This document shows, one piece after another, positions 1 through 64,000 of a stretch of 64,000 nt of DNA. The notes under the pieces were generated by a model. That model worked only from the letters and a program-made list of their open reading frames with translations, had not been told where the DNA came from and made no database searches. The position numbers were made by a program, and so were the translations under genes. Origin of the DNA: Octopus vulgaris (lineage: Eukaryota); the NCBI GenBank assembly GCA_951406725.2, contig OX597817.1, positions 82,770,001-82,834,000 on the forward strand, given 5' to 3'. Position 1 is the first letter of the stretch; each line of letters begins with the position of its first letter.

Positions 1-660
1 AACAGAGATTTATACATTTTGAAAATGTTTTTTATTACAGTATTATTCTCATTAAATTCACATTAGCTTCCAATCCAACACCTGCTTTTGCGGCATAACT
101 GTTCTAATGTCCTTTGATGTAGCGTTTATGTGGATTTCGTGGGTTGAATTTCAGGGTAGATATTCCTTTGCAGCTTTGTTCAAGTTTTTATCCATACAGG
201 TGGGTGAAGCGAACTTAGTTATCTAGTATTAGATAGTCCTTAAAATATATTCTAGATGAGGGATCATAAAATTTTAGGTTACGTGACAGCAGAGATTGCT
301 TTGAAATGCGACATGGCTATAGTTTTGGTATAATTTAAAGTTAGGATGAGCACTTTAGAGTTTAAGGGAATAGATTATCTTATATACTCAGTAGTAGAAG
401 AGAAACTTAAGTAAATCAGTATGTATTTACCTCTCTGACTGTTCATAATAAAAATAGAATGATGCTATATAAGATAGACAGATAGATCTATTTATAGAAA
501 TCGAAATAATGAAGAAATAAAGGGTAAATAGAAAAATAAACAGGAATTCGGTTTATTGGGAGATTATTCACATCTAATTAGGGTAAATCTACGATTATTT
601 GACTAGGTTAACTTATGTGCTCTTTCATCTTATATATACATATATATATATATATATATA

Positions 661-738
661 CAGTAATCCCTCGCCATATCACAGTTCACCAATCGCGGTG
701 ATTTTTGGAACGTAACACCCGCGATGGTCGAGGGATTA

Positions 739-741
<3 letters not shown>
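661..741. mobile_element. 81-bp MITE (Tc1/pogo-like) in a (TA)n tract
   Basis: 13-bp perfect TIRs CAGTAATCCCTCG ... CGAGGGATTACTG with TA on both sides; no coding capacity. Confidence 0.75.
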
Positions 742-794
<53 letters not shown>

Positions 795-798
<4 letters not shown>

Positions 799-1412
799 AC
801 AATCAAGGAACGGCCATAATAGGCCATTCACCCACTAGAAATAACAGCCAAAGCTTCAACCGCAAATAAAAGTTAATTCTGTAAACCAGGAGAAAATTTA
901 AAAAAACATTTACCCTGTAATTTCTTATACGATATACCGTTTCATCTGCTGATTAATGGTAAACTAACCTGATTAAATTAAATCAAGCCAATCTTCCACA
1001 GGCCCTCAGATTCATCAGTAAGAAATAGCCCAAGTCGGAACAGATATTTTCACGAGGCATTTCCGACCTTGCCAAGTTTATATCTGACCTAAAATTTTCA
1101 AATCGTCGCACTCGCGCCAAATTTATCGGCAGCAAATAAATATAAGCCGTCGATTCCATTACGGAATTAACCAGAAAATTCATAATTAATCAATATAGGG
1201 TGGCAAAAAAAATTTTGTAGAATTCTTTTGCCACCAGCGGCCTAGTAGGAAAAAATTAAATAGTCATAGACCATTTTTAAGTTTAACATCAACAATCAAG
1301 GAACGGCCATAATAGGCCATTCACCCACTAGAAATAACAGCCAAAGCTTCAACCGCAAATAAAAGTTAATTCTGTAAACCAGGAGAAAATTTAAAAAAAC
1401 ATTTACCCTGTA

Positions 1413-1413
<1 letters not shown>
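795..1413 (-). mobile_element. Non-autonomous HHR-bearing element (retrozyme/Penelope pLTR-like) with 126-bp direct terminal repeats
   Basis: 795-920 matches 1288-1413 (offset 493); (TA)n on both sides; internal hammerhead on the minus strand. Confidence 0.75.
920..1026 (-). ncRNA. Type I hammerhead ribozyme with intact core and long stem II insertion
   Basis: Minus strand: ATTTCTTA-CTGATGA-ATCTG-[insert with hairpin]-CAGAT-GAAA-CGGTATATCG-TA-TAAGAAAT; 8-bp stem I, 5-bp stem II, near-palindromic stem III, GUA triplet (cut 928/927). Confidence 0.85.
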
Positions 1414-1457
<44 letters not shown>

Positions 1458-1505
1458 AAATTAATATAAACAGCAGGTTGCAATGTTTCACCAAAAAGGG
1501 AGAAT

Positions 1506-1726
<221 letters not shown>

Positions 1727-1861
1727 GTGAGTGTGTGTGTGTTCTTATGTATATTTATATATGCATGTATTTTTCATGTCTGTAGATATGTGCATATATA
1801 TTTACGTTATTTACATACACACGCTCATGTATATATACACTTATATAACTCTGTCTGTTTG

Positions 1862-1962
<101 letters not shown>

Positions 1963-2282
1963 ATTTGAAATAATACTGCAACTCGAAGCTGATAATGCCA
2001 GAAATAATAGCAAATCCAAATTTCTCGCTTGCATGCACCCATTTATCGACTGAACGAATGCATACAATTGAGAAATTCAATAAGTGACAAAAGTGATCAT
2101 TTCCTAATATATAATTAAAGTATGTTACACGTCTTGATCAGTTTTGTCTTTTATTTCACAGAGTATCATATAAAGTTTATTTGAGCATCACACAAGAATA
2201 TTTTAGACACCACATAGTTACACATACGTGGACGTACGCGAACTCACACATAGTAGTAGTAGTAGTAGTAGTATTGGTGATG

Positions 2283-2360
<78 letters not shown>

Positions 2361-2389
2361 TAATAATAATAATAATAACAATAAACTCA

Positions 2390-2666
2390 GATACCAGGAA
2401 ACCCCAAAATGGCAGAAATTCAAAAGATAGTGCTCATGGGAACTGCTCATATCCTACGCAAAACACTTTCTATGTAATCTCAAGTTTTAAAACAAACAAA
2501 ATTTTCGTATGGTTTTTTAGACATTGCTAGTACAACACTAAGTACAAAACCAAATATATGGCACCCTAGGCATAACACCAACATGAACTTCCAACTTGTT
2601 GTCTCTTGAGGTCTCTGGGTGAGACTTGGAGACAACGTGTACAAATGTAAAGCAAAGTCAAACATA
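2390..2666 (+). mobile_element. 3' end of an R4/Dong-like LINE within (AAT)n
   Basis: Encodes IPGNPKMAEIQKIVLMGTAHILRKTLSM*, homologous to the C-terminus of ORF 50860-51675, then a 3' UTR; (AAT)n on both sides. Confidence 0.8.
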
Positions 2667-2673
2667 TAATAAC

Positions 2674-2721
<48 letters not shown>

Positions 2722-2723
<2 letters not shown>

Positions 2724-2949
2724 TTTCAAATTTTGCCACAAGGGCAGCAATTTTAGGTTAGGGGATGGGATGATTCGATTAATCGCCCCCGGTTTACAAC
2801 TTATACTTATTTTATCGACTCCGAAAGGATGAAGAGCAAAGTCGACCTCGGCGGAATTTGAACTCAGAATGTAGCGGCGGGCGAAATACCGCTAAGCATT
2901 TTGTTCAGCGTGCTAATGATTCTAGTAGCTCGCCGCCTTAATAATAATG

Positions 2950-2994
<45 letters not shown>

Positions 2995-3120
2995 ATAATA
3001 ATAATAATAATAACAATAATATTGTTTCAAATTTTAGCACAAGGCCAGCAGAAAGGCAAAGTCGACCTCGGCAAAATTTGATCTCAGAACGTTAAGACGC
3101 ACAAAATGCTGCTAAGTAAC
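2722..3120 (-). mobile_element. tRNA-derived SINE family A (Meta-domain-like), one near-full and one partial copy
   Basis: Reverse complement matches GGCGGCGAGCT...GTTCAAATTCCGCCGAGGTCGACTTTG...CATCCTTTCGG, repeated many times in the window. Confidence 0.75.
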
Positions 3121-3330
3121 AATCAGACACTCTCATTTAGAAAGACATATGTAAGAACACGTGCATTTGAAAAGGTTAAACGAAAGCATACACACTAAAA
3201 AAGAACTTCCTGCTAAAAAAGGCTAATAATATTCTGATAAATGATTTCACAACATTGTTTTGAAAGATATTTTTTTTAGAAAAAATCACCTTTACTCTTC
3301 AAACTGTATTAAGTAATTCTCATAGACTTT

Positions 3331-3363
<33 letters not shown>

Positions 3364-3369
<6 letters not shown>

Positions 3370-4080
3370 CTCTACCTCTACCTTTCTCTTTTCTCTCCCC
3401 CCGTGACCGGTGTTTGGCCAAGCCTAACCTTTCTTTCTTGGTTCGGCCGTCGTCCGTGTAACATCTATATTCCTCCCTGTGCCTGTAAAATCTTGTATCC
3501 CTGCCGTAAGGTTTTACTTCCACACACGCGCCAACTTAATTTAATTCGTCCTTAGTCGAAAGACACCTGTTGTTATGTCCTGTTATTTGTATTTGTGTAA
3601 CATTCTTCGTTTTCTTCCGTCCTTGTTTGCATATACATTCGCTGCTTTCTTCCAAGGAATCGTTCTTAGCTTAGTTCTTCCTTGGGGCTGGCCAGATCGG
3701 AGCAATCCCGAGTATAACCAGCCGAAATTGCAAAGATAATCTTGAACTCGACTGAGGAAAGAAAACTCCGAATGACCCGTCCTTGTTTCCTTGTCTCATC
3801 TCCTGGATGATTTTTTGTCCCTTTTTTGTATCCTCTGCCTGGATGTTTTGCGTTCTTGACCCATTTCCCTCCGGTCTTTCATAATGTGACCTCGTGTATA
3901 CTGTTGGCGATTTTTTCTCTGTCTTCCCTTCTCTGGATCATTCTTTCTCCTATGTTTCCGACGAAGAGCTCCGCTCGAAACGTTAAACCCTCCTTCTTTC
4001 CTTCTTTCCTGGACATCCAATAATATATTTTTTCCACGTCCTCGCGTTGTTGTGTTTTTTTGTGCTATCTTGTTTGGATA

Positions 4081-4083
<3 letters not shown>
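3364..4083 (+). mobile_element. Penelope-like non-coding remnant between (TA)n tracts with a minimal HHR-like motif
   Basis: GTTT-CCGACGA-A-GAGC-TCC-GCTC-GAAA-CG-TT-AAAC at 3954-3988; (TA)n flanks. Confidence 0.5.
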
Positions 4084-4119
<36 letters not shown>

Positions 4120-4161
4120 ATATACATATGTGTGTATATATATGTATATATTTATATGTAT

Positions 4162-4234
<73 letters not shown>

Positions 4235-4238
4235 TATA

Positions 4239-4287
<49 letters not shown>

Positions 4288-4331
4288 TTATATATGTACA
4301 TATGTATATATACACATACACACATACACAC

Positions 4332-4394
<63 letters not shown>

Positions 4395-4396
<2 letters not shown>

Positions 4397-4725
4397 CCAA
4401 TGGTTTCTGAATAATATACCGTCCTCAGGGCTGGACAACCGCCGGCTAGAGATAGCAGCTTACTCGACTATACTCACAGTATGTAAATATAGAAGTGACA
4501 GACACGTAATGTGTGAAATAGTTTTAAATCTCTAAATGCGATCTAATTAGTAAGTACACTTCATAGTAAAATCTATTTACCAACATAAGGTGGCAGCCCT
4601 GCGTATAACCATATTACTACCTTTTAACCTCAGGAAAACATATTTCCCAACTAGTTATCGACGCACAACCTGTGTCTGAAATATACTGTGAGCAAGGGTG
4701 CGTACTGCTCCCTCCTAGCCACTAG

Positions 4726-4728
<3 letters not shown>
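4395..4728 (-). mobile_element. (TA)n-embedded insert whose minus-strand 3' end is an HHR truncated at the cleavage triplet
   Basis: Minus strand: AGCC-CTGAGGA-CGGTATATTATTCA-GAAA-CCATTGG-TC, followed directly by TATTTATATA microsatellite. Confidence 0.6.
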
Positions 4729-4761
<33 letters not shown>

Positions 4762-4787
4762 TTATATACATGTATATATATACTTAT

Positions 4788-4862
<75 letters not shown>

Positions 4863-4943
4863 TCCCGGGTTGATTCGGGGTTAACCACAGTAAATAAGGT
4901 ACTCAATACATAGCAGAGTAAAATTAATTTATTATATAGAAGG

Positions 4944-4994
4944 AGCTTCTACAGGACTAGAACTGTTTCATTCAAGAGAAATCTTCAGGAAGCT
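4944..4994 (-). ncRNA. Type I hammerhead ribozyme (left arm copy)
   Basis: Reverse complement of 8621-8671. Confidence 0.8.
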
Positions 4995-5609
4995 AGTTAA
5001 CAAGAATTGTATTGGCATTTATACATTTAGGCAGGTTTATAGGGGTGGTGGTGGGTGACTTTTTGGGGGTAGGAATAGCCCAAAAAAATCATACTTGGGG
5101 GAGTGGTCAAGGAATCAGTGGTAAATTAGATAGAAGAATAAATAAAAGAATAAAAAAAGAATTAAAAAAATATTAAAAAAATAATAAAATATATAGAAGA
5201 ATAGAGTTTTAGGTAAATAAGGAAATTCTCACTTATACCTATACACATATGTATACATATATACACACACACACACACACATATACATACACACATACAT
5301 ACACACACACCCATATATATATATATATATACATATACACACACACATATACATACATATATCTACACATATACATATATACATATATATATACATATAC
5401 ATACATACACATATACATGCATATACATATACACACACATATGTATATATACACACACACGACCACACATACACATACACACAAAAAAATATATACATAC
5501 ACACACATACACATACACACATACACACACATATCCACATACACACATGCACACACAACACACAAGTCCCTATATACTCATATATACATATACACATATA
5601 TGTATGTAT

Positions 5610-5650
<41 letters not shown>

Positions 5651-5701
5651 TATACATACATATGTGTACCTATTCACACACATATATGCATGTATACACA
5701 C

Positions 5702-5732
<31 letters not shown>

Positions 5733-6198
5733 CACATACATATGTGTACCTATTCATACCTACACATACACACATATATACATACAATTACAAACCCATT
5801 CCCTAATTTTAATTTTATTATCTTCATTTATTACTTTTGTTATCTTTGACCGCTGGTCACATGCATCTTGGCTAGGACAGCTAGTCCCTTTTATCTTTCT
5901 ACTTGAGCACAAGCACTCACTCACGCACGCACACTCATTAGCACGCACACACACTCTCATTCATACACTCATACACATACACGCACGCACGCGTTATATT
6001 CATACATACATACATCTACATACATACACGTATATACACATACGTACGCGTACCTACAGATTCATGTCTACAATCTTAGAAGACTAGTCTATACATATAC
6101 ACCAAATATATATACACACATACATATACACCTACATACAAATACATACATACATATATATACACACATATATATATATATACACATACACATACACC

Positions 6199-6236
<38 letters not shown>

Positions 6237-6407
6237 TACATATATATATATACATATATATACACATATCCGCATACATACATACATACATACATACACC
6301 CAAACATACATACATATATACACACATACACACACCCACACGTATACATATACATACATACACGCGCATGCATACACATACAAATACATACACATACACA
6401 TATACAT

Positions 6408-6452
<45 letters not shown>

Positions 6453-6626
6453 CATACATATACATACATACATATACATATATACACACACACATACATA
6501 CACATATACACATACACGCACATACACATATACATGCGTACCCTTACACACACACTCACACGCGCATCCATATATACACATGTATGTGTATGTGTGTGTA
6601 TGTATATGTATGTATATGTGTGTGTA

Positions 6627-6664
<38 letters not shown>

Positions 6665-6850
6665 CATGGGTATATATATATATGTGTGTGTATATATGCG
6701 TGTATGTATATGTATGTATGTATATATATATATATGTGTGTGTATGTGTATGTGTATATGTACATATACGTGTACGCTCGTGTGTTTAGGTATATGTAGG
6801 TACGTACAGTTATGTATGTGTGTATGTATATGTACATATGTGTAGGTGTG

Positions 6851-6925
<75 letters not shown>

Positions 6926-7429
6926 GTGTGTGTAAGTTTATATGTATGTATCCGTCTGTATAATAGGTAACTGCACGTATATATACTTAATATTTATTAT
7001 TTATTATTTATTATTTATTATTTATTATTTTTTGAGTATGCACGTATGAATAACTGCACGTATATATATTTTATTACTTATTATTTGAGTATGCATGTAA
7101 GTATGAACATAAGGAGTGGCGTGTGTGTGTGTGTGTATGTGTAAGCATAGATTTTTGTATACTTTTACGCATGTGTGTACTTATGTGTATATATGGATGC
7201 GCGTGTGAGTGTGTGCAAGGGTACGCATGTATATGTGTATGTGCGTGTATGTGTATATGTGTATGTATGTGTGTGTGTATATATGTATATGTATGTATGT
7301 ATATGTATGTATATGTATACGTGTGGGTGTGTGTATGTGTGTATATATGTATGTATGTATGGGTGTATGTATGTATGTATGTATGTATGTATGCGGATAT
7401 GTGTATATATATGTATATATATATATGTA

Positions 7430-7475
<46 letters not shown>

Positions 7476-7938
7476 GGGTGTATGTGTATGTGTGTATATA
7501 TATATATATGTGTGTATATATATGTATGTATGTATTTGTATGTAGGTGTATATGTATGCGTGTATATATATTTGGTGTATATGTATAGACTAGTCTTCTA
7601 AGATTGTAGACATGAATCTGTAGGTACGCGTACGTATGTGTATATACGTGTATGTATGTAGATGTATGTATGTATGAATATAACGCGTGCGTGCGTGTAT
7701 GTGTATGAGTGTACGAATGAGAGTGTGTGTGCGTGCTAATGAGTGTGCGTGCGTGAGTGAGTGCTTGTGCTCAAGTAGAAAGATAAAAGGGACTAGCTGT
7801 CCTAGCCAAGATGCATGTGACCAGCGGTCAAAGATAACAAAAGTAATAAATGAAGATAATAAAATTAAAATTAGGGAATGGGTTTGTAATTGTATGTATA
7901 TATGTGTGTATGTGTAGGTATGAATAGGTACACATATG

Positions 7939-7983
<45 letters not shown>

Positions 7984-8620
7984 ATACATGCATATATGTG
8001 TGTGAATAGGTACACATATGTATGTATATGTGTATATATATATATATATATGTGTGTATACATACATATATGTGTATATGTATGTATGAGTATATAGGGA
8101 CTTGTGTGTTGTGTGTGCATGTGTGTATGTGGATATGTGTGTGTATGTGTGTATGTGTATGTGTGTGTATGTATATATTTTTTTGTGTGTATGTGTATGT
8201 GTGGTCGTGTGTGTGTATATATACATATGTGTGTGTGTATATGTATATATGTATATGTGTAGATATATGTATGTATATGTGTGTGTGTATATGTATATAT
8301 ATATATATATATATGGGTGTGTGTGTATGTATGTGTGTATGTATATGTGTGTGTGTGTGTGTGTATATATGTATACATATGTGTATAGGTATAAGTGAGA
8401 ATTTCCTTATTTACCTAAAACTCTATTCTTCTATATATTTTGTTATTTTTTTAATATTTTTTTATTCTTTTTTTATTCTTCTATCTAATTTACCACTGAC
8501 TCCTTGACCACTCCCCCAAGTATGATTTTTTTGCGCTATGCCTACCCCCAAAAAAGTCCCCCACCACCACCCCTATAAACCTGCCTAAATGTATAAATGC
8601 CAATACAATTCTTGTTAACT

Positions 8621-8671
8621 AGCTTCCTGAAGATTTCTCTTGAATGAAACAGTTCTAGTCCTGTAGAAGCT
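8621..8671 (+). ncRNA. Type I hammerhead ribozyme (right arm copy)
   Basis: AGCTTC-CTGAAGA-TTTC-TCTT-GAAT-GAAA-CAG-TTCTAGTC-CTG-TA-GAAGCT: 6-bp stem I, CUGANGA/GAAA core, 4-bp stem III, GUA triplet; U-U at the base of stem II. Confidence 0.8.
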
Positions 8672-8683
8672 CCTTCTATATAA

Positions 8684-8714
<31 letters not shown>

Positions 8715-9022
8715 GGAGGCGCAATGGCCCAGTGGTTAGGGCAGCGGACTCGCGGTTGTAGGATCGCGGTTTCGATACCCTGACCGGGCGTTGTGAGTGT
8801 TTATTGAGCGAAAACACCTAAAAGCTCCACGAGGTTCCGGCAGCGGGTGGTGGAGAACCCTGCTGTACTCTTTCGCCACAACTTTTCTCTCACTCTTTCT
8901 TCTGTTGGCCTGCTCGCTTAGCCGTTGGGGTGGCGTCATTTGATGGCTAAAACAATGCGAAACGCATTGTGACCAGCGATGTGTAGCAACATCTGATAGC
9001 CTGGTCGGTTATGGTGATCACG

Positions 9023-9027
<5 letters not shown>
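8715..9027 (+). mobile_element. tRNA-derived SINE family C
   Basis: A-box/B-box-like head TGGCCCAGTGG...GGTTTCGATACCC; homologous copy at 52452-52735. Confidence 0.75.
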
Positions 9028-9075
<48 letters not shown>

Positions 9076-9079
<4 letters not shown>

Positions 9080-9320
9080 AGTAGATGAAACAGAGGCGGC
9101 TGTGGAAGGGGAATTTTCCTTGTGTTGTATGTCTTGTACTCTATTTTTTCGTTGTTTAAGAAAAATGTCCATTTCCTTGGTTTTGTGTTTATGTTTTCGT
9201 TTCTCATTGTGTTCGACGTTTTTTTGGTGTCGTGTACCCATATACGCATGTATATATACATATAGATGTAGGTATATACATATATGTATGTATATATGCA
9301 TATGTACGTATATATATATA
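9076..9320 (+). repeat. Dispersed TA-associated repeat (same family as 36410-36700 and the arms of 57603-58578)
   Basis: Shared GAGTAGATGAAAC...GAAGGGG...TTTTCGTTTCTCATTGTGTTCGACG...GTACCCATATA. Confidence 0.75.
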
Positions 9321-9339
9321 TACATATAAATATACACAT

Positions 9340-9429
<90 letters not shown>

Positions 9430-11240
9430 ATATATATACATACATGAATATATATATAGAGAGAGAGAGTGAAAGAGAGAGAAAGAGAAAAAAAGAGAGA
9501 AGGAGAGAGAGAGAGAAAGGTAAACAATAACTGGCATGTAGAATGTATTTATATGAAAAGTTGCAAACAAATTATCTGATACGATCAAGTCTTATCTTTA
9601 CCAGCTGTTTCGGTTAAATAATTGTTGGTTACGGTAACCATGCATATCATTCAAGGAAGTTCAACATTGAAGCGGTATTGTATGTATACATATAAGCAAG
9701 GGGAAAATATCAACGAGCACGGATTTTGATACCTTCCTGCAACGAAGTGACGATACCCTCATCAAACGAGCAACGTAGCACACAGTATTGCAAATGTGGT
9801 ATTGTCTTATCTGTGACATAGAATTAAGCCTTCATTGACTAAATAGGAATTTTATTATAAATGATTTTGTTTTATACAAAACACCACAGACACCGGAGAA
9901 TTTTCAATGTTCGTAGCTGCGGCTCATGATACAGATAGTGTATGTCAATCTTTTTAACGAAACTGGATGCGTAAGAAGAAGAAAAGATTTGAGCTACGCT
10001 TGAATGGACGAAGTTAGCTACGTGAAAAATGCTGCTGTTTCGAAGACTTAACAGATTATGTGAAAAATGCTGCTGTCTGGAAGATGTAACAGTAGTGTTC
10101 CATAAAATAGATTTAATTAGCTATGCTTAAAATTTCATTGTGTATGACATATCTGCCAAATGAAGAACGATTCGTTTTCAACAGAAGAAACTCTGTGAAA
10201 ACTTTTGGCATGTGGGAACCTTGCAATGTTGTTTTATTTAATGCTGATATGAAGTTGGTCGGTGAATCGTAAATGAAACTGCAACTGAAATCTAGCGTAA
10301 ACGTTGAATGAAATTGAATATTCGAACGAAGCCATTGATTGGTGAACAACCGATGTTCATCAGACGCTGAATGCTGTATATTCCTTGATTGAAGTTGGTG
10401 TCAGTTACGAATGAACTGAAGATTTGATGCTAGGCTTCAGTATAAAAAAGTCCACATGAATGGAAGAAGTACCAGACTGTGTCAGTGCAGCACTGGGTTA
10501 TTGATGTTTGCAAATCGTGCTTGTTACTGCGTCTATCGGAAAATTATCAATGGAACATTGGGCCAATGCTGAAGTTCGATGTAGTGAATACTATGTGCAA
10601 CGAGGAAGGGCCGGCTTTTGTTATCGACATACATGATAATGATGTGCAGTAATTTGTCTTGCGATAAGACACACGTCATCGACAAACACAAAGCCATGAA
10701 ATATTAGTACCAAAGAAAGAAATACTAATTGAAACTCATAGAAAAATCAAAGAACGAAACACACAAATATTTATTGAACTTGGTACAGAAATTATATAAG
10801 GGTATCTGAATAGGAATTTTGTTATTATTGATATGGGTGAGCTTTGAAAACTGAAGGAAGTTTTAATTGAAGTGGAAACGAATGTCTTATTAATTAGAAT
10901 AGATGTCATAGGAGAGGAATGATGAATCAAAATAGAAAAGCGAACATTGTTAGAAGGGTCTGATTTATCGTACAGAAATCAAAGAAAGGAACCTGAAAAG
11001 GAAATTGATGTATAGTAGAACAATCCGTTTTGAAAATTGAATGAAATATTAATGGAATTGAGAAGTGAATTCATACTAATTAGTTATGAGCTGACTGAAA
11101 AAGAGAGATGTGAGAACTGTGAGAAGAGTCTGTTCCGAAAATGAAAAGAAAGTCGTAAAAGGAAAGATTCCTATTGCTAGAAAAGAGAAAATTATATATT
11201 TAAGCGAAAGGAATAGGAATTGATGAATAAGACTTGTATA

Positions 11241-11278
<38 letters not shown>

Positions 11279-11404
11279 ACACACACACACACACGAGTAG
11301 ATGAACGAAGGAGTGACTGAAAGTATATGAACTTTAGACCAGTTCAAATATACTGGAGAGGTATTTGAACATACAATGAAAAGATTTTATATGTTCAAAT
11401 ATAT

Positions 11405-11799
11405 ACTTTTCTACTCTAGACGCAAGGCCCGAAATTTTCAGGGAGGGGCCAGTTGATTAGATCGATCCTAGTACTCAACTGATACTTAATTTATCGACCC
11501 CGAAAGGATGAAAGGCAAAGTCAACCTCGGCAGAATTTGAACTCAGAACGTAAAGACAGACGAAATACTTATTTCTTTACTACCCACAAGGGGCTAAACA
11601 CAGAGAGGAAAAACAAGGAGAGAGAAACGGATTAATTCGATTATATCGACCCCAGTAACTGGTACTTATTTAATCGACCCCGAAAGGATGAAAGGCAAAG
11701 TCGACCTACGCGGAATTTGAACTCAGAACGTAGCGGCAGACAAAATACCGCTAAGCATTTCGTCCGGCGTGCTAACGATTCTGCCAGCTCACCGCCTTA
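11405..11799 (-). mobile_element. SINE family A, internally duplicated copy
   Basis: Two ATCGACCCCGAAAGGATGAAAGGCAAAGTC.ACCT blocks; head TCTGCCAGCTCACCGCC at the right end. Confidence 0.8.
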
Positions 11800-11840
11800 T
11801 TGGTTCAAATGCATATCAAATATATTTCAACTGGCCTTTC

Positions 11841-11871
<31 letters not shown>

Positions 11872-11872
11872 C

Positions 11873-12250
11873 AACACACCACCACGCACACATCAGTACT
11901 GACCACTTCCCAGACCTAAATTTTTCCCACCTACACATGCACACGCCAAGATCACCAGCCCTCTTCCACACGCACATACAAACTCTCTTATACACACGCA
12001 CGCGCATCTTCGTTTTGGGATCACCACTACTTTATTATCTCCCCTTCTCCCTAGCTCTCCTGTGTGGCCCTTCTGTCCAGCATTCGCCATGATAGATCGC
12101 TAGCCACTACACATTCTTTATTTTCTCACTTTGTTTCTTTCTGTGTTACTTTCTGTGGAAGAGCGTAGGCTCGAAACGTTAAAGACTTTTTCACTTCCCG
12201 TGTGTTATACTAATACATCTGTTTGTTGTCTACACCACCTGTCTGTCTTT
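11873..12250 (+). mobile_element. Penelope-like remnant with a minimal HHR-like motif
   Basis: CTTT-CTGTGGA-A-GAGC-GTAG-GCTC-GAAA-CG-TT-AAAG at 12149-12184, same architecture as 3954-3988. Confidence 0.5.
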
Positions 12251-12262
12251 TGTGAGTGAGTG

Positions 12263-12570
12263 AGTGAAGGTGTATAGCTAAGTGCATTCGGTTCACGATC
12301 GTGAAGACATGAGTTCGGTTGCCCGCGACGTGTTGTGTCTGTGAGTAAGACACTGTATCTTACGTTTTCTCAGTCCAATAGGCTGGCAAAAATGAGTTGC
12401 ACCTCTATTTCAATGAGCCAGCTTTGTCACATTCAGTGTTTTATAATGATTCTTCTTGAGAACTACGTTAAAGATACGTGCGTTTATGGAATGCTCAGCC
12501 ATTTGTAGGTTAATTTCAGGAGCAGGCTCTTCCGTTGATCGAATCACCAGGAACACCGACGAAGGCGAAT
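12263..12570 (+). mobile_element. tRNA-derived SINE family D
   Basis: Homologous to 52748-53030 (CATGAGTTC...GCGACG.GTTGTGTC...CTGGCAA...TTCCGTTGATCG). Confidence 0.7.
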
Positions 12571-12954
12571 TCAAAAAAAAAAAAATAACAAACGTGAAAT
12601 TGATCTACACAGATAATACATTAGCTTATATGTTTATTATATATTTATTGATATTGAAATGAAATATGTAATATAACGTGCGATGTAATGTGAAATATAT
12701 AAAAATAATCAGCAACAAATGACAGATTTTTTAATGTTTGAAATTGAAATGTAATACATACCACTAAGTTAATGGAACATAAATAATTGAAAAGGAAAAA
12801 GGTATGTTGCAATACAGCAATAGAAGAATGAAAAGAATAAAATAGTGTATTAATTTGTGTGTGTTTGTGTGCCCATGCGCGTCGCTTACCGATTACATTG
12901 TTGCTCTCACGATCGTAAGATTGTGGTTTCGATTTCTGAACTGAATGTTGCGTA

Positions 12955-13111
12955 AGAGTTGCTGTGTGGTAAGTAGCTTGCTTACCAACCACATGGTTCC
13001 GGGTTCAGTCCCACTGCGTGGCACCTTGGGCAAGTGTCTTCTACTATAGGCTCGGGCCGACCAAAGCCTTGTGAGTGGATTTGGTAGACGAGAACTTAAA
13101 GAAGCCCGTCG

Positions 13112-13144
<33 letters not shown>

Positions 13145-13350
13145 CTGTTTGTCTCCTCCCCAACATCGCTTTACAACCGATGGTGGTGTGTTTACGTCCC
13201 TATCACTTAGCGGTTCGGCAAGAGAGAACGATGGAATAAGTACTAGGCTTACAAAGTATAAGTCCTGGGGTCGAATTGCTCGACTAAAGGCGGTGCTCTA
13301 GCATGGCCGAAGTCAAATGACGAAAACAAATAAAAGAATAAAAGAATAAA
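12955..13350 (+). mobile_element. tRNA-derived SINE family B (CORE-like), apparently nested in a family D-like SINE (about 12875-13520)
   Basis: GCTGTGTGGTAAGTAGCTTGC...GGTTCAGTCCC...CCTTGGGCAAGTG; copies at 25478, 42840 and 58915. Confidence 0.8.
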
Positions 13351-14284
13351 AGTATAATGTTCTTTTAACAAAACACATCATCTCCTGTTGCTCCTGTCGA
13401 CTCAGATGGCAAAAATAAGTAAACCTGCGACTGGCCAGCGTCCCGTCAAGGTGGATATTATATACACCATAGAATCAGGGAAATTACCCTCATGAACTTC
13501 TGACTCGGGAAGAACCTTTGATCTTTTGATAAATGTACATTTAGATCCCGGTGTATGTGGTTTTCTTGATTAAAACACTCCAACTCACATTGTTTTACGA
13601 TCACTTCGGGAATTGACTTTTAGTACACTGTGCACCCGTACAGACAATGTCAGTATGATGGTGGGTGTGATCTACCGTACAGCACAAACATTTGATCTCT
13701 CTCTCTCTCTTTCTCTCTTTCTCTCTATATATAAACATTTATACAGGTTGTTTTGCAAGAATTTGCAGAACCGATTTTCTCGGACTACGAAAGACTACCA
13801 TCATATCATAGATGTCTAATGAAATATGAAGTAAAAATATTTAATGACGAATTTCCTCATGTGGACTATAAAGTTTCTTAATGAATGACTGCTGCTATAT
13901 AATGAAAATAATGACTATCAAATGCTAACAGTGGAAACATATTTTCATCATGAACATGAGGGAGATGACATGAACATGAGGGCTTTATGACAATTTTTAT
14001 CACATCGTTTTGGAAAATGTTTTTATGAAATATTCATAAAACGCTTATTAAAGTGGTTTTGTTTGCAATATAGATTATATTATTAATGAATATAGATTCA
14101 TTTATTCAATCTCTCTGCAAATAGAAATGTCATCAAATGGTATTTGATGCTCAAGATACTTTTAAGCATTTAAGCTAGTTTAGACTGTAGATACCAACAC
14201 AAAGTGATTTGGTATGACGTTGATTATTTTCTGGTAGTCAAATTTACATATGTTGGAACAGTTAGAGATTTAGGATGTGTCTTC

Positions 14285-14410
14285 AGTGAGTGACCAGTTT
14301 GGTGATTTTTCTGTGTTAGTCTTTCAGATCCAGGTATATTTAGCTAACGACGTAGTCTTTCTACTAGATGCTGGAAATGATATATGCGATGCGTAAGTCG
14401 TCTTTCTAAG
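14285..14410 (-). pseudogene. Penelope-like GIY-YIG endonuclease C-terminal remnant
   Basis: Minus-strand translation, with a frameshift: RRLTHRIYHFQH / TTSLAKYTWI*KTNTEKSPNWSL, resembling the PLE EN motif FKxRxxxHxxsF...TxLSKYIWxLK.....I.WSI. Confidence 0.55.
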
Positions 14411-14887
14411 GCAAAACCTTATGTTACCGGGTCAAAAAGATGATCCGTACGTCCGCTTGAAATACTTTATCACTTTAAAAAAACTTAAGAATATACAGGG
14501 CTATATAAATACCAGCAGCCTCTTTTTTTTCTTCATGTCCGATTTTTACAAAATACATCTTAGCGGGAATTAAGGTTCAACTACCGGATACAACCTATTC
14601 CAGTGCTGGTTTATGTAATTTTTGGTATTCGTAAAACACTGGTTATGTTTCCTGTGCAGTTTGTTATCTCCCCTTGATTTCTCTTTGTCTTTTTTTCTAA
14701 ATGCATTTGCTCATTCGAACCTCGATTTCATCGAACACATTTCTAAACAGCTTTGTTATTATTAGCTTGATAAATGGCGAGATAAATTAATATTCCAGCC
14801 AGGACACCCTGGATAAGTCAATTTTACAATGAATTTTGTGTAATTTGTATGATAATAATAATGATATTAATAATAATAATAATAATA

Positions 14888-15054
<167 letters not shown>

Positions 15055-15218
15055 GAGTTTAAATATTGCAACAAGGGCAGCAGTTTTAAGGGAGGGGATG
15101 AGTAGATTGCATTGTTCAACTGGTATTTAATTTATCGACCCCGAAAAGATGAAAGGTAAAGTCGACCTCAGCGGAATTTGAACTCTAACGCTAACGATTC
15201 TGCCAGTTCGCCGCCTTA
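15055..15218 (-). mobile_element. SINE family A (partial) with a long (AAT/GAT)n tail at 14850-15050
   Basis: TATCGACCCCGAAAAGATGAAAGGTAAAGTCGACCTC; head CTGCCAGTTCGCCGCC. Confidence 0.75.
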
Positions 15219-15289
15219 ATAACAACAACGCAGCAACAACAAGAATCACAAAAACAGCAGCAACAGCAACAAAGTGCTGCAATGGTAGC

Positions 15290-15780
15290 TGTATGAAAAG
15301 TTGATTAGAGTGTGGCAAAACATGGTACCACAGAGAATGCCTGAGTCAGATGCCTGCAAAATCCTGTGGAATTTCCCAATTCAAATGGGCCACTGCTTGG
15401 GCACAACCATCCGGAGCTAGTGGTGGTAGACAGGGTAAAATCATGTGCCCTATAGTTGATGTCGCATGCTCATTTGACTCACGAATCGTTAAGAAGGAAG
15501 GCGAAAAGAATAGACGTTTATAATCCTCTTAATACGACATAACCCGAGTGTGGAAGATGAAAACGGTGAAGATAGTGCCGATTATTGTTTGGATCTTGAG
15601 AACAGTATCAAAGAGTACCGAGAGGAATTTTGAAGGAAATGGAAATAGAGTACCCAGTAAAGCTGTTGCAAAAAGTTTGCATCCATGGTATGGCCGGAAT
15701 CGCCAGGAAAATATTAGATAGTTGAAGAGAACAAATAGCTACTCATCCATGATTCCAGGAGTTCCAACGAAACCTGAGTT
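15290..15780 (+). mobile_element. Decayed RLE domain and 3' end of an RLE-clade LINE
   Basis: Frameshifted KILWNFPIQ...HNHPELVVVDRV...IVDVACSFDSRIVKKEGEK...RVWKMKTVKIVPIIV; followed by (GAT)n. Confidence 0.7.
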
Positions 15781-15783
15781 AAA

Positions 15784-15818
<35 letters not shown>

Positions 15819-15859
15819 ATATGATGATGAAAACAACAACAACAACAATAATAATAATA

Positions 15860-18100
15860 TCTTCTACCAAAAAAATGAAGACATACCTTCTACTAAGAAA
15901 TGAAGACAAAAAATCCAATGTACTACCGACCAATAACATGTCTCAACACCGCCTACAAGATCCTCATATCTATATTAACTGACAGAATATACGTTTTCCT
16001 TGAACGCAGGTCTCTCCATCCTCTAGCTCAAAAGGTGTAAAAAGAATTCATATGGGTGCAAAGATCAATTACTCATAAGTAAAATGATTGTAGAGTAGTG
16101 CCGGAGCAAAAAGAACTTGAGTATGGCATGGATAGACTACAGGAAAGCGTTTGATAGTGTCACACATGAAGGCCCTTGAAATATATAAGATCTCTCCAAA
16201 TTCTTAAAAGGAAGCATGGCCAAGTGGAACACGCCTCTCCTTCTAAACCAATCTAACAACATCAACATCAAATGAGGCATCTTTCAAGGTGACTCCCTCT
16301 ACCTGTTACTCTTTTGCATGGCACTGATTCCACTCTCAAACGAACCGAATAACACCAGGTATGAGTTCAAAGTTTATAATACGACAATAAATCATCTGTT
16401 TTCAATAGACGATCTGAAGCTGTATGATAGAAAGTACGAAGAGCTAGTACTGTTAAAGAGTTCAGCAATGATATCGGAATGGATTTTGGCCTTGATAAGT
16501 GTGCTAAACCAACTTTTATAAGAGGCAAGCTCAGGAAAACAGCTTCCCTTAAATTAGATACCGACTCAACCATCAAGGGGATTGACCCACAAGAAAATTA
16601 CAAATACCTGGGGATAAACGGAGATGGTATACAACATGCTACTATGAAGGAAAAAATATGACAAGGGTATTACAAGATAGTAAGACTCATGCTAAAAACT
16701 GAACTCAACTCGTAAAATTGCATCGAAGCTATTAACACACTGGCACTTCCAGTACTCCAATATAGTTTTAACATCATTAACTGGAATCTTCAAGATTTCC
16801 AGCACCTGGACAGGAAGACAAGCAGAGTATTAACATCTAAGAACATGCACTACCCAAAAGCAGACGTTGATCGTCTGTACCTACCTAGAATTAATGGAGG
16901 AAGATGAATGATGCAGGTAAAATTGTGCTAAAAAACCTCCACAATAGCAATGAACAGGTACTTATCTAGTACAGAGGACTGGACGCACGGCTTGTGTGCA
17001 AATACGAAAGCAGCAAAAAATCACATTCTATTGTCAAGGAAGCTTGCAAATTCGCAAGGAAACTTTGCATTAACCCTGAAATAGATGATGAACCTGAAAC
17101 TACTGTCACAAAACAAGTAAAACGGGTCAAGCAGATTGCAAAAAGGAACGGGCAGAAACAAACTGAGGAGCGGTGGAGCCAGAAGCCTCTGCATGGACAG
17201 TATATACTTTGAAGTCAAAATACTGATGTACCCAGCAACAACCCATCAGTGGCTGAGAAGTTTAGGACAGAAAGCAGAGTCTGAAGATTTCATAATGGCA
17301 GCAAGAGCTCAAAGCTTGCTTACAAAACACTACCAGGCTAACGTTCTTCAAAACGGTTCTCACGCTAAATGCAGATTCTGCAACACATTTGATGAAACAA
17401 TAGACCATCTCGTCTCGGGATGTCCTGTACTGACACCAAATGAACACAAAAATCACCACGATAAGGTAGGAGAGTATTTACATTAGAAAATATGTAACCA
17501 CTGCAAAATCAGCACTCCTGCTTACTGGTATGAACATCAGTCGTTGAAGGTAATAATGTCACTATCTTCTGGGATTCTCCAATGAGCTCTAACAGAACGA
17601 AACAGGCTAATCAACCAGACTTAATTATTAAAGACAGGGAAGAAAATACTTGTAGACTAATAAATATAAATATTCCCACTGATAAAAATATATCTATAAA
17701 GGAAGTTGACAAATTATGTAAATATATGGACCTGGAAATTGAAATACAAAAGATGTAGCATCTTAAAGCGAGAACTGTTCCTGTTATTGTAGGTGCCATA
17801 AGCATGATAAAAAAGGGATGTCAGAAACATCTAGATACGATCCCAGGAGAACCACGTCTCAGAGAAATCTAAAAGATTGTGCTGACAATTACCGCCCTCA
17901 TCCTTAGAAAAGCCGTACCCATTTAAATGTCTGTGTTGTATTACATGAAGATATTTCGATACTGCCCCTGCCACTTCTCCTCCCCAAACCTTCAGTCATA
18001 TTGTAACATCTCTTATCCTTCACTCGTCCCAGGACGCTGGGTGTGTCTTGGCAAGTGATTGTAACAAACACGCATATTAAAAGTAAAAAATAATAATAAT
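15860..18100 (+). mobile_element. Degenerate R4/Dong-like LINE (RT + CCHC + RLE)
   Basis: AWIDYRKAFDSV, GIFQGDS, INHLFSIDDLKLY, MDFGLDKCAK, CRFCNTFDETIDHLVSGCP, NQPDLIIKD; many stops and frameshifts. Confidence 0.9.
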
Positions 18101-18109
18101 AAAGTAAAC

Positions 18110-18710
18110 ACGACAAACTGGAGAGTATTGACCACATTGTTACCGGTTGCTCACTCCAGAATATAAAACTAGGCATGATCGTGTTGGCCAATACTTGCAC
18201 TAGATAATATGCCGTTACTATGTTATTCCGTATCCTAAGAGCTGGTATGAATACTATTAAGAGCCAGTCATTGAGGGGGAGAATTTAACCAGCCTATGGG
18301 ATTATGGGATACAAGCCAACAGGCAAATATATGCTAACAGACCAGACATCGTCGTCAAAGACCTAAAAAAACCCCCCAAAAAAACAGGCTTATTAATTGA
18401 CATGAAGCAAAGGAATTTGAAAAACTGTCGAAATATAAAGATATTGATATTGAGATATATTGGATGTAGCTGTTAAAAGCCAAAAATCACCCCTGTTGTA
18501 GTTTCCTTGGGAATGATCAAGAAAGGTAAGTGACAAAGATTTTGACCAGATCCTTGGGAAACCAACAATCTGTGAGATTAAAAAAAAGTGTGTTGACATG
18601 AACCGCCCACATTCTCAGTTAGTTTCTCTCTATCGAAGATATACATGCTCTAGGTCTCCGGTTGAAACCCGGTCAGAAGGTGAAATAGAATCTAATTCAA
18701 TCTGAAAATG
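18110..18710 (+). mobile_element. Second decayed CCHC/RLE fragment of an R4/Dong-like LINE
   Basis: ESIDHIVTGCS, RHDRVGQYLH, LWDYGIQANRQIYANRPDIVVKD, TAHIL. Confidence 0.8.
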
Positions 18711-18756
18711 ATGATAATAATAATAAGCATATAATTATAATAAGCGTATATTATGT

Positions 18757-18962
18757 CCTTTTCCACTCTGGGCAGAAGGCCCGGGGAGGGGGTCAGTCGA
18801 TTAGATCGACTCAGTACGAAATTGGTACTTACTTTATCGATCCCGAAAGGATGAAAGGCAAAGTCGACCTCAGCGGAATTTAAACTCAGAACATGAAGAC
18901 AGACGAAATACCGCTAAGCATTGTGCCCGGCGTGCTTACGTTTCTGCCAGCTCGGCGCCTTA
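18757..18962 (-). mobile_element. SINE family A
   Basis: ATCGATCCCGAAAGGATGAAAGGCAAAGTCGACCTC...CTGCCAGCTCGGCGCC. Confidence 0.8.
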
Positions 18963-19179
18963 AGCGTGTATTATATCGACAGACTAATATCGGCACCATT
19001 AGTAAGACTATTGAATCACGTGATTTCGACGTAGTTTCACACCATCAGCAACTGACACCAACACGTCGAATGCTAGGCCGAAATCCTGTGAAAACAATAC
19101 AGTTTGAAATTGATTAAACTGTCAGTAATGTAGTAAAGGACTGGCGAGATGTATATAAATGAGCTATGTTTAAGAATCC

Positions 19180-19906
19180 TTTGGTTTTTCTCCGTAGAGA
19201 AAATCTTTGACAAGGACCAAAAGGTAACCCGAAGGAACGACAGATGGTTGTGTACAAAGAAGCTTCAACGGTCATGCCAACAACTATGATGGTCCTGAGA
19301 GCTGTCGGCAACGAGGGAGATGTCATGCCTCCTCACTTTTTTCATTGGGCTTAAGAGTCAATGCCACTATCTTACAAAGAAGTGTTGGAGAAAGTTGCGA
19401 GGCTCTGAATAGACAGAGTACGCAACGGAAAACCGAACGTCTTCCAAGAAGACTCCGCGCCGTCTCATAAGGCTGGGAGAACCCAAGCGTGGCTGCATGC
19501 CAATCTTCACGATCATGTTCTCCCAGCACATGGCCTCCTATCTTACCAGATTTCAATATACTGGAGTGCTACGTTTGGGCAGTAGTCAAGGTGGAGGTCA
19601 ATCAACACTCCCTTAGCACTGTACGACCTCTCAAGTCCACTATAACCAGTACTGTGTCCAAAATTGATAAAGGTCATCTGATTCGGGCATGTCAATGCTT
19701 CCGACTAGTATTCAAAGCAGCCAATGATGCTAACGGTAGCTTCATTGAATAGATGTGATAAAAGGATTCTCAAGATAATTAGTACTAGTTTGCTTTCAAA
19801 TATAGCCTTTCTTTGATGATCTATACATCTTTTTCTAAATTCATACAAATCACCTAAAAACAAAAAAACAAAAACAAACAAACAAAAAAAAAACTGACGC
19901 ACACTG
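19180..19906 (+). mobile_element. Tc1/mariner-superfamily (maT/DD37D-like) transposase remnant
   Basis: Frameshifted LWFFS.EKN...RRNDRWLC, GNEGDVMPPHFF, VFQEDSAPSHKA, WPPILPDFNILECYVWAVV, HLIRAC...GSFIE*; ends ...CACACTG/TA. Confidence 0.8.
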
Positions 19907-22232
19907 TAGCTGTACGGTGAATCTTGAATCATAAATCTGAATTTTCGGTTGCTGGTTATTCTAAAAAATGAATTTGGGGAACATACAAAAGGAACAAATC
20001 AATCTCTTTGCTCTCAGAACATCTTATATTTTAACGTTTTTAGTATAAGATATATAAAACACATACAACAAAAAATATGGCATTTTGTTAATGATGTTTT
20101 CTAATGTACTTATATCTTGTTTATAATTTAGCGCATTTGCAAATCCATCATATTCCACACGGGAAATGAAATATTTCTGATTGTGAGCGAGCGCGTGTAC
20201 ATGTATATGTGTATATGTGTGTGTGTGTGTGTGGTTGGGTGTGTGTAATTGTGTGCGGGCATATATGTGCTTTTACAACAAAGAATTAGAAAATAAATAA
20301 ATTCATATAAAATACTATACGTTTTTTGAAGTCGTGAGCTCTACACTAATTTTGTTGTAGACGTAGCTCCCATGAAGAAGCATATAGATACGTACGTACA
20401 TACATACATACATATCTGTATGTATGTTTGTATATATGCATGTATAGCTAGATAAACAGAAAGTGAAAGAAAGAAAGAGAGAGAGAGAGAGAGAGAGAAG
20501 GGAAAAACGAGATTTTAGACTTGTCTGTTTCTAGTTTCCCCGTAAAGTTTTCATTCCAAAATCAAATTCAGTTTTATTAGTGATGAAATAGTAATAAGTT
20601 ACAATCACGCAACTGTTAATGTAGATAAGAATCCTTTTAGAGGCCATCGCTATAAACCATTACCATTTACAATAATATTACTGATATGATTTCTTTTCAG
20701 CACAAATATTCATTTTTGAAAAAAAAAAAAAAATTTAAAGTTCATTACAGAAGGATGAAAAAATAAAAAAACAACAACCTATTTTCTCACAGTGCATGAC
20801 ATATGTTTAGATATTTCACTAAGAACCATACATCAGCCATAAAACGTGAAAAAATTTAGATAGAAAGGGGAACTATCGACTTTTTATGCTTAATACATTG
20901 AAATATTTCATAGGTGACAGAAGACCGACCCTGTAAACTTTTTTCAAGGGAGAGCAGCTTTGTTATTTATTAATATATTTTTGCTCCCCTAATTTTATAA
21001 AGCTACTTTGTGACAGGTTATTGAGCAGTTTTCGTTATATTTTATTTTATGTATTTGTCAAAAAAGTCATAAGTATTGAACATGACACACAAGAAGCATA
21101 TGGATTTTTTTTCCTATTGATTTACTTTTATCAAAATTATTTATTATGTCATAAATTCCCAAATACTTGTGTGTACGACATTTTTCAACTCTCACTTCTG
21201 ATACGTGCGTTTGTTCTTTGTATTTTGCTATTCATTTCAATATTTACGTTTCTGTCATCTCTCTTCTTCTTTTCCACTCCCACTGCTTTTTCACCACCAT
21301 CTATTCACCCTCTTTTCATTCTTTCCTTCCCTTCTACCACAATCGTCTCTCCTTCCTCTCGTCCTTTGGCCTCTTCTCTTCAGTTTCTCCACTTTCTCCT
21401 TTACTTTCCCCCTTGTTACCGCAGATTTTGTTGTTGTTGTTGCTGAAGTTTACTTCTTCTGCTGCTGCTTTTTTTCTTTTACAAACTAAATTCCTTATAG
21501 ATGTGATTTTTTTATTAGCCACAAGGGCTCAAAATAGAGGGGGACAAACAATACAAAACATGGGGTACATATAGCGAAGAATAATTATAAAATGGAATAA
21601 TCATAATGAATAGAGTGAAATGGCTTACGAGCTCCCCCCACCAAAGCTCGCAGTTTCATTTTACTGTTCTTTTATACAGTTTATAGTTGCTTTTTTTTTT
21701 TAATTCCTCGTTTTTTATAAGCTCCATTAATTCCTCCTGCTCAACAACATTCCTTATTAATGATAATCATAATGTTTTTAGTACTCCCACCAACGGAAAA
21801 TCTGGTTGTACCAATTCTCATCGAAACGACAGTGCCTATGTTTCTTAATTTAGCATTTTTCTCCAAAGTTGCTAAAAGTGAGGAAATACCAATGAACTAC
21901 AAACAGGTAAAATTTAGTCTTTTTTTCTTTCATATTCTTCAATATTTGATTTCTTTAGATTTCATTTTTATTACATATCACTTGAATTCATAAATCATAG
22001 GAGATATTTTTTAAATTTTCTTTCTAGCCACAGACATTCGTCTTATAGTTAAAATCCCCACCGCCACACACGACAGTGTATTTCTTTTATTGGATAAAAA
22101 TCCCACATACGTACAAATATAAACATACACTATCGATCATTGTGTTTGTACAAATGCCAATATATATATACGTGCTTATGCATGTATATATATATATGTA
22201 TGTATTTATATGGATATATATGTATTTACATG

Positions 22233-22269
<37 letters not shown>

Positions 22270-22303
22270 TTTTATATGTGTGTGTATGTATATATATATG
22301 TAT

Positions 22304-22365
<62 letters not shown>

Positions 22366-22379
22366 TATATATGTATATA

Positions 22380-22410
<31 letters not shown>

Positions 22411-22435
22411 GTGTATATATATATATATCGATATC

Positions 22436-22518
<83 letters not shown>

Positions 22519-22855
22519 AGATTCGATCTAATATTTGGCATTAGCAATTGATTAGATAATATATTGGTTGTGCAGGAGGTGTAAAGTAGCGGGGTAATGG
22601 TCTTGCGGTAGTTAGTAACGTCTCCTTACATTATGAATTCAATCATCCATTAGGATCGATGGAATAAGTACCAAGCCTAGGGCGGCGATAAAACCAAATG
22701 TTTCTGCCTCTCAATTCCGTGGCCTGCTGCCCATGTTGAAATCATTAATCTATTGATTGCAATTCTTATTAATGGTACTCTTGATTCAGATTATTGACGT
22801 ATTGCTGTTTCGCCGAGGTATTTTGAAGTTCCGTTAGTCTTGACAATGTCGTATG

Positions 22856-22913
<58 letters not shown>

Positions 22914-23084
22914 CACAATGCTAATTTTTGGTGATTACTTGTCCATAATTTACACTTTATACGAATAGTTTCTGGCTGCAGATAATTGACAAGCGAGAAA
23001 TGGACTTTATCAAACTGAAACGGTTCTCTAAACGCTAAACAAAAGCAAAATCTTCCATAATGTCCGAACTTCACATGGAGCCCA

Positions 23085-23425
23085 ATATAATTTTATTTTG
23101 GCTTCGCATCTTATTTTGCCACACCATTTTATTTTGGCTCTTAAAGTTTAATTTGGTGCAACATTTTGGCTCTGGATTTTATTTTGGTTCAGTATTTTAT
23201 TTAGGTTCTGCATTTTAATTTTTCTGCACATTTCGTCACTACCTTATATTCTGACTCAACATCTCAGCTCTGTATTTTCTGTTGGTCCAACATTATACCA
23301 TAACTCTACATTTTAATTTCGCTCTGCATTTTAGCTCTACATTTCACTTTGGCTCTTCATTTTGTCTCAAAATTGTATTTCGACTCAAAATTTAAATTTT
23401 AGTTCTAAATTTTGGCTCTACATTC
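23085..23425. repeat. Degenerate short-period tandem repeat (about 22-24 bp)
   Basis: Recurring TTTTATTTTGGCTCT.CATT-like units. Confidence 0.6.
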
Positions 23426-24525
23426 CGATAAGCAACAAATTCTAGGTCTCCCATCGCTGAGTATCTCTCTTGGTGAATGTACATTTTACAAATCACAAAT
23501 TCTGAAATTTTAAAGCATTGTATTCACCTTCATGACCAGAAAAATACTTCCATCTCGTAAACTTTTAACCCTCTAAATATCTCAAGTCAAACCGACAATG
23601 GAGTACTTATGCATCTGTGACGGTGGTGCTATAAAGCGCGCACACACACATAAGTTATACCGCCACAGAGGAAATGCCAATAAACTTGTCGTGAAGTTGC
23701 TCGCCAACATACTTCAACCTTGATCCCATCGACATGTATTTCTTCTCTGTATCTTTTCTCCCGCTACTTCAGTGATCTCTTTTCTCAGAATTGTCGAGTT
23801 TTCTCGTGCGATTTCTGCTCAGGCACACTCGGGTTATTCATCTCTTTACATTTCGACACTCGTTTTACGTCCACGTCTTCTCATGCTTTATACTAACTGC
23901 ACATTCAGTCCTTTTTCTGCTCAACATCAATACTCTGAAATTCCTTCCATACAATTTTCTTCATGCAACTATTTCAAAGGAACTATAACCTTATCAGTGT
24001 CGCCGGTCCCAGAGGACTAGGCTATCGGCTCAGCGACTTCTACTAGAGGAAACCTCCATGTCCTGCTGGAACAATAAAATTTATCTTACTTTCCTGCCCC
24101 GGGCAACGCGTTGTATTCTTGAGCAAAACACATCATTTCACGTTGCTCCAGTCCATTCAGCTGGCAAAAATTTGTAATCTTGTGACAGATCGGCGTCTAT
24201 CGCCATGAAACCGGGAAGCTGGTCCTTATGAGTCGGCATGACACAAGAAGGCAACTTTACCTATAGTAACGTACAGATACCAGGATTTCATTTAATTATT
24301 AAAGTAAATTTCATATTTGTTTTATTTAGAGAATATTGACAATGGTGAACACCCCCAGTTCCGAAAAATTAGTGATCCGTAAGGCTAAAGAACCAGAGAT
24401 TTCAGAAAATCAATGTTGTACCTGTAGAAAGAAATTAGTGAGAAATTATAGCATTATGAATATTATGGAATTATAGAACGACAAAACTATAGAATGATAG
24501 AATTTATAGAAATTATAGAATTATG

Positions 24526-24933
24526 CGAGCTGGCAGAAACGTTAACACGCCGGGCGAAATGCATAGCCGTATTTCGTCTGCCGTTACCATCTGAGTTCAA
24601 ATTCCGCCGAGGTCGACTTTGCCTTTCATCCTTTCGGGGTCGATAAATTAAGTACCGGTTACACACTGGGGTCGATGTAATCGACTTAATCCGTTTGTCT
24701 GTCTTTGTTTGTCCCCTCTGTGTTTAGCCCCTTGTGGGTAGTAAAGAAATAGCTATTTCGTCTGCCGTTACGTTCTGAGTTCAAATTCTGCCGAGGTGGA
24801 CTTTGCCTTTCATCCTTTGGGGGTCGATAAATTAAGTACCAATTACGCACTGGGGTCGATGTAGTCGACTTAATCCGCTTGTCTGTCCTTGTTTGTCCCC
24901 TCTATATTTAGCCCCTTATGGGCAATAAAGAAA
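24526..24933 (+). mobile_element. SINE family A, internally duplicated, low divergence
   Basis: GCGAGCTGGCAGAAACG head; two GAGTTCAAATTC.GCCGAGGT.GACTTTGCCTTTCATCCTTT.GGGGTCGATAAATTAAGTACC blocks. Confidence 0.85.
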
Positions 24934-25298
24934 TGATAAATTATAGAATTATGTGAATTATTGAATTTGTAGAATTTTCATGGATGAAATACAGTTGTTA
25001 TATGTTGTTGCTGTACCAGCTGTTGTTTATCACTCAGACTAAGTCGTGTAGATTATGATAAAAGGTGATAACCATGACCATCCTGTAATCTATTAGGACA
25101 TTTTGAATCTTGGTCTATATTATGCAATATATCATCTTTTAAAGACAGAATTGTTAAACTAAAATGAGATCGGGTGGTGGGTAAGTTTTTTGTTTACGAA
25201 ATTCAGTTTTACTCGAGCAGCCTAAGTTTGATAAAAGACGCAAGCTATCTCGTTGCTCCCTTGTTACAGTTGTCATTGCACTTGTTTAGTTCTAGATC

Positions 25299-25472
25299 AG
25301 TGCTCCGCAACCGGTATGCCGTGGCACACCGGTGTGCCACGAGACGATGCTAAGTCTGCGGCAGTGTAATCTGAATATATAATTTTTTCTCTATATTTAA
25401 GTTATATTTTTAGTTCAGCTGTGCCGCCTAATTTTGAAAAGAATATAAGTGTACCGAAAATGAAAGCGGTTT
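25299..25472. mobile_element. hAT (Charlie-like) non-autonomous element end, abutting a SINE
   Basis: Starts CAGTGCTCCGCAACC with a subterminal palindrome GTGGCACACCGGTGTGCCAC. Confidence 0.45.
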
Positions 25473-25477
25473 GCATA

Positions 25478-25870
25478 GGAGCGGCTGTGTGGTAAGGAGC
25501 TTGCTTACCAACTACATGGTTCCGGGTTCGTTCTCAGTGCGTGGCACCTTGGGCAAGTGTCTTCTACTATAGCCTCGGGCCGACCAAAGCCTTGTGAGTG
25601 GATTTGGCAGACGGAAACTGGAAGAAGTCCGACGTATATGTATATATATGCGCGTGTATATGTTTGTGTGTCTGTGTTTGTCTCCCCAACATCGCTTGAC
25701 AACCGATGCTGGTGTGTTTATGTCCCCGTAACTTAGCGGTTCAGCAAAAGAGACCGATAGAATAAATACTAGGCTTCCAAAGAATAAGTCCTAGGGTCGA
25801 TTTGCTCGACTAAAGGCGGTGCTCCAGCATAGCCACAGTCAGATGACTGAAACAAGTAAAAGATAAAAGA
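25478..25870 (+). mobile_element. SINE family B
   Basis: Homologous to 12955-13350. Confidence 0.8.
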
Positions 25871-27230
25871 AAAAAGAGGGAATGCCCAATTAAGGGGGTT
25901 TGAGTTGTGAACAACATAGCATTTTTTCAGACATAGTGTATCTAGGACTTCCTTGTTAAATGTGCCTTTGTTTTTGCTTTTTAAGAGGGTAGTATGTAAA
26001 TAGAAAAATATTTAACTGTTATATCAAGCAAATCGAGTGGATGCACGCAAACAAGTTCTTTCGTTGGTCTGGTAAATTAGAGAAACAAAAATCAATAACA
26101 AGGTGAAATATTATTTCATTCGAAGAAAGATATAAAAATATCAGAATTTTTGGTAAAGAACTCATAATAATTGTTAATGACGCTTACTGGAGGTTTCAAA
26201 ATGGAACGAATAGCGTTCATTGGTGGATTAAAAATACGTCACTGACACATGGCTTTCATCGCGTTTTGTACGTCAAATATAAGAATGATGCACCAAATGA
26301 TAAATAAAGTGCGTGCATTGTAAAGTAGTATTTGGTAACGAGATTGAAAACAATAAATAAATAATCATGAATTGTAAAATTGATGTAAAATGAGAAAAAT
26401 CAGTAAAATCAATTGTAAAAAAAAAAAGAAGAAATGAATAACGAATGCAATGGAAATAAATTCTGCCACTTAACGAACACGAATTGTATTTTCTAAATAT
26501 TAATATTTCGTAGATGTCTGTTTCTTTTTTCTTTTCTGGCACTCAATGTTCTTAGTAAATTTCAATCGGTGTTGTTTAGCAGCTATTTATTACGATCACC
26601 GTCTGATCATGTAACTAAATAAAGCAACCCTTTCAGCGATTCATTACCATATAATAGTTTGTTCGTCATTAACGTAACTGTTCAATCAATACTATTCGAT
26701 GACTGATATTTATCCAGATTCATTCCATAAATAAATATTCAGGAATTATTTTGTTTCGTTTTATTTTGTTTGCACATTTAATGAATGTTAAGTTAAGGCG
26801 AGCGATTCTCTACATATTTATTTTTCGACCAGTTGTGTCTTTGTTCCGTTGTTTATTTCTCTTTTTTTTTTCCTCTACAATCAACTAATCAAATTCTAAC
26901 GGCAGTGAATTAGCGAATCAAGCAGTGCAGCAGATAAACATACCGGGTGGTAGGTAGTATTTCGTTAAGTTCAGCTTTAAAATCATCCTGCGGTGTTCGA
27001 CTTAACGTTTTATCTTTCCGGGATAAAGATAGCTTTGGCGTTGTTAGAATAGGCTACACCACTACAGGAAGTTTATGACTTTGCTCACATATTGTAAATA
27101 ATTCCATAGCAAGTTCTCCATTTTTGGTATTATGTAAAATTACACACACAAACAGATGCACACATATTAAGGAATACACTACATATATGCAGATACATTG
27201 ATTTATAATATAAGCACAATACTACAAATT

Positions 27231-27264
<34 letters not shown>

Positions 27265-28729
27265 TTGATCTATTAGATGTACCAAGGTACTTAACTGATA
27301 TTTCTATTTTTTCTATGACACTGGAAATATACAGAGGCAGAGTAACTGCGTCAGGATTTGAACTTAGAACATATCTAAATACCGCAAAGCATTTCGCTTG
27401 ACAATTTTGACAAACCACTACACCTGGTTATACAGTTTCCGGCAAAACTTCAACTATAACACAGGTGCTTGTGTGTGTGTGTATATATATGTTTGTGTGT
27501 GTGTGTGTGTGTGTGGTGGATTTATGTCGTTGACGATGGGGATTCAGTTGTTCGACCAACTGAATATTCTGCTCCTGAATGAGTGAGTATTCCGCAGGCA
27601 CGTGTTCTCTTGACAGAAATAGAATAATATAAACTACAATAATTAAAATAAATTATAATACTAATACAAGATCAAAAGAGAACATCTAAGTATTCATCCA
27701 TCATACGTAGGAACCGACTGGATAAACTCGGCCAATACATCTCACATCTCTTGCCTTTCATCCGACTGAGTTCTGGCGCATAACGTTTCAGCCTTCATTG
27801 GGGCTGATTGTTCGGGCTCAAAAAGACACAGACCGTATAGTAAGTTTATTTCTTTGCATCCGACAGGATTTCTCCCCGCTGTTCTTACTTGCTCCCCGTT
27901 TTCCTAGACGACAGAGATACTCAATTTTTTCTTTACTTGTTCCCGTATGTGATCGTTAAACAAAGTGATTACCTTGGTCTCTTTTACCGGGAAAATATCC
28001 ATGTTTCAATATTGTGTAGCGCGAATATTCAATAATCAACCGATATCGCGATTCGCGAGAATATTGCCCATATGATAAACATTTCTAACCAATCACGGCT
28101 TCGCCTAGAACTGGTTCCAGCAACAATCCCATCTTTACGGGCTTTTCTCTCTGGGCCGAAACATCAATATAAATTCAGCACACCTTGACGACTTAATAGA
28201 GAGCTTTGAGAGAACATTTATTGACGACCGACGGACGGCGAACGGACGCGGAGAGTTGCTGACCCAAGTTAATAACAACCACTATGAACGTTCAGCGGCA
28301 GCAACATAACGGACAGCAGCTAACTTTTTGACTGTTATTACAATTAAACCAAGTGTAATAACATTCAAACTCTCTCAACATTTTGTTGTTAAAGTAACGA
28401 CAGTATTTGTTTTTAATGTATGAAAAGAAAATTTTGTTTATCAGTAAACGCAACAGATTCCATCGTCTTCTTTGTCATAACAACTCTATATAGTGTATAA
28501 CCCCCGCAAAGGTTGTAGCCAAGAAAACAGCAGAAATGTCTTCGTTTGACAAAAAGTGTAAAGACACATCTGTGTCGTTGTTGACATTTCTATTGAAGGT
28601 ATTCAAACGTGCCTTTCCGTTGTTAGAATGTTGTTTTCTTCCTGTTATTGTTGAAGAGTGCTGCGTGCAATTAAGTTGTCAGTTTTCTTGTTTTAATTGG
28701 TGGGCAGATGCGTATAGAAGTAATAGTTT

Positions 28730-29150
28730 TTTTACTCTAGGCAAAAGATTAAGTATTTTGAAGAACAGGGATTAGTTAATTCCGCTGATTCCAATACTTG
28801 ATTGGAACTTTATTTTATCGATCTCAAATTGATGAAAGGCAAGGTCAACCTTGGCGGGATTGGAACCCAGAACGTAAACAACAAGAAAATAAATGACACA
28901 AGCATTTTTTCTGTCCCTCCCACGACTCTCCTAATATTGACACAAAATATATAGACAAAAGATCAGCAGTTTTAGGGGAGTGTGGGGTCTTTCACCCCTA
29001 CTACTTCCTTGTTAATTGATTTCATTTACCACCCAGGTTTGAAAAACAAAGTTGACTTCGGCGGAGTTTGAATTCTCAATATAAAGTGCCAGGAGAAATA
29101 CTGCAAGGCATGTTCCTGACGTCGTAGCGATTCTTCCAACTCATCACATC
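28730..29150 (-). mobile_element. Two diverged SINE family A copies
   Basis: GATGAAAGGCAAGGTCAACCTTGGCGG and AAAGTTGACTTCGGCGGAGTTTGAA. Confidence 0.6.
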
Positions 29151-30474
29151 AATAATAATTATTCTTAATCTAAGCACAAGTCGAAAGTCAAGTAATTTTG
29201 AGGTGAAATCTGTTAGTCGATTAAATCAATTCTACTATTTCACTGCTAATGTTTTAATCGACCCTCTGGGAGTTAAACTCATACTATAAATACAGTAAGG
29301 CACTTAGTTCAATGTTGTACCGTGTCTGAACACCATCTCTTTAAAAGTTTACTCGGAACGTAAAGCGACGAAACGAAATACAGTAAGATACTTTGTACGT
29401 TACCACATCGTTTTACTACAGCAAAATCGTGTTCTACAGCTCAATAATAAACAATAAAATAGCAAGTTTCAGTGGTGTTGAAATTTTAAAATAATCAAGA
29501 CTTTCATTGTATGTTAAAATATTGGATAAAAGTAAACAAATGATATCATAATAAAATATAAAATCCTGTGTATTGTTTTATATTCATGTTTACAGACGAA
29601 TACAGATTTTGTTTTTCAGAACGTAAGAAAATAAAAGCGATTGTGACACATAAACAATCAAGAAGATTAGCAGGTGGAAATATACTAGTTTATATATCAC
29701 GTTCCCATCATTATATTGACCTTTTAGACAACGAATAAAATCGTGTTTGTTCTGTCTGCCAGAAACCCCACCCCAGACAAATCTCTCTCAAATCAAACCA
29801 TATCATCTAAGGACAGCTCAGGTAATGTCCAAATAATAGACGAGAAAGTCACGATTAGAACGTCTCTTAGCATAGGTCTGCAGGATCAATGCTAACATAT
29901 TGTAATATAGTAACAGTAACAGCATATGCGTTAGATTACATATTTTGCGAATCAATTTATAACGAACAGTTCTGGTTGTAAGATTATGTACTTCAAACTA
30001 GTCTAGTTTGATGTACACAGCTTGATCACAGCTTCACATCTGCATAATCGTTAATAACTGGAAACAAATAATTGCCATCAATCCTGGTAATATTTTTTAT
30101 TTTACTAAGATAAGTTTGTTGGTTAAAAATGCGAAACAAAACCAAAACACAAATTAATTGTGCTGTTTGCTTACCATTACGCTTTTATTATATTTTCTTT
30201 ATGAATACATACTCACCCCCATACAAGAACGATCGTGTAGTGGGTAAATAAAGTTACACACCTTTAATATATATACAGAGGTGTGCCAGTGTGTGCATAT
30301 GAACATTATATAGGGAGAATAATTTACCGGTGAACAGAATCTTCAGCGTAGGTTCTAATCTTAACTGAGATATTTCATTTTATTCAATACTCTTATCAGG
30401 GATTTTCAGATATAGTCAAGCCTTGCCCTTCATATCTTCTGCATATTATATTCGTATTTATGCATGCATAGTTA

Positions 30475-30537
<63 letters not shown>

Positions 30538-32029
30538 ATACATACATACATACATACATACATACATACATACATACATACATACACACTTATATGTATG
30601 CATGTACGTATGCATTCATACATATTCAGCTATGTACACTTCCTTTTATATTATTGCAGAAATAATATTAACGAGTTATTAGTAGTTTCCCTTGAGTGTT
30701 AACAACTCGTCTGATAATACGCATCCTTACTCACTAATGATTTTCAATTATTTATTATTCACAGCTGTTTTAATTTTCCTCTCATTTTGAAAAAAAAAAC
30801 CAAACGAAAAAAAACCCAGCAAAAAACACAAACAAAATAAGAAACATATCTTAATCAACGATGCTACCACCGACAACAACAAGAAATAAAATCACATTCG
30901 TTATTTTTCTTCTTCATATATTTTTATTCTTCTAATTTATATTTATGACATCAATTACCCATTTTGTGGAGGTCGAATAGAGATTTGGTAGTGAAAATAC
31001 TATTCAGAGGATTATGGCCGGAAGTCAATTTCAGCAACAAGTCAACAGCTGTATTCAGTTCCAAGAGTAGTCTCGTGAAAAATGCGAAAATAACTCGATT
31101 CATTACAAAGACGTATTGCAAGTTAATTGCAAATCCTTTTGGTTACAAGTAACAGGCGTTAATTTTATTTCCCCCTTTATCGCGTCTCTTGTTCTGCTCG
31201 GCTTTTATTCTGTTAAGTCTTATAATCTTCAAACGGAGAATTAATTTATTTAGAGCAGTAAAACCAGTGGATTCATAAAAGCTGAATAGCTACCAAATAC
31301 TTGTCACTGGTGAATTATCCCACTTAGAAGTAGTGTACTTATTGATTCGATGCCAATCATATGATATCCATTGTTAGAGCAAAATATAATTTTGAGTTAT
31401 CACTGATTGGATTGATACTCCGACTACATTATAACTAATGAAGGTATTGCAAATGCAAACTCTATAAAAATGTTAACATGTACTTTGTATTTTAACAGTA
31501 TGGATTGTAAATAATCTACAAAAATAATTCATCATAAGTTCAATCATTCTATTTTTCTCACTCTCTTGCTGTTCAAATATTTTTGAAATTGGATGGATTT
31601 TTATTTATTTCACATTTTCTGTACAGGAATGTCCTTGGTGACAACTTACCAATTAGTTGAATCACTGGATCACAGTGGTTACAATAGTGAAAGTGGGGAT
31701 AAGAGATATGTTTGGAGTAAAACTAAAGCAGAATAAAAACACCCAAAATAGTTTCTTCTTTGAAAACACGAGTGAAAATGAAAATACGAATCATGATGCA
31801 TATTTTCTGTACAAGTGCTGTCTTTTAATTGGTGTAGTATGTAGTCAATGAAATGCCATATTCTAGAGGGATCTAAAATATATATCAATTAACACATCCT
31901 TCTTTTTCCAATTTTCCCGGTCACCATCAGACCTCAACAATGCTTATTTTGACGAAGTTGTTGAACTTATAATTCTTCATCACTTGTCACATCCCATCGT
32001 GCCAAACACGGTCAAAGGCCTTTTTTGAA

Positions 32030-32735
32030 ATGCTTCTCAACATCCTCCTGGAGAACATCATGCAAGAAAAACTTCAAGACCTCGACACCTCTGTTTCCAT
32101 TAGAGGACGGCCCATATTTAACCTGCCCTTTGCCGATGATATTGATCTTTTAGGAATCAATGAAGCAGAACTACAGCAGTTCACCACCAAATTGGCAAAA
32201 GCATCAAGAGCATGTGGGATGGAGATCAGCCCAGAAAAGAACAAGATCTTGGTTAATAGTAACAGCCAAAATACAGTGGCTAAACTTATGCTAAAAAGAA
32301 AAATATTTAACGAAGTGGACACCTTCAAGTACTTAGGATCAACTTTGACTAAAAATGGTATATTTAAAAAAAATTACAACAAAACTCAGTTTAGCTTCTA
32401 TCATGATGAACCTGAACAGCATATGGGATAGCAATTCCATTAGGTTTCCAACAAGGCTCAGGTTTTCAACAAGACGTCTTGCACAGGTAAAAAGACGTAA
32501 GTTTGCCTGATAGGTCATGTATTCCGCTACAATTCCCATTTCCAAAACCGCCCTTCAGTGCACTGTTGAGGGTGGGCGGAAGAAAGGGACATCAGGCACT
32601 TGACAAGTTACATCACTGCAATCCAGCTTCGCATGACAGAGAAGAGCGACCAGTGGCGACGACTGACTACGAAAGCATCCAGAGTGGCATCCCTACGACT
32701 GGTTGCATCAGTTAAGGGATCTTGATGATGATGAC
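32030..32735 (+). mobile_element. RTE-clade LINE fragment (RT C-terminal half plus 3' end)
   Basis: ORF 32030-32431 with GRPIFNLPFADDIDLLG...GMEISPEKNKILV...FKYLGS; short (GAT)n tail. Confidence 0.8.
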
Positions 32736-34254
32736 AATGATATATCCATCCAAATTATCCAAAGTTGGGTCACATATTATATGATATTCTTTACTCATCA
32801 TATTAGCAATATTGTTATGTATGAATATGGGGGCATAGAATAGTTCTCGATATTCATTTTATCAGACTCTCATTCGGCTGCTGTAAGGATTTTATTTTCT
32901 CATCTTTAGATTTATAATCATGTGTAAATTATCAACGAGTGGCATGTTCGTAGATACTCTAATTATATGCTTGATATCTTTGGATGCACTAATTAGATCG
33001 TTTGTAGATTTATTTAATTGGTGGCCATTAGAATTAATTAGCAACACTTTGATAACCAAATTTGTATTGAATGTGTTATTTCTTTTCACAGATAGACTAA
33101 ACGTTTAACATTTCTGTGTGAAATAAACTAATCTTTCCGTGAAATTTTATCATTGGTGTTAATGAGCTCCAGATGACATGGTACACATATAACTGAAAGG
33201 GTAGAGTTGTGACGACCCATTATTTTTTGTTTCCCAGGCTATACCTCATTAAAGGTCTCTTTTTTAAAGTTACAATTAGACAGAGATTTGGCTGCTATGT
33301 CTACCATACAGTGATACCACAGAAACACTCATTGTCAGCTTATTAAATTTAATATGCAATTGTGGTGTTTAGTTTTAGTTTGAATTTAAACAAATTGATG
33401 TTCAATATTGAATTATACGGTTTAATTCCTTCAAACTATTCAAACTTCAAAGTAACTCATTTAGCGAAAGTTATCCCCATCCCAATGTAATTATTTACGA
33501 TCGGTTGCTCGGATACATGTAATTCGGTTTTGTTTTTACGTTGGTCAGAGAAATCAATAAAAAATTCAATTAGAGAGAATCCAAAGCAATGCAATGAGCA
33601 TTTTTGTGTAATTTCATTCAAGGCCTAATCAAGAATATTTTAATATCTTGCACCTAAATGGTGCGAGATATTAACATATGTTTAGTTATAGAAGATGAAC
33701 GCAGGAAAATTAGTATGGATAAAATTTTTTTGAAAATTTTTAGAAACAGCTATTATAAATTTATTAAAATGCAGGAAATTATCAATTAAAATGCAGGTAA
33801 ATATCAATTTAGCTATCTAGAGGTCCATGAAATCAGTGAAATACATTCGCCGGAGTTAATATTGAAGAAATTATACAGAAATTCATAAACGACAAAATAG
33901 ACTCTACGATGTTTTCCAGCAAATGTGTTATAATGTTAGTATAAAGGTAACAGTTTTTGCCAGAATGAATTGTTCTGAAAATGTATGATCGGCACACACT
34001 TATTGCTCATTTATCAGCAGAACTGGCACAAGTAGAACTATATGCACCGATAAACATTTAGTAAAATTGTTTAATATAAAATTTATTATCTAATAATATT
34101 ACAATATAGACAAGGGAAATGGATTGGGTTCTCAGTATTTTTCCTGGCGCATCGATAAAATAAATATCCCTTAAATACTCCAGCAGATGCAACCAAATGC
34201 TACTTCTGAAATATATTAACTTTAGTTTAAGTGAAAAATTAGTGTTATAATTGT

Positions 34255-34460
34255 TTTTGAGTCCGGAGCAAGACTAGCAATTTTTAAGGTAGGGGCTTCG
34301 TCGATAACATCAAACCCAGGATTTGGCTTTCATCTTCTCCAAAGGGAGGAAAATCAATGTTGATATTGGCGCAATTAGAACGCAAAACATTAAGAGTAGG
34401 AAGAAACACCGTAATGCATTTTGTCCGACGTCTTAACAATTCTGCCAGCTCGCAGCCTTA
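34255..34460 (-). mobile_element. Diverged SINE family A
   Basis: Head AATTCTGCCAGCTCGCAGCC at the right end. Confidence 0.55.
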
Positions 34461-35790
34461 GAAATCAATATTATATGTATTAGCAGTCAAATTGTGCAGG
34501 TCTGATCTCAGTATCTTACAAAAATACATAATATATTTGATTATTTACGGATTGATCTACCGATCACTATTTAGCTTGTAGTGTTGCATTCATCCTCACT
34601 ACTGTTGTGAGCCTTCTAATGAATATATTATAGTATATCATACGCAATTATAATACCAGGACAAAGTTATGACTTTATGAGTATATATGTGAAGAATAAT
34701 TTTACTAGATTTATCAAATTTGAAAGAGGAGAAATAATATCCCCCCCCCCCCCACCGTTAGCCTGGAACCTCTGTGACTCTCTTTAACGTATGGAATTTG
34801 TACTGGAAAATTTGTCTTCACGACTCGGGCTGAGGCAAGATATTTTTTACGAAGAATAGTGGTTGCTCTTGCAGGCGTACTTCTTCCTTCCACGCCACCA
34901 AAATTGTTCAAGAAAAAGGCAAGTATCGATAAAGCTCAGCATCAGTGTCAGCACTGGCGTTGCCACCAAGAAACAAAAGGCCCAAACAAAAACCTAAAAG
35001 CAATACATAATACCACCACTTTACAGCCATGGACATGTACATTATTCATTGGCTCCCAAAGGATTAAAATCAAAGTTGGTCTCAGCGGGGTTCAAACTCA
35101 TAGAGCAGAGAAATGGAACAAATAGTTAAGATAAAAAAAAAAATTAACATAGTGTTTAAAACGACCCTTTCAATAGTTGGTCCTAGCAATGTATTTGACA
35201 CTTTCACACTTATAAACACACATTTAAATATAAAAGAACAAAGAATCACATATAAAAACAACAACAACATATATTCATATATTCAGAGAATACGAAACAT
35301 ATATTTATGCATTTTTAAAATGAAAGTAACGGATGTTGGTGACGGACAATAAATAAATAAATTGGCTTAACTTAATAAACATCGTGATTCGTTGACTCAA
35401 TTTACAATATATTCAGATGAAAAATTTATGTCATTATATTCAAAAGATTCTCTCCAAATATAACTCAAAATATTTTTGTATCCATGTAAGTATTTTATCC
35501 TATTGGATATGGATTTATGCAGGTTAGTGTATAATTTCCTAAATTTAGGTATGTATTGCTTCCATTAGAATAATAGTATTTTCGGCAAATGATAATTATC
35601 TAGTGTTGAAATTCAGAATGACTTTTTTTTTCTAGATACGTAACAAAGTCGAAATATGTATGTGCATAACACAACCATTCACATGCAATAGAACAAAGGT
35701 ATACACACATATAAACAAAAACTCACATGGACAGAGACATAGGAGAAATATATTCTTTTTGTTGTTATCTTGCTTTCATACTTCACTTGC

Positions 35791-35849
<59 letters not shown>

Positions 35850-36249
35850 AGTGTGCGCGTGAGTGTGTGATTGTGTATAAATATATGAATGCAAGTGATA
35901 CGAACATGAAATTCCAGTATGTCAATTTTGTCATGCTTCTGGTAAAATGCCCGCATTTACTATTCTATCGTAATTTAACAAATACATTGCATACTAATAC
36001 TCTGTATTTTACCAAAAACAAACTAAAAGAGGAACAAAAGAAAAACCCATTCAACATTAGACAGGCAACTTCCAATTGCATATACCGCAGATTATAAGAA
36101 CAAATTTTCTCATAGCTACTTAATATTAACATGCAGTATTGGACTAAAAAAGGAAAAAAGAATAATACAGTTTTATTGGCTTTATCTGTGTGTGTATACA
36201 CACACACACACACAGACACGCACACATATACATATATATACATATACTG

Positions 36250-36700
36250 TCTCCTTCATAATCTCGTCTTCCTCGCGTTCAAAATAATTTTTCTATTGTC
36301 TTGGTTTAACAACTATCACTTTGCTTTTACTGTTTTGTTTTCAGTGTCCTGTTCTTGTTACCACTTTCACCCTCCGCAAAAATTCCTATTATTATTATTT
36401 AATTTGCTTTGCGGGAAGGACTGTTTCAACGAAGTGGCGTCTTGCCCTTGCCCTCGGAACGTGGAGTAGATGAAACAGGGACAACTGAAGAAGGGGAATA
36501 TTCTTTATGTTGTATGTCTCGTTTCTCTGTTTTTTTCGCTGTTCGAAAAAAGTTTGTTTCTATGTTTTTGCTTTTATGTTTTCGTTTCTCATTGTGTTCA
36601 ACGTTTTTCTGATGTCATGTACCCATATATGCATGTATATATACATATATATGTAGGTATGTACATATATGTATGTATATATGCATATATATATATATAT
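36250..36700 (+). repeat. TA-associated dispersed repeat (family of 9076 and 57603)
   Basis: GGAGTAGATGAAACAGGGACAACTGAAGAAGGGG...TTTCTCATTGTGTTCAACG. Confidence 0.7.
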
Positions 36701-36709
36701 ATATGTATT

Positions 36710-37129
36710 AATATTTCTAAGTCTCTCTAAAGGAGACTACGTCAGCGGTACTGGATATTGATAGTTATCGCCAAGCTAATATGGCAATCCAGAAATATAG
36801 GACAAATGCTGCCGTTGATTAGCTTCAAGAGGCCATCGCCTCTAGCTAGCAAAGTGACACACGAACCTGTGTCCATTATAATCTTCAAACAGGGGAGGTC
36901 AGCAGCTTCCCCTTGCAGATTAGGTGTCTGCAGACTAGTTTCAGTGTATTTGCCCCTTATCAATGCAGAGCAGCCGAACCCAGCAGGCGTCGCTACTGAC
37001 CGTCTGTCCGAAGGATTATTTACCTAAATTCAGTGGAATACATCCATTGGTTTTCAAAAATAGAAATATCAATATTTCTAAGTCTCTCTAAAGGAGACTA
37101 CGGCAGCAGTACATGATATTAATAGTTAT
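36710..37129 (-). mobile_element. Direct-repeat-bounded non-coding insert with a decayed HHR
   Basis: 59-bp direct repeats 36710-36768 and 37071-37129 (offset 361); minus strand 36968-36928 reads CTGCA-TTGATAA-GGGGCAAATACACT-GAAA-CTAG-TC-TGCAG. Confidence 0.6.
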
Positions 37130-37185
37130 ATATATATATATATATATACATATAACCAAAAATAAGCAACAAGAATGGATCCGGT

Positions 37186-37276
37186 AATTTAGTACAATTG
37201 TTTCATACTATAACAATTTATTAAAGCTGCAAATATTACAGCAGATATAATATGTCAAGTAATCTTCAGCTAATTT
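37186..37276 (-). ncRNA. Type I hammerhead ribozyme with intact core
   Basis: Minus strand: AAATTAG-CTGAAGA-TTACTTGACA...TGTTATAGTAT-GAAA-CAATTG-TA-CTAAATT; palindromic stem III ACAATTGT, GUA triplet. Confidence 0.75.
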
Positions 37277-37548
37277 CATATAGGTTTTCCAATAATGTAA
37301 AGTTCTCAAATCAATTAGTAACATCCTAAAGAAGGTAAATATACCGATAAAGCTGTAGATATGAATTTCAGGAACTTGAAATAGGATGCTAAGCAGACCA
37401 AAATTAAGTTCACATAGGTTTTCCAACAATGTAAAGTTCCCAAATCAAATTGTAACATCCTAGAGAAGGTAAATATACCGATAAAGTTGTAGATATGAAT
37501 TTCAGGAACATGAAGAAAGATGCCAAGCAGACCAATATTAAGTTCACA
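37277..37548. repeat. 134-bp tandem duplication directly upstream (minus strand) of the HHR
   Basis: CA(T/C)ATAGGTTTTCCAA...GCAGACCAA.ATTAAGTT at 37277 and 37411. Confidence 0.85.
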
Positions 37549-37568
37549 GCTAACCCCACAGCTAACAG

Positions 37569-37613
<45 letters not shown>

Positions 37614-37751
37614 TGTGTGTGTGTTTGTGTGTGCGTGTGTTTTTGTTCGCAGTAAACTGATAGTTAACTAATGATGACTCAAGAACACACAGACATATAC
37701 ATACATACATACAATCTACATATATATTTATAAACAATATATGTATAAATT

Positions 37752-37979
37752 GAGTTAAACGCAGGTGTTATTCAAATCTATATACCTCCGACATATGTTT
37801 CAAAGAAAACATTAGTATTATTCCTGAAACAGCATGTTGGTGTGTTTTGTTTTTCTTGTTTCCCTAACGAGATGATTACATTGTTTTACACCATTTTATT
37901 TCCTCAGGAATAATACCAATATTTTCTTCGAAACATATGTCGGAAGTATAAAGATTTGAATAACACCTGCGTTTAACTC
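37752..37979. repeat. About 75-bp inverted repeat with a decayed HHR motif in each arm
   Basis: 37752-37826 is the reverse complement of 37905-37979; right side reads TTTC-CTCAGGA-...-GAAA-CATATG-TC-GGAA. Confidence 0.75.
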
Positions 37980-38761
37980 CATTACTTAATTTATCTATGA
38001 TATTTCGAAAACGTTTCAATAAACCCTGGAATTTCTACCTTTATAAGTAGGGTACAACATCCTTGGCACTTATGTGAATCTTTGCTACCCTGGTAAGTAT
38101 TTATTTATTTTTTCGGTGTTATTCGCTCACATTAAAAATTACACAAACATATATATATATATATATGCACACGTCATTACATTAATTTTATAGGCACACT
38201 ACACAAAGACACACATACAACACACAGAGACACACATGTTTTCACCTTACCATATTGCGTAGTTTTGTATTTTATTCAATTTCCAAGACACTTTCCTTTC
38301 TCTCTCATTCCCTCGTGGCTCTGTCTGCGTAGGCTAGAGAGTAAATTTTGGAATTTCAACTGAAATGAACATTCAATTTTTAAATGGATTTATGTCTGTA
38401 TTTTAACGAAATATAATGGATCTATAATAATTTTTCACCAGTACCCTGCTTTATAAGAAACATAGGCCAAGAAAATTCTTTTCGGAATAATCATGCAACG
38501 AAAATGTTCAGATGAAATAAAATATAAGGTGAGGTAAAAGTTTTTGACTTGGTTCGTAAATTTATATTTAATGAGTGTTTAAATTAAAATTAATGAATGA
38601 TGACTTTGAGTTGGGATTACAATTAGTTTGGTGACTTTGTGCATTAGGAATTACTGTCTTGCATGGCAACAGAGCTTAGGTCGAAAACTTTCATAGCGAT
38701 GCGGATATGCCAAACCGAATATTGACCGTGTGACTTTAAAAGTTTGTGGACTTGATTCTTT

Positions 38762-38950
38762 CAGAAGCCAAATGTATTTCGACAATAGAGTTGCAAATTT
38801 TCTTTCCCACTTAATAAAGGAATAATTGACCGATAAATCTGAAAATTAGGCTTCTCTCTCTCAGAAGTCAAATTTATTTCGACAAAGTAGTCGCAGCATT
38901 TCTTTCACAGTGAATAAAGGCATAATTGCAATGATAAATCTGCCAATTAA
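38762..38950. repeat. Diverged direct repeat, period about 100 bp
   Basis: CAGAAG.CAAAT.TATTTCGACAA...AATAAAGG.ATAATTG...GATAAATCTG at 38762 and 38862. Confidence 0.7.
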
Positions 38951-39444
38951 AATTTTACTCAATTAATCCAATGTAAAACTTCATCACGCGAGAGTATCTT
39001 AGCACAGAATACCAATAACTCCACCAGTCAATTATCGTCCAGGAAGAAGTTATCTCGATCGACACATTTACCTCCTGTACATGTACAATTTGAACAAATT
39101 ATGCTAGAATGCAGGATGGAAAGTGCAGGACTTTTATATGAAGAATAATTCAACATGATAAAATTATTATTGGAGAATGGTATTTGTGGTGCGGTTAAAG
39201 TGAATATAAAGATAAATTAAGAACCGCTTATGCAATGTTTTTTGTTTTTCAGTATTTAAACGGGACGCAGGTTTTATACATTTTGTTTTTCACTTGGGTA
39301 TTTAAATCCAGATAGATACTGTATTACATAAGGAAAATGTGCTGCTATTGACGGTTGTGTTATAATCATTAAAGGTACTAACGAATGTTCTTCTGAGAAT
39401 TTGTGACTACTAATATTAAGGATTAAATTACGTGAAGTATGTTT

Positions 39445-40350
<906 letters not shown>

Positions 40351-40569
40351 GTTTAAGTCTTACTAAATAAATTTAGATCACGTCAACTCACATTTCTTGA
40401 TACTACGAAACAATCGTCTCTATAAATACCGCCTTTTCAGGCGTCGTTCACCTATAATGTCAAGAATTGTGTGTGTGATGTTCAAAGCTTTGGGAAGAAC
40501 AGTGATCTAATAATGTCTATGCAGACATCTTGAGCAGCAGATTTACGAAACGTGGATTTAATATGAATT

Positions 40570-40650
40570 ACTAGATTACATTACAGTGTAAAACACTGTA
40601 ATGAAGAAGAAGATTACATTACAGTGTAAAACACTGTAATGTAATCTAGT
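40570..40650. repeat. Nested double palindrome
   Basis: ACTAGATTACATTACAGTGT-AAA-ACACTGTAATG-AAGAAGAA-GATTACATTACAGTGT-AAA-ACACTGTAATGTAATCTAGT. Confidence 0.85.
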
Positions 40651-42839
40651 GTTCAGTTGAAGTTTCTCAACAAACAATTCAAAGAATTTCTAATTTCAAA
40701 GGAACAAGTGATACCAAACTGAAATTGTATTAAAGTGAACTTTGCAAGTTCCATCACAAGTTTCACTGCGAAAATTTTTTCTGGAAAATTATTTCAAACT
40801 CTGTGCCTTGCACGTAACTGTGTCGATCGTGATAAACTTTCTTTTAACAATAATTCAAAGGCAGAGCCACGATTTGCTGTGTCTTGTTTCACTTAGCATC
40901 CCTTTGTTATGTTTTTCCGCACTCTTGTACAATCACGTATATGTGCGTATGTGCATGCATAGGTACATACATACAGACAACCATTCATTAATCTCTCTGG
41001 ATTCTCTCGTCTGTACAGCAAAGGATGGTAGTGGGGGGCATGAAGACACAGAAATAACTATCATCTTAAGGCCCTCTGTGTGTAGGAACAAGGCTGAAGT
41101 CTTCTGTTAGCGTCTTCTACCTGTCCTAGTCGACTCATTCGTTATTGTCACAGGACATATGCTGAAATCATGATAATATCTTGCTGGTATCTTGGTTTAC
41201 TTAGCAACTATCAAGATGCATATTATTACAATGGGCATATTTTTTTCTTTTCTTGTAGAGCCTGTATCGCCCGTTCATCCTTCAAATTTGTGTTGGTCTG
41301 GTGCAATAAGTGCTTCGAATTCAGTAGTTATCAGGGATTTATATGAAGCTACCTTCCCCTAGCTAAAAGCTGTAGTGTCTCATCTCACCTGGATCCATTG
41401 GGATGTCTGTGACTGACAACGTCTTCTGCAGACATTTATGTGACATGTTCATTAACACATAGCTGGGTCCATGGCAGTGCTACTACTCCGGGTCAAAGTA
41501 GACTAGGAACCATAGTGACTAAGCGGTGCTTCCACACTCTTCAATACCCAAGAACTCCCGAAGCAGGGCCCCACTACCAGATGAAGTTTTACGTCATATC
41601 CAGGGGGAAACATTCACACACACACATATGTACATCATATATATATGAGAAAGTACGTTTTTAATATATTCTGTTTACACATTAACTGCATATTCAATTC
41701 ATCTATTTCAATAATTTTAATACACGCCACACGCACACACACGAACAAATATTTTTTACATTCGTTCTCTCTGGAAAATTGCTTTACATGAATTTATATA
41801 AATATTGGTATAATTATCGCTTTTACATAAATATGCATTTAAAATAAATTTTGTTTACAATTTTAACGCAATTGCATGCATATTTAATTCAATATTTTTA
41901 ATAACACGCAACGGTTTTACTCCAAACCAGCACAATTATCCGACACAGGTGAAATAAGCATCAGTTACGCTTCACCTCAAGTAAAATCTGTAGGAATTGC
42001 TCAAAATCGTTGCAAGTTCTTCTCTTGATGTCGTCTTAAGCTATCATATCATTCACAATAGCTGTCTCTTCAGTCGCTATTTCAGGGTTACAAACTTTTC
42101 TCCCCTTAGCTTGAATGAGTCGCCCGAACGAAATAACGGGGACTGAATTACCCTTCTACAAAATAATTCCATCTGCAATCTCTTATCAGTTATAATAATC
42201 AATGGGCAACAGCCTCATTAATTAAATCCTGGTAGTTGCCTTCTTTTAGTGATTGAGAAATGTCAAGCCTCTACTGTCAGGCACTCTCAATTCAGCCACC
42301 ATGATTGTTTTGTGTCCCTAGATAGAAAGAGTTAATCTGATCGGAGCGATGTTACTGTTACCTCTTCCAAAAAGGATGAGTCTCCTCTTCAAATCCATTT
42401 ACACCTCTAAGTTAGAAGCTTCTTTCAAAGCTGAAAACAAGTTGTTTTGTCTTAGGAGCCTCATCACCACAGAATTATTCATGTGTTGAACGTGCTCTTG
42501 CATCGGAGATGTATAACAACTATACTCATCCGTAAATTAACTATTAAGACTGGCCCCAAACGCCTCTTTTATCAGTCTAGTAAGAACGGCTCATTCTAAA
42601 AGGGCAGTATTTGTATTCAGAGATTATATCATAATATGAATTTTCTAACTGACCTATTTCTGGTTTCGATCTAGCAAATATCGCCCAAAGTTTTCAATGG
42701 CATTGTGCTTGTGGTAGAGAATACTTCTCCATGGAACCTATGGTAGAGAATACTTCCCCATGGAGCCATGCAGTGTGAGCAGAATGAGAACCAAGCGATA
42801 GCGCATCAATCTTTGTATGAACACGTCTTTTACCCTTTC

Positions 42840-43250
42840 CTTTTACTTGTTTCAGTCATTAGACTGAGGCCATGCTGGAACTCCGCCTTAAAGAATTTTA
42901 GTCAAACAATCAACTCTAGTCCTTATTTTTAGTACAAGCCTGATACTTATGCTATCGGTTCTTTGTGATTAACCGCTAAGTTACGGGGACGTAAACACAC
43001 TAACACCGGTGGTAGGAGATAAACACAGACACAAAAGTCACACACACACACACTCACACATATATATATATATATACATATATACACGACGGGTTTCTTT
43101 CAGTTTCCGTTTACCAAATCCATTTACAAGACTTTGCTCGGCACTCGGCTATAGGAAAAAACACTCGCCCAAAGTAGCATGCAATAGGACTGAACCCACA
43201 ACCATATACCTGAGAAGCAAGCTTCTTACAACACAGCTATGTCTGCGCCT
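42840..43250 (-). mobile_element. Diverged SINE family B
   Basis: TTTACTTGTTTCAGTCATT...TCTTTCAGTTTCCGTTTACCAAATCC...AGCAAGCTTCTTAC. Confidence 0.7.
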
Positions 43251-43829
43251 AAATTGATTTTTATATATACATAGTTAATATTTTTAGTAAGTGCAGTTTT
43301 AGGTCTTTTCGATTCACATATATCACAATAACTTTTATAACCAAATACAAAAACGTTTTAGAACCACTATAAGTCAAATCTTCTCTACTGAAATGTGTTT
43401 CCTTTGCGACAAGTGAATATCTGTTGACAACGAATAAAAAAATATGAATTTTAAGGTTTTGTAGAATTTTTGGCGATACCGTGTGAAGTAGTTCTGAAAA
43501 TGGTAAACATAGAGTGAACATAACTCATCATAATATTCCCATTGAGAAGTAAAAAGCAAACATGAACACGGTATATATATTTAAATATCAAGCTATTATT
43601 GAACAGGAAAACAGGAACTTTAATATAGCCTTGTTTAGATTCTTAACGATTGTTTTTATTTTTTTCTTTACAGAAAGAAAGGAAGAGGGTGAGAGAAAGC
43701 GTGAGAGAAGAAACAAACGGAATGACAGATGAAACAAAGATCGAGAGAAAAAGAAAAGAAAGTAAATGATATACCAAAATCTATATTTGTATCTGTGTGT
43801 GTGTGTGTATGTATACATACATACATACA

Positions 43830-43885
<56 letters not shown>

Positions 43886-44057
43886 TATATATTTGTGTTC
43901 CTATCTGCTATTTTACGTTTGTATGTGTGTGTATTCTCTCCCACTCAGACACAGGCACGCACACACACACAGATACATACACACGGATGTATAGACTCTT
44001 GGATTGAGTTGTGTTTGTCTTTGTTCCACTAAACCTGTGTATACATACATTCATATA

Positions 44058-45090
44058 TCAGCTCATCCCATAAGTTCCGTCCGATTTTACCTTTTTTAAA
44101 ATTGAATGAAATTTAATAGTATTTTAGAATTTCTAATGGAATTAAACATTATTTTTATGCATTTTTGTACATTTAAACTAATTAAATATTATTTTACAGA
44201 ATAATAGAATTAAAATTTCTTTGATTAAAACCCTTTCTAACATGGAAGTATCCAAAGAGCATTTGAGGCACATAATGATTTATGAGTACAAAAAATGGAA
44301 ACTCTGCAGCCGAAGCGACTCAAAACATACAGTCAGTTTATGGGAAATGATGCTTGAATGAAAGAATTTGCAGAAGAGGGTTTGCAAAATTCAGAAGTGG
44401 AGATTTCAGCCTTGAAGATGAAAATCAAATAGAAGTCCAGTTGAGATTGGTGATAAGCTCCTTGAGGTATTACTTGAAGAAAATCCTGCATTTTCAGTTG
44501 AAGAATTGGCAATAAACCTTAGTTAAAACCATACAACTGTCGATCATCATCCTCAAAAACTTGGAAAGGTTCCTAAACTTGGAAAACGGGAGCCTTATGA
44601 ATTGTCTGAAAGCAACCGCAAATCTCGAGTTGACATCTGCTTTTCTCTCCATTCACGCGAACTCATTTCATCCTTTTTGGACAGACTTGTGAATGGTGAC
44701 GAGAAATGGATCTTCTGTAGAAATGTTAAACATCGTAAACAGTGGCTTGGTAAAAGGGAAAAAGCTCAACCCCAACTGAGAAGGGAACTTCATGGGAAAA
44801 ATGTTCTTCTCTCTATCTGGTGGGATTGCAAAGAAGTAATTCAAGTTGAATTGTTACCAATTAATGCAACAATCAATGCTCAAGTCTACTGCCAGCATTT
44901 AGAACGTTTGAACCAAACTTTGAAGAAAAAAAGGCCTGCTTTAATGAATCGAAAAGGAGTGATATTTCATCAGGACAATACGTGACCCTACACCGCAAAT
45001 ATCACATTACAGAAGATAGAAGAGCTTGGTTGGGAAAAAAATTCCTCATCGAACTTATTCTCCCGACCTAACTCCTTCAGACTACCATTT
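44058..45090 (+). mobile_element. Mariner transposon, 3'-truncated, pseudogenised transposase
   Basis: Starts MEVSKEHLRHIMIYEY at 44242; ORF 44602-44985 with GDEKWI...WWDCK...IFHQDNT; then YSPDLTPSDYHL; TA at the left end. Confidence 0.9.
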
Positions 45091-45327
45091 GACGGAATTT
45101 TGTTAGAGAACACGTTGCGGTCTCAAAGCGACGAACATATTTTGAAACATTAAATCTAAATGTTGAAGTGAATCTAACGGATTTTGTGTGTTTCTTAAAT
45201 GGCTTATAAACACCTTTCACGCTGCAATTGTATATATATATTTATGTATGTAATTATGGAGTATATTTATTCACGTACACACATACACGTATAAATGTAC
45301 ATACATACGTGTGTTCATGTTTGTATG

Positions 45328-45372
<45 letters not shown>

Positions 45373-45658
45373 CATATATTTATGAACATGCACACACACA
45401 CCGTATTCGTGTGAATGTGCTAATTTGTGTCCGTGAAATTCCACATAACGGCTGCAGGTACCAAGTTACTTCTACCATTTCCTAAAAACGTTCATGCTTA
45501 ACTTGCAGAATATTTTCCAAACTCCTTTGAATATTTTTCACTTAGTATATTCGTTGTGAACTGCCTTTGATGAACATGGCAAATTCAGTGTATTCATTTT
45601 ATTAGTGAGCATGTATTAATGGAAAAGAACACAAATAAATGACTAATCCTAATGTGTG

Positions 45659-45701
<43 letters not shown>

Positions 45702-46609
45702 TTAGCCAAAGTGCAAACTGTTACGTTTTCTTAATTAGAATCCTCCATAATTAACTCATCCTCTGATCTGAGAAATTGCGTTATGCATTTGTTGTTGTTG
45801 CTTGTTTGTGTTTAATCACAGGTCACTCCCAGTTGAGTACAGCCTAAGATCAGTGGCATTACAGCAGTAACTATCACAATTTTTTAGGGAGTCTTGGCTG
45901 TTATTCTTAAAATACCATGTCTCCACACACGTGCAGGTTTGATTTTGTCACGTTGTTAACCTCAGTTTAACCCTGATCGAGCACTACCTGTGATCTATCG
46001 TATTCCAACCATGACTATCATCCTTTTTCTATGCAGTCTTTTCGGTTTTATGAAAATAGATTTACGTTATATATAATTATACATTACTCAGCAAATCATT
46101 ATCACTTAGTAATACGCAATTACTCAGTTGCATATACGTAATTACCCGGTTACATATGATTACCTAATTTTCAAATGATTACTCAGCTTTGCGTATAATT
46201 ACTCAGTGACAGTTATTTATTTATTTATACATAATTACTCAGTTACATGTAGTTACTCAGGTGCTTATAATTACTAAAGAACGAATAATCACTTAATCAT
46301 TCAATCAATCAATCCGTCCTTCCATCCATCCATCCATCCATCCATCCATCCTTCCATCTATCCATCTATCCACCCACTCCATAGTGTCCTATCAGAAGCG
46401 ACTTTCATTACACTTCCTGCAGAATTCCTAAGTGGGACCAACTGAAATTATGTATATCATCCAGCCATTTCGTTATTGGTCTACCATTTGGCTCGGTTTA
46501 AAAAGTTTGTCTTGCAATTTTTCAAACTATCACAAATTATATTCATAAATCACGAACAATATTACTGTAATTATTACTTTGTTAAGGACCACCGCCTGAA
46601 TTATAGTAA

Positions 46610-47012
46610 TAATTCTACTATAGGCGCAAAGCCAGCAGTTTCGTGGGAAAGGGTTAATCGATTGCGTAGAGCCTAATGCTTAACTGGTAGTTACGTTTAG
46701 GATGAAAGGCAAATTGACATCGGGGGAATTTGAACTCATATTTAATACCATTAAATATCTTGCCTGGAGTGCTAACGATTCTACCAGTTCACCGTCTTAA
46801 TAATTCTTTCTAGTTTTGGTACAAGACCAGCGATGTTAAGGGAGAGGTTAGTCGATTACGTCGAAGACAATGTTGAACTAGTATTTATTTCACTGACTCC
46901 GAAAGGATGAAAACAAAGTCGACCTTGACGGAATTTGAGCTCAGAATGTAAAGATGGCCGAAATGCCACTAAGCATTTTGTCCAGCATGCTAATGATTCT
47001 GCCAACTCACTG
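46610..47012 (-). mobile_element. Two tandem diverged SINE family A copies
   Basis: GGATGAAAGGCAAATTGACATCGG and CCGAAAGGATGAAAACAAAGTCGACCTTG. Confidence 0.7.
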
Positions 47013-47013
47013 C

Positions 47014-47061
<48 letters not shown>

Positions 47062-47063
<2 letters not shown>

Positions 47064-49465
47064 CACGTCGCACACTATACAACATCGTGAGGTTGTTGAT
47101 TGAAGATATTGTGTCCACAATATCAAGAGACAATGGGGAAGATGTTGCTCCTGATGCAAATCAAGACAAGGAGTTCTAGAGCAGATTATGGGGAAACAAT
47201 GTGGTGCATAAAAGGGGTGCAATGTGGATAGAAACAATCAAAACAGAATTACAAGGAGGACGAGCGGGAACAAGTGGGTAAAGTGCCTAACTAGAAAGTC
47301 CCCAGACCAGATGGGATTCATGGCTTTTGGCTGAAGAGATGCTATGCGTTGCATGAAAGACTAACAGCCCAATTGAATGAGTGTGTTCAGAAAGGTATAG
47401 ACGCCGCTTGGATGGTAACTGGGAGGACAACACTCATAAGGTAAGATAGAAAAAGGGAGAATATTTCGGGAAACTACCGTCTCATAGCATGCCTAAACAT
47501 AATCTGGAAGATACTCACTGGACATATATTTTCCTGGCACAAGAAGAAATATTGCCGAAGGAACAAAAAGGATGTAGAAATAATTCTCAGGGTACCAAGA
47601 ATCACCCGGTCATCGATAAAACAGTTTTGAGGCATTGTAAAAAACATCATACAAACATGTCTATGGGTTGGATTGACTATAAGAAGGCATATAATATGAT
47701 GCCTTCTCCTTTGATCGTTGAATGCCTGCAGATATTTGGTGTTGCTCAGAATATCACAAATTTTCTGATGCATAGCATGAAAGAGTGGAAAACCAAATTG
47801 TAGTCAAGTAATATATTCGCTGGAGAAGTTAATATTAAAAGAGGCATCTTCCAAGGTGAATCGCTTTCTCCGTTACTATTTGTAATTGCACTAACACCCA
47901 TAAAAATGACACTTAGGAAAGTTAAGATGGGTTACCAATGTGGGAAGAAAGGCCTATCATTGAACCATCTTCTGTTTATGGATGACCTGAAACTGTTTGG
48001 GAAATCTGATAAGCAGATATATTTCTTAACCAAAACAGTCCAGAAGTGTGGTAGGGACATCGGTTTGGAATTTGGGATTACCAAATGCTCAGTACTTAAT
48101 ATGAAAAGAGGGAAGAAAGCAGCCTGCAGAGGATTGCAGTTACCATCAGGAGAGACCTTGGGTGAACCCGACAGTGGTGGATATAGATGTTTAGTGATTT
48201 TGGAACTGGATGACATTCTACACAAATGAAAGTCAAGTTCAGCGAGGCGTATCAAAAAAGTGTGAAGATGGTGTCGAAATCCAACCTGAATGCCAAAAAT
48301 TTGATTACCGCAATGAATATCTGGGCAGTTGCGGTGGACAGATATAGTGAGTCCATCCTCAAATGGACTAAGGAGGAAATATCAACACTAGATATGCCCT
48401 AAAGCAAACGTAAACAGAATGTATATGAAAAGAAAGAATGGTAGCAGAGGACTAATTAGTATAGACCATTGTATAAGGAATGGAAGGAGAACGTTTACCG
48501 AGTATTTGATAAATAGTGATGAAGACCTACTGCATTATGCCGTGAAAAATATGGGTATAAAGGTAAATGAAATGATGGGCAAGGAAGAGTTTAACCAAAG
48601 AGCTCAGGAAAGGGGAAAAGAAGACCGTGAAATGTGAATGTAAGGACAGTTTGAAAGGAATACACAGGGCGTTAAGAATAATTCAGCATCGTGGGCATGG
48701 CTTGAGCGAGGTGATTTGAAGCGTACCATCGAAAGCCTGATCATTGCTGCACAAGACCAGGCTCTCGCTACCAAGTCAGATAAAACTTCGATAAAACTTC
48801 TGACACCCAGAAATGCAGACTCTGTGGAAAGATTGTAGAAAATGTGACCCCCTAGGTAAGTGGATGTGAGAGCCTTACACACAAAGAATACAAGCGCCGC
48901 TACGATAAAGTGTGTGTGTATCTTCATTGGCTCTTATGCCGTAAATACCAATATGAAGTATCAGAGAACTGGTATGAGCATGTACCAAGTAAAGTTGTGC
49001 AGGAGGATGGAAAAGTAACGATACTCTGGGACTATGATTTTCAGACAGATCGTGTATTCGAACACCGTCGGCCGGATATTGTAATATTGAATAAGAGAGA
49101 TAAATACTGTCAGATCATTGATGTAGCCATACCACATGACATGAATGTTGTGAGTAAAGAGGTAGAAAAATTCGCCAAGTACTCCGAATTGAAAGTGGAA
49201 ATGACAAGACTTTATGGAATGCGAGAGGGTAATGTAAAACTGAAACCAGTGGGGATCGGAGCGTTAGGCTCAATCCCATTGAAACTTCAAGACCTTCTAA
49301 GGCAACTTGAAATCTCTTGCAAGATTAATGTCTGGCAAAATGCAGTCATATTGGGCACAGCGCACATCTTAAGGAAAGTATTATATGTCTGAGATTCTTG
49401 TTGTGACTTGACAGATGACTAAAACCTCCGGTGCATTTTTACCTACACTGTGTTACGAAAAACTA
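47062..49465 (+). mobile_element. Degenerate RLE-clade (R4/Dong-like) LINE: RT + CCHC + RLE
   Basis: MGWIDYKKAYNM, GIFQGESLSPLLF, LNHLLFMDDLKLF, CRLCGK, ILWDYDFQTDRVFEHRRPDIVI...IIDVAIP...EKFAKY, GTAHILRKVL*; (CTA)n tail. Confidence 0.92.
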
Positions 49466-49474
49466 CTACTGCTG

Positions 49475-49543
<69 letters not shown>

Positions 49544-49609
49544 ATAATAATAATAATAATAATAATAATGATGATGATATTACTAAAAACTAAAGCACGA
49601 AATTAGAAG

Positions 49610-50330
49610 AGTCCATAGCCTGAAAGTGTCCAAGAGTATTGGATGAAGCAACTGAGAGGGTTCCATTCTAGAACAGTAGAACAGCTGGATAAATTCTAGC
49701 AGGAAGACTCAGCACTCAACTGATGACAAAGGGTAAGACATTTTTATGTGTGAACACCTTGAAAATAGTAACATTGTATTCAATTTTCGATCGATAACGA
49801 GTCTTCCGCTGATGTGGAACCTACTGTGTTCTAACCGGAGAATTGTATGGATACTTAGGAAAATGTAAGCTGCTACCGATTGAACAGAAAGAGGAGGTGG
49901 GGAAGGAAAGATAAGCTATTAATTGACTAGCTAATTACCATAAGTTTTAAGAGGAGGCACACAAACTTGAGCATGGTGGATTGATTATTGTAAAGTATAT
50001 TATACGATATTACACTCTTGGTGAATAAGAACAATGAAAATGTATGGAGTAGCAGAAAACAAGAGAAGCCTTATAAGGAACAGTACGAAATGTTGGCGAA
50101 CTAAATTGACAACAGGGAATCAGGTGTTAGGAGAGGTGAAAATTTGGAGAGGAATCTGTCAGGAGGACGGCGTATTCCATCGAAATGATACTCTTGAGTG
50201 AAATATTGCAGAAAACAATGTTGGGGTATGTTCTCGGAAGTGGTAAAGGGCGGTTCAGTCATCTGATATTTCTGGAGTATTTGAACTTGTTCACAAAAAG
50301 TGAGGTAGAATGGAAGAGTCTGTCAGTTAC
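49610..50330 (+). mobile_element. Highly decayed RT fragment of an RLE-clade LINE
   Basis: Remnants NFRSITSLPLMW, LPIEQK, VKIWRGICQED, SHLIFLEYLNLF. Confidence 0.65.
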
Positions 50331-50449
50331 AAAATTTATATTATGATATATTCTCTGAATTCAAATACTGCCCTTTCCGAATGAGACGATCTTACTAGTT
50401 AGGACTGATAAAAATGAGGCAGAATGAGGCGATCAGCCACCTCGTCGCC

Positions 50450-50511
<62 letters not shown>

Positions 50512-50530
50512 GATGATGATGATGATGATG

Positions 50531-50572
<42 letters not shown>

Positions 50573-50632
50573 GTAATAATAATGATAATGATGATGATGA
50601 TGATAAAAATAATAATAATAATAATAATAATG

Positions 50633-50670
<38 letters not shown>

Positions 50671-50676
<6 letters not shown>

Positions 50677-51780
50677 CTGCAAAAATATCTACTTCAGAAG
50701 GAAGGAAAACTGATCCAGATAGCGGCAAAACACGAGCAAAACAAAAAACTGTTCTCAGTATTTAAGGAAGCTGACAAATACAAACAAGAAATCATACCAC
50801 CTAATAAACATGAAGAAGAAGAAGAAGAAGATGAAGAAACAACAAAAGCTATAAAAAAAATGAAATCCAAACTAAAAATAGAACAGCAACGAACCATGAT
50901 AAAACGATGGCAAGAAAAGCCCCTTCATGGTAAATACTGGACTAAACTAAACGCAAAAGAAATAGACAAAGAAAAATCCCAGCAATGGTTGAGAAGCTCA
51001 GGACTCAAAGCAGAAACAGAGGGATTTTTAATTGCAGCACAAGACCAAAGCCTCCCCACCAGAAATTACCAAAAACATGTAATGAAAAGAAATATTACAA
51101 GTAACTGCAGAATATGTGGAGATGGACAAGAAACAATAAATCATATTATCTCTAGCTGCCCAGTCCTGGCTAAGAAGGAATATATTCACAGACATGACAG
51201 AGTTGGAACTTACATACATTGGAAGCTATGCCAACATTATGGAATAACAACAGAAAAAAGATGGTATAGGCACACACCAGAAAAGGTCACAGAAAACGAG
51301 AAAGCAACCATACTCTGGGATATGCCGATACACACAGATAGAGAAATTAAGGCCAACAGACCAGATATAGTTGTCAGAGACCATGAAGAAAAAAAATGCT
51401 TTCTAATTGATGTATCAGTACCGGCAGATGACAACGTGTCTCTAAAAGAAATGGAGAAACTCTCAAAATACAAAGACCTGGAAATAGAGGTAACTAGAAT
51501 GTGGAATCTGAAAACAGAAACAATTCCTATCATAGTAGGTGCATTAGGCATGATAAAAAAATATTCAGACAAATACATAACAAAAACACCAGGACTTACA
51601 AACACATATAACATACAGAAAATTGCACTACTGGGCACTGCACACATCCTACGCAGAACACTTTCCATACAATAACCATCAGAGCATCACAACAAATCAC
51701 AGCACAAACCCAAGGCACACAGAGCTGTGCTCGGTAGTAAAGTGAAAGCACGCTATAAAAATAAAAATAAAACTACTGAA
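50671..51780 (+). mobile_element. Young 5'-truncated Dong/R4-like LINE in (AAT)n
   Basis: Frame open from 50671 to the stop at 51675; (AAT)n on both flanks; short 3' UTR. Confidence 0.92.
50860..51675 (+). CDS. Retrotransposon C-terminal region: CCHC zinc knuckle plus restriction-like endonuclease (fragment)
   Basis: CRICGDGQETINHIISSCP, RHD, NRPDIVVRD...FLIDVSVP...EKLSKY, GTAHILRR. Confidence 0.8.
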   Translation: MKSKLKIEQQRTMIKRWQEKPLHGKYWTKLNAKEIDKEKSQQWLRSSGLKAETEGFLIAAQDQSLPTRNYQKHVMKRNITSNCRICGDGQETINHIISSCPVLAKKEYIHRHDRVGTYIHWKLCQHYGITTEKRWYRHTPEKVTENEKATILWDMPIHTDREIKANRPDIVVRDHEEKKCFLIDVSVPADDNVSLKEMEKLSKYKDLEIEVTRMWNLKTETIPIIVGALGMIKKYSDKYITKTPGLTNTYNIQKIALLGTAHILRRTLSIQ

Positions 51781-51869
51781 TAATAATAATAATAATAATA
51801 ACAATAATAATAATAATAATAATAACAACAACGACAACAACAGCAACAATAATAAAAATAATAAAAATA

Positions 51870-52083
51870 GCTTCAAATTTTGGTACAAGGCCAGAAAGTT
51901 AGGGGGCGGGGTATAAGACGAATACATCGACCCCAGTGCTCGACTAGTACTCATTTTATTGACACCGAAAGGATGAAAGACAGAGTCGACCTCGGCGGAA
52001 TTTGAACTCACAACGTAAAGAGGGACAACATGCTGCTAAGCACTTTGCCCGGCGAACAAACAATTCTGCCAGCTCACCGCCTT
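51870..52083 (-). mobile_element. SINE family A
   Basis: CCGAAAGGATGAAAGACAGAGTCGACCTCGGCGGAATTTGAACTC...CTGCCAGCTCACCGCC. Confidence 0.8.
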
Positions 52084-52451
52084 CTTAATAACAATCATAA
52101 CAGTATCAACAGCAATAACAAAAACAACAACAGCAAGGCCCGCAGCAAAAAAGAAAAGCCGCAACTTATTTGTCATATTACATTACAATATATTTGTTTT
52201 AAACATTTCCATATTTTGTTTTACATGAACATTTATTATTGTCCGTATGTCGTTTCATGCAAATGCGTAAATAATAAAATTAGTTAATTAATAGTCTAAT
52301 TATGTAAAAACTTGATTGTTTTCTTAATTAATGAATATTTATAAATTTCTAGAAATTAGAGAATATTGTAAACATTCTATGCTTGGGGTCTTTAGTTTAG
52401 CTATATCTATATACACTCATACAAATATATGTAGTATACATGTATGTATGT

Positions 52452-53030
52452 GGAGGCACATGACCTTGTGGTTAGAGCAGCAGACTCGCGGTCGAGGGAT
52501 CGCGGGTTCGGATCTCAGACCGGGCGATATGTGTGTTTATGCGCGAAACACCTAAGCTCCACGCGGCTTCGCCAGATGGTAATGGCGAACTTCTGCTGAC
52601 TCTTTCGCCACAACTTTCTCTCACTCTTTCCTCCAGCAGCTCACCTGCGACGGACCGTCCTGGTGGGGAACCTATACGCCAAGGAAACTGGGAAACCGGC
52701 CCTTATGAGCCAGGCATGGCTCGAGAAGGAACAAACATGTATATATGGTGAAAGCGCGTGGCCTAGAGGTTGGGACATTCGGCTCATGGTCGTAAGGTCA
52801 TGAGTTCAGTTCTCGGCGACGCGTTGTGTCCTTGAGCAAGACATTTTATTTCCAGTCCACTCAGCTGGCAACAATTAGTAGTACCTGTATTTCAAAGGGC
52901 CAGCCTTGTCACACTCTGTGTCACGCTGCATCTCCTTCAGAACTACTTGCACTTTAATTTCACGAGCGAGCTGTTCCGTTGATCGTATCAGCTGGGACCT
53001 TCGTTGTTGTAACGGATGGAGGGCTCCTAT
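52452..53030 (+). mobile_element. Adjacent SINE family C (52452-52735) and family D (52748-53030) copies
   Basis: Homology to 8715-9027 and 12263-12570; tRNA-like heads. Confidence 0.75.
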
Positions 53031-53106
53031 ACATGTATACATATACACACACATTTGTCTATCTGTTTGTCTACGTATGTGTATAGTTGTATCTCTCTCT
53101 CTCTTT

Positions 53107-53170
<64 letters not shown>

Positions 53171-53569
53171 AAGCACTGACCACGCCTATTTTATTTTACT
53201 CTCCCTTTCTTTCTCACAATCACACACACACGCACGCGCGTGCACATGCGCATACAAAGGTGGATAGTGATTATAATGTTGCACTCATTCGTAACATTAC
53301 GATATCGATTCCCAGACAGAGTAGTATGTAGTTTTGTTCAACAAAACACTTCATTTCACGTGGCTGCTGTTTACTGAGCTGTAAATGAATTCCAGCAATT
53401 GATGGGAAATAATCCCACCATGCGGCAGAATGGCATTCTTTTCAGTGGGGTTAGAGCGTGCTGTAATCTCAGCGACGAACTGATATACAGCGGAAACCAG
53501 ATTAAGCTCCAGCGCCTTATGGGTCCTCGCGTTCATGTATGTTTGTCTCTCTCTACCTCCGGACAGACA

Positions 53570-53786
53570 TATTGGTTTCAAGTTTTGGCACAAGCCAGCA
53601 AGTTCATGGGAGTGGGTAAATCGATTATATTGACCCCTGTGATATACTGATACTTATTTTATCGTCCCCGAAAGGATGAAGGGCAAAGTCGATCTTGGCG
53701 AAATTTGAACTGAAAACGTAAAGACGGACAAAATGTCACTAAACATCATGTCTAGTTTTCTAACAATTTTGCCAGCTAACAGCCTT
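53570..53786 (-). mobile_element. SINE family A
   Basis: CCCGAAAGGATGAAGGGCAAAGTCGATCTTGGCG. Confidence 0.75.
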
Positions 53787-54253
53787 ACCTTACCTTATAT
53801 TAATAATATCGTTCATGTCTTTTTTCTATTTTTCTTTACATTTAAATACATTATTCTTTGTTGGGTATCTTCTAAGTATGGTACAAAATATATTTAATAA
53901 TTACTTAGTTGATTATATAGATCTAGTTAAACTGATGCACAAAATCTAAATCTGCATTTTTTAAAAGGAAGTAAAACATCTAAAAATCGGCTATATTTTC
54001 CACTCTTACTGCTATAAAAGCTACTGACAACTAATTGCCAATCTCCACTGTATTTTTTGCACTCCATGTAAATTTGTTCTTTAAATATATAAATATCTGT
54101 AGGATTATACACGAGAGCTCATCTGAAAGGTTTCAGTTTTTCGTTTCTTCTATATATGTCCCTATATTTCTTTACATGAGTATATGTATGGATATTTTAT
54201 ATATCTAGCCCAATATATACATATATATATTACATATATACGTATAATATATA

Positions 54254-54338
<85 letters not shown>

Positions 54339-54887
54339 TATATATATATATATAAATAATATATATTATAATGGAGAAAATATACAAAATATATAAGTAG
54401 ATGATGAGTAAAGCACCAGCAGGGTTTCGATTTCCTGTTGTTATCCGTAGATTATTGCAGGAACTTCGTAGTGGCGGTTGAGGTAAGAGTATTAATAAAT
54501 TAGATGGAATAAAAGATTTTCTTTAGTATGACACATGTTCTGGGTATCTTCGGGTACATAAAAAAATAAGAAAATAAAAAAGTCTCACTAGAGATTTTCT
54601 GATTCAGTTTTACGTATTGCTATATGTCAATCAACTTTGGGAACGTGTAAAAAACAGAGAAAAATTGAAACACGAAAAATTCAAATGTGAACGTGAAAAT
54701 TATATATTCTGGTTTAGAGTAAATGACGTAATGAGCCATCACTGCTGTAACTCTCAAGTGAAAGAAAAGGAGGGAGAATTTGAAAGGAAGATAATACATG
54801 ACGAAAGATTATTTTGTATTCGTTCTTAGACGCACATATACACATGCACACACACACACACACACACAACACACACACACACACACA

Positions 54888-54932
<45 letters not shown>

Positions 54933-55084
54933 TAGCTGGTGTAACCGGTAAAATCCGGGGATTAAGATGATCTATTGAAACGCCTTATTATTCTGATATA
55001 AGAAAGCAATTTCGTTATAACTGCCACAAAAGGTGTATTTTCCGTCACCTAAAAATACAAAAAACTGTCAGCTGAAGGAGGGAA

Positions 55085-55197
55085 AGATTGTTGAAGGTTG
55101 GCGAAAGGTTGTTGGAAGTTGGTGAAAGAGGTTTTCGGAGGTTGGCGAGAAGGATTGTGGGAGGTTGGTGAGAGAGTTTGTCGGAGGTTGGCGTGAG
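55085..55197. repeat. Minisatellite (about 21-22 bp, five units) within an unclassified insert at about 54933-55345
   Basis: Repeated (G/A)AGGTTGG(C/T)GA.A units. Confidence 0.7.
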
Positions 55198-55342
55198 GCA
55201 AAAACATTATTCTGCTTAGCAAAGGCATCTGGGAAATATATAACTGCTGTCATTCACAGAAAAAACTATTGTTGTACCATGCGAAAAGTGCTGTTGAAGT
55301 GTTAAGTTAAATGTGGCAATCAAGAATCGTATCCACGCTCTA

Positions 55343-55378
<36 letters not shown>

Positions 55379-55499
55379 AATGAAATAAAATGAAAAACAG
55401 GACACAAAGGATTTTATTTCATTTGATACATATTATCCTCTCATTTATGCTACTAGCTGGCATATACAGGTGCTTACATTTATCAAGTATTCACCCTGA

Positions 55500-55551
<52 letters not shown>

Positions 55552-55806
55552 AAAATAGAAAAGAGTGAAAAAACTACAGAAGGCTTGTTTTATTAGGTTA
55601 AAGAATATATTTAGAAAAAATGTTATAAAATTTTGTGTGTAGTAACATAGTTTTGGGAGAAAAACCGGTTTCGTGTAAGCTTTTCAATTTCTCAAAGTTC
55701 TTTACCTACATCGTGTCATGTCTTCGTTATGAAGTGCTACGACTTAAATATATTCTTTAACCTAATAAAACAAGCCTTCTGTAGTTTTGTCACTCTTTTC
55801 TATTTT
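55552..55806. mobile_element. Inverted-repeat element with arms of about 62 bp, in (TA)n
   Basis: AAAATAGAAAAGAGTGA...GGTTAAAGAATATATTTA (55552-55613) reverse-complements 55745-55806. Confidence 0.8.
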
Positions 55807-55842
55807 TTATATATCTAACCACGTGCTGTCACACACCAACCT

Positions 55843-55938
<96 letters not shown>

Positions 55939-55949
55939 TTATATGTATA

Positions 55950-56041
<92 letters not shown>

Positions 56042-56284
56042 GTAATATATATACAATATATATTACATATATATAATATATATTTATATATATATATTGT
56101 ATATTTGATATATATATATATAATATATATTATACATATGTATAGTATATAGTATATATATATATATAATAGATATATGATATATAAATATAATATATAA
56201 TATATATGTGTATATATATATGATATATAATATATATTATATATATGTTATATATTCTATATATAAATATATCATATATATAAG

Positions 56285-57243
56285 TCGTGTAAGTGTGCCC
56301 TAACAAAACCCGTTCAGATTCTCTTCCAGCACTTTCTTGCAAATTGCAGGCTGTCAAGGAAGCTGAAGAAGGGATTAATATGCCCAATCCATAAAGGGGG
56401 AAGCAGACTAGATACCAAAAACTATGGGCCTATCTCTCTAACTTTGCAAATCAGCAAAGTCATGGAAGGGATAGTCAGAGGGAAACTAATCGCATTCCTT
56501 GAGGAAAATAGCTTGCTGAATGATACCCAGCATAGCTTTCGACAAGGTAGGGGCTGCCTGATCCAGCTCTTACAACATTAAGACTGGGTATTGAGGCAGT
56601 TAGCAACTGAAATATAAACGTAATGTAGGTTGATTTTGCAAAAGCTTTAGATAAATTGGATCATGGCATGATATGCCACAAACTGCGTGATCTCAGCGTA
56701 GCTGGAAAACTTGTAGAGTGGTTACATGACTTTCTGAACGATAGAAGTCAGGCAGTAGTGGCCAATGGTGCCACCTCAATGAAAACACAAATAGTGAGCG
56801 GTGTTCGACAAGGCACTCTCTTAGGACCACTGCTTTTCATAGTGGCCCTCTCAGATATGATCTCAACTACCCGGTTAGCAACCGTTGGTTACTACGCAGA
56901 CGATACGAAAGTCTCGCAGAAAGTACAGAATCCTAGCGATGTTGCATACCTGCAACAGGTGTGGGACTCAATTTAGAGATGGGATGAGGATAATAATATG
57001 CAATATAATTTTGAAAAATTCCAAGCCCTGCGCTACCAGCGTCAAAAACTCAATATGAAACTTACACAGTACACTGATCTAGGGGATTACAATCCCAGAA
57101 CCTAAATAAATGAGGGTCCTGGGTATCTACATGAGTGATGATTCCTCTTTCCAAGTGCACATTACCAGGATAGCGACCAAGTGCAGACGACTGGCTGACT
57201 GGATCCTGAGAACATTCAGAATCAAAGAACAGGAAACTATGAT
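56285..57243 (+). mobile_element. CR1/L2-group LINE RT fragment
   Basis: CPIHKGGSRLDTKNYGPISLT, QHSFRQGRGCL, DFAKALDKLDHG, SGVRQGTLLGPLLF, YYADDTK; stops present. Confidence 0.88.
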
Positions 57244-57258
57244 ATGTTATACAAAATT

Positions 57259-57318
<60 letters not shown>

Positions 57319-57325
57319 TATATAC

Positions 57326-57375
<50 letters not shown>

Positions 57376-57532
57376 TATATACATTTTATATATATATATA
57401 TTTATATATATATCATAAATATTATATTTTATATATATTTATATTATATATGTGTATGTATATATATTATATATGTGTATGTATATATATTATACATGTG
57501 CATGTATATATATATTATACACGAGTATGTAT

Positions 57533-57602
<70 letters not shown>

Positions 57603-57603
<1 letters not shown>

Positions 57604-58578
57604 TGAAATAAAACATATGCATATATATAAACATATATGTACGTACCTACCTCTACATGTACATATACACACATATATGAGTACAGGACACCAAAGGGAC
57701 GTCGAACACAAAGAGAAACGAAAACAGACACAAACCAAAGGAAATGGACATTTTTTAAAAACAACAAAAAATGGAGTACAGGACAATTAACACAACGAAA
57801 AAACCCCTTCTTCAGTCGCTAAGGTTTCATCTACTCTACGTTTGGAAGGATAAAAGCGAGACGTATCTTCGACAAGAAACTTTCCTTCCTGCGAAAAGCA
57901 AATCAATTAAAATTCTGAGATCTTTTCGCAGAGGGGTAAAAAATGGTAAAAAAATGGAACCCCCTTCTCGTCGTCCACCCGCGACGATACTTCCGCCCTG
58001 ACTGTCTTTTTTGGCCTGGCTTTCAAGGTAACTGGACGACATTCTTCCTGCTCTCCTGTCGTTCATAAAAAATTCTGCGTTTGCAATATTTTTCGTTCGG
58101 CGTCAACAGCCCTTCTTATCTTGTTTTCCCCTGTCCTGTCTTTTACTGTTTTATTTTTTTACTGTTTATATTTTTTTTACTGTTTATTTTTTGCTGTTTA
58201 TATATTTTGTACTGTCGTTACTGTCCATTTTACCATTTTTTACCCCTCTGCGAAAAGATCTCAGAATTTTAATTGATTTGCTTTTCGCAGGAAGGAAAGT
58301 TTCTTGTCGAAGATACGTCTCGTTTTTATCCTTCGAAACGTAGAGTAGATGAAACCTTAGCGACTGAAGAAGGGGTTTTTTCGTTGTGTTAATTGTCCTG
58401 TACTCCATTTTTTTGTTGTTTTTAAAAAAATGTCCATTTCCTTTGGTTTGTGTCTGTTTTCGTTTCTCTTTGTGTTCGACGTCCCTTTGGTGTCCTGTAC
58501 TCATATATGCGTGTATATGTACATGTAGAGGTAGGTACGTACATATATGTTTATATATATGCATACGTTTTATTTCAT
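57603..58578. mobile_element. Inverted-repeat element with arms of about 350 bp, in (TA)n
   Basis: 57603-~57955 reverse-complements ~58224-58578; spacer about 270 bp; same family as the single copies at 9076 and 36410. Confidence 0.9.
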
Positions 58579-58584
58579 TTATTA

Positions 58585-58615
<31 letters not shown>

Positions 58616-58916
58616 AATACACATGATATATTATTTTAGGTCAAGTATAATAAACTTTGTACAATATCCCACTTAACCATTTCAAAGTAAAAATATCAAA
58701 AAAGTAACGATTTATAATTACTTCATGAAGTGTAAAATATTTAGAATAAAGAAATAGATGCGCCAGAGTTCTAACAAAAAAGAAAGATTCTCAAGATATA
58801 ATAAAATCGCAAAATGTTCAGCTGTCAAAATGTACCATATACCTTGATACAATTTCATACTTGACGTCCTAATATATACATACATACGTTCATATATATA
58901 TATATATATATATATT

Positions 58917-59325
58917 CTTTTTTACTCGTTTCAGTCATTTGGCTGTGGCCATGATGGAGCACCGCCTTTAGTCGAGCAAATCGACTCAGGACTTATTCTT
59001 TGTAAGCCTAGTACTTATTCTATCGGACTCTATTGACGAACCGCTAGGTAACACACCAGCATCGGTTGTCATGCGATGTTGGGGGGACAACCACAGGCAC
59101 ACAAACATATACACACACACATACAGATATATACATATATACGACGGGGTTCTTTCAGTTTCCGTCTTCCAAATCCACTCACAAGGCTTTGGTCGGCCCG
59201 AGGCTATAGTAGAAGATACTTGCCCAAGGTTCCACGCAGTGGGTCTGAACCCGGAACCATGTGGCTGGTAAGCAAGCTACTTACCACACAGTCACTCCTA
59301 CGCCTATGCCACACAGCTACTCCTA
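58917..59325 (-). mobile_element. SINE family B
   Basis: Reverse complement of the 12955/25478 family; head duplicated (CCACACAG...ACTCCTACGCCTAT twice). Confidence 0.8.
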
Positions 59326-59329
59326 CGCC

Positions 59330-59365
<36 letters not shown>

Positions 59366-59366
59366 C

Positions 59367-59398
<32 letters not shown>

Positions 59399-59409
59399 CT
59401 CTATATATA

Positions 59410-59445
<36 letters not shown>

Positions 59446-59451
59446 TATATA

Positions 59452-59484
<33 letters not shown>

Positions 59485-60331
59485 GTATATATATATAAAT
59501 ATATATATGTATATATATAATACATATATATGTATACATAATATATATATACATAAATATATCGTATGCATTTGTGTGTGCCTGTGTGTGTGTTTCATCT
59601 TAAAAAATACCGTATCCCCTTCAAGACTGTCAGATATGTCGTATCTCTTCAAAATAATATTTTATTGAATTTTGTTATGCATAATATCTACAGAGAAAAA
59701 CCAACATTCTACAAATGAGAGGATTTGTTTTACGTTAAAACAATTACACTTGAATATTTCCATAATCAACAGCAAGTTCATCAACCCAGTGAACCTAGGA
59801 AAGTTTTCTCATCAAATCATGTCGCTTGGTTTCGCAAAACCGAAAACAATCCGAACACCGCAATCACGTTATTATCAATCGCATGGTATTTTTCGTTTCC
59901 TCTTCCTGCCCCACTTCAAAATGTCTTTTTAGAAAATATCAAGTTTAAATTGTTATTCAGTTGTGAAATTAGTCCAACTGGTTTATAACATGAAGCAAAA
60001 ACATTAAAAAAAAAAGAAACACATTTATTTAATTTGAACGCGGACATCAAATGTAGCCTTTACTGAAGAGACTCACGCAACTGAAAAGATAGGCTTTCAT
60101 TAAAAGCTTCTCAGTTTCGTATGTTTTTTTTTTATACCTGTTATCGTTATTTCATCTAATATCTTCTGTTTTAATTAGTTTAAACGCTTTCCTAATTCAT
60201 GTTGATTTTTAATATTGAAATAGAGATTTAACAAATAAAACACATGTTTCACCATCAAACCAGAAATGCATAATACAGTTTATTTTACATTAACTAAATA
60301 ATGATAACAACAACAACAACAGCAATAATAA

Positions 60332-60543
60332 TGATTTCAAAATTTGGAAGAAGGCCAGTTATTTCAAGGAAGGGGATAAGTAGATTACATCGACCCTAGT
60401 GCTAAACTGGTTTATTTTATTGACCCCGAAAGGGTGAAAGGCAAATTCAACCTTGACCGAATTTGAACTCAGAACGTAAAAGCAGACGAAATGTTGTTAA
60501 ACATTTTTTCTGATGTTCTAATGATTCTTCCAGCTCGCTACCT
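60332..60543 (-). mobile_element. SINE family A
   Basis: GACCCCGAAAGGGTGAAAGGCAAATTCAACC...GAATTTGAACTCAGAACG. Confidence 0.75.
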
Positions 60544-60654
<111 letters not shown>

Positions 60655-60669
60655 CAACAACTATAGTAA

Positions 60670-61812
60670 TATAAATAGATAGCAGAGTATTAATGCGGTA
60701 TGAGTAAGGAAGAAGAATTTAGCTGTTGGCTGGATAGATTACAGAAAAGCTTACGGCAATATCCGCACACAGCTGACTTTTGGAGTGAGAAGATAATTTT
60801 TTGGGGAAAGCAATGAGAATATGGCAAGTAAAATTGACGTTTGCAAATGAATCGCTAGGCAACGTTAAAATTGCAGAGACATTTTCCACACTTTGCTAAC
60901 CCCACTGGCAAGTATACTAAGAAAATCCAGGCCTGCTTATGAGTTTACCAAATCCAAGATGAGAATAAATCACCTACCTCATATTGATGAACTCAAAATG
61001 TATACAAAAATAAGACAGACCTAGACTCTTTGGTCCAAATCGTGAGAGTATTCAGTAAAGATATTGGAATGCAATTTGAGGTTAATAAATACGCAATTCT
61101 AGTAATCAAGAGAACTCGGAAGGCAAACTCTGATAGCATAAAATTACCACAAGACAACTTCATAAGATCCTTGTGGAATAAGTAGGGGTACAAATATATA
61201 GAAGCGCTGCAAAGTAATAGGATAATGGAAGGTGAAATGAGAGAGAAAGCCACAAAAAAGTACGAGAAAAGTATCAGGAAGTTGCACAATATAAAATCAA
61301 ATGGCAGGAACATCATTAAAGACATAAATACACGGGCTATGCCCGTACTTAGATATGTGGTCCTCTTCTGAAATAGACAAACGTCGAACGACAGAACCTG
61401 AATAGAAGAATTAGGAAGCCACTCACAATGTATAACGCAGTCTACCATAGAAGTAATACCGAGCGACTCTACCTATCAAGAAAGGAAGGATGCAGAGGAT
61501 TGCTAAACGCAGAAGATACTATATCTCAACACTGCGAAACTGTATCTCAAAAATTATATTGTGCAGAGTAGAGAAAAAATGCTATCGGCAGCCTAACATG
61601 CCTCCAAAGTGACTGAAATAGAAGAATTCAAAGAGAAAAGGAAGAACAACACAACTGAGCCAGCAGATGGAACAAAATGGAACTACGTGGTTAGTTTATG
61701 CAACAAACTGAGAATGTCGCTGGCTCTGGATAACAAGCAGGAACTTGAAACGAGAGACAGATACGCAAATTATAGCCGCTCAGTAACTAGCCCTTAGAAC
61801 AAACCATATAAA
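60670..61812 (+). mobile_element. Decayed RT-to-thumb fragment of an RLE-clade LINE
   Basis: NLAVGWIDYRKAYG, INHLPHIDELKMY, VFSKDIGMQFEVNKYA, ERLYLSRKEGCRGL, LKRETDTQIIAAQ. Confidence 0.8.
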
Positions 61813-64000
61813 GTTTTGAAGGATTTTAAGTGAAAACTTAAAGGGATGTAACTAAATATTGCAAAGTACTCAACTCTTTCTGGCAATCCACTGTCGTTTC
61901 ACTGACGAATATAATGTAAATTAAATATGCACGTCTATAACGTGAATGTCTTCGCATATTTGCTTTTAATGTGATGCTTTTGATGTGATGTATTGGCACG
62001 GGTTAGATAATTCTGTGTTTAACCTAACATAATGTCAATGAAAGACGAATGCATATTCTAGAAAATATCTGTGGTGCTGACTCATTGCATTAAATATGTT
62101 CTTGAATATATTTAAGAACGGTACTTCTGCACCACTAATTGTGATTTTATTACACGAATCGACCATTGTAAATTTTAGAAATTATGAAATTCTAAGATGG
62201 ATTATTTTTCGATTATTCTCTTTGATATGAGCGTCTCAACTGAATATCCATTACAATACAAGACGTGAGTATACTGATATTATACTAACTGCCGGCTGTT
62301 TCTTCATTCATGTTTTTGTGTGTTATGTTAATTTGCTGTAGGCTTTTGCATAAAGTAACCTATTGAGATTAAGAATAACTCTTGAAGATCGATGAAACGT
62401 TGGGCCGAATACTTACCCTGTTTAAAAAAACAATATATCAAAAATAGACAAACTTTGAAATTAAGAGTTTAGTTTCCCTGGAAAGTTCGCTTGAGTTGGA
62501 CGTATAAATCCTTATTTATTCAGATTCATATATAACTGGAAAGAAATGACTGTTTTACTTTTCACAACCTTCATTTATTTGCATAGGGAGAATAAATAAT
62601 ATTTTATAAAATAATGTAGCGATCTGATTCATTCTTAGTCTCCAACATTTTATTTAAATGTAATATTTTATTTTAGTGTCAGGAAAAACAGCGGACGTAT
62701 TTAAATATAAATAACCAATGTTTGAAGAGAATTCTTGGCGAGCATATTAAATTTCATTTAACATGAGTGCTAAATGAGTGTATACCTAAGACTGAGACAA
62801 TAGAGTGTATTATAGTGTTATATTCACAGGTTTTAAGGTCGAGTACAAACAGCATTTTTGCATCGAAATGGCATTTGATACATCTGGAATCGATAAAGTT
62901 AGTACTAGTGAAAATATGCAGATGACAGTCAGATGAACAGTTGGCAGGGTAACAATATAAGAAAGTTTAAACCATAAATTAAAAGATGAGAAATATTGTA
63001 TTACACTGATTTAATTATGTTGTGAGCGATCTGATACCAAACAAATAGTTTTCAAAATAAATTTTCAACAATTTTCGATAAAAATTGACACATTGCCTCA
63101 TCTTATTAAAGAGTACTGATGATTTTCATTTAAAGACAAAAATAATCAATAAATATAAAACTAAACAAACTGCAACAGATATAATGTAATGTAATCCTTA
63201 GCTTTTAAGTATATATATTCCCTCGGCGTTTAAATGTATATCTCAGATACTTGTTTATTAACGTCAGTTAGGAAATTTTGAACATGCTAAATTGATTACC
63301 AATTTTAAAAGCCCTCAAAAGACCTTAGTTTTGAAATAGTTATCAGTTAATCTGTACTATACATAAATATTAAATTTCCGTATTTGACTTGTGGTACAAA
63401 TGTACACTATTACTTCACCAGGAATTATTCTCAATGCTTCTAATTAGAAACCTGTCACCTGCACAAATGCCTATTCACTCTCTAGATATGTTTCCCATTC
63501 GCATGAATACGATCTACAACTTCCAGATACTTCACTTCAAATGTTAGTACCTCGGAATTTCCTTCATCTTTTATTCATAATCATCTAGTAAGAAAGCGCT
63601 GTTGTCTTTAACTGCGTCTATCCCAATGGTCTCAGTGTGTGTGTCTTTGAAGGTTATGCATACACCCAGAGCAGCCCGATAAAAAAAAAGAGATGGGAAC
63701 GGACAAAGCATAATTTATGTGAAATAAACAATTTGTTTCTCAACTCTCATTGTATAGTTCAAATGATGTGTCATCTTGTATAGTTAATTGTTGATATTCA
63801 AAATGCTCCAGAGTGTCTCTTGAACTCTGCAAAGACCTATTTGATCCTGTAGTTATTAATGTCATCTGAAATGTCATCATAATGTTGGTGATTTATAAAG
63901 CAATAATGATCTCACCACCATCCTATTTTAGCCTAATATTTTTAAGGCTGATTTAGACTATATCATAGATGAAAAAACTGCCAATAATATTCAGTAATTT

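Follow-up and report, generated by a model that had tools for sequence, protein, structure and literature searches.

A non-coding 493-nt hammerhead repeat of Octopus vulgaris with two fixed 3′ ends in (TA)n runs, likely inserted by a Penelope-type enzyme from RNA likely cut by its ribozyme

The window is a 64,000-nt stretch of the Octopus vulgaris genome (contig OX597817.1, positions 82,770,001 to 82,834,000), taken from a 2.8 Gb assembly. A 619-nt retrozyme copy occupies positions 795–1413 on the minus strand. With the 493-nt unit numbered from the first base after the predicted ribozyme cut (m1), the copy reads m8 to m493 followed by m1 to m133. Its terminal redundancy consists of two direct repeats of 126 nt that are 100% identical and 493 nt apart, as the original prediction had described them. 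The 5′ repeat (1288–1413) starts 7 nt past the position of the next cut site (1421/1420). The 3′ repeat (795–920, m8–m133) ends at m133, a fixed 3′ site termed A and the presumed reverse-transcription start of this copy. The copy is a single arm without an inverted partner. A second fixed 3′ site, B (m239), is internal at 1182 and is used by the inverted arm of most other insertions. Predicted minus-strand hairpins lie near both sites: an 8-bp hairpin at 808–829 (also 1301–1322) ends 13 nt upstream of site A, and a 13-bp hairpin at 1199–1235 ends 17 nt upstream of site B. The copy is flanked by a (TA)n run at the 3′ junction (742–796, the target site) and another at the 5′ junction (1416–1454), and a target-site duplication is unreadable in this microsatellite. 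The last 2 nt of the repeat (795–796, AT) belong equally to the TA run. An 81-bp MITE-like element with terminal inverted repeats lies between TA runs at 661–741, and no second copy of it was detected among the family and Penelope-like element (PLE) loci compared. Elsewhere in the window, the frames 17121–17486, 47804–49392, 50428–51675, 31973–32431, and 44527–44985 resemble pieces of what we take to be LINE reverse transcriptase/endonuclease and a mariner-type transposase.

A complete type I hammerhead motif spans 920–1026 on the minus strand. Stem I pairs 1026–1019 with 927–920 to give the 8 bp originally predicted. The core continues with CUGAUGA (1018–1012), an extended helix II of 68 nt (1011–944), GAAA (943–940), a helix III of three Watson-Crick pairs with a palindromic loop, and GUA. 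A17 of the GUA is at 928, which places the predicted cut at 928/927, where the original prediction had put it. The fold of the ribozyme region beats 200 of 200 shuffles (z −3.5), and the catalytic fold lies 1.8 kcal/mol above the minimum-energy fold. Rfam gave no hammerhead family match at the gathering score for the window or at E ≤ 10 for 700–1500, probably due to the long helix II. Core positions are near-invariant across 67–70 loci, N7 and H17 excepted, and are conserved across subfamilies. Across 17 variants, 97.6% of cells are paired. Changes on both sides are found in two pairs, one in helix II (G-C to A-U) and the other in the middle of the helix III loop (TATA to TGCA, still palindromic). 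This apparent covariation of the ribozyme, in two pairs, rests on few events. The palindromic loop III fits the double-hammerhead fold reported for animal type I motifs, and motifs with a weak helix III are described as cleaving poorly as monomers (PMC4209133). In Xenopus, one of nine predicted retrozyme dimers is reported to cleave in vitro (10.64898/2026.07.22.740005). The motif pattern is intact at 353 of 359 crossings of the cut site in the octopus copies. Four of the six non-matching crossings are point changes, and one locus (L150) lacks ~16 nt from the cut onward in both arms. The shortened unit of L150 occurs once per arm amid intact units (L150:1622-2097 and 3398-3514). The deletion begins exactly at the cut; a 3-nt microhomology is an alternative explanation.

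The genome was searched for further copies. The counts were 854 exact matches to an internal 26-mer (none for its control), 2117 matches to a degenerate hammerhead pattern (one for its control), and 235 to a pattern joining the 3′ junction to TA. The first look yielded 1124 candidates, of which the best 40 were scored; these are mostly 98–100% identical and often tandem. Subfamilies are 82–93% identical. The unit is 35% GC and has no ORF of 120 aa, and tblastn gave no significant match between it and two resident PLE proteins. Arrays reach ~9.6 units per arm, and tandem copies contain at least two complete hammerheads. The window copy carries one hammerhead only and would be unable by itself to yield a monomer circle. 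Terminal redundancy differs between copies, and there is no LTR structure. These data identify the multi-copy family of retrozyme type, with tandem 493-bp arrays, that had been predicted from the window copy, and they support the proposal that the copy was made by reverse transcription. Contigs assembled from eight sequencing runs cover the unit, where tandem DNA would give the junction expected of a circle. An apparent T>C excess in these contigs was considered as A-to-I editing and rejected: the strongest site, 1019, is also found in the large DNA-like run X15, and the remaining T>C sites rest on single contigs at depth <5.

Insertion structure was determined from the loci behind the first 100 listed matches each of the 26-mer and of the 3′ junction plus TA pattern, together with the best-scoring loci. 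This sample of 104 loci was unselected for length. Four loci that were cut off or compound (L054, L135, L140, and L163) were left out, leaving 100 loci with 176 arms. Seventy-four loci have an A arm and a B arm head to head, 22 have A only, 2 have B only, and 2 have A+A; several of the A-only loci show a B stub too short to call. Ninety-eight of 100 A arms end at m133, a count to be read with the selection in mind, as site A and the TA flank are partly built into the half selected by the 3′ junction and the arm caller demanded TA. Site B was never a selection criterion, and 76 arms end at m232–243, 54 of them at m239. In the 38 loci picked by the internal 26-mer alone, which were chosen without a TA condition, the outward 3′ ends within the retrieved stretches are at m129–136 or m234–243 and adjoin (TA)n. 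Sites A and B are 133 and ~239 nt past the cut. The main feature of the family, absent from the original prediction, is the head-to-head pairing of arms whose 3′ ends lie at two fixed sites in (TA)n; this is a PLE signature. PLE anatomy is reported to include partial tandems, an inverted 5′-truncated copy, and a tail at one end only (PMC8557442, PMC3846280), and the tail of an anole PLE was traced in vitro to two internal reverse transcriptase start sites (PMC11167929). At the arm-to-arm junctions of L047, L050, L057, L121, L127, and L139 there are repeated short T/A units that match m22–34 and resemble slippage or reiterated copying by reverse transcriptase. One compound insertion, L189 (G000:C4:46280400-46287000), has an identical rearranged block in both arms.

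The positions of the arm 5′ ends were compared with the predicted cut in a hazard test. Five indel-broken arms were hand-corrected; adding one overlooked arm and leaving out the window copy again gave 176 arms. The 5′ ends bunch just past the cut, as the original prediction anticipated: m1–30 holds 47 of the 176 ends against 12.4 expected from the bases at risk (P = 1e-15). The density is 6.9/kb in m1–30 compared to 1.3/kb in m61–493 and 2.7/kb in the best 30-nt window elsewhere. The pile-up has a sharp edge, with 26 ends in m1–12 and 2 in m482–493. Arms stop there on 37 of 148 first arrivals compared to 10 of 100 later ones (P = 0.003). Among arms that have passed one cut site, 10 of 111 end in m1–30 against 4.4 expected (P = 0.013), and 4 of the 16 other single-arm copies end at m1–16. 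Arms of the same insertion tend to agree at the cut: both stop before it at 24 loci, both cross it at 40, and 11 loci are discordant (odds ratio 32, P = 3e-9). Among pairs that cross, arm lengths show no correlation (rho 0.16, n = 40). We read this as two template classes, an RNA that begins at the cut and an RNA that continues across it. Twelve of 30 first-pass B arms end at m22–24, within a T/A palindrome, and none does so on later passes. The palindrome favours joining, and thus sequence matters too in shaping the pile-up. Overall, the accumulation of copy 5′ ends past the predicted cut is an indirect sign, read from genomic copies, that the family RNA likely cleaves itself.

The uniformity of units within an insertion bears on the nature of the continuous template. 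Of the locus-by-site cells at 48 segregating sites, 21 are mixed, where a random draw of units would give 1037, and 2187 are homogeneous. Between arms of the same insertion, 1679 of 1687 informative cells agree. Thirteen private variants are fixed in all units of their own locus, 11 of them in both arms. The cut site is crossed at least once by 111 of the 176 arms and at least twice by 52. A monomer circle is the simplest account of the homogeneous units, and we lean slightly toward it. Some variants in 37 long arrays recur at periods of 1, 2, 3, and 4 units, at times mixed within one arm, and 96 of 550 shared-allele observations are polymorphic within the array. Two locus pairs among 121 loci share two within-array variants. 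The periodic variants of the 37 arrays were also tried as the footprint of a dimer or trimer circle, which failed as the periods are mixed within arms. Mixed periods go beyond a monomer circle alone and point to later local duplication or heterogeneous multimeric templates. Together with the within-array polymorphism they indicate some contribution from later local duplication or from linear multimers as templates, and the circle is something we only infer.

These results bear on the history proposed for the window copy. The original prediction took the identical repeats as a sign of youth. The copy is young, as three other loci have 0 differences from it over ~490 sites, but repeat identity reflects a single template together with youth and not youth alone. 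A template RNA of ~1.25 units had also been proposed and is set aside: the 3′ boundary is the fixed site m133 used by the A arms, so the 126-bp redundancy is simply 133 minus 7 and no 1.25-unit template is required. The copy does stop at 1413, 7 nt short of the cut position one unit on, and its shape recurs in L040, which ends at m5, and L043, which ends at m16. The excess among arms past one cut site attributes slightly over half of such ends to the cut. Self-cleavage is therefore probable, not certain, as the origin of this 5′ end, the balance of likelihood being on its side. The predicted tandem or circular template stands insofar as an RNA continuous at one cut site is needed. A closed circle does not fit, because it has no 5′ end and the window copy requires an RNA that runs unbroken through one cut site and terminates at the following one. 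The template to be expected for the window copy is a dimer processed in part or a nicked circle.

Two young PLE families with intact ORFs were examined as possible partners. The 727-aa family is very abundant, with 5652 first-look candidates, and its copies are 97.6–99.5% alike (L262–L281, e.g. L269:1669-3849). The protein has RWK, DKT, and CxCX5C motifs and a C-terminal endonuclease region; Pfam detected no domain in the ORF. Its motifs fit the Hydra clade, and assignment to Naiad was ruled out since the motifs and endonuclease region match the Hydra description. This Hydra-clade element carries a canonical hammerhead and has ends 37 and 108 nt past its own cut, a 71-nt tail, with the short end paired with the long one in three of the three inverted loci where both ends were read. 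The 781-aa family has an intact ORF with reverse transcriptase and GIY-YIG domains (L101–L117, e.g. L103:1342-3684), and its two ends are 38 nt apart, before (TA)n. A long open stretch lies upstream, the 3′ UTR contains tandem repeats, and ~100 nt before the 3′ end there is an atypical hammerhead-like motif with a UUGAUAA core. We did not detect an autonomous PLE with the ends of the retrozyme among the families sampled, the best 150 of 6136 and the best 150 of 5652 candidates having been scored in two protein searches. No significant match to the retrozyme came from the 3′ ends of the 781-aa and Hydra-clade families or of other GIY-YIG loci; the similarity score was reached by 17 of 300 shuffles for the Hydra-clade end and by 66 of 300 for the 781-aa family. 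Twenty loci with isolated hammerhead matches were tried as PLE ends and all proved to be retrozyme subfamilies, and a 22-nt motif from a divergent hammerhead in sequencing-run contigs has 0 genome matches. Next to the window copy, positions 1455–1622 hold a piece of a second, older repeat family with 1565 first-look candidates, the best copies being 90–96% alike over ~105 nt. This family has head-to-head arms, two ends ~52 nt apart, and TA flanks, and its longer copies L225 and L229 carry a compact type I hammerhead motif. It shares with the retrozyme a 20-nt motif ~50 nt upstream of the short end, at a score that 23 of 300 shuffles reach.

With good confidence, the window copy belongs to a non-LTR retrozyme, a non-coding 493-nt hammerhead repeat with two fixed end sites in (TA)n, and its copies were likely inserted by a PLE reverse transcriptase/GIY-YIG endonuclease from RNA that was likely cut by the ribozyme. 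The series of events would be as follows. The PLE enzyme would nick both strands of a (TA)n run, two cDNAs would begin on one RNA at m133 and m239, and their ends would join through microhomology. On a linear RNA that starts at the cut, both cDNAs would run off the 5′ end to give short (~340-nt) palindromes. On RNA continuous across the cut, they could extend up to several units, and the likeliest such template, by a narrow preference, would be a ligated monomer circle. For the window copy, synthesis would have begun at m133, passed one junction, and halted 7 nt before reaching the second. The complete scheme, in which a Penelope-type enzyme in vivo primes twice on one ribozyme-processed RNA, with run-off from the linear form giving palindromes and rolling around a ligated monomer circle giving homogeneous tandem arms, is tentative, its prospects falling a little below even.

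The circle step of this scheme has an alternative. It is possible, if less than probable, that no circles exist: cut-crossing copies would come from linear read-through of uncut or partly cut tandem donors, and arrays would grow and homogenise in place by unequal exchange, with the PLE enzyme, the two starts, and the run-off at the cut retained. Variant repeats of mixed period within arms favour this explanation, as do a two-unit repeat of L182 found only at the far end of one arm, the 96 of 550 observations that are polymorphic within the array, and the two within-array variants that L133 and L179 share. The poor monomer cleavage of weak helix III motifs noted above (PMC4209133) also fits, and later-pass stops at the cut (10 of 100) fit partly processed multimers. 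However, pairs of loci sharing two within-array variants number only 2 among 121 loci, and the variants shared by L133 and L179 sit in different arms and in different order. The arms of one insertion differ in 8 of 1687 informative cells, and the 11 private variants that all units of both inverted arms carry have to come from a single unit or from an unsampled donor. The cleavage step has its own competitor, a transcription start or an A/T-rich template-switch hot spot near m1–30, which we regard as unlikely to have produced the pile-up. This segment is 80% A+T with a T-run/A-run palindrome, the m22–24 ends of 12 of 30 first-pass B arms have junctions that carry repeats of this motif, and PLE pseudo-LTRs are reported with promoter-like motifs (PMC3846280). 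Neither source accounts well for the sharp edge (26 ends in m1–12 versus 2 in m482–493), for the use of m22–24 12 times on the first pass and 0 times later, or for the fall in stop rate from 37/148 to 10/100. Moreover, the 4 of 16 other single-arm copies that end at m1–16 have no arm-to-arm joint, and the catalytic core is conserved across subfamilies. A transcription start may coincide with the cut.

The origin of the head-to-head arms was also considered. Self-priming, in which one strand folds back in place of two primings on RNA, has been proposed for rotifer PLEs on an antisense template (PMC3846280), and ~10 of 75 two-arm loci have near-symmetric junctions. Most junctions are asymmetric, however, and the short palindromes argue against it. 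The 16 short palindromes have differing haplotypes and junctions, which makes them separate events; in 15 of 16 the A arm is closer to the cut than the B arm (1 tie), and only B contains m134–239, so neither arm was copied from the other. We regard self-priming as very unlikely. Finally, the window copy taken alone, with direct terminal repeats flanking a 367-bp core, could pass for a local duplication, a DNA satellite, or a miniature LTR element with 126-bp LTRs. The chance of this is close to nil. The copy survey refutes it with hundreds of dispersed copies that have variable 5′ ends, tandem units, and inverted arms; redundancy varies from copy to copy, and TG..CA termini are absent from the sequence. 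The single-copy local duplication named beforehand as the case against the original prediction falls with it. Copying by a PLE enzyme from two starts on ribozyme-processed RNA is the reading we retain.

If this reading is true, hammerhead cleavage and RNA circles would be tied to PLE-type integration, a connection that in the literature consulted has so far consisted of proposals. The role of the hammerhead in PLEs is called unclear (PMC8557442, PMC7761336), the circle-templated, PLE-driven spread of animal retrozymes is put forward as a hypothesis (PMC7229834), and a 2026 preprint terms its own life-cycle evidence limited (10.64898/2026.07.22.740005). The anole PLE is described as inserting in vitro with no need of cleavage, and in that study no RNA reads ended at the cut (PMC11167929). 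The octopus family would provide a natural substrate with known start sites for rolling-circle target-primed reverse transcription. Its young copies, in the hundreds, yield countable predictions: cDNAs should begin at m133 and m239 and stop at the cut, templates should fall into two classes, and each insertion should have a single haplotype. Together with the two intact resident enzymes, a 493-nt RNA makes it possible to test directly what the ribozyme and RNA circles contribute to PLE-type integration.

In the open literature, supplements aside (those of PMC7229834 and PMC8557442 may list cephalopod families), we found no report of the 493-nt family, of twin fixed 3′ ends or head-to-head arms for any retrozyme, or of a pile-up of retrozyme copy ends at the cut. 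The main text of the octopus repeat annotation (PMC13282606) does not contain the word ribozyme. Judged by its structure, the element is a non-LTR retrozyme in the sense of PMC7229834 and PMC7761336. As described by Cervera & de la Pena 2020 (PMC7229834) and by Li, Clavereau & Pollet 2026 (10.64898/2026.07.22.740005), metazoan non-LTR retrozymes likewise have low-GC, non-coding tandem units that each contain a single type I hammerhead, and both reports already propose mobilisation by PLEs. The 493-nt unit is within the 51–972 bp range of units in the 2026 preprint and is longer than the 170–400 nt RNAs of PMC7229834, and the octopus hammerhead differs from theirs in the extension of helix II to 68 nt. 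In Xenopus, 24 of 57 families have a known TE match (10.64898/2026.07.22.740005), whereas no pseudo-LTR homology to an autonomous PLE was found for the octopus family among the families sampled. Circles and cleavage are demonstrated in the metazoan retrozyme papers, whereas the octopus family is known from genomic DNA.

The endonuclease-bearing PLEs (Hydra, Neptune, Naiad, and Poseidon; Craig et al. 2021, PMC8557442; Frangieh et al. 2024, PMC11167929) are reported to share with the octopus retrozyme the partial tandems, the inverted 5′-truncated arm, the tail at one end, the (TA)n targets, and a hammerhead upstream of the 3′ ends. The retrozyme differs in having no ORF, hence no reverse transcriptase/GIY-YIG coding, and in its tail of 106 nt, compared to 30–40 nt in these PLEs and 71 nt in the resident Hydra-clade element. 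In the octopus genome the ends of copies are tied to the cut, in contrast to the anole PLE, which needed no cleavage in vitro (PMC11167929). Plant LTR retrozymes (PMC4918200) are also hammerhead-processed non-autonomous retroelements with terminal direct repeats, which some octopus copies have. The plant elements are described with a type III hammerhead, true LTRs, PBS/PPT, and a 4-bp target duplication, in contrast to the type I hammerhead, variable redundancy, and microsatellite targets of the octopus family. The class of element is already known, and this family is one with an unusually readable mechanistic record.

What the first reader, a model, noticed from the sequence alone, without database searches (positions are those of the whole stretch)
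4395..4728. Insert that terminates exactly at a hammerhead cleavage triplet
Seen: on the minus strand CTGAGGA...GAAA-CCATTGG-TC is followed immediately by TA microsatellite, and the 3' strand of stem I is absent. Inference: the integrated cDNA may have been primed at the 3' end of the upstream cleavage product, so ribozyme cleavage defined the RT start. Alternatively stem I was simply deleted.
Basis: partly seen in the sequence, partly recalled or inferred. Interest (0 to 1): 0.72.

Follow-up and report, generated by a model that had tools for sequence, protein, structure and literature searches.

The report
Cut-to-cut copy of a hammerhead retrozyme
This is an old, decayed copy of a known kind of small mobile repeat that carries a predicted self-cutting RNA; it stops at the predicted cut site, but nearly all sister copies run past that site and end elsewhere, so self-cutting is likely at most a rare starting point for copying.

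Summary
In detail: 4395 is the hammerhead's C17, followed by TATT and (TA)n. The insert is one 355-nt unit of a non-coding 351-357-bp hammerhead repeat family (animal retrozyme, 7 subfamilies, 86% identical to its subfamily majority). Sister copies continue with a 6-nt strand that pairs and covaries with stem I, not with GGCT. Ends do not cluster at GTC: 198 of 281 arms end 161-180 or 221-240 nt past the cut, and only 1-2 of about 185 unbiased ribozyme sites stop at it (1.7 expected as background). These ends, inverted arm pairs and microsatellite targets are Penelope-type footprints. New for this copy: it also begins 6-9 nt after the previous cut site, so it spans cut to cut. Three other arms end at the cut, and in two of them the partner arm ends at the base of stem I. 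A rare end-to-end copy of a self-cut monomer is therefore about as likely as chance. The scan has already reported the family-level pattern for other retrozyme families, three of them in this genome. Cleavage and expression are untested.

The parts
4395..4730 (-). One unit (positions 7-357) of a 357-bp non-coding hammerhead repeat, subfamily A; 86% identical to the subfamily majority, with internal deletions of 4 and 11 nt
4395..4434 (-). Type I hammerhead, decayed: stem I 5' strand 4434-4429 (position 2.1 changed), core CUGAGGA 4428-4422, stem II 4420-4409 (pairs broken), GAAA 4407-4404, near-palindromic stem III 4404-4396, C17 at 4395
4391..4394 (-). TATT: ambiguous junction (impure microsatellite, or first 4 nt of the stem I 3' strand with one change)
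4727..4730 (-). 5' junction at unit position 7-10, with TA microhomology to the target; the 6-nt stem I 3' strand (positions 1-6) is the missing terminal piece
4717..4720 (-). GGCT (unit 17-20); predicted to pair with AGCC at 4447-4444 in the extension of the helix I arm, not in proximal stem I
   Evidence: (circular fold of the majority units)
4557..4576 (-). First usual 3'-end site of the family (unit 161-180), passed through in this copy
4505..4516 (-). Second usual 3'-end site of the family (unit about 225-236), passed through in this copy
4084..4394 (.). Compound (TA)n array at the 3' end; likely insertion target, shared with a neighbouring hammerhead element
4728..4860 (.). Compound (TA)n array at the 5' end

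Best explanation
The insert is one nearly complete unit of a non-coding, hammerhead-bearing 351-357-bp repeat family (an animal retrozyme) that was likely pasted into a TA microsatellite by a Penelope-type reverse transcriptase and endonuclease. Shown: family copies are one or two head-to-head arms of up to about 2.4 units; they end mostly at two internal sites about 173 and 234 nt past the cut and read through the cut site. Inferred: the enzyme normally starts inside an uncut or re-ligated (circular) RNA, so cleavage does not define the usual start. Inferred for this copy: it runs from 6-9 nt after one cut site to 0-4 nt after the next, which is most simply a rare end-to-end copy of a self-cut linear monomer, started at its free 3' end and joined to the target through the TA at unit position 7-8. 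The identity of the element is near certain (about 0.9); the route of this one copy is about even.
For: Family and tandem junction. Stem I covariation in 33 sites chosen without using the ribozyme: 5 of 6 stem I pairs change on both sides, 88% of cells paired, 0 of 500 shuffles reach the covariation score. 3' ends: 121 of 281 arms at 161-180 and 77 of 281 at 221-240, in all 7 subfamilies; 35 places genome-wide show the first site followed by microsatellite. 148 of 281 arms have an inverted partner; 30 of 33 pairs with two usual ends use one site each (P about 2e-7). About 190 of 197 arms that reach the cut from downstream cross it. The two turns of one array share 164 departures from the majority, against 17-35 expected. 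RT plus GIY-YIG elements with hammerheads and downstream ends occur in the genome. For this copy: only 4 of 280 other arms are 348-357 nt long, while 75 of 280 reach 348 nt. L116/L124 and L277 end at the cut, and their partner arms end at stem I position 2.1 (+2 and +0).
Against: Cut-ended arms are not enriched: 1 of 187 arms against 2.6 expected in 12 nt; 1-2 of about 185 unbiased sites against 1.7 expected. 5' ends are not significantly enriched at the cut (5 against 2.5, P=0.10). Both junctions of this copy are blurred by microhomology, and 6-9 nt are missing at the 5' end. 74 of 281 arms have unusual 3' ends, 21 of them against a microsatellite, so odd ends are common. The paired-end pattern rests on 2 of 3 cases noticed after the fact, and a search for arms ending at position 2.1 before a microsatellite found no family member. 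No homology tied the family to a particular autonomous element in 35 partly overlapping loci. In the anole element, cleavage was dispensable in vitro and no reads began or ended at the cut (PMC11167929).
Confidence: 0.5

Rival explanations
1. Same element and same carrier, but the ends are background: copying started at an unusual internal point through TA microhomology, or a normal array lost its last 170-230 nt by deletion into the microsatellite, and the 5' end fell near the previous cut site by chance.
For: Cut-ended arms match the background rate. Unusual ends against microsatellites are spread along the unit. Internal deletions near the junction occur (L072, L123, L202). With roughly 1,200 ribozyme sites in the genome (rough estimate), about one cut-to-cut copy is within what chance could give.
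Against: It needs an independent event of about 1-2% at the 5' end (4 of 280 arms are 348-357 nt), and it does not explain the matching partner-arm ends in L116 and L277. No remnant of unit 5-173 lies in the flanking array.
Confidence: 0.4
2. One full turn of a circular template: copying began at the AT-rich junction, perhaps of a variant lacking positions 1-6 (TATT occurs at both ends), and stalled on meeting its own start.
For: TATT at both junctions. The stop rate by length is 0.0071 per nt at 320-357 and 0.0023 at 358-395.
Against: The dip was noticed after the fact, is affected by anchor selection and includes a triplicated locus (L102). 71 of 280 arms are 360 nt or longer. No second copy of such a variant was found.
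Confidence: 0.07
3. One reading: ribozyme cleavage defines where reverse transcription starts in this family.
For: This copy and three other arms end 0-4 nt past the cut.
Against: 198 of 281 arms end at two internal sites; 87 of 89 sites read through; no enrichment at the cut.
Confidence: 0.03

Closest known systems
Animal non-LTR retrozymes (Cervera and de la Pena 2020, PMC7229834; Li, Clavereau and Pollet preprint 10.64898/2026.07.22.740005)
   Same: Non-coding tandem unit of about 350 bp (mussel 350-390, axolotl 330 and 350), GC below 50%, one type I hammerhead per unit, palindromic helix III, mismatch at the base of helix II as in axolotl HHR_Amex2, solo monomers known.
   Different: Arrays here reach only about 2.4 units. 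The two fixed internal 3' ends, the asymmetric two-armed insertions and the ends relative to the cut site are not reported in the parts I read. C instead of U at core position 4 in five subfamilies. Circles and cleavage were not tested here.
Penelope-like elements (Neptune and Poseidon clades) with hammerheads in the pseudo-LTR (PMC4209133, PMC8557442, PMC11167929)
   Same: Partial tandems, inverted 5'-truncated arm, two alternative 3' ends (tail), AT-rich or microsatellite targets, extra nucleotide after A9, internal start of reverse transcription downstream of the hammerhead.
   Different: No ORF; the unit closes on itself at 351-357 nt; the two ends are about 60 nt apart rather than the 30-40 nt described; no sequence link to a specific autonomous element was found.

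Membership tests
Animal non-LTR retrozyme | Type I hammerhead in each unit | tested here: met
   Core conserved with N7 variable; stem I pairs 1-6 are 82-91% paired and pairs 7-8 under 8% in 45 sites chosen without the ribozyme; covariation. The window's own copy is decayed.
Animal non-LTR retrozyme | Head-to-tail units of 150-450 bp | tested here: met
   Units of 351-357 bp; arrays up to about 860 nt.
Animal non-LTR retrozyme | Non-coding, GC below 50% | tested here: met
   Longest stop-free frames 69-116 aa, not shared in strand or frame; GC 40-45%.
Animal non-LTR retrozyme | No LTR, primer-binding site or polypurine tract | not tested
   No LTR-like layout seen in the arm maps; no search for a primer-binding site or polypurine tract was made.
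Animal non-LTR retrozyme | Self-cleavage in vitro | not testable with these tools
   Needs transcription assays.
Animal non-LTR retrozyme | Expressed as linear and circular monomers | not testable with these tools
   No reads were available. Majority units fold stably as circles (z -5.6 to -9.1; 27 of 106 consensus pairs change on both sides), which is a prediction only.
Autonomous Penelope-like element | RT plus GIY-YIG ORF | tested here: not met
   The unit closes on itself. Matches among 5' flanks appear to be mostly inverted family arms, judged by eye, and no shared coding flank was seen.
Penelope-mobilised element | Two alternative 3' ends, inverted arms, microsatellite targets | tested here: met
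Penelope-mobilised element | Homology to the pseudo-LTR of an autonomous partner | tested here: inconclusive
   None in 35 partly overlapping loci picked from 148 GIY-YIG matches; the two family-like hits there (L250, L243) look like separate insertions.

The most novel reading that the evidence does not exclude
Besides its two usual internal start sites, the Penelope-type enzyme sometimes copies the self-cut RNA from the nick itself: one arm starts at the cleaved 3' end (position 17) and the other at the paired base opposite (position 2.1), and one-armed events give cut-to-cut copies like this one. That would be a genomic record that these hammerheads cleave in the germ line and that the cut RNA is a transposition template.
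Probability: 0.3. Interest if true: 0.6.

Novelty: new member of a known kind. Interest (0 to 1): 0.3.

Why it matters
The role of hammerheads in Penelope-like elements and retrozymes is described as unclear (PMC8557442), and cleavage was dispensable in the one in vitro system (PMC11167929). This family gives a genomic answer: about 99% of ribozyme sites are read through, so the cut is not the normal start and the usual template is likely uncut or circular. The few cut-ended copies define a sharp test of whether cut RNA is ever used. The insert itself is an old dead copy with no evident function.

Tried and rejected
Rfam: only microsatellite-driven miRNA hits among the 150 of 197 rows listed for the window; nothing in the insert. 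No second copy in the window. GGCT as the stem I partner: rejected. L031 as a cut-ended copy: rejected, it is interrupted and resumes. L123: internal deletion. Of 13 other places from the cut-plus-microsatellite patterns, 2 are family arms (L277, L281), 2 are ambiguous short matches (L275, L278) and 9 are unrelated. L287-L289 belong to another repeat and L292 is unrelated. Apparent 5'-end clusters at unit 36, 51 and -14 were an unmodelled subfamily, G. The first copy-number estimate was biased by de-duplication and was redone. Pattern for arms ending at position 2.1: 1 hit, judged unrelated from its matched letters. Sequencing runs: no RNA holder listed. Look-alikes in the scan by sequence: none. 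Paper searches: 'octopus' + 'retrozyme' listed 2 papers, seen as listings only, neither about such a family by title or abstract start; 'retrozyme' + 'target-primed' + 'circular RNA' + 'inverted' gave 0. The library lacks most subscription papers, and supplements were not seen, so this does not prove the pattern is unpublished.

Full report
Observation. The minus strand reads CCAGCC-CTGAGGA-(13 nt)-GAAA-CCATTGG-TC with C17 at 4395, then TATT and a TA array. The insert runs between two TA arrays (4084-4394, 4728-4860), has no second copy in the window and has no Rfam match. That the animal is an octopus is my inference from recalled SINE sequence and genome size; no call names it.

Family. A DNA search of the own genome gave 83 matches from 40 scored of 639 candidates, many with query end 342 followed at once by query start 3: the insert is one unit of a tandem repeat. 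Two exact anchors gave 139 and 270 matches, with 2 and 0 in the reversed controls; the first 100 of each were listed, and I held 93 and 94 distinct sites. Seven subfamilies of 351-357 bp, 69-89% alike, were resolved. The window copy is subfamily A at 86% identity, against a median of 89%. There is no shared ORF and GC is 40-45%. The number of ribozyme sites is roughly 1,200, with wide error (6 of 64 independent sites carry the first anchor).

Ribozyme. Stem I is the 6 nt directly after the triplet, and it covaries across subfamilies. In 45 sites chosen by an anchor outside the ribozyme, pairs 1-6 are 82-91% paired and pairs 7-8 under 8%; 20 of 45 keep an intact core. On 33 of those 45 sites (I left out heavily gapped, truncated and repeated ones), 5 of 6 stem I pairs change on both sides and 0 of 500 shuffles reach the covariation score; relatedness inflates that control. 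Helix II is 3 bp with a basal mismatch, helix III is palindromic, and position 4 is mostly C in subfamilies A-E. GGCT lies at +17 to +20 and is predicted to pair further out in the same arm; majority units fold as stable circles. In the window copy position 2.1 and helix II are mutated, so it is predicted to be dead.

Where copies end. Of the 93 sites of the first anchor, 3 are unrelated and 1 is the window. Of the other 89, 87 read through the triplet, L031 is interrupted and resumes, and L116 ends at +2. Of 100 listed sites (of 228) of a third anchor, read by eye, 4 are unrelated, 2 continue into a shared variant sequence, and at most 1 (L275) ends at the cut. Among 281 de-duplicated arms, 121 end at unit 161-180 and 77 at 221-240, against 5.7 and 3.3 expected from the background rate; 1 other arm ends at -2 to +9 against 2.6 expected. 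Genome-wide patterns found 35 places with the first usual site before a microsatellite. Looser patterns at the cut gave only the window, L116, L277 and L281 as clear family arms. 5' ends are not enriched at the cut (5 against 2.5 at 0 to +2, P=0.10; 10 against 13 at -5 to +10), and about 190 of 197 arms cross it.

Carrier. 148 of 281 arms have a head-to-head partner. 30 of 33 pairs with two usual ends use one site each. Repeated turns share private variants (164 against 17-35 expected). 137 of 281 3' ends abut a microsatellite. Partial tandems, inverted truncated arms, tails and microsatellite bias are the described Penelope-type structure (PMC8557442, passages). Internal initiation at two sites, dispensable cleavage and a faint band from 3'-end priming were shown for the anole element (PMC11167929, parts 1-2 of 4). 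The genome holds RT plus GIY-YIG elements, one with many intact 781-aa frames. L250 has a hammerhead with the same C4 and flanking mismatch, an identical inverted arm and ends about 140 and 175 nt past its cut. No specific partner was identified. Mobilisation by such an enzyme from an uncut or circular RNA is inference; it was proposed in PMC4209133 (parts 1-2 of 4), PMC7229834 (passages and Discussion) and the 2026 preprint (parts 1-3 of 5). Supplements were not seen and may bear on insertion ends.

This copy. It starts at unit 7-10 and ends at 0 to +4, so apart from two internal deletions only the stem I 3' strand is missing. Lengths of 348-357 nt occur in 4 of 280 other arms, while 75 of 280 reach 348 nt. 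That favours an end-to-end copy of a cut monomer by about 5-10-fold after discounting the missing 5' bases (my estimate). In L277 the two arms end exactly at C17 and at position 2.1; in L116 both are shifted by +2; L281 does not show this. None of these arms crosses an upstream cut site, but they are short. Against this, cut-ended arms are at background frequency, junctions are blurred, odd ends are common (74 of 281), and one search found no further position-2.1 ends, although it required a microsatellite that neither known case has. I put the cut-monomer route at 0.5 and chance or deletion at 0.4.

Earlier notes of the scan describe the same two-armed, two-start pattern in other hammerhead repeat families, three of them in this genome. 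My end maps were made before that look-up and the pair count in the same turn; I did not test their families.

Verdict: a real feature and a new member of a known kind. The general claim is refuted; a rare cleavage-linked route is open but weakly supported. Interest 0.3.

Noticed in passing
window 3870-4083 (+), hammerhead core at 3958: A different repeat with a minimal hammerhead ends about 100 nt past its predicted cut in the same TA array, tail to tail with the insert.
   Followed up: partly
window 3365-3866 (+): A very abundant repeat of about 500 bp with sharp ends (7,050 candidates, best scored copies 86-91% identical); not identified.
   Followed up: partly
window 4861-6535 (-) and 7227-8690 (+), hammerheads at 4988 and 8627: Large inverted pair of a third hammerhead element with near-identical, microsatellite-rich arms that end about 30 and 90 nt past the predicted cut in TA arrays; looks like a young two-armed Penelope-type insertion. 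Three hammerhead families thus sit within 5 kb.
   Followed up: partly
L290 and L291 (around 670-850): Variant of subfamily G in which the triplet is followed by a different shared sequence that cannot complete stem I, yet L291 is a two-armed insertion: copying apparently without a cleavable ribozyme.
   Followed up: partly
L245-L249: Young Penelope-like family with many intact 781-aa RT plus GIY-YIG frames; L245 shows a hammerhead-like motif with the U3-A8 core variant, read by eye, and ends about 65-70 nt downstream in (TA)n.
   Followed up: partly
L250 1321-4483: Young Penelope-like element with an identical 766-bp inverted arm and a hammerhead with C at position 4 and a U-U mismatch at the base of helix II.
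   Followed up: partly
L287-L289: Another repeat family with a similar hammerhead-like stem III, ending in TA arrays about 240-260 nt downstream.
   Followed up: no
L031 633-1500: An insertion of about 870 bp interrupts a family copy right at the cleavage triplet.
   Followed up: partly
family-wide: Arm lengths thin out just above one unit (6 stops at 358-395 nt against 22 at 320-357), perhaps a stall after one turn of a circle; noticed after the fact and subject to sampling bias.
   Followed up: partly
window 50428-51675 (+); 44527-44985 (+): A 415-aa stop-free frame resembling the C-terminal part of a non-LTR retrotransposon protein, and a mariner-like transposase fragment (both labels from recall, not searched).
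   Followed up: no
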